This document shows, in pieces, positions 1-64,000 of a DNA stretch of 64,000 bases. The stretch spans positions 448,001 to 512,000 of the forward strand of contig CBDCTJ010000007.1 of the NCBI GenBank assembly GCA_965222115.1. The letters run 5' to 3'. Each line of letters opens with the position of its first letter. Within the stretch, counting starts at the first letter, position 1. The stretch is from Planctomycetota bacterium (lineage in GTDB: Bacteria; Planctomycetota; PLA2; JAEUHO01). A model generated the notes under the pieces. That model was not told the DNA's origin, ran no database searches, and saw only the letters and a list, made by a program, of their open reading frames with translations. Position numbers and translations under genes: made by a program.

Positions 1-2151
1 ACAGCCAATGAGCCGTTGGATTACACACTTGCTGCCAATGAGGCCTACCTGGATGCCGATTTCGGTTACCGTCACACCGGCTCCATCGGTGACTTTGTGT
101 GGAACGACCTCAACGGTGACGGCGTGCAGGATGCGGGCGAACCCGCACTGGGTGGCGTAACACTCACGTTGATTGAAGCCGGTGCGGATGGCACGCTCGG
201 TACGGCTGACGATGTTGCCTTCGGCAACCAGACAACCGATGCTGCCGGCACCTACGACTTTGTGAATCTTCCGGCCGGACTCTACAACGTGACCGTGGAC
301 ACCAACACGGTGCCTGCCGGCTTCACGCTCACCACGCCGCCCAATCCCGCGTCCGTGACGTTGAATGCAGGAGAGGACCACAACGATGCCGACTTCGGTT
401 TCCTTGAAGCGGCGTCCATTGGCGACACGGTATTCATCGATCGCAATGGCGACGGGGTGCAGGATGCGGTTGACATCGGTATTGCCGGTGTGGACGTCAT
501 GCTTTGTACGCCCGGTCCTGATGCGCTGTGCGACACGACCGATGACGTCGTGATTGAGACACAGACGACAGGTGCCGCGGGCGACTACAACTTCATTGGG
601 CTGGCGCCCGATACGTATTGCGTCAAGGTGGATGACACGACGTTGCCGCCCGGCGTTGAACTCACGACAAGCAACGATCCTACTTCCGTAACGCTTTCCA
701 CGGGCGAGACACGTGACGACGTGGACTTTGGCTACCGCGACACCGGACGCATTAGCGACAAGGTGTTCAATGACCGCGATCAAGACGGCACGGTAGACGC
801 TGGCGAAAATGGCTGGCCGAATGTGACCGTGGAACTCGTGGATGCCGGACCCGATGGTGTGTGTGGCACAGCCGACGACATCGCAGCGGGCACCGCGACG
901 ACCGACGCGCAAGGATGCTACGAGTTCGTCAATCTCCCGGGTGGCACCTACTGCGTAACGGTGGATGAGACCACGCTTCCGCCCGGCCTGATTCTCACGA
1001 CGCCACCCGGCACCTTTACGGTGCCGCTTGCGCCCGGCGAGGACAATCCCAACATTGACTTTGGGTATCGCAGTCCTGGCAGCATCGGTGACTTCGTCTT
1101 TGAAGACACCAATGCCAATGGGACGTTTGACGTCGGCGAAACGCCACTGCCCAATGTGACAATCAATCTGATCGAAGCGGGGCCGGACGGCATGCTGGGT
1201 ACCGCCGATGACATCACGTTTCCGCCCGTCACAACGGACGCGAACGGGAACTATAGCTTCCCCGGACTCACGCCTGGTTTCTACCGCGTTTCTGTGGACG
1301 AAACCACCGTGCCGACGGACTACGTCAACACGACCGCCAACAATCCGCTCGACATCATGTTGGCCGATGGTGAAGCATACGTGGATGCCGACTTTGGCTA
1401 CACCTTGCAGCTCTTCTCCATTGGCGACACGGTGTTTGTGGATAGCGACCGTGACGGTGTGTACGAACCGGAAGTGGGTGAAGCGCCCATCGCAGGAGTA
1501 CTGGTCCGCTTGCTCGATGCCAATGGCAACGAAGTCGCGCAACAGACGACGGATGCCGACGGCATCTATCTGTTCCAAGTACCACGCGGTGAGTACACCG
1601 TGTTGATCGACGACGCCAATTACCAAGTCGGCGGGCCGCTTGAGCCCTACGACTACACGGGGCCATTCCCCGATGATCAGAACACCGAAACTGTGGACAG
1701 CGATCTGCGTGGCGTGAACTTTGGCTTCGCCCCGCTCACGCCGCCTGGAAGCATTCAGTTCTGTAGCTGGTGGTTGCGCAACACGAACAGTTGGCCGCTC
1801 AATCAGATCCTCGTTGGCGATCAGACGTTGACGCAAGCAGAAGCGATTCAGGTCCTGGACCATGGCAACCGCTTGCTTGAGAGCACGCACTCCATCGCGC
1901 GTGCGGGTCTCGCCGCAACGATCGACATGAGCTACGTGATGGGCTGGGCGCTGATTGGTGCCAAGCTCAACGTGGGTGCTGGTAATGGCAGTGCCGGTAT
2001 CGAAGATGTGATTCGGGCAGGGGATCAGTGGTTGATTGGTGCCGGTGGCATTGGTTCGGGACTCACGCGAAGCGATTCGCGCTACGCGACGGGCCTCCAA
2101 ATCTTCAACCAGCTCAACGACTTCAACAACGGCGTGACCTCGGGCAACTAA
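1..2151 (+). CDS. SdrD B-like repeat surface/secreted protein, 5'-truncated by window edge
   Basis: Frame 1 is open from base 1. About five ~110-aa repeats of type SIGDxVxxDxNxDGxxDxGE...TTDxxGxYxFxxL...DFG, then a distinct C-terminal domain. Confidence 0.85.
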   Translation, partial: TANEPLDYTLAANEAYLDADFGYRHTGSIGDFVWNDLNGDGVQDAGEPALGGVTLTLIEAGADGTLGTADDVAFGNQTTDAAGTYDFVNLPAGLYNVTVDTNTVPAGFTLTTPPNPASVTLNAGEDHNDADFGFLEAASIGDTVFIDRNGDGVQDAVDIGIAGVDVMLCTPGPDALCDTTDDVVIETQTTGAAGDYNFIGLAPDTYCVKVDDTTLPPGVELTTSNDPTSVTLSTGETRDDVDFGYRDTGRISDKVFNDRDQDGTVDAGENGWPNVTVELVDAGPDGVCGTADDIAAGTATTDAQGCYEFVNLPGGTYCVTVDETTLPPGLILTTPPGTFTVPLAPGEDNPNIDFGYRSPGSIGDFVFEDTNANGTFDVGETPLPNVTINLIEAGPDGMLGTADDITFPPVTTDANGNYSFPGLTPGFYRVSVDETTVPTDYVNTTANNPLDIMLADGEAYVDADFGYTLQLFSIGDTVFVDSDRDGVYEPEVGEAPIAGVLVRLLDANGNEVAQQTTDADGIYLFQVPRGEYTVLIDDANYQVGGPLEPYDYTGPFPDDQNTETVDSDLRGVNFGFAPLTPPGSIQFCSWWLRNTNSWPLNQILVGDQTLTQAEAIQVLDHGNRLLESTHSIARAGLAATIDMSYVMGWALIGAKLNVGAGNGSAGIEDVIRAGDQWLIGAGGIGSGLTRSDSRYATGLQIFNQLNDFNNGVTSGN

Positions 2152-2187
2152 CCGACGCCGGCTTTCGTCGGGGCTACACTTCCATGA

Positions 2188-4014
2188 GTGAGCCCCGGCG
2201 GATACCACCATCAATATGTACGCGTTGACCTGAGCCGTGCGCGCAGCACAACGGTCCCTATGCCCAATGACGCGTTGCGCGAAACGATTGGCGGCGTCGG
2301 CCTTGGCGTTCAACTGCTTTTGCGCGAGTCACCCGCAGGCATAGATCCACTCGCGCCCGATGCTTCGCTCGTCATCGCACTTTCGCCGCTCGTAGGCACG
2401 CCACTTACCACGAGCGCCAAGTTCGCGGTGGTTGCGAAGTCGCCCTTGACGTCACGCATTTCCGATGCCTTAGCTAGCGATCGCTTCGCCATGGAACTCA
2501 AATACGCCGGGATGGACGCGCTGGTCATCACCGGTGCCGCACCCTCGTGGTCGCTGTTGATCATCGACGATGACAAGGTGTCGCTAAAGCCGGCGCCCCA
2601 CCTTGTTGGTTTGTCGTCCGATGAGACGGAAACAAAGGTGCGCGCTGAGTGGGGCGACGCGTTTCGATTCTTCGGCATTGGACCCGCGGGCGAACATCTC
2701 GTGCGCTACGCCACCATCTCCGGCGATGGGCGTCATGCCGGACGCGGCGGGCTGGGCGCCGTGCTGGGCGCAAAGAAGCTAAAGGGAATCGCGGTTCGCG
2801 GAACTTCGCCTGCAGCGTTGCATGACAGGGACCGGGTGCTTGCACTTGCAAAGGATCTCTCGGAACGATCGATGGGCGCGGCCACGCGCAAGTATCGCGA
2901 ACTCGGCACGGTTGCCAATGTCTTGGTCATGAATCGCATGGGATCCCTCCCAACGCGAAACTTTCAACGCGGCTCCTTTGACGGCGCCGATGCGATTTCT
3001 GGCGAAGCCTTTCATCAAACTAAGGGTCGCGTACGCGCACACTGCGCGGCATGCACCATTGGTTGCGAACATCTATTCAAATCTAAGGATGGTCGCTCGG
3101 TTCGACTGGAGTATGAAGGTATCTTTGCCCTCGGACCGCTGCTTGGCATCAGCGATCGCGAAACCGTGTTGCTAGCCGCGCGCACGTGTGACGATCTCGG
3201 TTTGGATGTGATCTCCGCCGGCGGGACGATCGCCTTCGCCATGGAGTGTCGCGAACGTGGATTGCTGCCCGATGCTCCTGCGTTTGGTGATCGCGACGGC
3301 GCGTTGGCTTTACTGCAAGCCATAGGCACGCGAAGCGGCGCACTTGGGGATCTCTTAGCCAACGGCTCGCGCAGTGCAGCGAAGATCATCGGTAAGGGCA
3401 GCGAACGTTTTGCGTGTCACGTGAAGGGAATGGAACTCCCGGGCTACGAACCACGCGCATTGCAGTCCATGGCGCTCGGCTTGGCCGTGGGCGCACGCGG
3501 CGCCGATCACAACCGATCCGGAGCCTACGAAGAGGACTTTCGCGCGGGCGGCAAGCGACTGGTTGCCACGGTAGACAAAGGGCCCGCGGCGGCACGCAGC
3601 GAAGATCGCGCTGCACTCATCGACAGTATGATTCTGTGCAAGTTCTTGCGCGGCGTCTTTGATGATCTTCCCGCCGAGTGTGCCACGATGCTCGCGGCCG
3701 TCACGGGCTGGGACGTTACTGCCGACGAACTTGTACGCACAGCTCAACGCGTCGTCACGCTCAAGAAGCTCTTCAATCTGCGTGAGGGATGGACGCAGGC
3801 CGAAGATACGTTGCCGGCGCGTTTTCTATCCGAGCCCCTTGATTGCGACGGCGACGCCGAGGGCACCACCCTAACCAAGCACGATCTTGATGCGATGATT
3901 GGGAGCTATTACCGCGCACGCGGATGGACGTTGGAAGGCGTGCCCACCAAAGCCTCGTTGCGTGCACTCGACGTTGTGTGGCCAATGCCGTCCACCAAAG
4001 ACAGGCTGGAATAG
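2188..4014 (+). CDS. aor: Aldehyde:ferredoxin oxidoreductase family (W/Mo-pterin)
   Basis: Motifs AKSPLT, GRGGLGAVLGAKKLKGIAV, CAACTIGC, EYE, DDLGLDVIS, VKGMELPGYEPR, GADH, DTLPARF. Confidence 0.9.
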   Translation: MSPGGYHHQYVRVDLSRARSTTVPMPNDALRETIGGVGLGVQLLLRESPAGIDPLAPDASLVIALSPLVGTPLTTSAKFAVVAKSPLTSRISDALASDRFAMELKYAGMDALVITGAAPSWSLLIIDDDKVSLKPAPHLVGLSSDETETKVRAEWGDAFRFFGIGPAGEHLVRYATISGDGRHAGRGGLGAVLGAKKLKGIAVRGTSPAALHDRDRVLALAKDLSERSMGAATRKYRELGTVANVLVMNRMGSLPTRNFQRGSFDGADAISGEAFHQTKGRVRAHCAACTIGCEHLFKSKDGRSVRLEYEGIFALGPLLGISDRETVLLAARTCDDLGLDVISAGGTIAFAMECRERGLLPDAPAFGDRDGALALLQAIGTRSGALGDLLANGSRSAAKIIGKGSERFACHVKGMELPGYEPRALQSMALGLAVGARGADHNRSGAYEEDFRAGGKRLVATVDKGPAAARSEDRAALIDSMILCKFLRGVFDDLPAECATMLAAVTGWDVTADELVRTAQRVVTLKKLFNLREGWTQAEDTLPARFLSEPLDCDGDAEGTTLTKHDLDAMIGSYYRARGWTLEGVPTKASLRALDVVWPMPSTKDRLE

Positions 4015-4074
4015 TGCGCACCAGCGTATGCGGGTAAACTTGTGGGCTCACTTCGACCACCGAGGAACGCGTGC

Positions 4075-6894
4075 ATGACCCCTCCGCCCACCACGACTGA
4101 GACGGCCACCGTAACGCTCTCCATCAATGGCACGCCCGTTACGGTTCCCGAAGGAACAGCACTTTGGGATGCGGCTAAGGCGCAGGGCATCGACATCCCC
4201 GTGCTGTGCCACGACGAAACACTTAATCCGGTGGGCGTTTGTCGCATGTGTGTGGTGGAAGTGGAAGGCGCCCGCACGCTCCAAGCCTCGTGCGTGCGGC
4301 AGTGCGAAGAGGGCATGGTTGTAAAAACCCACAGCCCCGTGGTGGAACGCAATCGCAAAATGTTGACCGAACTCTTGATGTCGGATCAGCCCGCGGAAAG
4401 CACCCGCGACGCACAGATGGGAAACGACGAGCTCTTTGCGCTCGCCAAGGGCTACAAGGTGGATGGCTCGCGCTTCCCCGGCACGAACGGCCGCCCGCAA
4501 GACGACTCATCACCGGTGATCGCCGTCGATCACCAAGCGTGCATTCTCTGTGACCGCTGCATTCGCGCGTGTGACGACATTCAGAGCAATATGGTGATCG
4601 GTCGCACCGGCAAGGGCAACAGCACGCGCATTGGCTTCGATCTCGATGGCGCCATGGGCCAATCCACGTGTGTTGAGTGCGGCGAGTGCGTGAGTGCGTG
4701 TCCAACCAGCGCGCTCACCAACAAGGCTGTAACCGAACCCATCAACGCGTCCACGTCACTGAAGACGGTCGAGTCGGCGTGCCCCTACTGCGGCGTAGGC
4801 TGCGCCATTGCGTATCACGTAAACGAAGAAGAAAACCGCGTTGTCTACGCCGAAGGGCGTGAGGACACGGCCAATGAGTCGCGATTATGTGTGAAGGGGC
4901 GTTACGGATTTGACTATCCCAACCACCCCCACCGCTTAACCAGACCATTGATTCGCAAAGATTCGCACTACCCCAAGCGCGTGCTAACGGAACACATGGC
5001 TGGCAAGGGCGATGGCAAGCGACACAAACGCGTGTACGAAGACTACGACAAGGCACTAGGAGCATTTCGCGAGGCCACGTGGGACGAAGCACTCGACCTC
5101 GTCGCCAAGAAACTAAGGGGTATCAAGGAAACACACGGTCCGGGCGCGCTCGCGGGATTTGGCAGCGCCAAGTGCAGCAACGAAGAGGCCTACCTCTTTC
5201 AAAAGATGATCCGCGCCGTATTCGGAACCAACAATGTGGACCACTGCACCCGTCTTTGCCATGCATCCAGTGTGGCCGCGCTGCTTGAAACCATCGGATC
5301 AGGCGCTGTAACCACCGTGTATAGCGACGTGCGGAACTCCGATGTGGCCATCATTACCGGTAGCAACGCCACCTCCAACCATCCGGTCGCGGCCACATTC
5401 ATGAAGGAAGCGGCGCGCAACGGCACCAAGTTGATCATTATCAATCCGCATCGCCCCGAATTGGCCGACCACGCCTACGCCTATGTGCGCCTCAAGAGCG
5501 GCGCCGACGTCACGTTTTACAACAGCCTCATGCACGTGATTCTTGAAGAGGGACTGGAAGACACCGACTACATCAAGAACCACACCGAGAACTTCGACGC
5601 CCTGAAAGAGGTACTGGCACGCTACGCCCCCGAAGTTGCCGCGCCCGTATGTGGTGTGTCGGCCGATGAGATACGACACCTCGCTCGTGTGATTGGCAGC
5701 GCCAAGGCGTTGCTCGTGTTCTGGGGCATGGGCATCTCACAACACGTCCACGGAACCGACAACGCGCGTTCGCTCATTTCGCTGTGTCTCATGACCGGCA
5801 ACGTAGGCCGTCCGGGTACGGGTCTACATCCCCTTCGCGGTCAAAACAACGTGCAAGGCGCAAGCGACGCGGGACTTATCCCGATGGTCTTTCCCGACTA
5901 CAAGTCGGTGGCCGACGACGCCCATCGCGCGCGTTACGAGAAAGCGTGGGACGTGTCGCTCGATCCCAAGCCCGGGCTCACCGTGGTTGAAATCGCCCAT
6001 GCGGCCGCTGCTGGCACGCTCAAGGGCATGTACATCATGGGCGAAAACCCATTCCTCTCCGATCCCAACGTGGCACACGTGCGCGACGCATTCTGCGACC
6101 TCGACTTCTTGGTCGTGCAAGACATCTTCTTGACCGAAACCGCGGAAGCCGCCGATGTGATCCTTCCGGCCACGACCTACTTTGAGAAAACCGGCACCTA
6201 CACCAACACCGACCGCCGCGTACAACTAGGGCAAACGGCACTCAACCCCCCCGGCGAAGCGCGCCTTGATTGGCAGATCCTCTGCGACGTCATGACGCGT
6301 ATGGGTTATCCGCAGAACTACACGTCTATTGAAGACGTGTTTGTAGAGTTCTCCGACATGACCGATAGCTACAAGGGCTTGCGCTATAAGCACCTCCACG
6401 GCCGCGGCAAGCTCTGGCCCTGCCCCGATCCCGACAACAGCGAAGGCACCGTGGTACTTTTTGGCGATGGCTTCCCCACGCCGTCGGGACGCGGCAAGTT
6501 CTCACCCGCGGAGACCGTTCCTCCCGCCGAGCTGCCGAGCGAAGACTTCCCCTATGTCTTGAATACGGGTCGAACACTTCAACACTGGCACACCGGCTCC
6601 ATGACGCGTCGCGCCAAGGTGCTCGACACCATTAACCCCGAAGCGTTCTGCGAAGTTCATCCCGATGATCTCAAGGCACTTGGCCTTGACGATGGCGCCA
6701 TGATCAAACTCACCACCCGCCGCAACACCATCACGATTCGCGCCCGCGCCAGCACCAAGACATCGCGCGGCACCGTCTTTGTTCCCTTCCATTACCGCGA
6801 AGCCGCCGCCAACCTCCTCACCACCGACCAACTCGATCCCGATGGCAAGATTCCATCGTTCAAGTTTGCGGCGGTTCGTGTTGAGAAGGCATAG
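4075..6894 (+). CDS. fdhF: Formate dehydrogenase alpha subunit (2Fe-2S + 4Fe-4S + Mo/W-bisPGD), Cys-type
   Basis: N-terminal CRMC 2Fe-2S domain, CILCDRC and CVECGEC ferredoxin motifs, CPYCGVGC, active-site CTRLCHASS, LRGQNNVQG. ATG at 4075 follows GAGG. Confidence 0.9.
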   Translation: MTPPPTTTETATVTLSINGTPVTVPEGTALWDAAKAQGIDIPVLCHDETLNPVGVCRMCVVEVEGARTLQASCVRQCEEGMVVKTHSPVVERNRKMLTELLMSDQPAESTRDAQMGNDELFALAKGYKVDGSRFPGTNGRPQDDSSPVIAVDHQACILCDRCIRACDDIQSNMVIGRTGKGNSTRIGFDLDGAMGQSTCVECGECVSACPTSALTNKAVTEPINASTSLKTVESACPYCGVGCAIAYHVNEEENRVVYAEGREDTANESRLCVKGRYGFDYPNHPHRLTRPLIRKDSHYPKRVLTEHMAGKGDGKRHKRVYEDYDKALGAFREATWDEALDLVAKKLRGIKETHGPGALAGFGSAKCSNEEAYLFQKMIRAVFGTNNVDHCTRLCHASSVAALLETIGSGAVTTVYSDVRNSDVAIITGSNATSNHPVAATFMKEAARNGTKLIIINPHRPELADHAYAYVRLKSGADVTFYNSLMHVILEEGLEDTDYIKNHTENFDALKEVLARYAPEVAAPVCGVSADEIRHLARVIGSAKALLVFWGMGISQHVHGTDNARSLISLCLMTGNVGRPGTGLHPLRGQNNVQGASDAGLIPMVFPDYKSVADDAHRARYEKAWDVSLDPKPGLTVVEIAHAAAAGTLKGMYIMGENPFLSDPNVAHVRDAFCDLDFLVVQDIFLTETAEAADVILPATTYFEKTGTYTNTDRRVQLGQTALNPPGEARLDWQILCDVMTRMGYPQNYTSIEDVFVEFSDMTDSYKGLRYKHLHGRGKLWPCPDPDNSEGTVVLFGDGFPTPSGRGKFSPAETVPPAELPSEDFPYVLNTGRTLQHWHTGSMTRRAKVLDTINPEAFCEVHPDDLKALGLDDGAMIKLTTRRNTITIRARASTKTSRGTVFVPFHYREAAANLLTTDQLDPDGKIPSFKFAAVRVEKA

Positions 6895-6899
6895 CGCAC
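6824..6899 (+). repeat. 76-bp direct repeat copy 1 (fdhF 3' end, stop codon and 5 bp)
   Basis: CCGACCAACTCGATCCC...GAGAAGGCATAGCGCAC matches 7595-7670 with 3 mismatches. Confidence 0.95.
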
Positions 6900-6926
6900 G
6901 CGATGCGCTCAGTAGCACCCCACACG

Positions 6927-6976
6927 TCCAATATTGGAGTTCTGGCGACAGGCTAGTGCATACCATATTATGGTAT
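6927..6976. promoter_or_regulatory. Palindromic operators upstream of parDE (probable autoregulation)
   Basis: Perfect palindrome TCCAATATTGGA (6927-6938) and ATACCATA-T-TATGGTAT (6960-6976). Operator role is inferred from RHH antitoxin biology. Confidence 0.55.
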
Positions 6977-7007
6977 CGTACTCTCGCAACCAGTCGGAGC
7001 GCTCTCA

Positions 7008-7283
7008 ATGGGCAAGAATACGTCCTTCATACTCGGCGATCACTTTGACGCCTTCGTCGCCGAGCGCGTCGCATCGGGGCGCTATGCAAACGCCACCGAT
7101 GTGATTCGTTCGAGCCTACGCTTGCTCGAAGAACACGAACGACGTATTGAGGCGTTGCGGCTTGCATTGGAAGAGGGAGAAGCAAGCGGCGTGGCTGGTG
7201 AGCTGGATATGGAGGCAATCAAGCGACGTGCGCGAGGCGAACAGTCGTCGCTTGAACATGAATCGGATGCTACGACTCGTTGA
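7008..7283 (+). CDS. parD: ParD family RHH antitoxin
   Basis: KNTSFILGDHFDAFV...SGRYANATDVIRSSLRLLEE...LEEGEASG; overlaps the toxin start. Confidence 0.9.
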   Translation: MGKNTSFILGDHFDAFVAERVASGRYANATDVIRSSLRLLEEHERRIEALRLALEEGEASGVAGELDMEAIKRRARGEQSSLEHESDATTR

Positions 7284-7573
7284 CGCGCCGATTGCTCATA
7301 AGTCATCGTGCGGAGGATGATCTCCGCGCCATATGGCGCTATAGCTTCCGAAATTGGGGCGAAGCGCAAGCGGACCGCTACCTCGATGGCATCGATGCTG
7401 AGCTTCGAATGTGCGTACAGTTCCCTGAACGTGGAACATCTCGCTCTACGCTGAGAGAGAATTTTTGGTCTTGGAAGGCACATAAGCACGTTGTCTTCTA
7501 TACATTTTCAGAAGAGTCCGTGGCCATCCAACGAGTGCTTCATGGGAGCATGGACCCTGCTCGACATCTTTAG
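7280..7573 (+). CDS. parE: RelE/ParE family toxin
   Basis: AEDDLRAIWRYSFRNWGEAQADRYL...HVVFY...IQRVLHGSMD; 4-bp overlap with the antitoxin. Confidence 0.9.
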   Translation: MTRRLLISHRAEDDLRAIWRYSFRNWGEAQADRYLDGIDAELRMCVQFPERGTSRSTLRENFWSWKAHKHVVFYTFSEESVAIQRVLHGSMDPARHL

Positions 7574-7594
7574 CCCAGACAACTCGTTACGCAC

Positions 7595-7670
7595 CCGACC
7601 AGCTCGATCCCGATGGCAAGATTCCGTCGTTCAAGTTTTCGGCGGTTCGTGTTGAGAAGGCATAGCGCAC
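7595..7670 (+). repeat. 76-bp direct repeat copy 2 (duplicated fdhF 3' end)
   Basis: 73/76 identical to 6824-6899; not part of an intact ORF. Confidence 0.95.
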
Positions 7671-7799
7671 CGGACGATCTGCCTTCATAGTTCCTCGTTT
7701 GACCACGCCCCGCCAGCAGATCCCCTAGGCAGCGCATAAATCATCCAATTCAATGCCCGAACGTGGTGTTGAGCAAGACTTGTCTTCTACGATGTACTC

Positions 7800-10043
7800 G
7801 TGGGCCGCACTCTCATCACGCTAGGCGCTATCTCCGCCGCGGCGGTATTGATCTTTGTTTCACGATGTGAGTCGCCAAGCCGAGGTCATGACGTCCCCGA
7901 TGTGACGGGACGGCGCTTGGGAACTGTAGCGCTCAATCCACCCACCTCGAAGCATGTCGAACGCGATGTCGAAACCATCAAGACAAATGTAATTGATGCA
8001 GCGCTTTGCAAACGACTCGCTTCCGATGACGAGTTCGCGCAGATCGATGCCTTTTCCGAGATTCAACAGCAAGTACGGACCGGCAAGCTTGGTATCGAAG
8101 CGGTCATTCATCTCTATCTCGACGCGGAAGTCGATGGAACGCCGATTCGGGGGTCCGTACTCGACGCAGCCCTCGCATTGATCAGAGAACGAGAATCCGA
8201 ATCGGCTAAGCACTTGCCCATGATACTTGGATGCGTGATCCATGACGCCGCTGCGCGGCGACTGCGCGCACTTCATATCATCTTGGCATTGCCGCCATTG
8301 GACTCCACGCTCGCGCCCCTCGTCTTGGAGGCTTTGGATCGCCACCCTTTCAACTTCGACGTTTATGCGACCATCGCATACAAATGTGAGAAGTCCCTCG
8401 GCGTACTCGCCCTACCACACATGCTCCGCTGGTTTATGGACACGGCAAAGCCTAACCAACCACGCATACGAGGCTCTACGGATGTCTCGGGAGCGCGTGC
8501 ACCCGACGAGATCTTAGAGCCCATGATTAGGAAGCTCGGAACAGACGCAGTACCGGTATTGCTGGAGTTCTTGTTGGTTCCGCGTCGTTCGTTCTGGAGA
8601 AAGAGACCTTATCTAGATCCGCGTCGCGAATTGGTGTTCATGCTAATGGGCGTTGATCCTCCGCCCGACGATGCGATTGCAACTCTCATTGATCGCGCCG
8701 ACGATCACGTTGTGATTCATGTACTTCGGTACTGCGACTTCATGTTGGATTCACTACCTTCGGGAGACATTTTCTTGGCGATTGAGCGGGCATCGAAAGT
8801 CCGCCCACGCACGGTTCTCAGGCACATACCCGAGGCGCTGAAACCGTTCCCGGAACTTCGCGCACGACTGCTTATGAATTGGCTAGATCACGACGACGCG
8901 CGCGTTCGGCGGGAGACAATGTGCGCGCTACTCCACGAGAAGCCTCGACCGCCTCCTGAAGCAATGGCCTACTTTCGCAAGAGGCTTCAAAGCGGGAGCG
9001 CAGATTCGGTAGACCGCGCTATGTACGCGCTCTATGAAGCAAAGGTGAGCTACCCGGAACTTGTTTCCGATATCATGGAGGCTACGCGCAAGACGGGCGA
9101 GCCCAGCATTTGGGTAGATTTCGTCATTCGTGGCGCAAACGTCGCACTCCTCACGAACTACATACGCGACCCTTCACTAGCTGTGCGCATTGCGACCCAC
9201 GACATTCTGCTGAAGCATGGGCTTGCCGGCTCATCGCAAGAGCGGATCATGCATGATTCACTATATGACACGAACGGACTCATTCGCGTGCGCGCGGCAA
9301 TCCTCCTATCGGGCAAGGGTATTCCCGCCGTTTCAGAGATTCTGGGGAACGCACTTTCACATCTCAATGAAGAGACGTACGTGGAGCTGGCGCCTCGCAT
9401 CGTTCGCTGCCTTGCAAGTGAAGGAGAAGCGGCGCTGCCCTGGGCGGAAGCTCTCGTTCGTGTCTACCATGATCCATTGACAGAATCGACAGCGTTAGCT
9501 CAGCATGCTATCAAGGCGCTTGTGTCAATCATGCAAGGTCGAGGCGATGAGCTTCTTACGTGGCTCGACTCGAGCGGCGAGCGGGCGGAGTTGGCGCTTG
9601 AACTACTCCAGAGAGATGGGTGCGGCATTCCGATTGCCGCAATGATCGACGGCACGAGCAAGAATCAAGCTAGAGCGATGCGCATCAACTGCATGCGACT
9701 GCTGTTCACATACGTGTATCCACATCTCACCAGAGATAATGACTTCCGCGAGGCGGCGAGGCGGCTCGCGGAGCTCGTAAGCGATCCCGACATTCACGTA
9801 GCGAGTCGTGCCGCGGCACACGCAATATCGTCAAAGACGGTTCATGCACCGAATGCCAACGCGGTCTTGAAGGCTGCACTTGCGCACGATGACCCAGAAA
9901 TCACGTATCTCGCGGCGGGGGGTCTGTGTGACGCCGCTTCAAACGACGAGCACTACCGAGCCCTCGAAGCGCATTTCGGTCATCCGCATATAGGGGCGCG
10001 AGGGTTGATACAACATCGAGTACGTGCGTGGAAACTTCGGTAG
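7800..10043 (+). CDS. HEAT-repeat-like protein with N-terminal anchor/signal
   Basis: 747-aa ORF with a hydrophobic N-terminus and recurring LxDxDxxVRxxA-like helical motifs. Confidence 0.6.
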   Translation: MGRTLITLGAISAAAVLIFVSRCESPSRGHDVPDVTGRRLGTVALNPPTSKHVERDVETIKTNVIDAALCKRLASDDEFAQIDAFSEIQQQVRTGKLGIEAVIHLYLDAEVDGTPIRGSVLDAALALIRERESESAKHLPMILGCVIHDAAARRLRALHIILALPPLDSTLAPLVLEALDRHPFNFDVYATIAYKCEKSLGVLALPHMLRWFMDTAKPNQPRIRGSTDVSGARAPDEILEPMIRKLGTDAVPVLLEFLLVPRRSFWRKRPYLDPRRELVFMLMGVDPPPDDAIATLIDRADDHVVIHVLRYCDFMLDSLPSGDIFLAIERASKVRPRTVLRHIPEALKPFPELRARLLMNWLDHDDARVRRETMCALLHEKPRPPPEAMAYFRKRLQSGSADSVDRAMYALYEAKVSYPELVSDIMEATRKTGEPSIWVDFVIRGANVALLTNYIRDPSLAVRIATHDILLKHGLAGSSQERIMHDSLYDTNGLIRVRAAILLSGKGIPAVSEILGNALSHLNEETYVELAPRIVRCLASEGEAALPWAEALVRVYHDPLTESTALAQHAIKALVSIMQGRGDELLTWLDSSGERAELALELLQRDGCGIPIAAMIDGTSKNQARAMRINCMRLLFTYVYPHLTRDNDFREAARRLAELVSDPDIHVASRAAAHAISSKTVHAPNANAVLKAALAHDDPEITYLAAGGLCDAASNDEHYRALEAHFGHPHIGARGLIQHRVRAWKLR

Positions 10044-10079
10044 CCAAGTGGCGACCATCGTGCAGGAAAGGTCACCACC

Positions 10080-10292
10080 ATGAAAACCGGCGACATCCTC
10101 ATTCTCGGTGGCATCGCATTGGTGGTGGCCGGCGTGCTTACGAAGTACGGGCTCATGGGCTGGTTTGGCAACTTGCCGCTCGACTTCAAATCCGAAGGCG
10201 AAAACGTGCGCTTCTATGCGCCCATTGGATCGATGCTTCTAATCAGTGTGGTTGCGTCAATCGTCTTGCGCGTTGTACGGTACTTCTCGTAG
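10080..10292 (+). CDS. DUF2905 family small membrane protein
   Basis: WFGNLPLDFKSEGENVRFYAPIGSMLLISVV signature between two TM helices. Confidence 0.8.
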   Translation: MKTGDILILGGIALVVAGVLTKYGLMGWFGNLPLDFKSEGENVRFYAPIGSMLLISVVASIVLRVVRYFS

Positions 10293-10300
10293 CTCGAGGG

Positions 10301-13123
10301 CTACCGCGGCGTCAACTCGATTGGTGCCGAACCACCGGCAGGTAGCGTTGCTGCGCCGCGCACTCGTTGCTTATTGAGGTCCCAGATTTCGACCTCGATG
10401 CGCCAGGTTCCGGGCGGCAACCCTTCCACAACGTACTCGCGACGTTCCGTGTCTACGCGTCCCGTGATACGCAACGGCGCGCCGCCTGTGCGCGTGGCAA
10501 AGACTGACGCAAGCTTGTGCCTTGCTGGAAGTTGACCGTGAAGCGGACCGCGAATGGTTGCACCCGTGGCGGCTGTGACGGTGAGTTCACCTTCGGTGCC
10601 CCATACGTCGCCGTGATAAAGGAAGCGGCCTTTGCCGAGCGGCGCCCAAAGTGTGTAGTGTTCGCCGATGCGCATGCGTTTGAATGTGACGCTGGTGCCG
10701 CCGGGGCGCAACGCGGCGCGCAACCGAATGCCGTCGGCGCTTCGTAAGAGTTGGAGATGAATCCACTCGCTGCGCTCTTCTACGCCGCGCACATGAACTG
10801 TAAGCGCGCCCGTTCTCTTAAGCTCCGGTGCTTCGGGTACCTCGGGTACCTCGGGCCCCGGAGCAGCCGCGGGTGTGGGCTCGTTCTTGGACACCGCACG
10901 CGTAGAGGGTGTCCTTGCGCGCGGCGGAATCGCGGTCAAGGGAAGCGACTCAAGATCATTGGCTGGTGCCACCGGCGGATTGGATTCACGACGTAGCACG
11001 CGTGGTTCACCCCGTGCAGCAGCAATCGATGGCATGTCCACGTCCAACGGTGTGAGATCATCCGGAGGTATGGCGGGCTTACGTGTCGCCGTTGCATCCG
11101 GCGTAGGTTCTTGCGTAGATGGGGGGACGGTGTCTTCAGACGCATCCGTAGGGTTAAGCGATTGGCCGGGCGAGTGGTCGAGTGCAAGGTCGAGACGAAC
11201 CTCAGATCCCGTAGATGTTGCGACGACCGACTCGCTTGCAACGACGTGGAAGGGTCCTTCTGCACGCACCTGATACGAGAGTCCGGTCACCAAACCGCGC
11301 AGCGTGAAGCGACCGCGCGCATCCGTCACGGTGGACGTCCGCAACACGCGCGCTATAGCCGTGGGGACTTCCTCCGCACTCGCTCCGACCAAGCAAGAGG
11401 GCACGGGTGTGCCCTGCGCGTAACGCACGACGCCGCGCACTACCGTGGTCGGCCTAACATCAAGGCGCCACTCGTGTTGACCGCGCGAGGTCAAAGTGCG
11501 CACGGGCGTGAGCGTGGCCGAAAGCGAATCGTTCGACATCTTGCTCGCCATTAGCGACGTGTATCGCTTGTCGTGTGCAAAGACAAACGCTCCGCCAATC
11601 GGCACACCCGTGATGAGGTAGTGTCCGTCATTATCGGAAACGCCTGAACGCATTCGTTCCGCACCCATGACGGCATCGCCACCGTCCTGCGGGACAACGT
11701 GAACGCGTACACCGGCGACCGTCTTCTCGTTGCCCGCGCGGTGCACCTTGCCAAAGACACGAGCACCTTCCACAAGTTCGATGACACGCGCGCCGCCCGC
11801 CTCAAGCGCGTCGGCATCGAGCACCAACGGTCCATAGCCGGGTGCGCTTACAAAGAGTCCCGCGCGCGCATTGCGCCACGGCATGGCGTAACGCCCGTTG
11901 CGGTCAGTCGCTGCGCGAATCACCGTGAGGCCGCTATCGAAGTCGCCAATCCCCGCATGGAGCACCGCACCCGGAATCGGCTCCTTGGTAAGCGCATCCA
12001 AGACACGCCCCTGTACCCCACCGGCAAAGGATGGAATCTTAAACTCGTAGGTTCCTTTTATGGGAAGCGCGCGGCGAGGTCCGAGCACGCGTACGTGTTC
12101 ACGTAGTCGCACGCTCACAACGACGTCGTGTCCCGCCACGTGGGGGACCAAAAAAGTCCCGTCCGGTTTGGTCTTGGTCGTTTGCGCGGCGTCCAATAAT
12201 GCCAATGGACCCGAGCGCGTGCTGCGCGGCATCACGGTGACAACGCCAACGAACGGACGTCCGTCGGGAAACACCACACGACCGCGAAGCGGCGCAAGCG
12301 TCTTGGGGCGCGGCGTGCGAACCTCGCGAGTAATTCGATCGGCTGAGAGACCCACCGCATGTCGAATCGATATGCCGTCCGACCACGCGGTCTCCACCTG
12401 GTACACACCCGCGGGTAGCTCTGCAAACGTCGCCACTTCACTCACGGGGGTCGTTGACTGTGTCGGACGAAATGCCGTGGCACCGCCCTCAAGCAGCAAT
12501 GACAAAAGGGAGCGCGCCGTTACATCCGCGGATGTCGGATTCTCGCCCAAGGGGCGAATCGCAACATGCTTGACCTGCATGCCGAGCACGGTGGGTACGT
12601 GCACGCGCAACGTACACCCCCCCCCTGCGGGCAAGTCAACGTCACGCGGTGCGGTGTCTGCAACTGGTGCGAGATCATCCATCGCACCGGCTGTATGCGG
12701 GGCGTCTTCTTTGATGGAAGCGCCGACGGGAGCATCCTCGGAAGACACGTCGTTGCTAGGCGCAAGGTTCACCACATCTGTTTCGCCTGCATCCGTGTTG
12801 ACAGGTTCAGCGGGTTCGGGCACCACCGATTCCTGATCGCTTGTGATTGCGGGCGGTGTTGCAACCTTCGAAACGGATTCGCTCGGAACGCGAGTAGGTG
12901 TGGACGCACGCGTGCGACGGCCCCGAGGAATCACACCGCCACTTCCCGGCGGTATGACGTCGTGCATGTCTACATCGACGAATGCGTCGTTGCCGCCGCG
13001 GGTGGACGCAGGCGTAAAGCCACTACTGAAGTCGGGCTCGGGCTCTTTGCCACATGAGTTGAGAGTTACATATCCCGCTACACAAACCAGGGCCAATGCA
13101 ATGAGCAGGGGCCACGATCGCAT
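10301..13123 (-). CDS. Anchored protein with carboxypeptidase-regulatory-like (beta-sandwich) domains and Pro-rich linkers
   Basis: Repeated GRVxD..PxxGA...TDxxGxY/F modules. ATG 13123 follows GAGGA; hydrophobic N-terminus. Confidence 0.7.
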   Translation of the reverse strand: MRSWPLLIALALVCVAGYVTLNSCGKEPEPDFSSGFTPASTRGGNDAFVDVDMHDVIPPGSGGVIPRGRRTRASTPTRVPSESVSKVATPPAITSDQESVVPEPAEPVNTDAGETDVVNLAPSNDVSSEDAPVGASIKEDAPHTAGAMDDLAPVADTAPRDVDLPAGGGCTLRVHVPTVLGMQVKHVAIRPLGENPTSADVTARSLLSLLLEGGATAFRPTQSTTPVSEVATFAELPAGVYQVETAWSDGISIRHAVGLSADRITREVRTPRPKTLAPLRGRVVFPDGRPFVGVVTVMPRSTRSGPLALLDAAQTTKTKPDGTFLVPHVAGHDVVVSVRLREHVRVLGPRRALPIKGTYEFKIPSFAGGVQGRVLDALTKEPIPGAVLHAGIGDFDSGLTVIRAATDRNGRYAMPWRNARAGLFVSAPGYGPLVLDADALEAGGARVIELVEGARVFGKVHRAGNEKTVAGVRVHVVPQDGGDAVMGAERMRSGVSDNDGHYLITGVPIGGAFVFAHDKRYTSLMASKMSNDSLSATLTPVRTLTSRGQHEWRLDVRPTTVVRGVVRYAQGTPVPSCLVGASAEEVPTAIARVLRTSTVTDARGRFTLRGLVTGLSYQVRAEGPFHVVASESVVATSTGSEVRLDLALDHSPGQSLNPTDASEDTVPPSTQEPTPDATATRKPAIPPDDLTPLDVDMPSIAAARGEPRVLRRESNPPVAPANDLESLPLTAIPPRARTPSTRAVSKNEPTPAAAPGPEVPEVPEAPELKRTGALTVHVRGVEERSEWIHLQLLRSADGIRLRAALRPGGTSVTFKRMRIGEHYTLWAPLGKGRFLYHGDVWGTEGELTVTAATGATIRGPLHGQLPARHKLASVFATRTGGAPLRITGRVDTERREYVVEGLPPGTWRIEVEIWDLNKQRVRGAATLPAGGSAPIELTPR

Positions 13124-13231
13124 GTCATTCCTCGCTCGGCGTATACACGTCACACGCGTTCAAACCGTGTGCTTGGCCAAGGCGGCCGCCCCTCTAACGT
13201 ACTACGAACTCGGCTCTCGCAAGCCAACCCA

Positions 13232-13336
13232 CGCGCCACAGAAACCAGGTATTTTTGGCGCACGCGCTGCGCCCCGTGGCCCGGAGAGCCCAAGCACATG
13301 GCAGGTGCGCCACAGATACCAGGTATTTTTGGCGCA
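13232..13336. repeat. Pair of 31-bp imperfect palindromes (REP-like)
   Basis: CGCGCCACAGAAACCAGGTATTTTTGGCGCA (13232-13262) and TGCGCCACAGATACCAGGTATTTTTGGCGCA (13306-13336); homologous to the pair at 22446-22533. Confidence 0.8.
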
Positions 13337-13340
13337 GGGA

Positions 13341-14441
13341 CTAGATGGGCGCAGGCTCTGGGTTGGTGTCGTCGTCGGTCATCTTGCGCCACAGGCCGCT
13401 CAGCGAATCGCCGACCGCGCCGAGGATTTTGCCGGGCAAACGAAGCACCCCGCCACCCACGGTCTTGATGACCTCGGTAACTACGTCCTTCGAAAAGCCA
13501 GCGGCCTCCTTGAGTGCCCCCGAGATGGCATCCACGGTGTTCGGTTCTTTCCACGAAGAGAACGCGCGGCAACGCGCCTTGGCGAGATGGCCGATGCGCA
13601 ATGTCGCGACAGCATTCACACCACCGTCCAGCAGTGGCGCGGCCACAAGCCCCACGTGTTTGCCAAACATGCCACCGATGGCTTGCCCTGCCATGTCGGT
13701 GAGATCTTGCAGGTACGCGCTGGCAATCGTTGCGGCCGAGACATCGCGCAAGATGCTAAGCGTGCCGCGCACACCAGGACGTCCGTAGTAGATCTTGCCC
13801 AAGTGGCTCACGAGATTGCAGTTGCGCCACAACACAAAGAACGCGTCGATGGTCCCATTCCACGAAACAGCGGTGGCAATGCCCACGGCGAGCGCTTCTT
13901 TGCGAATGATCTCTCGCGCCTGGCGATCCAGCGGTTCCAACAGTCGATTGACGGTGCCGCGTTCAAGCGCCATGACCTCTTTATGAAGCACCTTCATGGA
14001 CGCGGCGTCACGACTCGCCTTTGAAGCGCGCTCACTGAGCGCAGTGATTTCTTGCCGCGCACGATCCACCGAATCTTGTGTGCCTTCCCACAGCGGATTC
14101 TTGGGCAAGGCGGCCACGTACGAATCGGCAAAGCGCAAATAGCGCACCACATCGCGCGGTGTGCGTTCGGCGGCGGGGGGCAAATCAGGCGGGCGCACCA
14201 CCACCGGCATGCGCATGAAGCGATAGATGGGACGACCCACAAACCACACAAAGGCCGCCATGAAGACGAGCAAGAACCCCACGCCGAGCCAGGGGTGGGT
14301 GTCGGCCATGAATCGATAGAGCTCGGCCACGCGAAACGCGAGGAACACGAGCATGACGCCAATCAGGCCGTAGCTTGCGAAGCGAACAAAACGAAAGATC
14401 CGGCGCAAGAGCACACCGAAGTCTTTGAGTGGCGCGGCCAT
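13341..14441 (-). CDS. YcjF-like / DUF697 membrane protein
   Basis: Two N-terminal TMs; LEPLDRQAREII...TAVS...DAFFVLWRN...YYGRPG...GVNAVATLRIG pattern. Confidence 0.7.
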   Translation of the reverse strand: MAAPLKDFGVLLRRIFRFVRFASYGLIGVMLVFLAFRVAELYRFMADTHPWLGVGFLLVFMAAFVWFVGRPIYRFMRMPVVVRPPDLPPAAERTPRDVVRYLRFADSYVAALPKNPLWEGTQDSVDRARQEITALSERASKASRDAASMKVLHKEVMALERGTVNRLLEPLDRQAREIIRKEALAVGIATAVSWNGTIDAFFVLWRNCNLVSHLGKIYYGRPGVRGTLSILRDVSAATIASAYLQDLTDMAGQAIGGMFGKHVGLVAAPLLDGGVNAVATLRIGHLAKARCRAFSSWKEPNTVDAISGALKEAAGFSKDVVTEVIKTVGGGVLRLPGKILGAVGDSLSGLWRKMTDDDTNPEPAPI

Positions 14442-14504
14442 GGCGGATCCTCCAGCGGGTCCGCCTTCAGTATTGCGTGGGAAGGAGGCCCCGCGGCCTC
14501 TTCA

Positions 14505-15689
14505 TTACTCGGTTGGTTCGGCCCAGTCGACTACGAAGACATTTGTTTCGTTGGGCTTCTTGTTGAAGCGATTGCTGCAGAAGACCAGTTTCTTGCCGTC
14601 TCGCGTGAACATCGGGAACCCGTCAAAATCGTCGGAGCGACGCGCGCCCTCACGCTTCCGCGTGAAATACGTGACACGCTCGGTCTTACGCGTATCGACA
14701 TGAACCAAGTAGAGTTCAAAGTTGCCGCTCTTGGGATCGTGCATGTTCGAACTAAAGATGATGCGCTTACCGTCGGGATGCCAAAATGGGCCGAAGTTGG
14801 CGGCGCCGTTGTTGGTGAGCATCTTCTTGTTGCCACCATCTTCGTCGGCAATCCAAATCTCCAGACGGCTGGGACGCACCAACTGTCGTTCGAGCAATGT
14901 CTTGAACTCCTTGGCGTCAAAGCCATCACGTGACGGCGCACGCCACACGATCTTTTTTCCGTCCCATGAGTAAAACGCGCCGCCGTCATACCCCGGCGCA
15001 TTGGTCACACGCTGCACATCCGACCCATCAAGCTTCATGGTGTAGACATCAAGATCGCCATCGCGTGCGGAGGTAAACACCATGCGGTGGCCCGTGGGCG
15101 AAACCGTAGCCTCGGCGTCGTACTTGGGGGAATCGGTCAAGCGCTTGACATCACTGCCATCGGGCAGGGCCGTGAAGATGTCGTAGGTGTGAAAGATGGG
15201 CCATACATAACCAAGGGAGCGGTCATGGGCGGGCTTCTTCGGCGGGGCCTTGCCGCCCAAGTGTGTGGACGCATACACGATGCGCTTGTCACCCGGCAAG
15301 TAGTAGGCACAGGTCGTACGGCCGTGGCCGGTGCTCACCATCTTCACGTTCTTCCCGTCAGCGTCCATGGTGAAGATCTGATCCGCGGTGAGTTTGCCGC
15401 GCGTGGATTGAAAGATGAGCCGCTTTTCGTCAAACGACCAATAGGCTTCAGCGTTCTCGCCGCCATCCGTTAGTTGCGTAACGGTCTTGAAGTAGCGCTC
15501 GCCCGGAAAGGGTTTGCGCGACAGCCCCACAGAGGAAGCTTCGGCCTGCTTGGCGGGCTCCTTCGTTTTGGCGTTCGCGGTCGGGGCATCTTCACCAAAC
15601 GTCGGAGGCACCACGGCCGCCAGACCAACACCAACAAGCGCAATCAGCGCAAGCGACCAACGGACAGCGGGACGATGAAGCGTTTGCAT
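14505..15689 (-). CDS. TolB-like PD40 beta-propeller exported protein
   Basis: QLTDGGENAEAYWS, GRTTCAYY, YDAEATVSP, PGYDGGAF, FDGFPMF. ATG 15689 follows GAGG; signal peptide. Confidence 0.85.
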   Translation of the reverse strand: MQTLHRPAVRWSLALIALVGVGLAAVVPPTFGEDAPTANAKTKEPAKQAEASSVGLSRKPFPGERYFKTVTQLTDGGENAEAYWSFDEKRLIFQSTRGKLTADQIFTMDADGKNVKMVSTGHGRTTCAYYLPGDKRIVYASTHLGGKAPPKKPAHDRSLGYVWPIFHTYDIFTALPDGSDVKRLTDSPKYDAEATVSPTGHRMVFTSARDGDLDVYTMKLDGSDVQRVTNAPGYDGGAFYSWDGKKIVWRAPSRDGFDAKEFKTLLERQLVRPSRLEIWIADEDGGNKKMLTNNGAANFGPFWHPDGKRIIFSSNMHDPKSGNFELYLVHVDTRKTERVTYFTRKREGARRSDDFDGFPMFTRDGKKLVFCSNRFNKKPNETNVFVVDWAEPTE

Positions 15690-15786
15690 GGCGAACCTCG
15701 GGAGCGTGAGACGATGGTGGGGCGTGATTATGTCCAGAGCCTTAGCAAATCGGGGCATATAGCGAACGTGAAACGGGAGACGGCGC

Positions 15787-16479
15787 ATGGACCGCGAGGA
15801 CTTTGAGGCCGAACTGAATGCCGCCTGGAAGGCGCTTGATGCAGGCCAGCAAGATGGAATCCGCGAGTTGGTCGTAATCGAGGAGTCGCGGACCCATCCC
15901 CTGCTGCCCAGCTACAGCGTGCCGTGGCTTGGCGGATTGGGACACGGACCGGACGACACCTTGCGAGAGCCCTACCGCGAGGGCGAACTCTGGTTTTCAT
16001 GGCCGGGATACTCGACGTCGCCGCTGGCAAATCAGTCCGACGGACTACCGCGCCTGTTGCGCTCCGTTGTATTCGATCATCACGCTACGCGCTTGGCCTA
16101 CACCGAACACGCGAAGGACGAGGACCGGTTCGCGGCCCACGCCTGTTTCAGACGAGATGAACCCCTCTACGACGGTTGGTACCGAAGCGCCGAAATACTC
16201 GCACCCCTAACCTGGACGATCGACTTGGATCTCTTCGTCGAGTTATCACTTCCGCGCGAAACCTACGGCACCTTTAGGCAGCAGATCACTTTGACCGTTC
16301 TCGGAATTGAACACAAGGTCGCCATACCTGATGACTGGATGAGCACGCTCGATGAAGACAACTTCGTGCTCACCCTTGAAGGCGCGGGCCTCATTGATGG
16401 CGACACCGAACAGGGAAACGAAGACGCGTTGGCCGACGCCACAACCGGGAACTTAAACCTTATGCTTTGTCTATACTGA
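15787..16479 (+). CDS. Hypothetical acidic protein
   Basis: 230-aa ORF with GGAG RBS; no family recognised. Confidence 0.55.
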   Translation: MDREDFEAELNAAWKALDAGQQDGIRELVVIEESRTHPLLPSYSVPWLGGLGHGPDDTLREPYREGELWFSWPGYSTSPLANQSDGLPRLLRSVVFDHHATRLAYTEHAKDEDRFAAHACFRRDEPLYDGWYRSAEILAPLTWTIDLDLFVELSLPRETYGTFRQQITLTVLGIEHKVAIPDDWMSTLDEDNFVLTLEGAGLIDGDTEQGNEDALADATTGNLNLMLCLY

Positions 16480-16510
16480 CGCATGTTGACTACGGCTACT
16501 TGGAGACGCC

Positions 16511-16786
16511 ATGGGTTGGATTCGCACACTCTTTCTTGGCGATATAGGCAATCGACTGGACATTGGCGACGCCGAACGCTCGATTGCACGCCTACGGGAA
16601 AATCTACAACGTGCAAAGAGCATCGACCGCACGCAGGACGAGCGCTTGGATGCCCTTGAGCAAGAGAACTACGATCTGAAGCTCGCGTTCGCTGCGTTGA
16701 CAGATCTACTGGTGCGCCACAACGTTCTCACCCAAGAAGATGTGGAATCCACGTTTACGTTCGTGGATGAGGCGTCTAACCTGTAG
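16511..16786 (+). CDS. Hypothetical coiled-coil protein
   Basis: GGAG RBS; 91 aa with a heptad pattern. Confidence 0.65.
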   Translation: MGWIRTLFLGDIGNRLDIGDAERSIARLRENLQRAKSIDRTQDERLDALEQENYDLKLAFAALTDLLVRHNVLTQEDVESTFTFVDEASNL

Positions 16787-16824
16787 TACAGGACTCGACG
16801 GGCGGACGAGGCTTGGATGCTTGC

Positions 16825-17217
16825 CTACGCGGCGCCGAGCGCCTCGAGGGCGGTCTCGACGCTCTGGCTGCGGCGCAGCAAGGCATCGACGCCGAGGATC
16901 GAAAGCGTACTTGCCACACGACGATGGAGGCCGACCAAGACGAAGGCCTTGCCGGCTTGACTGGCGTCGCGGTGAATCTGAATCAGCGCGCCAATCGCGC
17001 TCGAAGGCAGCATCGTGTGACCGCCCAAGTTGAGGATCACGGCGCGGGCGGAACCGGCGAGCGCCTCACCGGCCGTCTTTTCAAGATTGGCGAGGCTTCG
17101 GGGAAGCAGGAGGTCTTCCCCCGGCGACAACACGAGCACGTCATTGATGTGTTCAAGGGTCATGATGGCCTCTGAGGCGTTGGTTGCCTCTGAAGATGGG
17201 GTGGTGTTGGTTGGCAT
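16825..17217 (-). CDS. STAS-domain protein (anti-sigma antagonist-like)
   Basis: VILNLGGHTMLPSSAIGALI...LVGL...LSILGV. Start could be 17163. Confidence 0.75.
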   Translation of the reverse strand: MPTNTTPSSEATNASEAIMTLEHINDVLVLSPGEDLLLPRSLANLEKTAGEALAGSARAVILNLGGHTMLPSSAIGALIQIHRDASQAGKAFVLVGLHRRVASTLSILGVDALLRRSQSVETALEALGAA

Positions 17218-17364
17218 GAATACGTTGATTGGTCAGGTGGCTGAGGGGCCAGGGGAATGGCCTTTCTATCGGCATCCGAACAACCCAAGTTGTGCGGCGG
17301 ATAAAAAGACCATGAAGTTACGAGGGGACTACGAAGGCATGGGTCATAGACGCCAATTCCGTAG

Positions 17365-18420
17365 CTAGGGTTCCCTCCATACGAGTTCGGCGTGCTCCCC
17401 GTTGGATAACAGCAGCATGCGTCCCTCGACGTCGTGCGTAAGCGACTGCCACGAGGCGCCTTCCGGCGGTTCCGGTGCAGGCACCGGACGTCCGAGTGTG
17501 GCGGTGCGAAACGGCTGGGGCGGGCGCACGAAAGCCAACGCCCCACGCTTTCCGCCCAAGAGCAATACGAATCGACCGTCATGCCAGCTCAAGTCCATGA
17601 CTTCGGGTTGCGCCATCGGACTGGGATCAATGAAGAAGTAGTCCAGCGGCTGCCCACCGCGATCCATGGCGCGCACCTGAATGCGTGGTGATTTCTTGGA
17701 CGCCATATGGCTTCCGCCGGGCGGCATCTTGGCCGACGGTGTGTCCTTCTTGGCGACGACGTAGAGATCCTCGGTTTTACGCCGGAGATGAACACTCAAT
17801 AAACCGGATATCCCGGGGCCGAAATCGTCCCAATTGAGTTTGTCCTGTTCACGCCGATCGGCGCCGGGAACTACGAACGCGCGTAACAGCGACACACCGC
17901 CAAGTTCTCCGGCGGGCGTTCGCGTGGCATTGCCCCACAGCACGAGACGCTTTTTCCGTTCGGCAACAAACACGGTGCCATTGCCCTGGACGGCTACGTC
18001 CGCGAACGCATACCCTGAGTCAAGAAAGGCGCCCACGCCGTGTCCCGATCGTGCAAGTGCGCCGCGTCCGTTGACCGGACTGGACTCCCGTATGTCCAAT
18101 GGCACCTCGCGCGTGGTAACGGCGCGCGATTGGCCCGCGGGTGTACTGAACACCTGAGCGAGCGGAGCGACGTGCATGACACGTTTGCGCTCGCCCGAAC
18201 AAATTAGGAGGTCGTCGCCTAAGATGGCCATGCCGGTGGCGTTTCGCACGCCCTTCAACTGAATGCGTGTCCATGGCGTTGGCGACTGCCCGCCCACCGG
18301 TGTTTGACTCACCGCGTGGTCCGCATCCCCATTGCCACACCCGGCCATGAGCAAACCGCAGCCGATTGTGATGACCCGCAACAGAACGCGTACGTGGCGT
18401 AAAACGCTACAGACGTTCAT
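17365..18420 (-). CDS. Putative lipoprotein, beta-propeller-like
   Basis: Lipobox MAGC; beta-rich; 4-bp overlap with the folK stop. Confidence 0.6.
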   Translation of the reverse strand: MNVCSVLRHVRVLLRVITIGCGLLMAGCGNGDADHAVSQTPVGGQSPTPWTRIQLKGVRNATGMAILGDDLLICSGERKRVMHVAPLAQVFSTPAGQSRAVTTREVPLDIRESSPVNGRGALARSGHGVGAFLDSGYAFADVAVQGNGTVFVAERKKRLVLWGNATRTPAGELGGVSLLRAFVVPGADRREQDKLNWDDFGPGISGLLSVHLRRKTEDLYVVAKKDTPSAKMPPGGSHMASKKSPRIQVRAMDRGGQPLDYFFIDPSPMAQPEVMDLSWHDGRFVLLLGGKRGALAFVRPPQPFRTATLGRPVPAPEPPEGASWQSLTHDVEGRMLLLSNGEHAELVWREP

Positions 18421-18944
18421 GCGTGATCTCCTTGCTGGCGCGATACGACGTCAATGTCAAACGAAACGGGGGACCACGGTGGCACGAGCTTGGCCGCACG
18501 CGCGCGCAGCGTTTGCTTGGCTTCGCCCACCACCAACTTGGGCATGAGCTCGGCACACGGCACGAAAACATAGTCGGCCGTCGAAAGTTCTGGATCCACC
18601 CACGTCACCCGTTCGCCGTGCGCGCACCAGACGGGGTCCACGTCCAGCGTCCGAGGTGCATACTTGTCGCTACCGCGCACCCGGTCACACAAGAACTCAA
18701 TGTGACGACACGCCATCTTGAGCGCGCGCAAGGGGAGGTCGGTCTCGATCTTCGCGGCAAGATTGAAGAAGTCGGCGCTGCCAGCACTGGGGCCAGCCGC
18801 CTGACTCTGGTAAACGCGCGACACTTCGACGCAGCGGAACCGCTTCTGAATCAAAACGATGGCGCGTGGAATCCAACGCCGCGGCGCAATGTTGGAACCA
18901 ATGGACAACAAGCCGGCGGTTGATTTCGCTTGACGAGAAGGCAC
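18417..18944 (-). CDS. folK: 2-amino-4-hydroxy-6-hydroxymethyldihydropteridine diphosphokinase
   Basis: LSIGSN, SRVYQS, FFNLA, KYAPRTLDVD. GTG 18944 lies directly after the folB stop. Confidence 0.9.
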   Translation of the reverse strand: MPSRQAKSTAGLLSIGSNIAPRRWIPRAIVLIQKRFRCVEVSRVYQSQAAGPSAGSADFFNLAAKIETDLPLRALKMACRHIEFLCDRVRGSDKYAPRTLDVDPVWCAHGERVTWVDPELSTADYVFVPCAELMPKLVVGEAKQTLRARAAKLVPPWSPVSFDIDVVSRQQGDHA

Positions 18945-18945
18945 G

Positions 18946-19326
18946 TTACGCAGCGCCCGTTTCCGTATTGGGCCGCGCGCCGCGCTCCACAACCACACCC
19001 ACTTCCTCACTGAATCGCACGGCGCCGGGCTTGCCGACCCGCAACCGCACCCAAGGAACGCCAAAGTCCTTGCGAATCAAGGCCGCAAGATTATGTGCCA
19101 GTGTCTCCACCAACTTGTACTCGCCCGCTTTTACGTGGGCCATCACCGCCTTAGCAACCGAACGATAATTGATGGCGTCGTCGATGGATTCGGACTTCGC
19201 TGCTACGGCGGCATCCGTAGCCATCTCGATGTCAATCCGAATGGTCTGCTTCTCACGGCGCTCCCAGTCGTTGATGCCGAGAATGGCGCGTATCTCCAGG
19301 CCCTGAATGTAAACCGTGTCGCGCAT
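18946..19326 (-). CDS. folB: Dihydroneopterin aldolase
   Basis: DTVYIQGL...GINDWER..KQ...INY...LVETLA...KPGA; GGAG RBS. Confidence 0.9.
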   Translation of the reverse strand: MRDTVYIQGLEIRAILGINDWERREKQTIRIDIEMATDAAVAAKSESIDDAINYRSVAKAVMAHVKAGEYKLVETLAHNLAALIRKDFGVPWVRLRVGKPGAVRFSEEVGVVVERGARPNTETGAA

Positions 19327-19377
19327 TGAAACTCCACGAGCGTTGCCGGCCACGACGCCGAGCGAATCCCTCACACA

Positions 19378-19923
19378 CTACCTTGAAGGGTGCGGGGCTC
19401 CGTCCGGCGAACGTACGCGCCGCAAGACTACGGGTTGATCCATGTCGCTGCGGTCGATGTGCAACGACACGCCATCACTATCGGCGTCAATGGCGTAAGG
19501 ATGTTCCAGCGCGGAACCTGCCATATGAGTCGTTTGCAGTCGCACGCCGCCCGCAATGGGTGACCACCGTCCCCCGTGGCGCTCCACGGACTTGCCCACG
19601 CGGCGCGCAATGGTGAATTGGCCCTTTGGATCCAAGGTGAGCTTGACGGCAAGTGTCTTCACACGCGCCGTGGCCTCGTCCATCCAGGTGCGCGTCGTAC
19701 GTTGACGCGCGTCCTCAGACAGTGCGCGCAATTTGTCGGCGTGTTGCTCGATGCGCATCGCCACGAAGTCGCGCACATATTCACGACGATCCAAGCGATA
19801 GACTCCGGTATGAGGCGCGTGCGTGTCGTCGTCGCCGCACGCGGAAAGCACAACGGCGCACGCAACGACGATCGCGAGGCAACGCACGCTAGAACTGAAT
19901 CGCGACCACATACCACTTCCCAT
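19378..19923 (-). CDS. Putative lipoprotein
   Basis: Lipobox LSAC after a hydrophobic stretch; start uncertain. Confidence 0.55.
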   Translation of the reverse strand: MGSGMWSRFSSSVRCLAIVVACAVVLSACGDDDTHAPHTGVYRLDRREYVRDFVAMRIEQHADKLRALSEDARQRTTRTWMDEATARVKTLAVKLTLDPKGQFTIARRVGKSVERHGGRWSPIAGGVRLQTTHMAGSALEHPYAIDADSDGVSLHIDRSDMDQPVVLRRVRSPDGAPHPSR

Positions 19924-20374
19924 CGGCCCCCTGCGCCAATCGTAGGGGACGCCACACGTCGCGGGCATCGCGATAGAGAAACTCAAGGTGGCCGCGCGGC
20001 AGTTTGCGGGGTGGGCCGTCCGCAAGCATTCGCGGGGGTTGGCGCTTGGCCATTTGACGGAAACTGGCCGACGTTCGATTCCCCTCCACTTTGGAGAGCG
20101 ACACGGGTGCACGAAACGGGGCACCGGCGCGGCCTGCATCCACCAAGGACACAATCTCAGGCGCCACGGTGCGCCTACACGCGGGCGAAAGCAGACGCTG
20201 AAACGCGGGGTAGTCCCCTTGCTTCATGAGTTCGATGACATGCGCAGCGGTTGCTGCCGCGTCGGTACGATCCAACGTTTTCGCCGAACCGCACGCGGCC
20301 AACAACGCAAGCAGCCCACACCCGTGCATCACAAGCCATGTCAAGCGTGGGTTCGGTTTGGATTTCACGAACAC
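19889..20374 (-). CDS. Putative lipoprotein
   Basis: Lipobox LAAC; start uncertain (20374/20368/20329). Confidence 0.55.
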   Translation of the reverse strand: MFVKSKPNPRLTWLVMHGCGLLALLAACGSAKTLDRTDAAATAAHVIELMKQGDYPAFQRLLSPACRRTVAPEIVSLVDAGRAGAPFRAPVSLSKVEGNRTSASFRQMAKRQPPRMLADGPPRKLPRGHLEFLYRDARDVWRPLRLAQGADGKWYVVAIQF

Positions 20375-20508
20375 AGAGGCTCCAGAACGACGAAACGAAA
20401 GCGTAGCAGTGGCTTACGAAATTCAATGGTCGGTTGTGCGTACGACACGTGCACAAGTTGTGTCTGCCGCCATGGTGGACGACATGTGGACGACGCGCCG
20501 TCGGCCGC

Positions 20509-21147
20509 GTGCCGTACGCTGTATCTCCTTTGATTTCACCCCGAGCCCTACTCCGCGAACGAGACGCCGCCCTTGCAGCCGTCGGCCGCGAACTGGGTAT
20601 CGCCCAGTGGCCCGACATCCCTGTACTTTGGAATCGGCGCCTGCGTCGTGCGGGACGCGCAGCGGTTGACTCCACCGGTTCACGTTTTGACGCAGCAGAG
20701 ATCGAAATCTCCACGCCCTACTTCGAGGTCTACCCCAACGATTTGCGCGGGATCTTGGTACACGAAGCGGTGCATGTGGGGCTGGCCTACCTCGGTCGTC
20801 CGTTCGGCCACACCCAAGAGTTTCGTGAGGTCTGCGTAGCAGCAGGTGGGTTGCTACACAGCCGCTGGTTGCCAGGTCGCATCTATCTCTATCGCTGTCC
20901 CGTCTGTTCTGAGATTCACGAACGACGGCGACGCGCGTCGGACTCGCGCTGGTGTGCCGACTGTGCAGACAAACACGCGGCAAACGGCCTCAACGCCTAC
21001 GCACCCGAACGGGCCTTGGTACTCGTCCAGACCGCGTTCTTGGGTCCGGAGGAGGCCTACCGGCGATCGAGCCCGGCCTGTGAGAGCGAACCGACCGGCT
21101 CCACCGCCAAACTCGTGCAACCACAGGGAGAGACTGGCGCACAGTGA
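20509..21147 (+). CDS. SprT-like zinc metalloprotease
   Basis: WNRRLRRAGR, HEAVH (HExxH), GHTQEF, C-terminal CPVC/CADC zinc ribbon. Start uncertain (ORF open from 20434). Confidence 0.8.
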   Translation: MPYAVSPLISPRALLRERDAALAAVGRELGIAQWPDIPVLWNRRLRRAGRAAVDSTGSRFDAAEIEISTPYFEVYPNDLRGILVHEAVHVGLAYLGRPFGHTQEFREVCVAAGGLLHSRWLPGRIYLYRCPVCSEIHERRRRASDSRWCADCADKHAANGLNAYAPERALVLVQTAFLGPEEAYRRSSPACESEPTGSTAKLVQPQGETGAQ

Positions 21148-21213
21148 TAGGCTACCGCCTCCACGTTGAGCCCCTCCGCGGCCCGACGACTACGCATGAA
21201 TAGAGGAATCGGT

Positions 21214-22425
21214 ATGCGTTCACATGATGGAGTTTACCTCCCGCGCTTTGTCGGCCGATCGGCCCTTATGGCAACACTGCTCATCGCGGGCTGGATGATT
21301 GCCGCGACATCCGCGTCCGCGGGGGACCGCGTCCCCGATACGGTTGGCCTCGGCCTCGATGCTGCGAAGGCGATGATTGAGCGCGAGGGCTTTACGACTG
21401 GCGTCACCTACGTCAACCAAGGCGCGGAAGGCATCGTCCTCGATCAATCGCCCGCCGGGTTGAGTGCCCAATCGGCCGGAACAAAGGTTGTCTTAACTGT
21501 GCGCGGCCAGGCGCCCCGGCCCGATACGATGCCCGTGGACCCGCCCCACATCCCCGATGACACGCCGTCGCGTACAGATTCAGGCGACAACACGCCCGCA
21601 GCGGCAAACGCCTATGCGAGTTATCCCGCCGACCCTCCACTGAACCTGAATGGACCGGAACTGCCCAACGCGCTTGGCGACCAGCTCTTTGATGCCAAGG
21701 ACAAGCTGCAGGAATGGAATGTGGAAATCGAATACACGCTGGCCGTGCCAAAGCACCGCGGCACCGTAATCAATCAAAGTCCCTACCCGGGCACTCGCTT
21801 GGCCACGGCGGAAACCGTCGTGATTGTGGTCGCGCGAGAAAAGATCGAAGACGATACCGAAGTCCCCACGCCGTCGGTTGACGGCAAGTCGGTACAGCAG
21901 GCCACCTTGGCGCTGGATCAGGCGGGCTTCAAAATCGATGTGCGCACGCGACCCAGTTCGACCGAGCAGGCGGGACGCGTGTTGTCACAACGCCCGCTGG
22001 CGGGCAGCCTCGCCGCACGTGGCACAACGGTCACCGTGCACATTGGTCGTGGCTCCGCCGGTGGCGGCACTCCGTCCGCAACAAAGGGCGCAGGCAACCC
22101 CCCCAAACCCTCCACACTTCCGGCGGGCAACAGTACGGGGTTGTTGCGGGCGCCGGTCTTACGTACACCGCAAGACTCCGACAGCATCCCCACCAACTTT
22201 GGCGTGAGCTTTGACTGGGCGCCCATGTCACAAGCCTCAGAGTTTGATTGGGAGCTGCAACAGGAAATGGCGGGAGGAACGTGGCGTGCCATTGATGTGC
22301 GGCGCGTCAAACAAGGCTTTCGTATGACGTCGCTCAAACGCGGCCGCTACCGCTGGCGTGTGCGCGCGCTCGACGGCACTCGCCCCGGCGACTGGACCCC
22401 CTACCGCTTGCTCTACATCTACTAA
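21214..22425 (+). CDS. PASTA-domain exported protein
   Basis: Three VPxxxG...GxVxxQxP..G PASTA repeats, signal peptide, C-terminal FN3-like YRWRVRA. Confidence 0.8.
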   Translation: MRSHDGVYLPRFVGRSALMATLLIAGWMIAATSASAGDRVPDTVGLGLDAAKAMIEREGFTTGVTYVNQGAEGIVLDQSPAGLSAQSAGTKVVLTVRGQAPRPDTMPVDPPHIPDDTPSRTDSGDNTPAAANAYASYPADPPLNLNGPELPNALGDQLFDAKDKLQEWNVEIEYTLAVPKHRGTVINQSPYPGTRLATAETVVIVVAREKIEDDTEVPTPSVDGKSVQQATLALDQAGFKIDVRTRPSSTEQAGRVLSQRPLAGSLAARGTTVTVHIGRGSAGGGTPSATKGAGNPPKPSTLPAGNSTGLLRAPVLRTPQDSDSIPTNFGVSFDWAPMSQASEFDWELQQEMAGGTWRAIDVRRVKQGFRMTSLKRGRYRWRVRALDGTRPGDWTPYRLLYIY

Positions 22426-22445
22426 CGCTCGCCCTACCACTCCCA

Positions 22446-22533
22446 TGCGCCAAAAATACCTGGTTTTTGTGGCGCATTGCTCGTCAGCGGCCTGATTCTT
22501 CGTGCGCCAGAAATACCTGGTATTCCTGGCGCA
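22446..22533. repeat. Second pair of 31-bp imperfect palindromes (REP-like)
   Basis: TGCGCCAAAAATACCTGGTTTTTGTGGCGCA (22446-22476) and TGCGCCAGAAATACCTGGTATTCCTGGCGCA (22503-22533); reverse complements of the 13.2-kb units, lying between convergent genes. Confidence 0.8.
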
Positions 22534-22546
22534 CCCGAGGGCGCGA

Positions 22547-23905
22547 CTAGTCCGTGCTGCCTTCTTTGATGCGGGTGCGTTTGCGGGAAGCAGCGAGGGT
22601 GCGGTAGGCCTCTTCGTGGCTGGGTTCCCAGCGCGTTACGACATTGCCGCCGCGGTGCTTGGACGCAAAAAGCGCGTGATCGGCCAAGGTGAGCAAAACG
22701 TCGGTCGCCTTGCCCTCAACGTCTTCAATGTCTTCAGACGTGGCGAGTCCTAAGCTCACGCGCGCCGGCGTATTGCCTTCGGGGCCATGCCCACGTTCGG
22801 CCACCGACGCGCGCAGTCGTTCGGCAACTTGCATGGCCGCGTCCGCATCGGTGTTGGGCAGGAGAATCACAAACTCATCACCACCGTAGCGAGCAAGCAC
22901 GTCACCCTCACGCAGGCCGGCGCGAAGCACACGGGCAACATCCACAATCACCGCATCGCCCATCGCGTGACCCAACGTGTCATTGATGTCTTTGAACCCG
23001 TCTTGGTCAACCATCAATACGGATAGTGGGTCGCCATAGCGTTGCGCACGCGCCATTTCACGATCAAGCACCTCATGGAAATGCCCGCGGTTATAGAGTC
23101 CCGTCAATACGTCGCGTGAAGCCTGCTCGGCAAGGCGGCGGTTGGCGGCGCGAAGGGCTTCTTCCATGGCCACGCGGTCCGAAACATCTCGCAGCGTGAG
23201 CACCAAGCCGTCCATGCGCCCGCCTGCGCGACGAATCGGCGAGAGTGTCACAATGCAGGGCACGCGATCACCGCGAGCCGTATGCACATCCACTTCACCG
23301 GCCCATTCACCCCCCACATGGATCGCGGCAAAGAGGTCGGCCTTAACACGGGGTTCATCGTCGAGCGGAAAAAGCTCCGACATGCTCGTGGCACCTGCGT
23401 CTTTGGACTTGCGGCCCAGCAAACGCGTGCACGCATCATTCATGTAACGCACATTTCCTGCGCGGTCGGTAATGAGCACGGACGCCGCAGTGCTTTCCAG
23501 TGCGTCGGCCAGACGTGAATTGCTATCGCGCGCCGAGGTGCGATCTTTCGCGGCATCAATGCGCGCCACCAATGTCTGGAGGTAGTCGCCCTCATCGTCG
23601 GTCACGATGAAATCGATGGCGCCGAGACGTGTGGCCTCGACCCAACGCGCACCCGCGCCATCACTTCCCAAAATGACAATCGGAACGGGCGTGGCCATGC
23701 GTACGGACGCTTGCAAAAAATCAAGCGCCGCCATATCGCTCAGACGCTCTTCCATGAGCACCAAGTCGGGTGCCGCGGGGCGGGCGAGTGCAGCCAGAGC
23801 GGCACTGCCGGTGCCCACCAGCGACACCTGATGGCCGGTGGCCTGCAGCGTGGACTCCATCACGCGAGCACGCTCTTTGTTGTGTTCAACGATGAGAATG
23901 TGCAT
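22547..23905 (-). CDS. Diguanylate cyclase, REC-PAS-GGDEF
   Basis: DxDxFKxINDxxGH, RxxD I-site (REGD), ARYGGDEF; PAS/PAC domain; degenerate receiver. Confidence 0.9.
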   Translation of the reverse strand: MHILIVEHNKERARVMESTLQATGHQVSLVGTGSAALAALARPAAPDLVLMEERLSDMAALDFLQASVRMATPVPIVILGSDGAGARWVEATRLGAIDFIVTDDEGDYLQTLVARIDAAKDRTSARDSNSRLADALESTAASVLITDRAGNVRYMNDACTRLLGRKSKDAGATSMSELFPLDDEPRVKADLFAAIHVGGEWAGEVDVHTARGDRVPCIVTLSPIRRAGGRMDGLVLTLRDVSDRVAMEEALRAANRRLAEQASRDVLTGLYNRGHFHEVLDREMARAQRYGDPLSVLMVDQDGFKDINDTLGHAMGDAVIVDVARVLRAGLREGDVLARYGGDEFVILLPNTDADAAMQVAERLRASVAERGHGPEGNTPARVSLGLATSEDIEDVEGKATDVLLTLADHALFASKHRGGNVVTRWEPSHEEAYRTLAASRKRTRIKEGSTD

Positions 23906-23965
23906 GTCGTGCTCGCGGGACTTGCCGCAAGACCGCCTTGCGAACGAAATCGACTACCAAAGGAT

Positions 23966-24733
23966 CTACCCCATGATGGCGTAGCCACCATCGATCACGA
24001 TGGTCTGGCCAACCATTTGGGCCGCCAAGGGACTCGCCAAGAAGAGCGCCGCGTCGGCCACGTCGGCCGGCTCGGTCAACCGGCCGCGCGGAGTGCGGCG
24101 GGCGCTTTCGTCGAGCAGTTGGGACCGATTGGGAAAATACTTCAATGCATCTGTATCGACCACGCCGGCCGATATGGCATTGACCAATATTCCCTTCGGC
24201 GCCAATTCGATTGCCAAATGGCGCACGAGGCTCTCCAAAGCCGCTTTACTTGCACCAACGGCGGCATAGTTGGGAATCGCCCGAACTGCCCCCAGGCTCG
24301 ACACGGCAATGATCCGGCCGGTCCCCTCAGGCATGAGGGGCACGCCATTTTGGGCCAAAGGCAAAAGCGCGCGCGCGTTGATATCGAGCGTCCAATGCCA
24401 GTGCCGGGGCGTGAGTTCCATGGCGGGCTTGATGACGCCGGACGCGGCATTGCTCACCAGAATGTCGAGCTTGCCGAATTTCTCGCCAATCGCCTCAAAC
24501 ATCCCGCCCAGGCTCTCGTCCTTGGCGACATTGCATTTGTAGAGCAACGCCTGCTGCCCGAATGACTCCACCCCCCGCGCCGTGTCCTCCGCAGGACCCC
24601 GGTTTCTGAGGTAGTTGATGGCCACATCGCAACCCGCTTCGGCCAGGCGTAGAGCGATGGCGCGCCCAATTCCTCGACTACCGCCGGTGACTAAGGCCTT
24701 CTTGCCGCGTAGGTCGATTCCGACTCCGGACAT
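23966..24733 (-). CDS. fabL: Enoyl-ACP reductase FabL-like SDR
   Basis: TGGSRGIG, NAASGV, Y-x6-K (YAAVGASK), VDTDALKYFP. Confidence 0.8.
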   Translation of the reverse strand: MSGVGIDLRGKKALVTGGSRGIGRAIALRLAEAGCDVAINYLRNRGPAEDTARGVESFGQQALLYKCNVAKDESLGGMFEAIGEKFGKLDILVSNAASGVIKPAMELTPRHWHWTLDINARALLPLAQNGVPLMPEGTGRIIAVSSLGAVRAIPNYAAVGASKAALESLVRHLAIELAPKGILVNAISAGVVDTDALKYFPNRSQLLDESARRTPRGRLTEPADVADAALFLASPLAAQMVGQTIVIDGGYAIMG

Positions 24734-24806
24734 GCTCCCTCCCAGAAGCGAAGAACTAACGGTACCTTACCAAGATCGCTCAACGTCCAGACGATAGGGA
24801 GTTTTT

Positions 24807-25130
24807 ATGAGCCGCCCTCAAATCGGCCGCCTGTTTCTGTTTCTAATGCTCACACCGATGGTCTCGGTAGGGAGCGTAGGCTGTTCGGGATTGCCATCGA
24901 GCCAACAAACGCCTACCGCATTCGGGGCCCCGGATAGCGACGACCCACTCCGTGATACCACGGCCCGAGGCGACCGCTCGCCCGTGGTGGGTCGCACACC
25001 GGGAGCGCCGCCCGTTAGCAACATGCCCCGCGGCGCCTCGAGCGATTCCGGTTCGCGCTTTGCCAATGCGTCAGCACCGGTAGGTGGGCTGGTGGTTGAA
25101 ACGCCCCCCATCCAACGATCGGGTGGATAA
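24807..25130 (+). CDS. Hypothetical small lipoprotein-like protein
   Basis: GGGAG RBS, hydrophobic N-terminus with VGC, low-complexity tail. Confidence 0.45.
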   Translation: MSRPQIGRLFLFLMLTPMVSVGSVGCSGLPSSQQTPTAFGAPDSDDPLRDTTARGDRSPVVGRTPGAPPVSNMPRGASSDSGSRFANASAPVGGLVVETPPIQRSGG

Positions 25131-25186
25131 CGCACTCGCACACGTGCGGACGTAGGTTGGATCAAGAGAGGCATCACACACGACGT

Positions 25187-25924
25187 ATGCGAATCGCGTT
25201 CACCTTGTTGCTGCTCCTGGCCTTCGCGGGCGCAGCGTTTTGGATCGTTCAGGGTGAGGATACCCCTCGTCGGCCCATCGATTTTGAACCTACATCCTAT
25301 GACTTTGGCCGCGTGCGCGTTGGCGAGATACGCGACCTCACGCTTACGCTCTCCAACACAACGCAACGACAAATCAGTGTCATCTGCAAAACAAATTGCG
25401 CATGCGTTAAGCTCGGGCAAGGGGCCACGGGCAGCATGGAGCCGGGCGAGACCCGCGATGTCTATATTCGGGTGCAGCCCTCGCATCCGCTTTCGATTCA
25501 AGGCAAGAAGTTACAAATTTACACCAACCATCCGGATCAACAATACGCCGAGATCCCCTTTCAGGGCGTCATCGTTGCGCCCTTCTTGGTACATCCGTTT
25601 CCCCTACGTCTGGGCGCGCTCGACACCATCGATGCGCTTCGCGGGCCTCATACAGCAGTGATCAAACCGGGCGAAGGGTTTACGATTCGCATGCACAAGG
25701 TTGAACCAGATCCCCGTGGCCTGTTCAACGTGACAACCACGAAGAACGAAGACGGTACGATTGCTGTGACAGCGACGCTCGCTGAAGGGAAACGCCCCAA
25801 CCCAGGCCGTTTCGGCGCGGCGCATAAGATTCATATGCATGTCCACGAAGGTACGGAAGCACCCACTCGCATGGCGGGCACCGTTCGTATTGAAGGCTTT
25901 TGGCGCGGCGATAAGGACAAGTAA
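25187..25924 (+). CDS. DUF1573-like Ig-fold exported protein
   Basis: YDFGRV...LSNT...NCACV...MEPGE...IYTNHP; signal/anchor. Confidence 0.7.
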   Translation: MRIAFTLLLLLAFAGAAFWIVQGEDTPRRPIDFEPTSYDFGRVRVGEIRDLTLTLSNTTQRQISVICKTNCACVKLGQGATGSMEPGETRDVYIRVQPSHPLSIQGKKLQIYTNHPDQQYAEIPFQGVIVAPFLVHPFPLRLGALDTIDALRGPHTAVIKPGEGFTIRMHKVEPDPRGLFNVTTTKNEDGTIAVTATLAEGKRPNPGRFGAAHKIHMHVHEGTEAPTRMAGTVRIEGFWRGDKDK

Positions 25925-25981
25925 TCACGTGCATGGTTTCGAGGGTATCTACAGGTAACGCGGCGACGAGGAACGACGGCC

Positions 25982-26878
25982 ATGGAACTACGGCAGCTTG
26001 AATCGTTTCTTGAGGTGGTGCGCACCGGGAGCTTTACGGCCGCGGCCAAAGGACTCAAACTCACCCAACCGGGGGTGAGTCTGCACATCAAGGCCCTGGA
26101 AGAGGAGACCGGCGCCACGCTGCTGCATCGCGGCGGCAAAGCCCTGCGCCTGACACCCGCCGGTGAGGTGTTCTTGGATGCTGCCGATCGCGCCCTGGGC
26201 TTGTTGGCTGATAGCAAACGGAAAATTGCCGAACTCACGGCGCCCGAGCGTGGTCATGTCACACTTGCCTGCGGCGATACCGTTGCCATGCATATGCTGC
26301 CCGGCGTCTTGGCAGCGTTTCGAAAGCAGCATCCGCAAGCCGAAACGCGCATTCGAAACCACCGCTCCCAAGTGTGTATTGAGCGCGTATTGGCGCGGGA
26401 AGCCGATCTTGCGATCGTGACGCGTCCTCCGTGGTTGGATCCTGCGTTGTGGCACCGTGTGTTGTTGGAAGACCCGCTCAGCTTGGTGCTTCCGAAGAAA
26501 CATCCACTCGCGCGCAATCCCGATACCGAGTTGACGGCGCTGAATGAGCATCCGGCCGTCCTGCTTGCCAAGCCCGCCGAAACGCGCGCACTCACCGAGC
26601 GTGGCCTGCGTGAGATGGGCGTAACGCCGCATGTGGTGATGGAGTCGGGCAACTTGGAAGTTGTCAAGCGCTACGTCCGCGCGGGCATTGGATGGAGTGT
26701 CGTTCCGAATATGGCGCTCACCGATACCGAGAAACGGTCGTTCGTCATTCGCGCGTTACCCAAACGCTTTCCGGTGCGGCGGATGGTGCTCTTGAGGCGC
26801 CGCGACCGAACGCCCACTTTGCTGGTGACCGATATGCTAAAACTCGTTGCCGCCGAATTTCGGGGTGCGGGTACCTAG
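25982..26878 (+). CDS. LysR family transcriptional regulator
   Basis: MELRQLESF...GSFTAAAKGLKLTQPGVSLHIKALEEE...LTPAG HTH plus substrate-binding domain. Confidence 0.95.
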   Translation: MELRQLESFLEVVRTGSFTAAAKGLKLTQPGVSLHIKALEEETGATLLHRGGKALRLTPAGEVFLDAADRALGLLADSKRKIAELTAPERGHVTLACGDTVAMHMLPGVLAAFRKQHPQAETRIRNHRSQVCIERVLAREADLAIVTRPPWLDPALWHRVLLEDPLSLVLPKKHPLARNPDTELTALNEHPAVLLAKPAETRALTERGLREMGVTPHVVMESGNLEVVKRYVRAGIGWSVVPNMALTDTEKRSFVIRALPKRFPVRRMVLLRRRDRTPTLLVTDMLKLVAAEFRGAGT

Positions 26879-26971
26879 CGATTTATCAAACGCGCAGCCA
26901 TGCCGGTCGGTTCGTGTGCATCGGGCGCGTGTTTTTTGCTTCCGCCGCGGGGCACGACGTACTCTGAGCCC

Positions 26972-27931
26972 ATGCGCATCATGCTTACCGGCGCCGCCGG
27001 TCAAATCGGTACCGATCTCCTGCCCCTGTTGGTGGCACGCGGCGATGACGTCATGGCATTTGATCTTGCGCCGCGCCCGTCTACCTGTCCAGACGGTGTG
27101 ACGTGGCACCGGGGTGATGTGACCTACGAGGGTGAAGTGTTGGAAGCCGTCGCGGCCTTTCGACCGGAACGAATTCTCCACTTTGCGGCCATCCTGTCGG
27201 CATCGGGCGAGAAGGTTCCTCACCGTGCGTACCGCGTCAACATGGACGGCACAAGGCACGTGTTGGAGGCCGCGCGACTGTTCAACGTAAAGCAAGTGTT
27301 CTTCACAAGCACCATCGCCGTATTTGGCGAAGGCCTACCCGCAACTGTGGGTGACGATGTTTCGCTGGTGCCCAGCACGATGTACGGCATTACCAAGGTT
27401 GCGGGCGAACTCTTGGGTGCCTATTACGAAGACAAGTACGGCATCGACTTTCGCGGGGTGCGCTTCCCGGGACTGATCAACGCGGGTATCCCCGGCGGCG
27501 GCACGAGTGACTACGCGCTATTTATGTTCGTAGAGGGCGTGCGCGTGGGCTCGTACGAATCCTTTGTACATGAGAAGAGTCGCATCCCGTTCATGTACAT
27601 GCCCGATGCCCTGCGAGCGGTACTGGAATTGTCCGACGCGCCCAAAAAGGGGCTCACGAGGCACGTGTACAACATTGCAGCCATGTCACCCACCGCTGAA
27701 GCATTCGCCGCCGCCGTGCGCGCGCGTGTGCCGGGCGTAACGCTCACCTTCAAGTCCGATCCCGAGCGCCAAGCGATCCTCGACTCGTGGCCCGAAGCGC
27801 TTGACGACAGCAACGCACGAAACGACTGGGATTGGAAACACGAGTTTGACCTCGAGGCCATGGCCGACGACTTGCTTCCTCGGGTCCACGCACTCGTTGC
27901 AAAACAGGGCGCGACGCATGCGTCGCATTGA
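26972..27931 (+). CDS. NAD-dependent epimerase/dehydratase, SDR-type L-threonine 3-dehydrogenase-like
   Basis: TGAAGQIG, AAILSASGE, STIAVFG, MYGITK, PGGGTSDYA, RQAILDSWP. Confidence 0.8.
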   Translation: MRIMLTGAAGQIGTDLLPLLVARGDDVMAFDLAPRPSTCPDGVTWHRGDVTYEGEVLEAVAAFRPERILHFAAILSASGEKVPHRAYRVNMDGTRHVLEAARLFNVKQVFFTSTIAVFGEGLPATVGDDVSLVPSTMYGITKVAGELLGAYYEDKYGIDFRGVRFPGLINAGIPGGGTSDYALFMFVEGVRVGSYESFVHEKSRIPFMYMPDALRAVLELSDAPKKGLTRHVYNIAAMSPTAEAFAAAVRARVPGVTLTFKSDPERQAILDSWPEALDDSNARNDWDWKHEFDLEAMADDLLPRVHALVAKQGATHASH

Positions 27932-27973
27932 GCCTCGCATTACTGCCTTCGAAGGAATCTACGACCAGCGAGC

Positions 27974-29446
27974 CTACTTCTTTTCGCGTTCCGTGAGCGT
28001 CTCTAGCCAACGTAGCGCGACGGGCTCTTGTCCGCCTCGCTCGACGTACGCACGCAGCGCTTCGAGAGCACCCTTCGCATCGCGGCGATGATCGCCGCGA
28101 ATAACGGCGATGTGAAACCAGGGCGTCGCATCCTTGGCATCCTTGCTCGCGGCTTCTAGGAACGCGGCCTCCGCGCGCTTCCACTTGCGACTTTCCATCA
28201 GAATGAACCCAAGGTGCATGCGAAGCCTGGCATCGTCGGGAGCAATTTCGATCGCGTCGCGCATCGCATGGGCGGCACGCGTGGTCTGTTGATCCTTGAC
28301 CAGGGCCAGGGACAGTGCCGTTGGGTATCGCGCCTTGGTTTGGTCCAGGCGGCACGCGAGCTGATAGCGGCGAATCGAGAGCTTAACTCGTCCCGCATGC
28401 TCGTAGGCAACTCCTCGAAGGAATTCGATATGCGCGTTTCGTTTGGCGATTCGAGACGCACGCTCAAGCACGCGGATGGCCGCTTTGGGATCGGCCAGAC
28501 GAATCTCGAGCACACCCATATGGATCAACGTGTTGACGTGTTTGGCGTTAATCGCATGAGCCCGCTGGAGAGTTTGTCGTGCTAGCGCAAACTCCTCGAT
28601 ATCGATGTAGGCGGCGCCAAGCGCGGCAAGCGTCTCAAGGTCGGTACCCGCATGCTTCATCGCAGCGCCATAGGACTCGCGGCATGCGTCCAACTTGCCC
28701 TGCATGCACTGAATCAGTCCAAGATGCAGGTGCGCGCCCGGCGATACCGGGCGCTTTTCAACCAGTCGAGATGCCAAGGCGTGGGCCTCGCCCAGACGAT
28801 CGCTCTGCGCGAGCACTAAAATGAGACGACGTTGTGCGGCATCATTCGTCGAATCGAGCCGCATGGCACGTCGAAAAGCCGCTTCTGCATGTTCAAGATC
28901 ACTGGCTCGTTCCAATCGCTGACCCGCAAGGACCCATGCATCGGACTCCCCAGCAAGCTCTGCCAAGGCAACCGCCGTGTCCGCGGCTCTGCGCGCGTTG
29001 GCCTCCACATGCGTTTCGGCATTCACAAGGGACCGCAGCACGCGCACACGCGTGCTTTCACTGGCCGGCATGTTTGCATCGGTGGCGCTGCGCATCATGC
29101 GAAGTCCACGCTGCCCACCCATCAATCGTCCGTAAAGGAAGGCTGCCACGGTGCACGTTGGATGCTTTCGGTGGATTGTTCGAAAGAGACTCCGCGCATC
29201 CGATCCGCGACCGTCTGCCAGCATGCGTTCCAGCAAATCCAAGCCATACGTCCATCGCGAAGCCACAGTATGCCAATTGGCGTCAACGGAGCCTGAGCGT
29301 GCCTGGTCGGGAACTACCCCTGCGCTGGAAGGCGGCTCCTCCGCGCTGCCAATCCCTGTCATGAACAACAGCGTGCCCACAAGCGCTGCAACGGCGTACC
29401 GACTGCGGTGTGTGCGGCGTCGAACGGTTCGATTGAAACCCGTCAT
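27974..29446 (-). CDS. Exported TPR-repeat protein
   Basis: Signal peptide and many TPR-like helices; GGAGG RBS before ATG 29446. Confidence 0.8.
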   Translation of the reverse strand: MTGFNRTVRRRTHRSRYAVAALVGTLLFMTGIGSAEEPPSSAGVVPDQARSGSVDANWHTVASRWTYGLDLLERMLADGRGSDARSLFRTIHRKHPTCTVAAFLYGRLMGGQRGLRMMRSATDANMPASESTRVRVLRSLVNAETHVEANARRAADTAVALAELAGESDAWVLAGQRLERASDLEHAEAAFRRAMRLDSTNDAAQRRLILVLAQSDRLGEAHALASRLVEKRPVSPGAHLHLGLIQCMQGKLDACRESYGAAMKHAGTDLETLAALGAAYIDIEEFALARQTLQRAHAINAKHVNTLIHMGVLEIRLADPKAAIRVLERASRIAKRNAHIEFLRGVAYEHAGRVKLSIRRYQLACRLDQTKARYPTALSLALVKDQQTTRAAHAMRDAIEIAPDDARLRMHLGFILMESRKWKRAEAAFLEAASKDAKDATPWFHIAVIRGDHRRDAKGALEALRAYVERGGQEPVALRWLETLTEREKK

Positions 29447-29469
29447 GGCAACCTCCACGAGTGTTCCGT

Positions 29470-30030
29470 CTACTTGCTACCCGTGGTACGAAGAAGGTCT
29501 CGCAGTAACTCTCGCGTGAGATTCTTCAGCAACTGTGACTGACAGGCACCTCGTGCATCCGTCGCGGCCTGCTTCACTTTCTGCTTACGGCCATCCGCAG
29601 GCTTGGGCTTCTTGTTCTTGGTTTTCTTGGCTGGCGCTGGTGCGCGTCCTGGCGCTCCTCCATTCGGGCCGCCGTTACCGGCGCCCGGATTCCCGCCGTT
29701 GTTACCGCCGTTGTTGCCGCCGTTGTTACCGCCGTTGTTGCCGCCGTTGTTACCGCCGTTGTTGCCGCCGCCCGGGCGACCACCGCCTCCTCCTGGATTT
29801 CCACCTCCATTATTGCCGCCACCCATCGTGCCGCCGCCGTTGTTACCGCCGCCGTTGTTGCCGCCGCCGTTGTTGCCGCCGCCCCCACCAAAGACGCCAT
29901 TACCACCCCTGGCTTCGGCCTGATTTAGATCTGCATGGGAACTCCACTGTCCTAGCCCCCCAAACGTTATGAGTGCCGCCGCGACGCAACCGACTGCCAC
30001 CGCTGAAGTCCTGAGAATTTGAGTACGCAT
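29470..30030 (-). CDS. Secreted Gly/Asn-rich low-complexity protein
   Basis: AAGGAG RBS, hydrophobic N-terminus, (GGNN)n/(GGGNN)n core, Lys-rich segment, C-terminal amphipathic helix. Confidence 0.75.
   Translation of the reverse strand: MRTQILRTSAVAVGCVAAALITFGGLGQWSSHADLNQAEARGGNGVFGGGGGNNGGGNNGGGNNGGGTMGGGNNGGGNPGGGGGRPGGGNNGGNNGGNNGGNNGGNNGGNNGGNPGAGNGGPNGGAPGRAPAPAKKTKNKKPKPADGRKQKVKQAATDARGACQSQLLKNLTRELLRDLLRTTGSK
29693..29770. repeat. Coding tandem repeat, 6.5 x 12 bp
   Basis: CCGCCGTTGTT(A/G) with alternating A/G, i.e. a 24-bp higher-order unit x3. A related 15-bp unit x3 lies at 29831-29883. Confidence 0.9.
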
Positions 30031-30060
30031 TGTTCGATCTCCTTTGAAGGACTTTCCGTT

Positions 30061-30077
30061 GGCAATCTCCGTGCCGT
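30061..30077 (-). promoter_or_regulatory. sigma54 (-24/-12) promoter
   Basis: Minus strand ACGGCACGGAGATTGCC = GG-N10-GC with GGCACG...TTGC, ~30 bp upstream of the Gly/Asn gene and adjacent to a sigma54 activator. Confidence 0.75.
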
Positions 30078-30208
30078 TCATTGCTCTTGCCTGCGAGACC
30101 CCCATTTGTTGGGGACATAGAGTGCCACACGCACGAGATGGGCTCGAGCAGCTCGACAATTGCGTCGAAGTCATATACAAACTCGCACAGCCCTGTCGAT
30201 GACCTCAG

Positions 30209-31567
30209 TTACACCCCAAGTTTCTTACGCTTGTATCGAAGAACCCGTTCATGGATGCCTAACAACATCGCGGCCTTCGTTTGAACGTCGCCCGCGCGAC
30301 GAAGCGCTGCACGAATCAGCCGGCGCTCCAGTGCTTCCACCGCTAAGCCGAGATCCAGCGGGGCGTCGTCACGTATCAAACCATCGTCTGACTGAACGAG
30401 AATTTTGCTTGGCAAGTCGGACAATTGAATAAGCGGGAGTTCCGCAGTGAGTACAACTCGTTCGATGACGTTACGCAGCTCCCGCACATTTCCTGGAAAC
30501 GAATACGTACTCAGCGCGTCCAATGCCTCGGGGGACAGCCTCAAGTCACCACGACCCTGCCTCAACGATGCGTCACGAACGAATTGTTGCGCAAGCTCGC
30601 CAATGTCTCCTCCGCGAACGCGTAGCGGCGGTAGGTGTACGCGCAAGACGTTGATGCGATGGTAGAGGTCGGATCGCAACGTGCCAGCGCGCACCGCCGC
30701 CTCGACATCGCGATTGGTGGCCGCCACGATTCGCGCGTTTACGGATCGTGGTGTGCCTTCACCCACACGCGTAATTTCTCGCTCTTGAAGCACGCGAAGC
30801 AACCTCGATTGCAACGCAAGACTCAGCTCACCAATCTCGTCCAAGAAGAGCGTACCGTCTCCAGCTGCTTCAAAACACCCCACGTGATCCCGTACGGCGC
30901 CGGTGAATGCTCCTCGGACATGGCCAAAGAGCTCCGATTCAATAAGCCCATCGGGCAAAGCGCCGCAATTGACCGCTACAAAGGGCCGTTCATGTCGCGG
31001 GCTCTGTTCATGCAACATGCGAGCGATGAGTTCCTTCCCCGTGCCACTTTCGCCCGTTACGAGGACGGTCGCAGTACTCTTGGCAAGACGGGGAACGAGA
31101 TTGAGGACATCCACCATTGCGGGGGAGTTTCCGATCACGCCTTCCACGAGCTCCCGTTGCGAAACTGCTCTCTTGAGCGCGGCGTGCTCACGCGTTAGAG
31201 CCCGCAATTGTAGCGCTCGCGCGATAACGCCCACCAGCACTTGGGGTTCAACGGGCTTTTGAAGTACATCGAATGCGCCGAGGCGCATGGACGCCACGGC
31301 CATTGGCACCGTGCCGTAGGCGGACAGCACGACGGCCGCTACGTCAGGATCGATGTCGCGTGCCGCGCGAAGCACGTCGAGCCCATCACCATCAAGCAAG
31401 TTGAAGTCCGTAAGGATGACATCGGGCTGGACATCGCGCACGACGGCTTTGCCTTGCGTCACGGACGCGGCCTCGCTTACGTCAAAGCGCTGAGCGCGGA
31501 AGTAGTTGACCAGCAAGTCGCGTTGTTGCTCTTCATCTTCGACGATCACGATGCGGGGTGACTTCAC
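30209..31567 (-). CDS. NtrC-family sigma54-dependent response regulator
   Basis: REC domain, GESGTGKE, ELFGH..GAFTGA, LFLDEIGE, FPGNVREL, Fis HTH; GTGA overlap with the kinase. Confidence 0.95.
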   Translation of the reverse strand: MKSPRIVIVEDEEQQRDLLVNYFRAQRFDVSEAASVTQGKAVVRDVQPDVILTDFNLLDGDGLDVLRAARDIDPDVAAVVLSAYGTVPMAVASMRLGAFDVLQKPVEPQVLVGVIARALQLRALTREHAALKRAVSQRELVEGVIGNSPAMVDVLNLVPRLAKSTATVLVTGESGTGKELIARMLHEQSPRHERPFVAVNCGALPDGLIESELFGHVRGAFTGAVRDHVGCFEAAGDGTLFLDEIGELSLALQSRLLRVLQEREITRVGEGTPRSVNARIVAATNRDVEAAVRAGTLRSDLYHRINVLRVHLPPLRVRGGDIGELAQQFVRDASLRQGRGDLRLSPEALDALSTYSFPGNVRELRNVIERVVLTAELPLIQLSDLPSKILVQSDDGLIRDDAPLDLGLAVEALERRLIRAALRRAGDVQTKAAMLLGIHERVLRYKRKKLGV

Positions 31568-33168
31568 GCGCCTTCCTCTCTTGGTGCAAATCGAATCTGA
31601 ACGCACGCACCCTTCGAGTCGGACCGCACAACGCGCACGCTACCCCCGCTCTCCATGATGAATCGCCGGGCAAGGGGTAATCCGAGACCGTGCCCGCCGG
31701 GACGCTCCGAAGCGCCTACGCGAAACACGCGCTGAAGGTCTTGCGTAAATCCGGGGCCGTTATCGCGCACATCAATGCATACAACCCGTTCCTCGTCATA
31801 CCAATGCAACGTTACGACATCGCCAGGAGGGGAAGCACTGATCGCGTTTCGCACGAGATTCGTCAGTGCCTGTTCCAAAATGAGCGGATGGGCCGGCACC
31901 TCGAGTATGGGCCCGTCAATGCGCACGCGAACGCGAACGTCGGCCCGCCGGGCCACGACGCTCGTTCGTCGTTTGACATCATCGAGAACGCGGGGATCGG
32001 AGCGGCCTAGTAGTGATTCGCGGGGCCGCGCAAGACCCAGAAAGCGTTCCAACGTGTCTGTCATGCGTTGGGACTCAGCCCGTAACGTTCGCCTGGTTTG
32101 CTGCAATACGTTCTCGTCATGCGCGTGTTCCAGCAGACTCAGGGCGAACTGCATGGAGTTGAGTGGGTTGCGAATCTCGTGGGCAACCAGTGCTGCCAGC
32201 GCACCCATGTCCGCTAGACGTCGTTCTTCTTCCACGCGATCGCGCAGATCTACTTCTCGGAGCGCGGCCCGCCGCTGCACAACGACGGTCCAGGCCACAC
32301 CGAGCAGACCGAGTGCTGCGGCAACGCACGCCCAAAGCAGAATCCACATGCGGGTGCGTGTGACGATGTGATCGGCAAACGCCGTCGCAAGTGCCACGCG
32401 AATCTGAATGGGCGTCCGATTCTCCAAAACAAGCGGGACCGTGGTGATCAGCGCGTCTTCGCTTACCCGAAACGACTCTGCTACTGGCGCGTCGTCGTGC
32501 GAGGAGGACTGATCGACGTCAACAGCACGAACACCGGGTTGTTGCCGGAGGCGATCCAGGAGCGCACGAATGCCAAAGCGGTCTCGCAGGGCGTGAAGCG
32601 CTTCTGCATTTACGCGCAGCAGCAAGGCGGTGCCATCGGCGCGGCCGTACACAACACCAAACCGCTCGCGAGTTCCAAATGCGTTTCTGCGAACGCCCTC
32701 AACAGCACAAGATCCGGGAGGGGGCATTGCTTCGGCGACCGACTGGAGAATGTCTCGCACTTCCATGCGACGCGTGTCTTCTGGCCGAATCAACGACGGC
32801 CCTCCGGTGGGAACGCGCGCGGGGTATCGTGCGCTTGCAAGTACGCCACGGTTCGGATCTACCAGGTAGAGGCGTGAAATACGATCCACGTGTGCAATCT
32901 TTTCCAACACGCGTTCTCGAGGGTGTCGCCAGTGAATCAACGCCTCATCAATCCGGCGCGCGCTGGTCTCAAGGCGCCTGGCCAACTGGTGCTCTGCCTC
33001 TTCAAGGCGCCCAGCAGCTTCCGCCGCAGCGCTGCGGAGCATGCGAGCAACCGTGATCCCCTCATCACGTAGTGAGGCATAACGATCTCGACCGACGCGG
33101 TCCCATGACACCCACGCGACAACCCCGAGACAGAGAAGAAGCAGCAAAGACAATCGCAGGCCACGCAA
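31564..33168 (-). CDS. Membrane sensor histidine kinase
   Basis: Two TMs around a periplasmic domain; AHEIRNPL, NLVRNA, DNGPG, GHGLGL. Confidence 0.95.
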   Translation of the reverse strand: MRGLRLSLLLLLCLGVVAWVSWDRVGRDRYASLRDEGITVARMLRSAAAEAAGRLEEAEHQLARRLETSARRIDEALIHWRHPRERVLEKIAHVDRISRLYLVDPNRGVLASARYPARVPTGGPSLIRPEDTRRMEVRDILQSVAEAMPPPGSCAVEGVRRNAFGTRERFGVVYGRADGTALLLRVNAEALHALRDRFGIRALLDRLRQQPGVRAVDVDQSSSHDDAPVAESFRVSEDALITTVPLVLENRTPIQIRVALATAFADHIVTRTRMWILLWACVAAALGLLGVAWTVVVQRRAALREVDLRDRVEEERRLADMGALAALVAHEIRNPLNSMQFALSLLEHAHDENVLQQTRRTLRAESQRMTDTLERFLGLARPRESLLGRSDPRVLDDVKRRTSVVARRADVRVRVRIDGPILEVPAHPLILEQALTNLVRNAISASPPGDVVTLHWYDEERVVCIDVRDNGPGFTQDLQRVFRVGASERPGGHGLGLPLARRFIMESGGSVRVVRSDSKGACVQIRFAPREEGA

Positions 33169-33422
33169 TGAGGGGAATCCGCCCTACCCTCTGCCGCGCC
33201 CGATGTGAGTCTACGCGGATTCGCACATTCCAAGAGATTCGGCGCAACGACCGAGCACCGGAGGGGCTTTTCACTATCACCTCACGAACGCCTCTCCAAA
33301 ATCACTCACCATCGGGGGACGTAAAGGCCCTTTGTGTCGTCCAAATCTTCGGCAGTAGTATGGAGCGCGGCGCAAACGGTGCATCCGGCACGCACCCAAA
33401 GCGCGAAGCAGGAGGTTGGGCT

Positions 33423-34430
33423 ATGCGAACAAGGGTACGGAATCGCTATTTCCGCGCATGGGCAGTTGGCTGCGCGTTTCTAGTCACGCTCTTCGTGATG
33501 CCGACAAGTGCCAAAGCCGGTGATTGCCACGAGTACCGTTCGTGCGAATCGAATCGCTGCGGATCGAGTCGCTATGAATCGAGTCGTTGCGGCGACAGAC
33601 ATGGACGCGTTCGTGGCCGCGATTGCTACGACACATGCCGCCCGCGCAGCCGGCTCCATGGCTACGGCTCGTCGTGGCGTGTTCTGCGTGCCCACATTCG
33701 AGCCCGCCGCGCTGTGCGCCAGGCTTATTTTCATCACTACTTCATTCGTCGCTTTGCCCGCGGTGCCCATTCGCGTCATGCATTGCGTCCCAATGTTTTG
33801 GTGAAGCCCTCTTCCACCCGCTGGGTTGCGCGGCCCTATCTGGATCGTGGTCTTGCGCGCTTTCACTTTGCCGAGTACCGAGGTGCGCGAGAGGACTTTG
33901 ACGCCATCCTTGTGCGCCAGCCTAAGAACATCGAGGCCCTTTACGGGCGCACCATGAGTTCGCTTTGCCTCAACGAATGGGAACGCGCCGTTGAAGACAT
34001 TCGTCGCTTGGCCAGCTACGACGAGTTGAAGCGCGGCGATCGCCTGGCGGCCGACGAGCTCTTCGCCAAGTCGCGCGCGCTACCGAGCCTCTTACAGGGT
34101 CTTACCTCGTATCGACGCTACAACCCCATGGATGGCGACGCGCGCATCGCAAGCGTGTGGCTCAACTGGATCACCGGGGACCTCGATCGCGCGCGTGAGG
34201 TCCACGCCTTTGCGAGCCAGAAGTCGCCCAAGGACAAGCTACTACAGCATCTCGGCGCGTTACTCAAATCCGAACCGGGCACGCCAAATGCAAAGCCGAC
34301 GCCGGCCGCTGAGCAAACGCCGGTTAAGAAGGGCGAGGAGCGTGCAGCGCCAACGCCCACGGATAAGCCGCTTCAGGCCCCACCCGCGCGCTTGCCGCCA
34401 GTCGCCACGTCCTCGACCAAGCCCGCCTAA
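33423..34430 (+). CDS. Exported protein with Cys/Arg/His-rich N-terminus, TPR-like core and Pro-rich tail
   Basis: GGAGG RBS before ATG 33423; signal peptide ending AKA. Confidence 0.65.
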   Translation: MRTRVRNRYFRAWAVGCAFLVTLFVMPTSAKAGDCHEYRSCESNRCGSSRYESSRCGDRHGRVRGRDCYDTCRPRSRLHGYGSSWRVLRAHIRARRAVRQAYFHHYFIRRFARGAHSRHALRPNVLVKPSSTRWVARPYLDRGLARFHFAEYRGAREDFDAILVRQPKNIEALYGRTMSSLCLNEWERAVEDIRRLASYDELKRGDRLAADELFAKSRALPSLLQGLTSYRRYNPMDGDARIASVWLNWITGDLDRAREVHAFASQKSPKDKLLQHLGALLKSEPGTPNAKPTPAAEQTPVKKGEERAAPTPTDKPLQAPPARLPPVATSSTKPA

Positions 34431-34642
34431 CGCAGCGACAACTCGCAGCGGCAGCCCAACGCGAAGGGCCCCGCACCGCGATTTCGTCGCGGGGATTGCC
34501 TCCACCTCGACTAAGGTTTGCGGCTCGCTGGTGCTCGAAGCGCGCGTGTTTCGAGCCACCCGCGGCAGCGCTTTCGAGCGCGGCTGCGACGTGCCCGTAG
34601 AGGGATCCAGTCGTTCGGAACCCCGCCGTTAGGAGAAGATCC

Positions 34643-35251
34643 ATGGGCCGTTATACCGGACCGAAGGTTAAGAAGTCCAAGCGCGTGCGCGCGCCCATCG
34701 CTGAAACCACCAAACACATGAAGGCCGATCTCGAACGCGGACCCGGTGTCCACGGCATGAGTCGTCGGCGCAAGACCACCATCTACGGTCAGCGCTTGCG
34801 CGAAAAGCAAAAGCTCGCGTTCTTCTATCACGTGTCCAATGGCCAGTTCGTGCGCTACATGAAGGAGGCCAAGTCAAGCCCGGTTAACACCGCCGACAAG
34901 CTCAATGAGTTGCTCGAACGCCGGCTCGACAATGTCGTTCGCCGCGCCGCATTCACGCGCACCATTTGGCAAGCGCGTCAAGTGGTTGTCCATGGCCACA
35001 TTCAAGTGAACGGCAAGAAAGTTGACCGTCCTTCGTTTCAGGTCAAGGTCGGCGATGAAATCACTGTGCGCGGCAAGAGCAAAAAGGCCATCACCGCCAT
35101 GGCCGAGTCGGTCGACGCCGGCACGATCGTGCCCAACTGGCTAAGCGCCGACAGCGAAAAGCTCACCGCCAAAGTCCAGCGCCTCCCGGAACCCGAAGAG
35201 ACCTTCCGTCCCTTTCAGACCGACATGCAGTTGGTTGTCGAGTTCTACTAG
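34643..35251 (+). CDS. rpsD: 30S ribosomal protein S4 (Cys-free type)
   Basis: MGRYTGP...PGVHG...YGQRLREKQK...LERRLDNVV...QARQVVVHGH...VDRPSF...VVEFY; AGGAG RBS. Confidence 0.97.
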   Translation: MGRYTGPKVKKSKRVRAPIAETTKHMKADLERGPGVHGMSRRRKTTIYGQRLREKQKLAFFYHVSNGQFVRYMKEAKSSPVNTADKLNELLERRLDNVVRRAAFTRTIWQARQVVVHGHIQVNGKKVDRPSFQVKVGDEITVRGKSKKAITAMAESVDAGTIVPNWLSADSEKLTAKVQRLPEPEETFRPFQTDMQLVVEFY

Positions 35252-35257
35252 GCTGGG

Positions 35258-35776
35258 CTAGACGAACGGCTTGCCCACCACTTCGCCGCCGATGGAGTAG
35301 CGGACACCGCGCGTGACCTTGGTCACGCGGTGCATGATGTAGGACGGGTAGATCAAGAGCGTGCCGCGTCGCGTGCCCGCGGTGTGGGTCTCGTTGGCAA
35401 ACAGCTCGAGATTGCCGCCGCCGTAATCCTTGGGGTTGCTCAGTTGAATGAGCGTGGTGATCTTTCGCTTGGCAATGTCGCCGTCACCGAGATCCATATG
35501 CCAATCGAAGAAATCACCGCGGGTGTATCGGTAGATCTCGCCCGACACGGAGAGTTTGCCGTTGTAGCGCCAATATGCCTTGTTGGCTTTGTCCACCGCG
35601 CGTCGTAGCTTGTCGAAGATCTTCGTCGGCATCGTCACGATGGATGTGCGCTTGGAGATGTACTCCCTGTTCTCTTTGTAGGCGCCGCCGTGACCGTGAT
35701 CCTGGCCCCATAGGGCGATCAATTCATCGCATTCTTTGGCCGTCAATAAGTGCTGTTCGTGAAACGGCTCTTTCAT
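35258..35776 (-). CDS. 2OG-Fe(II) oxygenase (PKHD/P4H-like)
   Basis: WHMD...RKIT...YGGGNL...MHRVTKVTRGVRYS (HxD...H, RxS). Start 35776 or 35818. Confidence 0.85.
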   Translation of the reverse strand: MKEPFHEQHLLTAKECDELIALWGQDHGHGGAYKENREYISKRTSIVTMPTKIFDKLRRAVDKANKAYWRYNGKLSVSGEIYRYTRGDFFDWHMDLGDGDIAKRKITTLIQLSNPKDYGGGNLELFANETHTAGTRRGTLLIYPSYIMHRVTKVTRGVRYSIGGEVVGKPFV

Positions 35777-35986
35777 GGTCACGCTGAGGCTAGCAACCGC
35801 ACGCTCGATGCCAAGCATGAAATCACTGCCTGTTCAACCGTTGTTGCCACAACAGCACCGCCGAGTGGTTACTTGTTGCAACGAGCCCGGGAACTCCATC
35901 CCGGTGTCGCAAAGCTGTTTCAGTTCACGCAGGAAGATGAGACGTTTCCTAAGTTGGACCGCCATACGTCCGTGGAGATCAATCCA

Positions 35987-36505
35987 ATGCGAAACAGAAC
36001 GAGAAAGACCTCATTGGCGACTCTCGCGATCCTCGGACCATTACTTTGTGTTGCTTCAGCGGAGGAACTACCCGTGAAAAGCGATGTGCCAAACGGGAAG
36101 AAGGTGCTGGCATCCATGACGTGGCTGGCGGGAGCGTGGCAAGGCAAAGCGTGGGGCGGAACCTTTCGCGCCTACTACAGCACGCCCGACGGCGGCAAAG
36201 TGGTCGGACGCAGCCAACTCTTGAAAGACGACAAGATCAGCTTTCACGAGTTTGAAGTCTTCGAAGTCCTGGGCAAATCACTCACTCTTCAGCCCTACCC
36301 GGGTGGGAAGCCTGCGGCATCTCTTGTCTTTAACACCAAGGCGTCGAGCGCGAAACGAGCGGTGTTTGAAAACCCAAAGAACGACTACCCCAAGCGCATT
36401 CAGTACGAACGCGCCGACGACAAGCGGCTTGTGATCAAACTATCCAACCCGGGTCAGAAGGACGGCAAGCAAGAAACATTCGATTTGACGCGTGTGGCGG
36501 AGTGA
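35987..36505 (+). CDS. DUF6265-like exported protein
   Basis: Signal peptide; WLAGAWQG...AVFENPKNDYPKRIQY; GGAG RBS. Confidence 0.7.
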   Translation: MRNRTRKTSLATLAILGPLLCVASAEELPVKSDVPNGKKVLASMTWLAGAWQGKAWGGTFRAYYSTPDGGKVVGRSQLLKDDKISFHEFEVFEVLGKSLTLQPYPGGKPAASLVFNTKASSAKRAVFENPKNDYPKRIQYERADDKRLVIKLSNPGQKDGKQETFDLTRVAE

Positions 36506-36591
36506 CGCGACACGATCACTTGGCACAATCTAAGATCTCGCGAGTGTCGGTTTGATGTCGCGTGCAAGTACGTACTCACGCGTGTAGAGGA

Positions 36592-37065
36592 CTAGTCCTT
36601 GTCTTTCGCGATTGGCTTCAACTTCTCCAATAGGTCGGTCAGTCCACACGCTGCAAACTCGAACGCGTACGCGCCGTATTCGGTAAGGACCCGAGACACA
36701 AGCGAACGCGCGGCATCCTCGTCACCCAACTCATAGGCCGCCTGCGCGGAACCAAGTAGCGCACAGACGGTGGATCTCGAGTGCCCCTCAATGATTCGTT
36801 CGTTGAGTTTTGCGGATTGACTGTAGAGGGCGCGAGCCTCTTCGTATTTTGATGCATCAAGCAGAAACATCGCGCGAAAGCCTATTATTTCAACAAGCGA
36901 GTATCCCCAGGCAGCATCGTCATCCGTGCGAGACTCAGCGATCTCCTGCAGGTGCTCAAGTCGCTCGTCCAAGGTTGGATCTACGCCCTCATCTGTAACA
37001 CAAGTCAAAAGTGTGTTCTTAAGCTCTTCGTTCCACTGCGTGTGCTTCATCTTACATCTATCCAT
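36592..37065 (-). CDS. Hypothetical helical (TPR-like) protein
   Basis: 157-aa ORF filling the gap; helical pattern only. Confidence 0.5.
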   Translation of the reverse strand: MDRCKMKHTQWNEELKNTLLTCVTDEGVDPTLDERLEHLQEIAESRTDDDAAWGYSLVEIIGFRAMFLLDASKYEEARALYSQSAKLNERIIEGHSRSTVCALLGSAQAAYELGDEDAARSLVSRVLTEYGAYAFEFAACGLTDLLEKLKPIAKDKD

Positions 37066-37169
37066 CGTGGTGTTCGATCCGAATCAACGACTACAATCTA
37101 GCTCGCACGGCACAGCATCGCGCGACGAATCTACGACTTAACGGCGAGGTGTCGCAATACTAGTACTTC

Positions 37170-38000
37170 ATGACCGCTTCACCGTCTCGCACGCCCACAC
37201 GCCGCCACAAACTTCGACGAATCATGCTCATCGTTCTCGCCACCTACCTCGGCATCTGCGCGCTGGCGTATGTGTTTCAACGCAAGCTGATGTACTTTCC
37301 CGATGCACGCGCAGTCGCACCGCACGCGGGCATGCAACACGTGGATTTGGTGACAAGCGACGGTGTTTCATTGGCTGCTACGTGGTTGCCGGGAACATCC
37401 GATGTGGCGTTTGTTTTGTTCCATGGCAACGCCGGTCATCGTAGGCATCGCTTTGATCTCTACGCGCCCCTGCAACGACGCGGGCACTCGATTCTCTTTC
37501 TCGACTACCGCGGTTATGGCGGCAGTGCGGGCTCACCAACCGAAGCGGGACTCTTGCTCGATGCCGAGGCCGCCGTGACGTGGTTGTCGAAGCACGCGGC
37601 AAACAGTCAAATCGTGTATTTTGGCGAGTCCCTTGGTTGTAGCGTCGCACTTGCGTTAGCGGCGCGTCATCCACCAAACGGCATCGTGCTTCAGAGCGGT
37701 GGGCTCGATCTGGGCGCTGTCGCGCAAGGGCACTACCCATTTCTACCAGTCAAGTGGTTGCTGCGCGATCGCTTCGACAACCGAAAGGCGGCGCCACACG
37801 TCACATGCCCGGCGCTCGTGATTCACGGCGCAAACGACACTATCGTTCCCATGCGCCATGGACGCTCAATCTATGACGCATTACCCGGGACGAAGCAATG
37901 GCTAGAACTCCCCACGGCGGGTCACAACGATGTCGTCACAGAAGGAGGTGCGGCCTACTTCAAGGCGATTGATACGTTTGTTCGCGGGTTGGGGCGCTAA
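37170..38000 (+). CDS. Alpha/beta hydrolase (ABHD13/17-like)
   Basis: N-terminal TM, FHGNAG, DYRGYGGS, GESLG nucleophile, HGANDTIVP, AGHND. Confidence 0.9.
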   Translation: MTASPSRTPTRRHKLRRIMLIVLATYLGICALAYVFQRKLMYFPDARAVAPHAGMQHVDLVTSDGVSLAATWLPGTSDVAFVLFHGNAGHRRHRFDLYAPLQRRGHSILFLDYRGYGGSAGSPTEAGLLLDAEAAVTWLSKHAANSQIVYFGESLGCSVALALAARHPPNGIVLQSGGLDLGAVAQGHYPFLPVKWLLRDRFDNRKAAPHVTCPALVIHGANDTIVPMRHGRSIYDALPGTKQWLELPTAGHNDVVTEGGAAYFKAIDTFVRGLGR

Positions 38001-38137
38001 CACACACCGAGTGAGGCGACGTCAATCTACAATGCTTACATAATTCCCACATAGCGCACATGCCTGCTCCACACAATGTTTGTAGCCTACCGCCGATCAA
38101 TACCCGCTACCTGGGTGCGTTTTCGGAGGCTCCATTC

Positions 38138-40183
38138 ATGACAACACCGCAAGACACTATGATTGAACGCGATGCGCCTACCGACTTCACGGAACCGAAA
38201 CCATCCCACACCGTACACGATGTCCGTAGCCAGGCAGGATCCGGCGAAACGCTGCAATCCATCGTACAGCGGCGACTTTCACGACGTGACGCGCTGAAGG
38301 GCGGCCTTGGACTCGCCGTGACGACGCTGTTTGCCGGTGCAGGGCTTTCGGGATGCGGCTCCAGTGGCAGTTCCAACAGCGCGGTGCTACCGACCCTTCC
38401 CACGCTGAACTTCGATTCGATTCCTGGTAGCTCGGCAGACGCACTCGCGGTCGCCGCGGGTTACGAAACCGAAGTGTTGATTCCTTGGGGTACGCCCATC
38501 CTCGGAAGCATGCCCGCCTTTGATGACTCGGGCGCTTCGAGCAACTCCGCCGCCCAGCAGGCAGAGCAGATAGGAAGCAATCACGACGGCATGACCTTCT
38601 TCCCCGTAGCAGGTAGCAGCACACATGGAATCCTGGTGCTAAACCACGAATACAGAAACAGCGGCACCCTTTTCGGCAATGCAGGTCGAACGGAAGACGG
38701 TTCGGGGGCGCCGACCGATCCTGATCAGGTGCGCAAGTCGATCAACGCGCACGGCATTAGTGTCGTTGAGATCATGAAGACCGCAAGCGGGTGGACCGTT
38801 GTCAACTCTACACTCAATCGACGCATTACGGCGGCAACGCCAATGCAGTTCTCAGGGCCAGCGGCGGGTGATGACCTGCTAATCACCAAGTACGATGTGG
38901 CAGGCATGTCCACACGTGGCACGGTAAATAACTGCGGCAACGGCGAAACGCCCTGGGGCACGTACCTCACGTGCGAAGAGAATATTCAGGGCTACTTGAT
39001 CGACACGTCGGCAACCGTGGCTCCGGAGAAATCGCGCTACGGCATCAACGATGCGGGCTTTGGCTATTTGTGGTCAAACGTCGCTGGTGATGCAAGCGAA
39101 GTGAATGACGAGTTTGCACGCTGGAACACAACCCCCAGTGGTGCGGACGCGACCACGGACTACCGAAACGAAGCCAACTGTTTCGGATGGGTTGTTGAGA
39201 TCGATCCCAACAACGCATCAAGTACGCCCGTCAAGCGCACCGCGATGGGCCGTTTCCGGCACGAGGGTTGCGCCACAAGCCGACCCATCAATGGACAGCC
39301 CTTGGCCTTCTACATGGGCGACGACGCGCGCTTTGAATACGTATACAAGTTCGTCACCGATGACAACTGGAACGCTGCTTCGCCACCGGCCGATATGCTT
39401 GACCGTGGCACGCTCTACGTGGCCAAACTCAATGACGACGGTACGGGCACGTGGCTACCACTCGACATCACACGGAGTCCGGCCCTAGCGGCACAGTTCT
39501 CCCGCCAGGCCGAAGTGCTTGTTTATACGCGTATGGCTGCGGATACGCTTGGCGCTACGAAAATGGATCGACCCGAATGGGCAACTGTCGATCCGCAAAC
39601 AGGCGAAGTGTATCTCACGCTCACCAACAACTCGCGTCGCGGCGATCCGGGCAATGAAGGCGCAACGTCCCCGAATCCACGCGCCCCCAACTCCCACGGC
39701 CACATCATTCGTATGCGTGAGGACGGCGACCGCGCGGACGCCGAGACGTTTACGTGGGACATCTTCGTTTTCGGTTCCAACGCAAGCGCCGCGGCATCGC
39801 AGAACATCTCGGGGCTCACGCTTGACAACGAGTTTGGTAGTCCCGACGGTCTGTGGATGGATCCGCGCGGTCTCCTGTGGATTCAAACCGACAACGGCGC
39901 CCCGCTTGACTCAAACTCCAATGATCAACTGCTCGCCGTCATCCCAAGCGAACTACCGAACTCGGAGCGCGCCATTGACGGCAGCACGACGGATTATCTA
40001 CGCCGGATGTTTGTTGGCCCCGAAGGCTGCGAAGTAACCGGCATCACCATGACCCCCGACGCACGCACGCTGTTTGTCAACATCCAGCACCCACGCGGCA
40101 CATGGCCTGGCGGTGCCGGCACAATTCCTCGCTCGGCAACGGTTGCGATCTCGCGTACCGACGGTGGGACGATCGGGGTCTAG
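38138..40183 (+). CDS. phoX: PhoX family alkaline phosphatase (DUF839), Tat lipoprotein
   Basis: SRRDALK Tat motif + LSGC; NHDGM, NHEY, NNCGNGETPWGTYLTCEEN, GRFRHE, MDRPEW, SPDGL, EVTG, NIQHP; GGAGG RBS. Confidence 0.9.
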   Translation: MTTPQDTMIERDAPTDFTEPKPSHTVHDVRSQAGSGETLQSIVQRRLSRRDALKGGLGLAVTTLFAGAGLSGCGSSGSSNSAVLPTLPTLNFDSIPGSSADALAVAAGYETEVLIPWGTPILGSMPAFDDSGASSNSAAQQAEQIGSNHDGMTFFPVAGSSTHGILVLNHEYRNSGTLFGNAGRTEDGSGAPTDPDQVRKSINAHGISVVEIMKTASGWTVVNSTLNRRITAATPMQFSGPAAGDDLLITKYDVAGMSTRGTVNNCGNGETPWGTYLTCEENIQGYLIDTSATVAPEKSRYGINDAGFGYLWSNVAGDASEVNDEFARWNTTPSGADATTDYRNEANCFGWVVEIDPNNASSTPVKRTAMGRFRHEGCATSRPINGQPLAFYMGDDARFEYVYKFVTDDNWNAASPPADMLDRGTLYVAKLNDDGTGTWLPLDITRSPALAAQFSRQAEVLVYTRMAADTLGATKMDRPEWATVDPQTGEVYLTLTNNSRRGDPGNEGATSPNPRAPNSHGHIIRMREDGDRADAETFTWDIFVFGSNASAAASQNISGLTLDNEFGSPDGLWMDPRGLLWIQTDNGAPLDSNSNDQLLAVIPSELPNSERAIDGSTTDYLRRMFVGPEGCEVTGITMTPDARTLFVNIQHPRGTWPGGAGTIPRSATVAISRTDGGTIGV

Positions 40184-40236
40184 CGAATCAACGGCATTTC
40201 GTGATCTATCTCAAGAAGTAGCGAGCTATGCGCTCG

Positions 40237-40746
40237 CTACATATAGCCGGGCTTGCTCCCTTCTAGCGGGACAAAGAACCAGGTACCGACGAGCAGCGCG
40301 GCGACCGCAATCCAGGTAAACGTGCCGAGGTCGGACGCGATCATCGTGCCGTAGGTGTCCTCCGCCCAAGCGGCGATTCGCTCGCGCTTGAGCATCGAGT
40401 CGAGGATGTCCGCGGACTGTAGTTCGTGAGAGACGCGAACGGCTCGTCGTATGAGACGAATGAACAGACTCGCCATGCACACCGGCACAGCGATCAGAAT
40501 CACTCGATCACACAGTAGTCGCCACGATTCGGGCCGGAAATCGACGTCCGGATTCCATGGCTTGACAAGCGTAACCACAACGAGCAGCGCGAATACAGCG
40601 AAGATGATAAGCGAAGGATAGGCGAAGCGCGAACCCAGAGCGATCCAGCCATAGATCAACACACCCACCATGATGACAAGTTGAAGCGCGGCCATCGTCA
40701 ACACGTGACGTTCGATTCGTTCCCGAAGCCAGTCAAGGGTACTCAT
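40237..40746 (-). CDS. Hypothetical 4-TM membrane protein
   Basis: GAGGTGGAG upstream; four hydrophobic segments. Confidence 0.6.
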   Translation of the reverse strand: MSTLDWLRERIERHVLTMAALQLVIMVGVLIYGWIALGSRFAYPSLIIFAVFALLVVVTLVKPWNPDVDFRPESWRLLCDRVILIAVPVCMASLFIRLIRRAVRVSHELQSADILDSMLKRERIAAWAEDTYGTMIASDLGTFTWIAVAALLVGTWFFVPLEGSKPGYM

Positions 40747-40830
40747 TTGCTCGCCGTGTGCTCCACCTCAGGCTCACAAGATTCACTAGCATACACAGGT
40801 AGGAGCCGCGCGCCGGAGCGCCGCGAATCG

Positions 40831-41085
40831 CTACGTCTTCTTGTTGCCGGCTTCAACGCGCATGGCTGCCCAACGAATGAGGCCAATGAGCACAAGCAGA
40901 AAACCGGCGCCCGAAGTAAGCCCGATAATCATGCCCGCGATCGGAATGTTCGAGTCTGGCGCAAGCCACATGAGCACGCCTGTCCAGAAACCGGCAATGC
41001 CGACGAGCAGCAGACCTAACGATATCGTCTTGCGGGCCGATGGAGCGTCTTGAATCATGTCGTGCTCGCCCATGTGATAGCTCAT
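40831..41085 (-). CDS. Small 2-TM membrane protein
   Basis: Two hydrophobic helices; start uncertain. Confidence 0.5.
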   Translation of the reverse strand: MSYHMGEHDMIQDAPSARKTISLGLLLVGIAGFWTGVLMWLAPDSNIPIAGMIIGLTSGAGFLLVLIGLIRWAAMRVEAGNKKT

Positions 41086-41174
41086 GACTGCAAGGTACGA
41101 AGCGTCCTTCTTGTTGCGGTGCGGCCGAACCGTACGGCCACTGAATGTACCTTTCTAGCGCCACGTCTCAAACA

Positions 41175-41762
41175 TCAATGGTCTCCATACAGAAGCGCAT
41201 CCAACGACACGCGAACCACCTTGCGGCGGGCGCTCTTGGATGTGCCACTTAACGCCAACACGCCAAGACCCTGCAACGCCATATTCAGATACCGCGAAGC
41301 CGTCTTGGGGTCGTCGCAACGGAGCTCACCTCGATCGTTCGCATTCGCAATCGCCCTTTGAAACAACGTCTCGAGGCGCCTCATGTGTGCTCGGGCAATA
41401 CGAATCGCCTCCGCACCGACCTGTCTCCCATTTACGCATGTTTGCGTGACCAAGCAGGGCGCTGCGCTCTCGTCCATGGAGGCCACGATCATCTCAAAGA
41501 ACGCCTCGATGGCTCCGAACGAAGCATCGGGATGAGCGAGTGCATGAAACGCCGCCTGTGTCTCTGCACAGTAGTGTTCCAGCGCTCGTAAATACAACGA
41601 TTCTTTGTTGCCGAATGCGTTGTAGATGCTCTGCTCGCCCATCTGCATGGCGTTGCTGAGTATCTGCATCGACGTCGCTTTGAACCCACATTCGCGAAAC
41701 ACCAGCGCGGCAGCTGAGAGCGCCTGATGCTCGTCGAAATGTCTGGGGCGTCCGACAGTCAT
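41175..41762 (-). CDS. TetR/AcrR family regulator
   Basis: GRPRHFDE...FRECGFKATS...SIYNAFGNKESLY HTH. Confidence 0.9.
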   Translation of the reverse strand: MTVGRPRHFDEHQALSAAALVFRECGFKATSMQILSNAMQMGEQSIYNAFGNKESLYLRALEHYCAETQAAFHALAHPDASFGAIEAFFEMIVASMDESAAPCLVTQTCVNGRQVGAEAIRIARAHMRRLETLFQRAIANANDRGELRCDDPKTASRYLNMALQGLGVLALSGTSKSARRKVVRVSLDALLYGDH

Positions 41763-41802
41763 AAGGCCCTAGTGTCATACGCGAAACCCACTTGGCAACG
41801 CA

Positions 41803-41824
41803 TTATTGAATATTTGCTCAATAA
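41803..41824. promoter_or_regulatory. Probable TetR operator
   Basis: Inverted repeat TTATTGA-N8-TCAATAA in the AT-rich divergent intergenic region. Confidence 0.65.
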
Positions 41825-41897
41825 ATACTTGTTCCAGAGCGAAGCCACTCGAAGATGACGAATCAATCGGATGCCGTGCGCCGTATTTGGAGCAGCC

Positions 41898-43445
41898 ATG
41901 GACGAGCCTGTCGTAGCGGCGCTAAAGCCACAAGCTGTCGAACTTGAGTCCGGCAAGACGTACGCGTGGTGCGCGTGCGGAAGAACAGGCGCTCAGCCCT
42001 TCTGCGATGGCAGTCACGCCGGCACCGGCATGAAGCCCAAGGTCTTCAAGGTCGAAGAAGCAAAGACTGGGTATGTGTGCATGTGTCGGCAAACCGGATC
42101 ACCGCCATTTTGCGACGGGTCTCACGCGCAACTCTCCGAACGTGACATCGGGTCCGAGCGCACACGGGCGGTCGCTGCCGGTGAGGTGCCGCCTGCCAAA
42201 CCTACGCCTGAAGAGCCAACGGTTGCCTATATCCACGAACTGGCGCGCGACGGCCTGACAAAGCTCGGGCATCACGGACCCATGGCGGCAATGGGTGTTC
42301 CGCGAAAGGACCTTCCTCATTGGGATGACATCCAGATCATGGTCGCCCAACTCGCACGCAAACCGTTGCTTGACGATGCTTCAGTTGGCACTGAACTCGT
42401 TGTTGGGCCAGAAGCCAAGAAGCCGCTCACACTTTCCATACCACTCTTCGTGTCGGACATGAGTTTCGGCGCGCTCTCCGAAGAGGCCAAGGTGGCACTA
42501 GCAAAGGGTGCTGACCTAGCAGGTACCGGAATTTGTTCGGGCGAGGGTGGCATGTTGCCCGACGAGCAAGAAGCGAATCGCCGATACTTCTACGAACTTG
42601 CTTCGGCTGGCTTTGGCTACTCCGACGATCTACTTTCGCGCGTTCAGGCATTTCACTTCAAGGGCGGCCAGGGTGCGAAGACGGGAACAGGCGGTCACTT
42701 GCCTGCGGAAAAGAACGTGGGACGAATATCGGAGGTGCGCGGCATTCCCGAGGGCACCGCAGCCATCTCGCCAGCCACCTTCAAGAATCTCACAACCGTT
42801 TCAGACTTTCGCGCGTTCGGAGACCGTGTTCGCGCGCTCACGGGCGGCATTCCCATTGGCTTTAAGTTGTCCGCCAACCACATTGAACACGACATAGACT
42901 TCGCACTGGACGCCGGTGCCGACTACATCATTCTCGATGGGCGCGGAGGCGGCACAGGCGCAGCCCCCTTGTTGTTTCGTAACAACATCTCAGTACCAAC
43001 GATTCCTGCCCTGGCCCGTGCAAGGCGACATCTCGACGCACGCGGCACTAGTGGACGCGTCACATTGATCATCACCGGCGGTCTTCGCGTGCCCGCTGAC
43101 TTCGTAAAGGCCCTGGCGCTCGGTGCCGACGGAATCGCACTTGCCAACTCGGCGATGCAAGCAGTCGGCTGCATTGGTGCGCGTATATGCAACACGAATA
43201 CCTGCCCCGCCGGCATTGCAACGCAAGATCCAGAACTTCGCAAGCGAATGAATGTGGACGAAGGTGCCCGGAAACTAAGCAACTTCTTCCACGCTGCAAC
43301 CGAACTCATGCAAGTTCTTGCCCGTGCTTGTGGACACAACCACTTGCGCGAGTTCAATCCCAATGATCTCGCCACGTGGGATCGTGCTATGGCCGATCTC
43401 AGCGGGATTCGTTTCGCAGGCGTGTCGCCTACGACTTCCTTGTAA
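41898..43445 (+). CDS. CDGSH iron-sulfur / FMN-binding glutamate synthase family fusion
   Basis: Two C-x-C...PFCDGSH motifs; MSFGALS, SGEGG, GQGAKTGTGGHLP, DGRGGGTGA, GCIGARICNTNTCPAGIATQ. Confidence 0.9.
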   Translation: MDEPVVAALKPQAVELESGKTYAWCACGRTGAQPFCDGSHAGTGMKPKVFKVEEAKTGYVCMCRQTGSPPFCDGSHAQLSERDIGSERTRAVAAGEVPPAKPTPEEPTVAYIHELARDGLTKLGHHGPMAAMGVPRKDLPHWDDIQIMVAQLARKPLLDDASVGTELVVGPEAKKPLTLSIPLFVSDMSFGALSEEAKVALAKGADLAGTGICSGEGGMLPDEQEANRRYFYELASAGFGYSDDLLSRVQAFHFKGGQGAKTGTGGHLPAEKNVGRISEVRGIPEGTAAISPATFKNLTTVSDFRAFGDRVRALTGGIPIGFKLSANHIEHDIDFALDAGADYIILDGRGGGTGAAPLLFRNNISVPTIPALARARRHLDARGTSGRVTLIITGGLRVPADFVKALALGADGIALANSAMQAVGCIGARICNTNTCPAGIATQDPELRKRMNVDEGARKLSNFFHAATELMQVLARACGHNHLREFNPNDLATWDRAMADLSGIRFAGVSPTTSL

Positions 43446-43548
43446 CCACTCGTTGCTACGCTTGCGCCTTGCAGGCGCAAGCGCGCATCGCTCAACGCCC
43501 GTACATGCAAGACAAACATCCATACCAAACCCAAAGAATGGAATAGAC

Positions 43549-43944
43549 ATGCTCAACAAGAACTGTGATGACTGCGGCAAACTACTGCTTCGGCTGACCG
43601 TCGGTGGCCTCATGCTCTTTCACGGCGTCGCCAAAGTGCAACATGGCCTGGCACCCATCGAAGGCATGCTGGATGCCAAAGGGCTACCAACGTTCTTGGC
43701 GTACGGTGCGTACGTGGGGGAACTGGTAGCGCCGCTGCTCATCATCGTTGGACTGTTTTCGCGATTCGCCTCGCTCGCCCTCATTGGCAACATGATCATG
43801 GCTATCGTACTCGCGCACACAAGCCACTTCTTTGCGTTAGATGGGCACGGCGGCTGGTCCGTTGAACTCCCCATGTTCTTCTTGCTGGGTGCTGCATGCA
43901 TTACGTTACTGGGATCGGGGCGCTACGCCATAAAGCCCGACTAA
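43549..43944 (+). CDS. DoxX family membrane protein
   Basis: GKLLLRLTVGGLMLFHGVAK...GELVAPLLIIVG...GSGRY. Confidence 0.9.
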   Translation: MLNKNCDDCGKLLLRLTVGGLMLFHGVAKVQHGLAPIEGMLDAKGLPTFLAYGAYVGELVAPLLIIVGLFSRFASLALIGNMIMAIVLAHTSHFFALDGHGGWSVELPMFFLLGAACITLLGSGRYAIKPD

Positions 43945-44052
43945 GCGCACCTCACGCATGCTGGAACGCATCCGGTGATTACGTATCACGCGATTCCTCT
44001 TCGCTGGGTTCTTCGAATCGATGAAAAGCAAATTTTGTTTCTTATCTCACGC

Positions 44053-44619
44053 CTAAACATCGGAATCGTCGTCAAACAGCGCAATGAGCACCCTTGCCGC
44101 CGCGCGATAGATCGGACTGGTCGAGAGGCTGCGAGTCTTTTCGGCAAACGATGGCGCCCAGTCCTCTAGAAGGGCGCGAGCCCTAGCATGGAGATCACCC
44201 GACGCGTCGATCTGACCCGCGGCCGCGCAGAGTGAAAGCAGCATACCCACGTGGTCGGATGGCGCGTTGCCCATGCCGGCGTCGATAGGTTCCAATCGCA
44301 ATGCAGCGTATAGCGAGGAGATCTCGTGGTTGAGCGCGGCGCGTACCGCACCGTCATCGCCCGATTTCCATGCAGCGGCGTAAGGCGAGGCGCCCCCCGG
44401 CAACAGAAACAAGCGCGCATACTCCGCCGCATGGTCATCGAATGTGGCTTCGTCCCACGATGCGGGGTCAATAAAACGTTCAAACTCAAGTTCTAGCGTC
44501 TCAAAGACTTCAACAACGCGTGGCTCTGCCAAGGCGCGTAGCAGCGCGGCATCGACTTCTTTCAAGAAAATGCGCGCAAGCAACGCTTCGACGGCGTTCA
44601 ACGAGGTCGATGGTTCCAT
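44053..44619 (-). CDS. TorD/DmsD family molybdoenzyme maturation chaperone
   Basis: EYARLF..PG..PY...SDH..W pattern; directly downstream of the Tat molybdoenzyme. Confidence 0.8.
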   Translation of the reverse strand: MEPSTSLNAVEALLARIFLKEVDAALLRALAEPRVVEVFETLELEFERFIDPASWDEATFDDHAAEYARLFLLPGGASPYAAAWKSGDDGAVRAALNHEISSLYAALRLEPIDAGMGNAPSDHVGMLLSLCAAAGQIDASGDLHARARALLEDWAPSFAEKTRSLSTSPIYRAAARVLIALFDDDSDV

Positions 44620-44630
44620 GTCAAAGCCGG

Positions 44631-47336
44631 TCAAACCTTTCGAATCGTGGCCACGTTGTCGTACCAGTTTTGGCCACCCACCAACGGTGCGGGGTTAATG
44701 GGCAAGACGTCGTTGATGTGAACGCCGTGACCGGGGCCGTCCTGTTCCGTTGCCCACCAAACGTTCTTTGGTAGATCACGATCGGCGAGGACCTTATGGT
44801 CGGCCCCGGGATCGCTTGCACCGGACTTGCCGCGACCCACGGACCCATGTTCCCAATGCCCCAGATGGTGCGAGCAACATATAACGCGCGGATGAACGCC
44901 TTCTAGCAGCCGCACGGCTTGCTTAAAGGTGCCAACGGGTTTGGCTTCGTTGGCGCGATAGGTATTGCCCTGCGGCCGCTTCACCGTAACCTCGATCATG
45001 TCGCCGTTCTTAATGCCCAAGCGCTTACCCGTACTGGGATGCATGTAAATGGGGTTGGCGTGAACGATCTCGGTTTGATGCTTCCAGTATCCGCTGCGCC
45101 CTTGCGTGTGCACATTCCACTTAAAGGTCGTAAAGACCAGCTCGTTGTCTTTCAAGGTATCGAGTTCGGGTACGGGGAACCACGTAGGCAACGCGGCGCC
45201 ATGGGGATCGCCGTCGGGTAGTCCTACCGCCTTAGCCGCCACCTCAAAGATTGGATCAAACACGTTGATCTTCCGCGTGGGTGTGGGGAAACCCTGCACC
45301 GCTTTGCCATCTTGCATAATGCCAATCGCGGACCGCTTTCCCTTTACCTCCTTGTAGATGATGCCACTCGCTTGATCGACGGTGGAGCCTTCAAGGGCAC
45401 TCTTCGCGACAGGCCGCTCGTAGAGCTCGTAGTCCTTTTGGCGCTTGGGGTCATGCCAAATGCCGCGGGCCTTGAAGGCGTCCCAGCCCCCGTCCACACG
45501 TGCCCAGACGTTCTTGTACCACTCCTTGTAAAAGCCCTCGAGCCCTGCCGCCGTTGGCTCGAAGTCAAAGTACTTGGCCATGTCGTCACCGATCATGTGC
45601 GCCCAGTCACGCAACATACGCTGAACGCTGCGCGCCTCACCGAGGGGCTTGCTGAGGGGCTGGCGAATGCCCGTATACGGAATCAGTTCGTGACAGTTTT
45701 GCGAGTGGGCATCCCAGCGCTCAAGACTCGTGGCATCGGGCAAAATCAAGTCGGCCAGCTTGGCCTGTTCGCTGTAGTTGATGTCGATACACACGTGGTA
45801 GGGAATGAGCGACTCGTCGAGCAGCACCTCGCGCGCAAGACTCGCTTCTGGGTACCCGTAGGCCGCCCCGTAGGTGAAGCTCATGTAGAGGCCGACTTTG
45901 GCGCGTCCCTCTTTGATGTAGTGATGGATGAGTTGTCCTACGCGCATGGCGTACCAATGCCAAGCGAGCGGATACTCCGAGGGTGTGTTGAGTTCGCCTG
46001 TGTACTTCTTGCGCCACATAGCAGGCAAGCGCTTAACGCGCTCTTTGATGGCCGACGGCAACTCCTCGAACTGTGGCGTGCCATCGGCGTAGGCCTTCGG
46101 CGAGGGCGGCTTGGGGCCCGGAATCTTGATCGCGGGAAGTCCATCCTGACCGTACTTGCCGCCCCACATCCGCAGGGAACTCAGGCAGAATCCGCCCGGC
46201 TTGCCTACATTGCCTACCAACACATCAAGCAGTCGAATGCCGCGGTCGGCTTGTACGCCGTTGTAATGTTTGGCCGACCCACGGTTGGACATCGTGCAGC
46301 AACGAGGTGCCGCTTTGGCAAACTCGCGTGCGATGCGCCGAATGTCGTCGGCGGGCACCCCCGACTTTTTGGCAGCCCATTCCGGCGTGTACTTGTGAGT
46401 GTCAACGATGTGCTTCTTGACGTCTTCAATCGGGATGTTGACCCACCGTTTCCAGAACCGGGGATTGTAGAGGCCCTCGCTAAGAACCACGTAGCACATG
46501 GCAAAGGCAATGCACCCGTCGGTCCCGGGCATGACGGGGAAATACTCGTCAGACACCGACGCCGTGGCGCTAGGCCGGACTTCAAACGTCACCATGCGCG
46601 CGCCGTGATCGACGCGGGCGTCTTGAACGCGCCCCGCCAGGAACATGCCGCCTTGGTAGGCCTCCATGGGATTGGCGCCAAAGTTCACGATGTACTTCGT
46701 GTTGGCAACGTCCTGCGTTTCCCATTCAAAGTCGCGCCCGTAGAAGCTCATCAGCGGGGCGCGTCGGTTGGAGGAACAGATGGAGCGCCGATTCACACGG
46801 TTCGGTGTGCCATAGGCTTTGCAAAAGTGTGAGGTAAAGCCCTTGGTCTTGTCGCGGCCGTAGTGAAAGACAAAGCGCTCCGGATGGCCGCTCTCGCGAA
46901 TCGTCTTGAGGCGCGTGGCGACTTCCTTGTTGGCTTCGTCCCACGAAACTCGCTTCCACTTGCCTTCGCCACGCTTGCCTACGCGCTTCATGGGATAGAG
47001 CACGCGATCGGGGTAATAGGTGTAGGAGATCATGGCGTTGGCCTTGCCACAGATCTTGCCACGCGCATTGATGTCGAGGGGGTTGCCTTCAATGCGACGC
47101 ACAACACCGTCTTGTACCCAACCAATCACGCCGCAGTGTGTCGTACACCCAAAACAGATCGTGGGCGTGGCTTTGGCCTTCCTGTAGTCGAGCGGGCGCT
47201 TGCGGTCGGGGCCAGCGTCCGGCTGTTCTTCCGCATGAGCGATGCGAAACACGGGCAGCGCCGCGCCGGCAGCCATGGCGGCAGACGCACCCAGTGCAAG
47301 CTTCATAAGATCACGTCGAGAAACAGAGCGCGCCAT
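44631..47336 (-). CDS. Tat-exported Mo-bisPGD oxidoreductase catalytic subunit (Psr/Ttr/Arr-like clade)
   Basis: SRRDLMK Tat motif; CFGCTTHC...C 4Fe-4S; RVGKRGEGKW; SIC probable Mo ligand; ADLILPD; C-terminal dinucleotide-binding domain. Confidence 0.9.
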   Translation of the reverse strand: MARSVSRRDLMKLALGASAAMAAGAALPVFRIAHAEEQPDAGPDRKRPLDYRKAKATPTICFGCTTHCGVIGWVQDGVVRRIEGNPLDINARGKICGKANAMISYTYYPDRVLYPMKRVGKRGEGKWKRVSWDEANKEVATRLKTIRESGHPERFVFHYGRDKTKGFTSHFCKAYGTPNRVNRRSICSSNRRAPLMSFYGRDFEWETQDVANTKYIVNFGANPMEAYQGGMFLAGRVQDARVDHGARMVTFEVRPSATASVSDEYFPVMPGTDGCIAFAMCYVVLSEGLYNPRFWKRWVNIPIEDVKKHIVDTHKYTPEWAAKKSGVPADDIRRIAREFAKAAPRCCTMSNRGSAKHYNGVQADRGIRLLDVLVGNVGKPGGFCLSSLRMWGGKYGQDGLPAIKIPGPKPPSPKAYADGTPQFEELPSAIKERVKRLPAMWRKKYTGELNTPSEYPLAWHWYAMRVGQLIHHYIKEGRAKVGLYMSFTYGAAYGYPEASLAREVLLDESLIPYHVCIDINYSEQAKLADLILPDATSLERWDAHSQNCHELIPYTGIRQPLSKPLGEARSVQRMLRDWAHMIGDDMAKYFDFEPTAAGLEGFYKEWYKNVWARVDGGWDAFKARGIWHDPKRQKDYELYERPVAKSALEGSTVDQASGIIYKEVKGKRSAIGIMQDGKAVQGFPTPTRKINVFDPIFEVAAKAVGLPDGDPHGAALPTWFPVPELDTLKDNELVFTTFKWNVHTQGRSGYWKHQTEIVHANPIYMHPSTGKRLGIKNGDMIEVTVKRPQGNTYRANEAKPVGTFKQAVRLLEGVHPRVICCSHHLGHWEHGSVGRGKSGASDPGADHKVLADRDLPKNVWWATEQDGPGHGVHINDVLPINPAPLVGGQNWYDNVATIRKV

Positions 47337-47338
47337 CG

Positions 47339-48007
47339 TTAGTCTGCCCTCTTTTGCACATAGATGAGTTCGTCTTCGTCCGGATGCAGTTGGACGCCAC
47401 CTTGAATGCCCTTCTCAACCGAGGGCTGTAGACCGATGTAACGCACCGTGGGTTTGGCGCCAGATTCTTCGCGAAATCCGCGCGCACCGTTGGCTTTAGC
47501 GACCTTGGCAAGTTTGCTTTCGGGATCGCCGAGATCACCGAAACGCAACGTGCCCGATGGGCAGGAAGCCACACACGCGGGATCCAAACCAACCTCAGTG
47601 CGGTGCTGACATAAATCACACTTATCCGCGATGCCTGCAGCGGGATCGAGCTGAATCGCGTCGTACGGGCAGGCCGCAATGCAGTCCATATTGCCGTCGC
47701 ACTTGTCATGCTCAACGACAACGCGTCCGTCGGGCTTCCTCGTCATCGCATCGGTGGGACACGCCGGAATGCACGGGGCATCTTCACAGTGCATGCAGAG
47801 CATAGGAACAAAGGCCAGTTGGGCCGACCCCGGTCGCTCGACGTATCGCACGCGCGTGCGAAACACACCAAGCGCCACATCGTGCTCGGTCTTGCACGAG
47901 ACGCTGCACGCATGGCACCCGATGCATCGCCTCAGATCAATAACCATGCCTGCACGTTTCATGGTGCGAGGTTTCCCGGGCGGTTCCCACGGAAGGGGTT
48001 CAGACAT
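47339..48007 (-). CDS. 4Fe-4S dicluster electron-transfer subunit (DmsB/NrfC/TtrB-like)
   Basis: CIGCHACSVSC, CMHCEDAPCIPACP, CDGNMDCIAACP, KCDLC...PACVASCP; GAGGAG RBS. Confidence 0.9.
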   Translation of the reverse strand: MSEPLPWEPPGKPRTMKRAGMVIDLRRCIGCHACSVSCKTEHDVALGVFRTRVRYVERPGSAQLAFVPMLCMHCEDAPCIPACPTDAMTRKPDGRVVVEHDKCDGNMDCIAACPYDAIQLDPAAGIADKCDLCQHRTEVGLDPACVASCPSGTLRFGDLGDPESKLAKVAKANGARGFREESGAKPTVRYIGLQPSVEKGIQGGVQLHPDEDELIYVQKRAD

Positions 48008-48196
48008 GCGGGCTCCTCACCGAGTGGTAGGACCCCATCATGCGCGCCAACGAAGCAAAACGAAAACCACGTCCAGCACGCCCTTTGGGCCTAAGGCCTG
48101 AGTATTGGTAGATATGATGCAACACCGAACGATCAACGGATTGTTCGATGGGTGCCACAATGCGACGCGGTATCTCATTCGGGTGGCTGTGCGTCA

Positions 48197-50141
48197 CTAC
48201 TTTGCCGACCGCTCCTTCAACTCCACCGTGGAAGGACCGGGTACAGAGAACCTGGCGCTCCTCGTCCCACTGTGTGCCATGTAGTCCCCCGGCGGAATCC
48301 AACGAATGACGGCCGCACCATCCGATACGATCGCTGACCGATGAAAGCTTCTAGCGGAAGAGCGATCTCGATGGCTCACCCAAACATTGCTCGTGGCGTT
48401 GGTAATCGTTACGTCTTGCAATGGAGGAACTGTCAAGCGTATCGCGTTCTTTCCCGATGTTACGGTCGCCCGTTCGCTATGTACTTGTGCCTGCCTCATC
48501 ATTCTACGTCCTGAGCCCATGGAGACGCCCAGCGTGACTTCCCCTGGCTGGAGTCCGCGAATGATGGCCTGACGTTCTTCGTTGCATGATGCCGACTTGG
48601 AATCTAGGTCTCCGGCACGCGCAGAGATGGAAATCGTCTCGCCGTCAAGCTCGGGAATCCCTTCTACCGTGACTATGAGTTCAGCTGTTTCGGCGAATGT
48701 GATTGTGAGATCTTGTCCCTCAAGTCGATCCAACTCGACCCGCTTCTCGCCATACTTCCTGGACGAAGCCTGGATCCACACCTTCGTGTCCTTGTCCGTC
48801 GGAACATCCATGGAGGGCACCACGACTTGCTTGTCACCCACGGGGGCACAGGCGATCGCGCCCCCAGAGCGACCTACAGTGCTGCTCTTGTACCCGGCTC
48901 GAAACGAAACCTTCGGGAGCGGCCTCCCATCGGGGCCCAATGGACACGTATCTATGGGGAGCGAGCTTGGGCACATGGATCGTGTGCCTCGTCACGCCTG
49001 CGTCGAGCTCAATAAGTTCAATAGCTTCAACGACTTGGTGCCCGGGATGGAAATGCCCACCGCGCACAACGCCGATCGCTACGGTTCCCTCCGGCAAATC
49101 GGAAAGCACCGTTTCACGCGACCCTGACCCGCGCCCAAAAGAACGCACATGGCGTGGAGACGTTGCGCGCGCCTGCATCGTTGCCTCGCTCGGCGGCGTT
49201 GACTTCTTCCAGGGGATTGCGATTGGCACGGCCGTACTCTCTTGCCCGTCTGGAAACTTGATGTCGACGATAAGTGTGGGCCTGGCTTCAAGCACGATGC
49301 GAGCGTTTGCTTCTTTCCCCTCTTCGACCACAAACGAGTCGAGTTGACCAACCAACTCCTGATACTCGCCGGCCGTCACCTTGACAGAAAACGTACCTGG
49401 CTTGAGGGTCAACGGAACATTCGCCGAACGCCACTCCAGGTGATGGGTGCTTTCGCCCTTGAGACGTATGGAGGCACGCGTGGGCACTTCGCCCGACGGC
49501 CTTACAAGATCAAATTTGACCTTGGTGACTCGCGCGGCGAGAAACTCAACGTGAGCGCCCACTTCAACGTTGTGCATCATTTGGGATGAAATTCTCCAAC
49601 CCTCAGCAAACGCGCGAAGCGTATGTTTCGCATCGGTCACTCCACGAAGCACAAACGTCCCCGCAGCATCCGTCGTTGCCGACAACTCATGCGATCGCCT
49701 CCTCCGCTCACTTTCCACCAGGGATTCGAACTGCGTCAGTAGCCGCTCTTCCGCGCTCATTTGCTCCCAGTTTTTCCAACGTGCCCGCATGTCATGCGCA
49801 GGATTGGCCGTCACCACGACACCAGGCACCGGATCTCCCGAACTCGTTTTAACAATGCCTGTAATTTCCCCATCGCCTCGTACCGGCTCGTCGGTAGGAA
49901 TCGAACGAATGAGTCCCCGAATGGTACTTGTGTCACCACTGCTGCCCTTGAGTTGCGGTTGATGCAATAAGGGCGCGTCTGTCTTGTCCTCGCCAGACGA
50001 ATCTGAGGGCTCGGTCGTGGACACCAGCTCATCATTCGGAGACGGTGTACGGGTATCGGATGATTGTGAACCAATAAGATAGCCACCGCCAAAGGCAGCA
50101 CCGGCTACAAGCGCCATGACCAGGAGGACGTTGCTTCGCAT
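48197..50141 (-). pseudogene. Anchored carboxypeptidase-regulatory-like protein split by a frameshift near 48940
   Basis: ORF 48834-50141 (AAGGAG RBS, N-terminal TM) loses protein-like character after HRYVS. ORF 48197-48976 continues with LGPDGRPLP in the +1 frame. Confidence 0.6.
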
Positions 50142-50225
50142 TCGACTAGCTCCTTCAGGGCAGTTTATCGAGATACCGAGCCAGCGAGAACCGCGCGATT
50201 CACCTTGGTTCGTGCAACATCCGGG

Positions 50226-51095
50226 CTAGAGCCCTCGCGCCCAATCGGGGCGCAGTGGGATGTCGCCTTCGAGCGCCGCGTCGATGACATCTACCAGTTG
50301 ATCACGGTCACGGGGTAAGCGTCCCGATAGGGGAAGCCAGTTGCTGGCGTGGTTGGTACGAAAGATCGCGTCGGTTGTATCGGTGTAGCGAATCATGGTT
50401 CGCAACTCGGTCAGCAAGCCTCGGACATCGGGTAACACAAACTGACCACGCTCTTGTAGCGTGGCGATGGGCGTTCCCGGCACCACTGTGAGCGTGAGTG
50501 CAGAAAGAAAGCGCGGATCCATGGCGGTGGCAAGCTCGGCCGACGCACGTGCGTGTTCCTCGGTGCGCTCCACACCGCCGGCCCCCAGCAAAAAGATGCA
50601 TGAGAGTTTCATGCCCGCTTTGTGAGCCTTGGTCGCGGCTTCGGCGTGTTGCGCATGCGTTGCACCCTTGGCAATGCGTTTCATGGTGACATCGTCACCC
50701 GACTCGGGACCCACGTAGAGCAGGGATAAACCCAACTCACGCAAGCGCTGCAGTTCTTCCTGCGACTTCGCCAGGAGATTTCGGGCGGTCGCATAGGCGC
50801 TCACGCGACGAAGCAAGGGAAATGACGCATAAAGTGCCTTCAGTACGGTTTCCCAAGACGCCCAATCCATCACCAGTGCATCGCCGTCGGCCACGAAGAC
50901 TTTGGTCGTGCGCGGCGCCTGCGCCGCCGCCATACGAATATCATCCAGCACATCCGCCATGTCGCGCACGCGGTACGACTTGTCGCGGTACATGTCGCAG
51001 TACGTACAGTGATTCCACGAGCAGCCAATGGTGGCCTGCAAGATGTAGGAGTGGGCCTCACTCGGCGGGCGGTAGATCGTTCCTTCGTAACGCAC
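50226..51095 (-). CDS. Radical SAM protein
   Basis: YEGTIYRPPSEAHS...GCSWNHCTYCDMY, FVADGDAL, GPESGDD, FRTNHASN. GTG 51095 follows GGAGG. Confidence 0.9.
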   Translation of the reverse strand: MRYEGTIYRPPSEAHSYILQATIGCSWNHCTYCDMYRDKSYRVRDMADVLDDIRMAAAQAPRTTKVFVADGDALVMDWASWETVLKALYASFPLLRRVSAYATARNLLAKSQEELQRLRELGLSLLYVGPESGDDVTMKRIAKGATHAQHAEAATKAHKAGMKLSCIFLLGAGGVERTEEHARASAELATAMDPRFLSALTLTVVPGTPIATLQERGQFVLPDVRGLLTELRTMIRYTDTTDAIFRTNHASNWLPLSGRLPRDRDQLVDVIDAALEGDIPLRPDWARGL

Positions 51096-51353
51096 CCCTC
51101 CAAGCTTACTCGCCAATCGATGGGTCGCTTCAAGGACAGCGTGCGGAATGCGGTTGTGGGAACCACTGCGGATCAGCAATTCGCGAAAACGCGAGGCACG
51201 GCGACCCCGCTCCAACGCCTCATTGTTCGACCTCCGTTGCACACGGGTCGTTGTCGCTGGGGCGTGGGCCAGAAATCTTGAGAATTCCAGTCCTCGATCA
51301 CCAGCGCGGGGAGTCCTTGCTTCAGAACCCAGTCCCTTTCTCGGAGCAGAACA

Positions 51354-53201
51354 ATGTACCCCTCCTACGTTTCCTCGCGGCTCGTGGCCGCATTGACACT
51401 CACGCTATTCTTCGCTGGCTGCGGCGGCGGTGGTGGTGGCGGTGGCGACGGCGGTGACCCGGTAGTCGTCAATCCGTTTGAAAAGCCCGCCATCGTTTCG
51501 ACGTCGCCCGCACAGGACGAACAAGATGTTGCCATCGATCGCATCATCGAAATCGTCTTTGACGCGCCCATCGACGGATCGCAAAATCTAGACGACTACT
51601 TCACGATCACGGTGGACGGCAGTTCATTCGCTGCCGTTGCAGCGTTGGGACCCAACGAGACCGTGCGTCTTGAGTCGCCGGCGACGTTTCCTCGAGACGC
51701 AGACGTTGATGTTCGCATCATGCCTGGACTTCGAGACACCAATGGCAATGCGCGCGAAACAGAGCATGCGTTTCAGTTTCGCACGGAGCCCGAGACGGTT
51801 ATCGGCTCGATCCCACACGAAGACGTGAACGACCCGGTCGAGTTGATGGCCATGAAGATGGACAACAACGGTGACGGTATGTCGATTCTGCGTCAATCCG
51901 GCGGTTCGCCGCGGATCCTCTATCGCGAAATGCGTGCTGGGCGATCCTTTGGTCCCGTCAAGGTTGCCTTCAGCGGCATCTCTCCCTTTATCTCAGAAGA
52001 GAACGTCCATCTCGCATCCAACGGCGATGTGCAGCTTACCTACGAGCGCTCCCTATCGGGCCGCCCCAACTTGTTTGCCGTTCGCTACGATCGTTCCACC
52101 GATACGTGGCTTCCCGAACTAAACCTCACGCCAAACGGATCAAGCGTTGTTGCAGAGTTCGCCTCGGCATTTACACAGTCCACCGGCATCATTGCTTGGA
52201 CCGAACAGTCCATTACGGACAACGACCGGCAGGCCGTGAGCATTGGCTTCCCCAACGCGGACGGAACCATGGGCGCCCCGTTCATCGCTCGCCTCGCCGA
52301 CACGAAGCGTACATCACTTCGCGTGCACAAACAGGACGAGCTCTCCTTGATCGCATGGAGTGAAGCCACGGCATCGGGCACCATCGCAACCGTGATCGAG
52401 CACCGCGAGTCGACAGGCTTTAGCAGCATCATGCCGCTTAGCCACCCCGTTCGACACTCAAGCGTGCGTCAGGTCATCGCGTCGCAAAACGGAAATCGAT
52501 ACGTGCTCTTTGAGCAGCAGGACCCCAGCAACACCGCTCAGGGTCAGCTATACGTAACGCACGGTGCACCCGGCTCGCTCTACACCGCGCCCGCTCCGTT
52601 GCACGGCGTATATGCTCGCGTTCACTCCGCTCGCATGGTGGTCACGCCCTCCGGAACGATGACGGTCGTGTATGGCATCGACGGCGCCGAGTCGGGAACG
52701 TGGATGCGCCGGTTCGTCCCCGGACAAGCGCCCACCGCGCCTCTGGAGATCTCGGGTGCCGACGCGCCGGTGCAACAGAGCGATCTCGCGCTCACCATCG
52801 ACACGCAGAACAATGCGTATGCGTTGTGGACCAGGAACAGTGCGCTGTATCAACAGCTTGTTCGTGCCTCGATCTTCCCGGCCGTTGGCAACCCAATGGT
52901 CAATATCCCGGTTGATACGAACGTGCGAAAGCCAGCGCGTAGCGGCTTGCGGTTGACTCCCTTGTCGACGGGCGAGATGCTCCTCACATGGATCTACCGT
53001 GTCGATGCTGCGGCCATCAACGACGACGTGCGAGCGCGTACATTGAGCCCCTCCGGTCAACTTGGCACGGTAGAGACCTACGGCATTGAGCGAGAGGTCT
53101 TGATCACGCGAACAGCCGTGGGCGTAGCTCAAACCGGCACCGGCACGCTCTTGTATGCCGAACAGCTCCCCTTTGATGTCTACGAGATCGAACTTGAGTA
53201 G
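51354..53201 (+). CDS. Lipoprotein with Ig-like (Big_5/SbsA) domain and beta-rich C-terminus
   Basis: Lipobox FAGC + Gly run; IVSTSPA...IEIVFD...LRDTNGN...FRT. Confidence 0.75.
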   Translation: MYPSYVSSRLVAALTLTLFFAGCGGGGGGGGDGGDPVVVNPFEKPAIVSTSPAQDEQDVAIDRIIEIVFDAPIDGSQNLDDYFTITVDGSSFAAVAALGPNETVRLESPATFPRDADVDVRIMPGLRDTNGNARETEHAFQFRTEPETVIGSIPHEDVNDPVELMAMKMDNNGDGMSILRQSGGSPRILYREMRAGRSFGPVKVAFSGISPFISEENVHLASNGDVQLTYERSLSGRPNLFAVRYDRSTDTWLPELNLTPNGSSVVAEFASAFTQSTGIIAWTEQSITDNDRQAVSIGFPNADGTMGAPFIARLADTKRTSLRVHKQDELSLIAWSEATASGTIATVIEHRESTGFSSIMPLSHPVRHSSVRQVIASQNGNRYVLFEQQDPSNTAQGQLYVTHGAPGSLYTAPAPLHGVYARVHSARMVVTPSGTMTVVYGIDGAESGTWMRRFVPGQAPTAPLEISGADAPVQQSDLALTIDTQNNAYALWTRNSALYQQLVRASIFPAVGNPMVNIPVDTNVRKPARSGLRLTPLSTGEMLLTWIYRVDAAAINDDVRARTLSPSGQLGTVETYGIEREVLITRTAVGVAQTGTGTLLYAEQLPFDVYEIELE

Positions 53202-53235
53202 GGCCACATGCACTCCTCAACTCACCGATCTCCTT

Positions 53236-53265
53236 GGAGGCGCCGTTCGCGGCGCCTCCTTTTTT
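53236..53265 (+). terminator. Rho-independent terminator
   Basis: GGAGGCGCCG-TTCG-CGGCGCCTCC followed by T6. Confidence 0.9.
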
Positions 53266-53291
53266 CGTGCGTATTCGGTATGATGCATGGA

Positions 53292-53915
53292 ATGGAATCG
53301 GAACGCCCACTGGAAGATGACGTACGTTCCCTGCTAGGCGCAGGCGAAGCGCGTCAACACCGACTGGGCGAACTGCTCGAAGATCATCGGCGCAAACTGC
53401 TTCGCATGGTGCACCTACGCATGCATCCGGCAATCCGTCAACGCGTAGGCGCCAGCGATGTCTTGCAGGAGTCGTGGCTCGAAATTTCGCGCCGCATCAA
53501 CGACTACCTTGCCAATCCGCAAATGCCTTTCCACCTATGGATTCGTTTTATTACTCAGCAGCGACTGCAGAAGTTTCATCGATTCCATATCGGTGCTCAA
53601 AAACGGGATGTCCGACGACAGGTATCGGGCGACGGCGCCGCCCGTCCGATGGCTACATCCTTTGGCATCGTGAATCAGATGGAAGCGTCGGGCCTCACAC
53701 CCAGCGGCATTGCACTCAAAGACGAAGCACGCAAGCGCCTTATGGCCGCACTCGATCAGATGAACGAAATGGACCGTGAGGTCTTGGTGTTGCGCCACTT
53801 TGAAGACTTGAGCAATGCCGACACCGCGACCGAGCTTGGCATCCAACCTTCGGCGGCATCCAAGCGTTACCTTCGCGCCGTCACGAGACTTCGAGGCATG
53901 CTCGCAAAGGGCTAA
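53292..53915 (+). CDS. ECF sigma-70 factor, planctomycete type
   Basis: RQRVGASDVLQE, FHLWIR, RFHIGAQKRDVRRQ, TPS, DREVLVLRHFEDLSN..TA.ELG..AASKRYLRA. Start 53280-53292. Confidence 0.9.
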   Translation: MESERPLEDDVRSLLGAGEARQHRLGELLEDHRRKLLRMVHLRMHPAIRQRVGASDVLQESWLEISRRINDYLANPQMPFHLWIRFITQQRLQKFHRFHIGAQKRDVRRQVSGDGAARPMATSFGIVNQMEASGLTPSGIALKDEARKRLMAALDQMNEMDREVLVLRHFEDLSNADTATELGIQPSAASKRYLRAVTRLRGMLAKG

Positions 53916-53937
53916 GGACGCGACACATTGCGGGGCG

Positions 53938-56900
53938 TCATGGCGCGTCGGAAAGAACGCGAGCATGGAGAGGAACGCGTGTGCGCATATCGTGTTGCCA
54001 CGGTGCCGGCGCCCGTTGGACGATACGTTCAAGCTCGTGCCTTGCCCTTCGCAAATCCTCGATCCGTCCACTTCGCTCACCCAGCGCAGTCCATGCCCGA
54101 ACGCGACCGTGGGCTGAAATATGTTCATCCCACGTTTCCAACTCTGTACGTGCCTTCAAGACGCTGGCCTCGGGGAGCATGGCAAGCCAGGCACGCATCA
54201 ACGCGGCATGCCCAACGAGTCCATAGGTTTCTGCCACGTGTCGCGACGCCTCGAGTGGCTCGCGCGCCTTGTCGGGCTGATCAAGCAGCGCATAGGTCAC
54301 GCCGAGCCGGCCATAGATCTGCGCCTGATCGAGACTCACCTCGCCCTCGCCGAAATGCTCAAGGACGCCGCGTAGTCGTGAGGCAAGCGCCTCCCATTGC
54401 TCCCGAACGTCCAAGAGCCCCGACTCAACCATGCGCATGAGCAGCGTTTCGCGCGGCGCCTCCGCATCGCGGGCAGCCTTAAACCCACGCGCCACCAAGC
54501 GCTCAGCCTCCTCAAACTGACCGCACCACGCGAGGAGCAGTGCGGGTGATGTACTGAGTCGTGCCTCAAGCAGCGGTGTCTTGTTGGCCACGAGTTCGCG
54601 TCCGGCCTCAAGCAGTTGCATGGCCTCGTCCCAATACCCCATAGCAATTCGCGTCTGCCCCTCCGAGAGAAGAGCATGCGAAACAATGTCGGTGTACCCC
54701 AAACGTCCACCCATGCGTTTCGCTGCTCGTGCATGGGTAAGCGACGTTTCGAACTCGCCCAATTGCAAGTACGTTGCCGCCAACGTGGTCTGGGTCCGGG
54801 TAGCGAGGCGGGCATCGCCCGTGCGCTGAGCGATTTCCAGTACGCGTTCGGTCAACGCCACGCTATGCGGCATGTCGGCGCGCATGAATGCCAGCGTGCC
54901 GAGTTGCTCGAGCGCGTCGGTCTCGATTGCGGATTCGCCGTACAAGTGGGAGACGGCCACGGATTGTTCGAGCGCCACTTGCGCTTCTTCCATGCGTCCG
55001 AGCGCCAACTGAATGCGACCCAACGTCCACATCGCTCTCGTCGTCAAGGATCCATCGCCCACGGCACGGGCCTCTGTTACGCCGCGCTCCGCCAGCGCCA
55101 CGGCCTTGTCCTTACGGCCGAAGTATTCATAGCAAAGCGCCACCTCGGACGCCGCGCGTGAACGCAACCGCGCGTCCCCAAGCGTTTCTGCCATCTCGAG
55201 GGCCAGTCGACCACTCGCCTCGGCGCGCTGGTAGTCACCGCTTCGCCGCTGATGCTTGGCAAGCTCAAGTTGCACACGACACGCAAGCGATTGATCGCGA
55301 TGCGATTCTTCGAGTTCACGCGCGGCATCAAGCGATGCAAGCACGTCGTCGGCCGGTGCATACATGGAGAGGCACATGCCGCGCAATAACTGCAATGAAG
55401 CGAGCAAGTACGAGCTACGGGGCACGGCACCGCCCTCATGAGAATCGCGCTGCTCAAGGACATCAATGAAAGCAGACGCAAGGCGAACCCCTTGTCGATA
55501 CTCAGACATCGCCCGTGCATGTTCCACCGCCGCTTCGGCAAAGGGCAACGCGGGCCGAGCATCTCCGCCAAGCACATAGTGCCTCGAGATTGCATACGCA
55601 TCGGCCGACCCGCGCGATCGAACCATCGCACCCAATTCCAAGTGTGTCGCCTCGCGTAGCCGTTGCGGAAGTTCGCGATGGAGTACGTCTTGTACAAGAT
55701 GATGCGAAAACACGTAGGCATCGCCCTCGGGATACACCAACTGATGGTCTCGGTCAGCCGCGTGCACCATGCGCAATCCCGCCAGTTTGGAGACGCCCGC
55801 AACTTCACACACCATCTCAGGATCGAACCGGTGGCCGCAGCACGCCGCCACGTTGAGGACGCTGCGAATCGCAGAAGGCACCGCCGCGAGGCGCAGCTCA
55901 ACAAGATCCTGAATTGACGCCGGCAAGGGCACGGGGCCTTCGCGTGGAACGTTACGTTTCCCTTTGAGTTCGCGCGCAAACTCAATCAGGCAATAGGGAT
56001 TGCCCTCGGCGCTCCCGATGAGTTGGCGCACATCGGAATCTCGCGCCGCGTCGTCGGGCAATGCACACTCAACCAACGCCAACGAATCGTTGTACGTGAG
56101 TCCCGTGAGCTCATGCGCCGAGAATCGATCCAGTGCATTGAGGGCGCTCGATACGTCGTTTGGCAGTGCGCCCCTGGAAGAAACGACCATCAAGATGGGG
56201 TCGGTGGCAATCGCATACGCCAAACCGTGCACGAGTTGACGTGACGCGACGCTCGCGAAGTGAAGATCTTCAGCAATGAACACAAGTGGTCCATCGGCCG
56301 CAATTGCACGCAAGACATGCGCCCATGCCGACAGGCGAGCGGACTCGGACATGGGCTGTTTGAATGACGCTGCATGCCCAAGGAGATCGTGTGCAAATGC
56401 GGGAGCCATCGCGGCATGTTCACCCAGGAGTCGCGCGAGTCTCTGTTCGAGATCCACGGAGCCCACATGTTCGCAGAGCGCGCGATTGAGCGGCGTCAAC
56501 CCTGCCAGTTCTTCGAGGGGCTCGAAGGTGGCCGCCAACACGTGTGCATCGCCCCGTTCGTGGATCTGTCGCGTCCACTCACGAAGGAGACGGCTTTTTC
56601 CGATCCCGGCCTCGCCATAAACACATCGAATGGGACCTGCATACGCGCGCGCTTCGCGGAGTGCATCATCTAGCATGGACCGTTCAGCTTCACGGCCAAC
56701 AAAGGGCGTCGACTCGCGGGCGGTTAGCTGACGAAATGAAGCCGACACGCCCGACTGGCACTCCGTCCACCAAGGCGACGACTCACGTAGATCGAGCGTT
56801 GTTGCCACGAGCGAAGCACGATCGGGACGCGCCTGCGGATCACGCGCAAGCAAAGCACCTACAAATTTGTCGAGAAAGGACGACACATGGGGCAGCGCCG

Positions 56901-57819
56901 CGCGGAGCGACGGCGCACGCGCTCGCGACAATACTTCACGTTCGGCGAATGCATGTCGGCCCACGACAAGCTGGTAGAGCACCAATCCAAGCGCGTAGAG
57001 ATCGGTTGCAGGGGTGGCCGTCTCGCCATGCATCTGCTCGGGCGCCGCATAGAGCAAGGTGCCCACAAACTCGCCGGCCTGCGTCATCCGTTGCTGCGTA
57101 TCCAGGATGAGGGCGACACCCAAATCCGTGAGCTTTATGGCTTCATCGGGCGCAATGACGATGTTCTCAGGCTTCACGTCGCGATGCACCATGCCTGCGT
57201 CATGAATGGCTTGCAACGCCTCCGCTACACGGGCACCAATCTCACACGCCATGCGTTCAGACACGGAACCCACTTGCTGCAAGAACTCGTTGAGATTGAG
57301 ACCCTCAAGATACTCAAGCACGATGTAGGGCGTCTCACCGCCTGCATGCGCCCACGAGCCTGCACCAAGCGTTCGCACAACACCTGGGTGTGTTACGCGC
57401 ATACCCGCCTCGATTTCTTGAGCAAAACGCTCTCGCAAACTGGGTCGAGCGAGAAGGTGTGGGTGGATGACCTTCACGGCAACGCGTTCATCCATTGAGT
57501 CACGCGCTTCATACACCGTCCCCATGCCTCCCTCGCCAATCACACGAACGATGCGCAGATCATCGATGGTTGTGGGCATCGTGATGCTGGCATGGGTATC
57601 TTTCGCGGCGGCCTCACCGGGGAGTGTGTTTGAGGGCTTTAGCTCTTCCAACATCAACAGTGTTGGAAACAACTCGTGGATTCGGTCCGCCAGGTGCGGA
57701 TGCGAATGGACATACGCCTCTACGGTTGCATCCTCACCTGCCCGAACGCGCTCGATGAACTCTTCAGCCAAGGCCTCAAGCGGATCTGGCTCAGGAGGAG
57801 GGTTGGATCCAGACGGCAC
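53938..57819 (-). CDS. Ser/Thr protein kinase - P-loop ATPase - TPR protein
   Basis: GEGGMG, VAVK, HRDVKPEN, DLG, APEQ; FVGRE, GEAGIGKS, EDLH, GNPY; C-terminal TPR-like helices. Confidence 0.9.
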   Translation of the reverse strand: MPSGSNPPPEPDPLEALAEEFIERVRAGEDATVEAYVHSHPHLADRIHELFPTLLMLEELKPSNTLPGEAAAKDTHASITMPTTIDDLRIVRVIGEGGMGTVYEARDSMDERVAVKVIHPHLLARPSLRERFAQEIEAGMRVTHPGVVRTLGAGSWAHAGGETPYIVLEYLEGLNLNEFLQQVGSVSERMACEIGARVAEALQAIHDAGMVHRDVKPENIVIAPDEAIKLTDLGVALILDTQQRMTQAGEFVGTLLYAAPEQMHGETATPATDLYALGLVLYQLVVGRHAFAEREVLSRARAPSLRAALPHVSSFLDKFVGALLARDPQARPDRASLVATTLDLRESSPWWTECQSGVSASFRQLTARESTPFVGREAERSMLDDALREARAYAGPIRCVYGEAGIGKSRLLREWTRQIHERGDAHVLAATFEPLEELAGLTPLNRALCEHVGSVDLEQRLARLLGEHAAMAPAFAHDLLGHAASFKQPMSESARLSAWAHVLRAIAADGPLVFIAEDLHFASVASRQLVHGLAYAIATDPILMVVSSRGALPNDVSSALNALDRFSAHELTGLTYNDSLALVECALPDDAARDSDVRQLIGSAEGNPYCLIEFARELKGKRNVPREGPVPLPASIQDLVELRLAAVPSAIRSVLNVAACCGHRFDPEMVCEVAGVSKLAGLRMVHAADRDHQLVYPEGDAYVFSHHLVQDVLHRELPQRLREATHLELGAMVRSRGSADAYAISRHYVLGGDARPALPFAEAAVEHARAMSEYRQGVRLASAFIDVLEQRDSHEGGAVPRSSYLLASLQLLRGMCLSMYAPADDVLASLDAARELEESHRDQSLACRVQLELAKHQRRSGDYQRAEASGRLALEMAETLGDARLRSRAASEVALCYEYFGRKDKAVALAERGVTEARAVGDGSLTTRAMWTLGRIQLALGRMEEAQVALEQSVAVSHLYGESAIETDALEQLGTLAFMRADMPHSVALTERVLEIAQRTGDARLATRTQTTLAATYLQLGEFETSLTHARAAKRMGGRLGYTDIVSHALLSEGQTRIAMGYWDEAMQLLEAGRELVANKTPLLEARLSTSPALLLAWCGQFEEAERLVARGFKAARDAEAPRETLLMRMVESGLLDVREQWEALASRLRGVLEHFGEGEVSLDQAQIYGRLGVTYALLDQPDKAREPLEASRHVAETYGLVGHAALMRAWLAMLPEASVLKARTELETWDEHISAHGRVRAWTALGERSGRIEDLRRARHELERIVQRAPAPWQHDMRTRVPLHARVLSDAP

Positions 57820-57980
57820 AGTGAGAGATCCCTCCAACGTCGGAAACGCGCAATTGCGAAGATAGCGATTCTGGGCGCGGCGTCGTTTCCCTCCTAGCTA
57901 ACAGGCGCATACTGCGTGCTGTCGTGCTCGCGGAATATCGAGACAAACGAGGTCGCACTACGCTTTGCTTGTGTCGATAT

Positions 57981-58009
57981 TTGACAATATTGGCCACGAG
58001 TGCTACGAT
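57981..58009 (+). promoter_or_regulatory. sigma70 promoter of second TA operon
   Basis: TTGACA-N17-TACGAT with extended TG; overlapped by the short palindrome CAATATTG. Confidence 0.75.
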
Positions 58010-58043
58010 GCCCTAGCAGCACCCCTTGGAGGCCGACTCTATA

Positions 58044-58307
58044 GTGACTCGTTCAATTAACTTATCGCTTACAGACGAACTACGTGCGTTCCTGGATAAG
58101 AACTCAGGCGACGGAACGCTCTACTCAACGCCAAGCGAGTTCGTCCGTGACTTGATTCGTAGACAGAAGGATCGCATGGACGCCGCAGCGCTCCGAACAG
58201 CGGTGCTCGAAGGTTACGCTGCTGTTCGAGATGGTCGCACGCACGAGTACACAGGCGACCTTCGATCCTTGCTTGAGGAGCATCGTGCCGGTCGCGACGC
58301 ATCATGA
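58044..58307 (+). CDS. RHH antitoxin (ParD/CC2985-like)
   Basis: SINLSLTDELRAF...YSTPSEFVRDLIR...VLEG; GGAGG RBS; ATGA overlap with the toxin. Confidence 0.85.
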   Translation: MTRSINLSLTDELRAFLDKNSGDGTLYSTPSEFVRDLIRRQKDRMDAAALRTAVLEGYAAVRDGRTHEYTGDLRSLLEEHRAGRDAS

Positions 58308-58669
58308 CCAAACTAGTTCTTTCCGAGCGGGCGCTAGCTGATATTGACGCGATTGAACGTTACTCCGTCGAGCGTTGGGGAGAACGAGTTGCAAGCCAGT
58401 ACTTAGCAGATTTGGATGCAGCATTGGCTCGCCTAGCAAGCGACATCTCGCTATTCAGGGAGCGGTACGACTACACGGGTCGTCTTCGTTTCTACAACGT
58501 GCGCGAGCACGTGCTCGTCGGCGATATCATCGAAGGAACTGTGTTCATTCTGACGGTGTGGCACGGAAGCATGGATTTTATCGAACGATTACCGAGTATC
58601 GAGCCAGACCTCGTACGAGAGGCAGAGACACTGACATGCCAGATCGAAGTTCAAACAGATCGTGAATAA
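58304..58669 (+). CDS. RelE/ParE family toxin
   Basis: LSERALADIDAIERYSVERWGERVASQYL...EHVL...ILTVWHGSMD. Confidence 0.85.
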   Translation: MTKLVLSERALADIDAIERYSVERWGERVASQYLADLDAALARLASDISLFRERYDYTGRLRFYNVREHVLVGDIIEGTVFILTVWHGSMDFIERLPSIEPDLVREAETLTCQIEVQTDRE

Positions 58670-59055
58670 TTATACCCGTTCTGGCACCGCGCCTACCTCC
58701 GGTTCTGTGTGCGTCGCGTGATGCGGGCCAAGGTTTTGCGTCGACTTGCACAGGTGCAAATGGCGAGGGTGCAACTATGTAGTTAACGTTGGGTACATGT
58801 TCTACACACGCCATGTTGCGCGCGTTGCGACACTCAACACAAGCACTTCGTTTGGTGCGTGAAATGTGTGGATTTTGCCCTTCTATGAAAAGGCCTGGCA
58901 TGTCAAGTGCGAAGCCGCGTCGGCGAGCGCATTTACCGCGTTGTGCATGTGTAGTTCGGCCCCTTGAGTGCGCAACTTACCCTTACCGCCCTTGCCTTTT
59001 TGGCAGCGGATCGGGGCGAATCAGATTGCCAGTCATCGTCTCTGGCGCCAGAAAA

Positions 59056-59220
59056 CACGTCCCATTCAGGCTTCTATGCGCACTCGTGTTGGATCGAAGT
59101 TGATGCGACCCGGTGCAAGGTGGGGTCCGAGAACGAGTCTGGGTGCTGCATACTCAGTAGCGACGTCGCTATACGTCGGTCAGGGCACCGCAGTCACCCG
59201 GACTCGAATTGGGGTACGTG
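59056..59220 (-). ncRNA. Predicted bridge RNA / seekRNA
   Basis: Two stem-loops with internal loops whose strands match the target flanks and the circle junction; closed by CACGT/ACGTG. Ends approximate. Confidence 0.75.
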
Positions 59221-59265
59221 GAAACTGACCTTATCTAATGCTTGCCTAAAGCTGTTGCGCGAGGT

Positions 59266-60315
59266 TCAGGCGGCCACTGGGCATCGAACCGGTATGTACT
59301 CTTCGCCTGTTCGCCACAGCGCAAGCATGAGCACGGAGAGCTTGCGTGCCACGGCGATGACTGCCTTGCGTTTCGCAACTGCGCCTCCACGCGCAATGAT
59401 CCGCTCACCGTGGGACTTTAGATCGCATGGCGGGCCCAGTCGCCCGAGGATGTGATGCGCGCACTGAACGAGCAACGACCGAACCATACGGTCCCCAGCC
59501 TTCGTTATGCGTAGCTGCTTGTCCATTTGGCCCGATTGATCACGCCGTGGAACCATCCCGAGAAACGCCCCGACATCTCGGCGGTCTTCAAACCGCGCCC
59601 AATCTTGAACGGTCAACATGAATGCGAGTGCCGTGAGATTGCCCACGCCTGGAATCTGAGTGAGCAACTGTGTATCTGGATATCGCTCCTTCGCCAACTC
59701 ATCGATCTTTGCGTCGTAGATCTTTACCAACTCAGTGATTCGCTCGATTGCACTGAGAATGGGATTGAGCACATCGCAGAGCTCCTCCGGAATCTCGGCC
59801 CGCGTCTTCGATCCGATGCATTTTGATGCCTGCTTACGCAACCGCCCGCCCATGCTCTTAATGACACCTCGTAGCGAGTTCACCAACTTGGTTCGTGACG
59901 ACACAAGCGCGGCTCGTGCACGAATCAGCGCAAGGTCTCGTTGTGCGGACTCCGGTCGATGCCGAATTGGGGCAAGTAGTTGGGGATCGAAGCGACCGAT
60001 TTCAGCCAACTTCTTGGCATCCGTTCGATCGGACTTGCGAGTGTTCCTGTAAATAAAGCTTAGCTCTCGCGGATTCGCGACTAGCGACTGAGCACATCGA
60101 CCTTCGACGACCCGACTCGCCCAAGGCGAATGCGTTCCCGCCTCCATCACAACTCGAGCGGTTCGGTGCTTCGAGAGAAACTCGTGAAAAGACTCGCGCG
60201 TTGTCGCGATCTCGCCTTCTTCCTTTTGAACCCCCGTGTCTTGATCCAATACGCAATACCAAGAGAACCGGTCGCCTAGGTCGATGCCAATCGTTTCGGT
60301 GATACGCTTATTCAT
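59266..60315 (-). CDS. IS110 family DEDD recombinase/transposase
   Basis: IGIDLG, VMEAG, KSDRTDA (DEDD RuvC-like), IPGVG, DQSG catalytic Ser, ITKAGD, AVARKL. ATG 60315 follows GGAGGAG. Confidence 0.95.
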   Translation of the reverse strand: MNKRITETIGIDLGDRFSWYCVLDQDTGVQKEEGEIATTRESFHEFLSKHRTARVVMEAGTHSPWASRVVEGRCAQSLVANPRELSFIYRNTRKSDRTDAKKLAEIGRFDPQLLAPIRHRPESAQRDLALIRARAALVSSRTKLVNSLRGVIKSMGGRLRKQASKCIGSKTRAEIPEELCDVLNPILSAIERITELVKIYDAKIDELAKERYPDTQLLTQIPGVGNLTALAFMLTVQDWARFEDRRDVGAFLGMVPRRDQSGQMDKQLRITKAGDRMVRSLLVQCAHHILGRLGPPCDLKSHGERIIARGGAVAKRKAVIAVARKLSVLMLALWRTGEEYIPVRCPVAA

Positions 60316-60435
60316 GCTGGTAGCTCCTCCTGGGCCGTAGAGCCCGTTTTCTGTTTGCAGCACGGTTTACCGTGACTGCGCGACAGAGGAGCTACCGGCC
60401 TTTTCATCCCATCTCGGTATCTCACTTCGTATCGC

Positions 60436-62106
60436 CTACTTGATCTGCACGGGCACGTTCGTGCGCTGCCCTGTTACGACTATTATTTCCTTCACCTCGA
60501 TGGCATCGGCGTCTCCGACCCCCACGTACAATGTGTACCGGCCGGGACGCAGCGAGTCGATTAAGATATCCTCGCCGTCGGCAATTTGCTCCAGGCTTAC
60601 GTACCAAGTCTTGCCATCCGCCTCTGCCGCTTCCTCGTACCCGATCCTAACTTGTTCATCGACAATACGCTTTCCTCCACGCGAAAGCTGCATGGCGATG
60701 GCGCCAGCACGCGCTAACCGCACCACGAGACTCGGAGCGTCGCCCTCGCTAAGCATGCCGACCGTATCCTCGGTTGGAAGATACCCTGGCATTGATGTCG
60801 TTACCGTGCAGACACCCGCGGGTACGTAGAATCGGGTCGAGCGCCTTTGGCCCTCAACGCTGCAGTTTCCAAATGCGCGCCAGTCACCAGCTACATCCCG
60901 CACGTGCCAGGAGACGTTCGAATCCGGAGGAATCACCTCTCCGGGCGCAGTGACCAGCGAGACTGAAACAGCGATTGATGGAGGTAGTCTAAGATCTAGC
61001 TCCTCGTAGTCCCTCTCAAGCCTGATATCCTTGCTGATGACGTACTTCTCGAGACTAATTGAAAGGCGATAATTGCCCTTGGGGACCTCTGTCTTCACCT
61101 GGGCGGCGTCTTCGAAATCTCGCCCCAGAAGCAGTTTCCTCGACGTTGCCTCAGTTTGGGCGCTCGCGCCCCTGAATTTTACTTCGTCCACATGCGGCAA
61201 GGTGCCGTTTTGCTCAGATACTCGCAGCTTCAACCGGCAAACTTCCTGGAGTGTGCTGTCAACCTGAAGGAAAACGCTACTTGTAACTCCCCGGGCAATG
61301 GTCACTTCTTGACGAACAACTGGCGGAGGTCCATCGAGCCGGTCCTCCCAGTGGTGCCCGTATCGAATCACGATTTCTGCCTCTCCCACCGGAATCCCCT
61401 CCAGAGTGGCAGCGCCGTCTTGACCAATAGTCACATGGTCAATACCTGTTGCTGCCACAAGGTACGCTGACAACCCCAATTTGTCACTCCAACCGTTTAC
61501 GGAAATGCGCAGTGTACCTCCAGGACCAAGTGCAACTGTGCGGGCGTCTCGCGGGCCCGAAGCGCGTCCAGATGTAAGCACAGCCTTACCTGCATACCCG
61601 GGAGCGGCAATCCAGAGGCGCCGTACTTCCGACCGCAAGCCGACCGTACCTCGCGCATCAGAAGCGCCTATGAGACTTGTGTCTGCGCTCACGGGGCGAA
61701 GAATGCGCTCCAAGTAATCCATCTCCGACGAATCCCGGGACTTGACGACATAGACTTGAGCACCCTCAATTGGATGACCATCACGCGTGACGATTCGGAG
61801 CCAATCATTCGGTTGAGGTCCCTTGATACTTTCGAGACCAGCATCTTTAGCGGTATGCCCTCCAGACGACTCCCTGACGGAGGACCCACTGTTAGACGTT
61901 GGATTCGCGTTCCGTGTGACATGAGGCGTCTCGCGGTCCCCATATGGACGTAGTCCCGGTAGATCAGGATTCATAGAACGCGCGTGCTCGCCTAGCACTG
62001 CGACTGGAACCTCTTCACGGGGGGAGATCAGCATCAAGAACATACCGACCATAATGCAAGCCAGTACACCCACGGCGACCTTCTTGCCTCTACTCGGTTT
62101 TGACAT
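60436..62106 (-). CDS. Membrane-anchored carboxypeptidase-regulatory-like domain protein
   Basis: N-terminal TM; DGHPIEGAQV, SDARG, APGY, LRPGRYTL modules; starts 6 bp after the RHS stop. Confidence 0.7.
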   Translation of the reverse strand: MSKPSRGKKVAVGVLACIMVGMFLMLISPREEVPVAVLGEHARSMNPDLPGLRPYGDRETPHVTRNANPTSNSGSSVRESSGGHTAKDAGLESIKGPQPNDWLRIVTRDGHPIEGAQVYVVKSRDSSEMDYLERILRPVSADTSLIGASDARGTVGLRSEVRRLWIAAPGYAGKAVLTSGRASGPRDARTVALGPGGTLRISVNGWSDKLGLSAYLVAATGIDHVTIGQDGAATLEGIPVGEAEIVIRYGHHWEDRLDGPPPVVRQEVTIARGVTSSVFLQVDSTLQEVCRLKLRVSEQNGTLPHVDEVKFRGASAQTEATSRKLLLGRDFEDAAQVKTEVPKGNYRLSISLEKYVISKDIRLERDYEELDLRLPPSIAVSVSLVTAPGEVIPPDSNVSWHVRDVAGDWRAFGNCSVEGQRRSTRFYVPAGVCTVTTSMPGYLPTEDTVGMLSEGDAPSLVVRLARAGAIAMQLSRGGKRIVDEQVRIGYEEAAEADGKTWYVSLEQIADGEDILIDSLRPGRYTLYVGVGDADAIEVKEIIVVTGQRTNVPVQIK

Positions 62107-62112
62107 GGACTG

Positions 62113-64000
62113 CTACTTTCGGGCGCACTTTCGGTTCTTGAAGTACACAGTACACTTAATCGTGAGTGTCCATCCTCCGTATTCGTCGTTTCGTGAGTCC
62201 TGACATGTGCAGATCTTGCTTTTCACTTCAATCTGACACTCGCAGCCGTCACCCAGCGCCTGGCACTTCTTTTTGCCCTTCGATTGCGCAGAGCTAAGGG
62301 CTGACTGTTCCAAGCGCTTCTCGGCCTCCGCCGCCTTCCCTTTGGCCCGCTTGCCGTGCGACTTACAGCGACTAGTGGAAGATATGATTTCGGGGCCGAC
62401 CTCCATCCTTACTGGACCACACTGTCCGCGGCACTTATCGCGCGCTGGTTTTCCCCAGCAAGAAAGTACTTCGACTCTCGGCTTCCAATCAAAAACTCCG
62501 AAGTTCACGACGTAAGAGCGCTGCCGCTCCCAATTCACGCCGTAGGCGACATCGAGACGGCGGATGCGGTCATACGATTCACTTGTCGTCCCGAATGGAT
62601 CGCGAAATTGCACGGGATTGGCATCCGCGTACAAATAGAGAGTCACGCCTGCGTCATGCCCCAGGGGATCTCTTCCTAGGAATCTCCCGTCCTCGTGAGA
62701 GTAGTACCTTGCTCGATACTGCCAAAGCCCCGACTCCTCATCAAACCACCGCCCCGTATAGCCAACATCTTGCCCAAGCGGATCACTCCCTTGAGTCACA
62801 CCACCACGTGTAATCGTCCACTCCCCATACGGCGTATACCGATACTCCGCCGCCTCAGTTTCATCCTCCTCGCTGATGTACATGACCGAACCGAGAGCAT
62901 TTCGGTGATAGAAGTTCCGCGTCAGCTCCGTGGTGTTGCTATCCCCATCAAAGTCAAGCACATCGGCCTGCTCGAGCATGACGACCTTGTCAATACCCTG
63001 ACCATAGACAAAGCGCTGCTTCCACGTCGTCTGCCCATTGCACGCCTCGATGACCTCGACGCCAGAGAGAATGTGACGCTCGACCACCGAATCTACCGTC
63101 TTCTCCACGCGCCTACCCGCCGCATCGTACTTGTAAGACGCAATCAACAGGCCCACATTGTCGCGCACCTCAACAAGCTGATTGCGGTAATCGTAGACGT
63201 ACTCCTGATTCCCGTCGTCGGTGAGATTGCCGTTGTCGTCGTAGAGGTAGGTGGTTCCGCCAACAGCCGTGTACTGATTGAGATTGTTGGTCGTGTAGCT
63301 CGTTGACGACGCGCTTCCGCCATAAGGCGTTACGTCCTTCGTGTTTCGATTTCCATCGTCGTCCATGTCGAACTCGATAAGATCGTCATACGCATTCCCT
63401 ACAGGACTGTCGGGCGTCGTTGAGCCCATGTAGGCCTTTTCAAGTCGACGAATGTTGTCGTACACAAACGCGTCGCCCGAACTACCAGACGCACCAAAGC
63501 GCTCATACGTTCGGTCATGAACATCGTTGTAGCCATAGTCCATGCGCACCAACGTGTTGCCCACCGAATCCTTGTGATGAATGCTCGACACCTCGTTTCG
63601 AAAGCCCGAATACGAATTTTCCTGCGTGGTGTCGTTCTCGAACGTGGCCTTCTTTTCGCGCATACCGATGTAAGTATAGCTTGCAATCGTGTTTGTGCCG
63701 TCGCTGATCGTGCTGAGTGCGCCAATGTCGTTGTAGGTGTAGGTGAGATCGAGCCCGCTGGGGTACTCCTCAGTCGTTTTGCGACCCAGCGCATCGTAGA
63801 TGTTCTTGACCGTCTTGGCATGGGCCGTTCCGGTGGCGTACTCCTGCTTCTCGCTGTAGAGCAGCGAGCGCATGCCGAGTACGGCGTGCTCGAAGGTTAG
63901 CTTGTAATCGTTATCGTTGTTGGTGAGCATGCGACCCAAAGCGTCGAAGGTTCGCGTCTCACTCGTGGTACCCACAAATCCCGTCGCGCGAGTCACCGTA
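62113..64000 (-). CDS. RHS repeat-associated core protein, 5'-truncated by window edge
   Basis: YD repeats; core YTPYG...GYTGRWFDEESGLWQYRARYY...GRFLGRDPLG...YLYADANPVQFRDPFG, then a 158-aa C-terminal extension. Confidence 0.92.
   Translation of the reverse strand, partial: TVTRATGFVGTTSETRTFDALGRMLTNNDNDYKLTFEHAVLGMRSLLYSEKQEYATGTAHAKTVKNIYDALGRKTTEEYPSGLDLTYTYNDIGALSTISDGTNTIASYTYIGMREKKATFENDTTQENSYSGFRNEVSSIHHKDSVGNTLVRMDYGYNDVHDRTYERFGASGSSGDAFVYDNIRRLEKAYMGSTTPDSPVGNAYDDLIEFDMDDDGNRNTKDVTPYGGSASSTSYTTNNLNQYTAVGGTTYLYDDNGNLTDDGNQEYVYDYRNQLVEVRDNVGLLIASYKYDAAGRRVEKTVDSVVERHILSGVEVIEACNGQTTWKQRFVYGQGIDKVVMLEQADVLDFDGDSNTTELTRNFYHRNALGSVMYISEEDETEAAEYRYTPYGEWTITRGGVTQGSDPLGQDVGYTGRWFDEESGLWQYRARYYSHEDGRFLGRDPLGHDAGVTLYLYADANPVQFRDPFGTTSESYDRIRRLDVAYGVNWERQRSYVVNFGVFDWKPRVEVLSCWGKPARDKCRGQCGPVRMEVGPEIISSTSRCKSHGKRAKGKAAEAEKRLEQSALSSAQSKGKKKCQALGDGCECQIEVKSKICTCQDSRNDEYGGWTLTIKCTVYFKNRKCARK

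Follow-up and report, generated by a model that had tools for sequence, protein, structure and literature searches.

The described systems with which the present element is best compared are ISEc11, ISPa11 and ISKpn4 (Siddiquee et al. 2024, PMC11187229). In the sections of that report drawn on here, these elements encode a 330-350-aa DEDD transposase that has a GL-P----S(t)G-type motif (the G--P----S/T-G motif of IS110-family transposases), carry subterminal inverted repeats, a 7-nt left extension, which is given as the rule for IS1111, and a long non-coding region 3′ of the gene, and specify an RNA whose top-strand match lies 5′ of its bottom-strand match, the two overlapping at the insertion point. 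They target repeated sequences, with natural redirection between relatives. Our element is alike in all these respects, and differs in its target repeat and in a first core base that the top-strand guide, in this subclade, leaves unpaired. The IS621 bridge RNA (Durrant et al. 2024, PMC11208160; Hiraizumi et al. 2024, PMC11208158) is likewise described, in the cited sections, as combining a target loop with a donor loop, the two strands of each loop serving one DNA strand apiece around a 2-nt core; however, according to the same sections of PMC11187229, it is encoded in the left end, 5′ of the gene, and its guides come in the reverse order. The RNA of our element is located 3′, in agreement with those parts of PMC11187229 and PMC11208160, and its core, unlike that of IS621, reads AG in transposase orientation. 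The modular circles of ISPpu9 (Pares-Guillen et al. 2025, PMC12288879) also cross over at AG dinucleotides and include sub-modules that unite the RNA gene with one end, apart from the transposase gene; ISPpu9 differs in that its Ssr9 RNA is dispensable for transposition (PMC12288879).

The locus at 58880-60414 on the minus strand of the window, by which we mean the whole 64,000-nucleotide stretch of DNA that was analysed, is an intact insertion sequence of the IS1111 group, IS110 family. It is a well-preserved, fresh example of a recently described type of RNA-steered mobile DNA, the type itself being already known. Its features, all on the minus strand, are the following.

60415-60423, minus: GAGATACCG, left half of the target repeat that the element interrupts, matching the left part of the repeat family
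60413-60414, minus: core dinucleotide AG of the left junction, CT in plus-strand sense; 3/3 copies have AG at each of their two junctions
60408-60412, minus: left terminal extension ATGGG, 5 nt (7 nt with the core)
60397-60407, minus: left subterminal inverted repeat ATGAAAAGGCC, an exact 11-bp repeat with 58885-58895
59266-60315, minus: transposase gene of 349 aa, counting the stop, preceded by the ribosome-binding site GGAGGAG
59059-59212, minus: seekRNA or bridge RNA region in the 3′ non-coding region, a covariance-model match of 119.8 bits
59134-59206, minus: hairpin 1 with the target-binding loop, stems P1-P4; z = -4.47, compensatory changes in helices 1-3
59179-59187, minus: guide for the target top strand as corrected, UGCCCUGAC, on the 5′ side of the internal loop, register taken from 15/15 homologues
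59153-59159, minus: guide for the target bottom strand, UACUGAG, on the 3′ side of the internal loop, including core AG; same sense as the left flank TACCG-AG
59065-59133, minus: hairpin 2 with the donor-binding loop, stems P5-P7, from fold and covariation
59118-59125, minus: donor guide 5′ strand CCCCACCU, pairing 6/8 with core plus left end (AGATGGGA)
59071-59078, minus: 3′ strand of the donor guide, CAUAGAAG, identical at 8/8 positions to the right end with its core
58901-58906, minus: TTGACA, a possible -35 whose promoter would be completed only in the circle junction
58885-58895, minus: right subterminal inverted repeat GGCCTTTTCAT, exact over 11 bp with 60397-60407
58880-58884, minus: right extension AGA, 3 nt (58882-58884), and right core AG (58880-58881)
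58856-58879, minus: right half of the interrupted target repeat, beginning GGCAAAATCCACACATTTC, shorter by the 4 nt that unoccupied copies have after the core

The element, 1535 bp from core AG to core AG, occurs twice more in full in this genome (C3:484747-486280 and C7:2360467-2362001), both copies being 98.4-98.5% identical over exactly its span. Because the alignment of both copies to the window stops at 60414/60415 and at 58880, with the flanks outside diverging, the ends are exact. Frames are open in all three full copies; the window copy carries private bases, unlike both others, for instance at 60351, 60350 and 60312. The subterminal repeats fall within the 7-17 bp given for IS1111 in the cited part of PMC11208160, the left terminal extension has the 7 nt of the group, and the non-coding DNA is distributed as in IS1111, with 99 nt upstream of the transposase gene (60316-60414) versus 384 nt downstream. 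ATGAGAAGGCC-type subterminal repeats with the same end architecture are found at both ends of 22 of the 34 homologous loci. These came from a protein search of genomes; a single-protein search for related loci in genome contigs gave no relative. Most homologues also have the core AG, replaced by AC in L017, L018 and L025 and by GG in L043, with the RNA changing to match. Unoccupied paralogous sites have a single NG and occupied sites an AG on both sides, so that insertion leaves no target-site duplication and one core is owned by the element.

As expected for IS110, the transposase combines an N-terminal DEDD/RuvC-like domain (PF01548, E 2.2e-18) with a C-terminal PF02371 domain (E 4.1e-22), and it scores 219.8 bits against NF033542, 'IS110 family RNA-guided transposase' (cutoff 140). 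Eight residues (D12, E58, D96, D99, G253, P256, S261 and G262) show no variation among 14 sequences; of these, D12, E58, D96 and D99 are predicted to form the catalytic DEDD. Detectable similarity to the solved IS621 and ISCro4 proteins is confined to the C-terminal domain (E 2e-5 and 7e-7), and a database search returned no solved structure for this IS1111 branch nearer than these two. With the closest public protein outside its own genome 66% identical, the element is plausibly uncharacterised so far. The best identity in the plasmid collection is at most 34%, and a literature search for IS1111 with Planctomycet* gave no paper on such an element by title or abstract among the matches listed.

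The guide RNA is conserved with the transposase, and its anatomy, conservation and covariation are shown by the sequences. The sequence-only reading, which had claimed a two-hairpin bridge RNA downstream of a DEDD recombinase, placed every string correctly on the minus strand (hairpin 1 at 59206-59134, hairpin 2 at 59133-59065), including the loop strands GGUGCCCU (59189-59182), CUACUGAG (59160-59153), CCCCACCU (59125-59118) and CAUAGAAG (59078-59071). A covariance model across homologues (R1), the check that reading had proposed, detects the same RNA in 32/34 of the sources searched, 12 of these being loci left out of model building, and nearly all matching loci have a related transposase. 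In the alignment, paired cells amount to 85.3%, compared with 73.7% in shuffles, none of 500 of which reached the observed values, and with 29-40% in slid controls; both sides have changed in compensation in 22 of 34 base pairs. The RNA region is identical across the three full copies, and the genome holds five covariance-model matches. Rfam, searched up to E 10, returned three chance-level matches and no bridge RNA family.

The four stems claimed for hairpin 1 are those of its minimum-free-energy fold (-35.6 kcal/mol, equalled by 0/200 shuffles), and in the covariance-model alignment helix 1 is 76% paired, with changes on both sides in seven of its eight pairs. Hairpin 2 also folds as claimed; however, its stability is ordinary (z = +0.46, with 123/200 shuffles folding equally well or better), and support for it comes from covariation in helices 5 and 6, not from thermodynamics. 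Pairing reaches 100% in helix 5 and 86.7% in helix 6, each showing compensatory changes, and falls to a weak 70.3% in helix 4, the basal helix of hairpin 2 being only 70% paired across the family. An alternative from RNAalifold on a first MAFFT alignment, in which GUCCGG pairs with the start of hairpin 2, was rejected in favour of the basal stem given in the sequence-only reading, in view of the compensatory changes in helix 1.

The natural target of the element is a dispersed genomic repeat of ~32 bp that contains G-TCAGGGCA, with the consensus (G)ATAC[C/G]G-NG-T[A/C][A/C/G]GGGCAAAATCCACAC. An identity of this repeat as an integron attC, a transposon terminal repeat or a palindromic REP was considered and found no support, 26 copies showing no conserved hairpin or consistent inverted pairing. 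On the left, the element and the sequence-only reading agree: UACUGAG matches the flank TACCG-AG with one U:G wobble, as claimed, and two truncated copies in C1 carry the same left flank, GATACCG-AG. On the right, the window copy lacks 4 nt (TCAG or TACG) present in unoccupied members of the repeat, such as C7:69899, which in transposase orientation reads ATACCG-AG-TCAG-GGCG. The empty site rebuilt from the window therefore differs from the unoccupied paralogous sites: TTTGCC-CT-CGGTAT, as proposed from the window alone, is absent among them, all carrying 4 nt more. Formally, these sites also depart from TGCC-CT-CGGTA, the empty allele on which that proposal had staked itself; the general reading is undamaged.

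With the register set by the family, both target guides covary with their flanks. In 15 elements, cognate top-strand guides match on average 7.6/9 positions (4.4 for non-cognate pairings) and cognate bottom-strand guides 6.5/8 (non-cognate 4.5), in guide windows placed by anchors that were picked once the alignment had been seen. For neither guide did any of 20000 permutations match the observed score, although the homologues are kin and these figures overstate independence. The relationship holds among homologues whose proteins share 42-61% identity; as described for seekRNAs, the loop strands are complementary to the two strands of the target and covary with it, and the loop-target covariation on which the sequence-only reading had made itself depend is present. 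In 15/15 homologues, the core G has its pairing partner in a guide nucleotide that adjoins the apical stem, at alignment columns 38-40. At this position UGCCCUGAC is complementary to G-TCAGGGCA, with 9/9 matches at the empty site C1:482161 and 8/9 at C7:69899; the four unoccupied repeat copies give 9/9, 8/9, 8/9 and 7/9, all at column 40. Occupied flanks match less well (C7b 7/9 and C3 6/9, both at column 40; window 5/9, out of register), with a perfect top-strand match at 0/3 occupied sites. The left target guide assigned earlier consequently needs correcting, UGCCCUGAC being the probable guide, in a register 4 nt away.

The donor loop was read correctly from the outset, with the 8/8 match of CAUAGAAG and the 6/8 match of CCCCACCU standing as claimed, and this second loop is complementary to the joined ends, as in seekRNAs. 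Its 3′ guide matches right end plus core at a minimum of 7/8 positions in 20 of the 21 elements with complete ends. An A/G position in this guide tracks the right extension, AGA or GGA, in 21/21, and its last base tracks core AC. The 5′ strand has little room to covary, the left end being nearly invariant; in L012 (left end ATGAG) and L033 (ATGGA), an altered end base faces an altered RNA base and the pair is kept.

That the hairpins are merely a structured 3′ UTR or terminator, matching loops and flanks by chance, is barely credible. The whole 226-nt region is indeed not unusually stable (z = -0.89) and has no Rfam match; however, the RNA accompanies the transposase in 32/34 sources searched, the minus strand downstream of it has no terminator-like site, and guide-flank covariation (0/20000 permutations), with core variants that covary too, already contradicts such a reading. 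More specific is the possibility that UGCCCU is the functional register, so that TTTGCC-CT-CGGTAT would be the true empty site and the window copy would sit in an unaltered preferred target. The complementarity is real, 6 contiguous nt including the core (59182-59187 against AG-GGCA at the right junction), and the junction is unchanged in three records of Logan contigs, though these possibly derive from the assembly's own sample. Against this, UGCCCU lies at column 36, outside the family register of 38-40, and is at odds with 15/15 homologues; both other copies and the four tested empty paralogous sites match at column 40, not 36; and the 4 nt are present throughout the repeat family: at C7:69899, the closest of the paralogous sites, the same left half ATACCG-AG is followed by TCAG-GGC. 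Five genome sites do join both halves without the 4 nt, none of which runs on into the conserved right part of the repeat. We regard the UGCCCU register as improbable: the loss of 4 nt at one junction produced a convincing yet out-of-register guide match.

A different question is whether the window copy is stranded, that is, of a functional element type, with a damaged right flank that would stop in-register pairing and excision. As the 4 nt of target are lost beside its right end, the guide can pair with the right flank only in a shifted register, and excision of this copy may be impaired. The best match of the guide to this flank, 5/9 in the wrong column, is at background level (non-cognate mean 4.4), and in ISEc11 circle formation was blocked by replacing target bases on either side (PMC11187229, in the part cited). 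On the other hand, this copy shows no other damage, and no base of its RNA region differs from the other copies. We put this at slightly short of an even chance; it is compatible with the main explanation and disputes the mobility of the window copy alone.

The main explanation, which we hold with high confidence, is that of an IS1111-group element with a DEDD/Ser recombinase, guided by a 3′ two-hairpin RNA and inserting into a dispersed repeat. The earlier claim of an intact IS1111-type element with a recombinase guided by a 3′-encoded RNA is upheld by family features, RNA conservation and loop-flank covariation, and the guide order, top-strand match first and bottom-strand match 3′ of it, is as the cited sections of PMC11187229 report for IS1111 seekRNAs. 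By analogy with the published mechanism of the family, from which we infer RNA expression, circle formation and catalysis, the recombinase would be expressed together with an RNA of ~150 nt from the 3′ non-coding region, and this RNA would fold into two hairpins with one internal loop apiece. In hairpin 1, the 5′ strand UGCCCUGAC would pair with the target top strand over the second core base and right flank (G-TCAGGGCA), and the 3′ strand UACUG-AG with the bottom strand of left flank and core (TACCG-AG). In hairpin 2, the 3′ strand AUAGA-AG would pair with the bottom strand of right end and core, and CCCA.C(U), on the 5′ side, with the top strand of core and left end; since hairpin 2 would pair with both element ends, the RNA could hold them as they are joined in the excised circle. 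The circle would then recombine at its AG core into the ~32-bp repeat, without target duplication.

The family offers a clean and self-consistent natural data set for RNA-guided recombinases of the IS1111 branch, with ~20 related elements, different targets and the core variants AC and GG, and the element could be a further orthologue for programmable recombination, a concept already established. The 4-nt loss also illustrates how reading guides from a single copy can mislead.

Parts of the element also occur separately. An internal CATAGAAG (59071-59078) equals right end plus core, and two 194-bp solo tails in C1 start exactly after it. At C7:2359821-2360790 there are three tandem seekRNA-plus-right-end units, made up of a full copy's own 3′ end and two extra 323-bp tails, and these units start at an internal AG-TCCGGGTG (59204-59206) that resembles the right half of the target. 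In comparison with ISPpu9, the modules here are the tandem 323-bp tails beside a full copy and the 194-bp solo tails, seen in the genome sequence. They raise the speculative, on balance unlikely, idea that the DNA encoding the guide RNA itself serves as a recombination site. If so, the transposase would make and reinsert sub-circles, and the module carrying the guide RNA would amplify itself as a non-autonomous passenger, raising guide dosage and spreading without the transposase gene, a sharper case than the modularity of ISPpu9.

Logan contigs of four runs (X1-X4; two samples of one study, possibly the source of the assembly) contained no circle junction and no empty allele of the locus, contigs being prone to drop rare forms. 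A search of sequencing runs for the stretch listed no RNA run that contains it. A search of the integrated element for sigma-70-type promoters found no full site. Conceivably, TTGACA is the -35 of a promoter formed at the circle junction, where the hexamer completed at 17-nt spacing would be GAAGAT, 3/6 to consensus. In 20/23 elements, a TTGAC-like hexamer is located at a distance of 23-25 nt from the right end, at 25 nt in 16, at 24 nt in three and at 23 nt in the truncated L035; in three AC-core elements the distance is 17 nt.

The IS1111-type element on the minus strand of the window is present in three full copies in this genome, which are 98.4-98.5% identical, with the identity ending at window positions 58880 and 60414/60415 and the transposase frame open in all three. 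The full copies and the gene are:

58880-60414, minus strand: full copy in the window
C3:484747-486280: full copy on contig C3 of the same genome
C7:2360467-2362001: full copy on contig C7
60315-59266, minus strand: open reading frame of the transposase gene, 349-aa product

In transposase orientation all three copies read flank-AG-ATGGG-ATGAAAAGGCC ... GGCCTTTTCAT-AGA-AG-flank, with an 11-bp subterminal inverted repeat, a left extension of 7 nt (core included) and a right extension of 3 nt; passages of PMC11187229 and PMC11208160 describe subterminal repeats with terminal extensions as the IS1111 layout. The same end layout, with ATGAGAAGGCC-type repeats at both ends, was found at 22 of 34 homologous loci in other genomes of the phylum, the remaining 12 being cut by contig ends, fragmentary, or having ends overlooked by the search pattern. 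Two homologues (L032 and L035) have a left extension longer by one base, AATGGG.

The 349-aa protein carries both Pfam domains typical of IS110-family transposases and passes the cutoff of the NCBIfam model NF033542 ('IS110 family RNA-guided transposase'). When it is aligned with 13 public relatives at 49-65% identity, D12, E58, D96, D99 and the motif G253..P256....S261-G262 are invariant; this motif is the one given in part of PMC11187229 for IS1111/IS110 transposases. Resemblance to the solved IS621 and ISCro4 proteins is limited to the C-terminal domain. Leaving this genome aside, the closest public protein shares 66% identity with it, relatives on plasmids reach no more than 34%, and one relative at 50% identity carries the label Planctomycetota in its source.

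Every string that the sequence-only reading had assigned to a two-hairpin guide RNA was located where it had placed it, and hairpin 1 folds as described there (z = -4.47; 0/200 shuffles are as stable). The folding energy of hairpin 2 is unremarkable (z = +0.46), and the basal stem of this hairpin is weak, being 70% paired across the family. The stretch 59041-59233, which contains the guide RNA, shows zero differences among the three full copies. The covariance-model check across homologous elements that the same reading had proposed was run with a seven-stem model, built from an alignment of the 3' non-coding regions of homologous elements with 42-61% protein identity; the RNA was matched in 32 of 34 sources, with 12 of the matched loci lying outside the model-building set and no match in L030 (a 5' gene fragment) and L038. 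Searching this genome with the model returned exactly five copies, one in each full element and one in each of two tandem tails. In the model alignment, 85.3% of cells are paired versus 73.7% in shuffles, and 22 of 34 base pairs show both-sided changes (values attained by 0/500 shuffles; 29-40% in slid controls), figures biased in favour of structure because the alignment was fitted to the model. Rfam contains no family that matches. Members of the element family share a conserved RNA scaffold and differ in the four loop strands.

These strands follow the sequences that they would recognise. For the 5' strand of loop 1, the target-binding internal loop of hairpin 1, pairing with the second core base and right flank averaged 7.6/9 for cognate and 4.4 for non-cognate combinations, and for its 3' strand, scored against left flank and core, 6.5/8 and 4.5 (permutations reaching the cognate mean, 0/20000 in each case); these figures, from 15 non-redundant elements with usable flanks, overstate independence because the elements are kin and the anchors were picked after the alignment was viewed. 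Excluded before scoring were near-duplicates (L018, L025, L026, L040) and elements whose flanks were short or duplicated (L033, L035, and L041 or L015). Single cases are clear even so: contiguous runs of 9-10 guide-flank pairs occur in L014, L016, L017, L020, L034 and L039, and where the core is AC (L017, L018, L025) or GG (L043) the RNA has corresponding bases. The window RNA places its top-strand match 5' of its bottom-strand match, an order that it shares with IS1111 seekRNAs and that is reversed in IS110 types, according to a passage of PMC11187229. In loop 2, the donor-binding internal loop of hairpin 2, the 3' strand is identical to the right end and core at 7/8 positions or more in 20 of 21 complete elements, and its A/G position tracks the AGA/GGA extension in all 21. 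The left end is almost invariant across elements, and the window's 5' strand makes 6/8 pairs with core and left end. Relative to the window's register, L012 and L033, whose left ends differ, have the facing RNA base changed and the pair retained; L021, with a left end as in L012, has no such pair-keeping RNA change.

The register of the target guide required correction. In 15/15 homologues, alignment column 38-40, immediately before the apical stem, holds the guide base that pairs with the second core base, whereas the target guide proposed in the sequence-only reading, UGCCCU, puts the core four columns earlier. Read in the family register, the window guide is UGCCCUGAC (59187-59179), with a predicted right half-site G|TCAGGGCA. 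The best pairing of the window RNA with its own right flank is 5/9, at column 36; at column 40 it pairs 6/9 with the C3 flank, 7/9 with the flank of the C7 copy, and 9/9, 8/9, 8/9 and 7/9 with four unoccupied sites. The perfect 6-nt match noticed earlier is the distal part of the guide, pairing out of register. In L032, too, the top-strand guide is out of register, its match to the right flank being displaced by 5-6 nt from the junction.

A dispersed repeat, (G)ATAC[C/G]G-NG-T[A/C][A/C/G]GGGCAAAATCCACAC-TTTTC, flanks both the window copy and the C3 copy; it has 26 copies at ≤3 mismatches and 50 at ≤5. This repeat of ~32 bp, (G)ATACGG-TG-TACGGGCAAAATCCACAC-TTTTC, is where the element inserts. 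It lies at window 58856-58879 and 60415-60440 and at ~50 sites genome-wide (for example C7:641870-669589, C7:2273528-2284328 and C3:482356-488587), in same-orientation clusters with 1-3 kb spacing and often with extra GATACGG units in front; no conserved hairpin was found in its copies. At two sites a truncated left end of this element type adjoins GATACCG|AG, the left half-site of the window:

C1:600989-601147: truncated left end (L008), 87% identity
C1:617015-617095: truncated left end (L009), 83% identity

An unoccupied copy at C7:69899 reads ATACCG-AG-TCAG-GGCG..., sharing the window's left half and continuing with 4 nt absent there, and no member of the repeat family without those 4 nt was found; the window's right junction has therefore lost, at insertion or later, TCAG or TACG, equally readable as AGTC because AG stands on both sides. 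Altered flanks abolished circle formation in ISEc11, as reported in part of PMC11187229, and by analogy excision of the window copy may be poor.

The sequence comparisons show the anatomy of the element, a conserved two-loop RNA, a multi-copy state in a specific repeat and covariation between the four loop strands and the element's target and ends. As in the published family, the RNA would be transcribed along with the transposase message and bound by the transposase; the element would be excised as a circle, its ends joined via one AG, and circle junction and target would meet in an RNA-bridged synapsis, with the core as the presumed site of strand exchange. A TTGACA lies 25 nt from the right end, with the distance conserved (23-25 nt) in 20 of 23 elements, and might act as the -35 of a promoter that circle formation would complete, although the resulting -10 would be poor; the integrated copy yielded no promoter-like site. 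Immediately ahead of this motif is a small GC hairpin (58910-58930, minus strand; GCCG-ACG-CGGC), which the closest homologues (L012, L013, L014) retain in the form GCCGC-loop-GCGGC and which may be a terminator or protein-binding site. Every defining feature of the IS1111 group and of seekRNAs/bridge RNAs that sequence could test was found. Since this class has been known since 2024, with bridge RNAs predicted for 93% of the IS1111 elements in ISfinder according to part of PMC11208160, the window element represents no new mechanism.

Partial copies also occur. Two extra tandem 323-bp units, each containing seekRNA and right end, adjoin the full C7 copy (C7:2359821-2360468; L003-L005), with junctions that read CATAGA-AG-TCCGGGTG, right end first, and in which an internal AG, at 59204-59206 in the window, serves as pseudo left end; the adjoining chromosomal sequence likewise reads TCCGGGTAAC, followed by GGGTAAC-like repeats. 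Two 194-bp solo right-end tails (C1:602195-602388 and 603929-604122; L006 and L007; 93% identity) start exactly past the internal CATAGAAG, which encodes the donor guide, and have GATACCA-AG to their left and AG-CCGCGTTTTTTC to their right, diverging further out. Logan contigs contain both junction types as loose ends. A right-end duplication of the same kind was seen at L033:2708-2990 (genome G120), where the last ~45 bp, comprising the -35-like TTGAC, inverted repeat and right end, are duplicated in tandem and the flank repeats an internal sequence. Tandem units, solo tails and this duplication recall the modular circles described for ISPpu9 in part of PMC12288879; no circles were observed for the present element. 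Adjoining the window element is a two-gene pair (58026-58669, plus strand), the second product of which matches ParE toxin (PF05016, E 2e-13); the upstream 93-aa product, which has no Pfam match, is probably the antitoxin.
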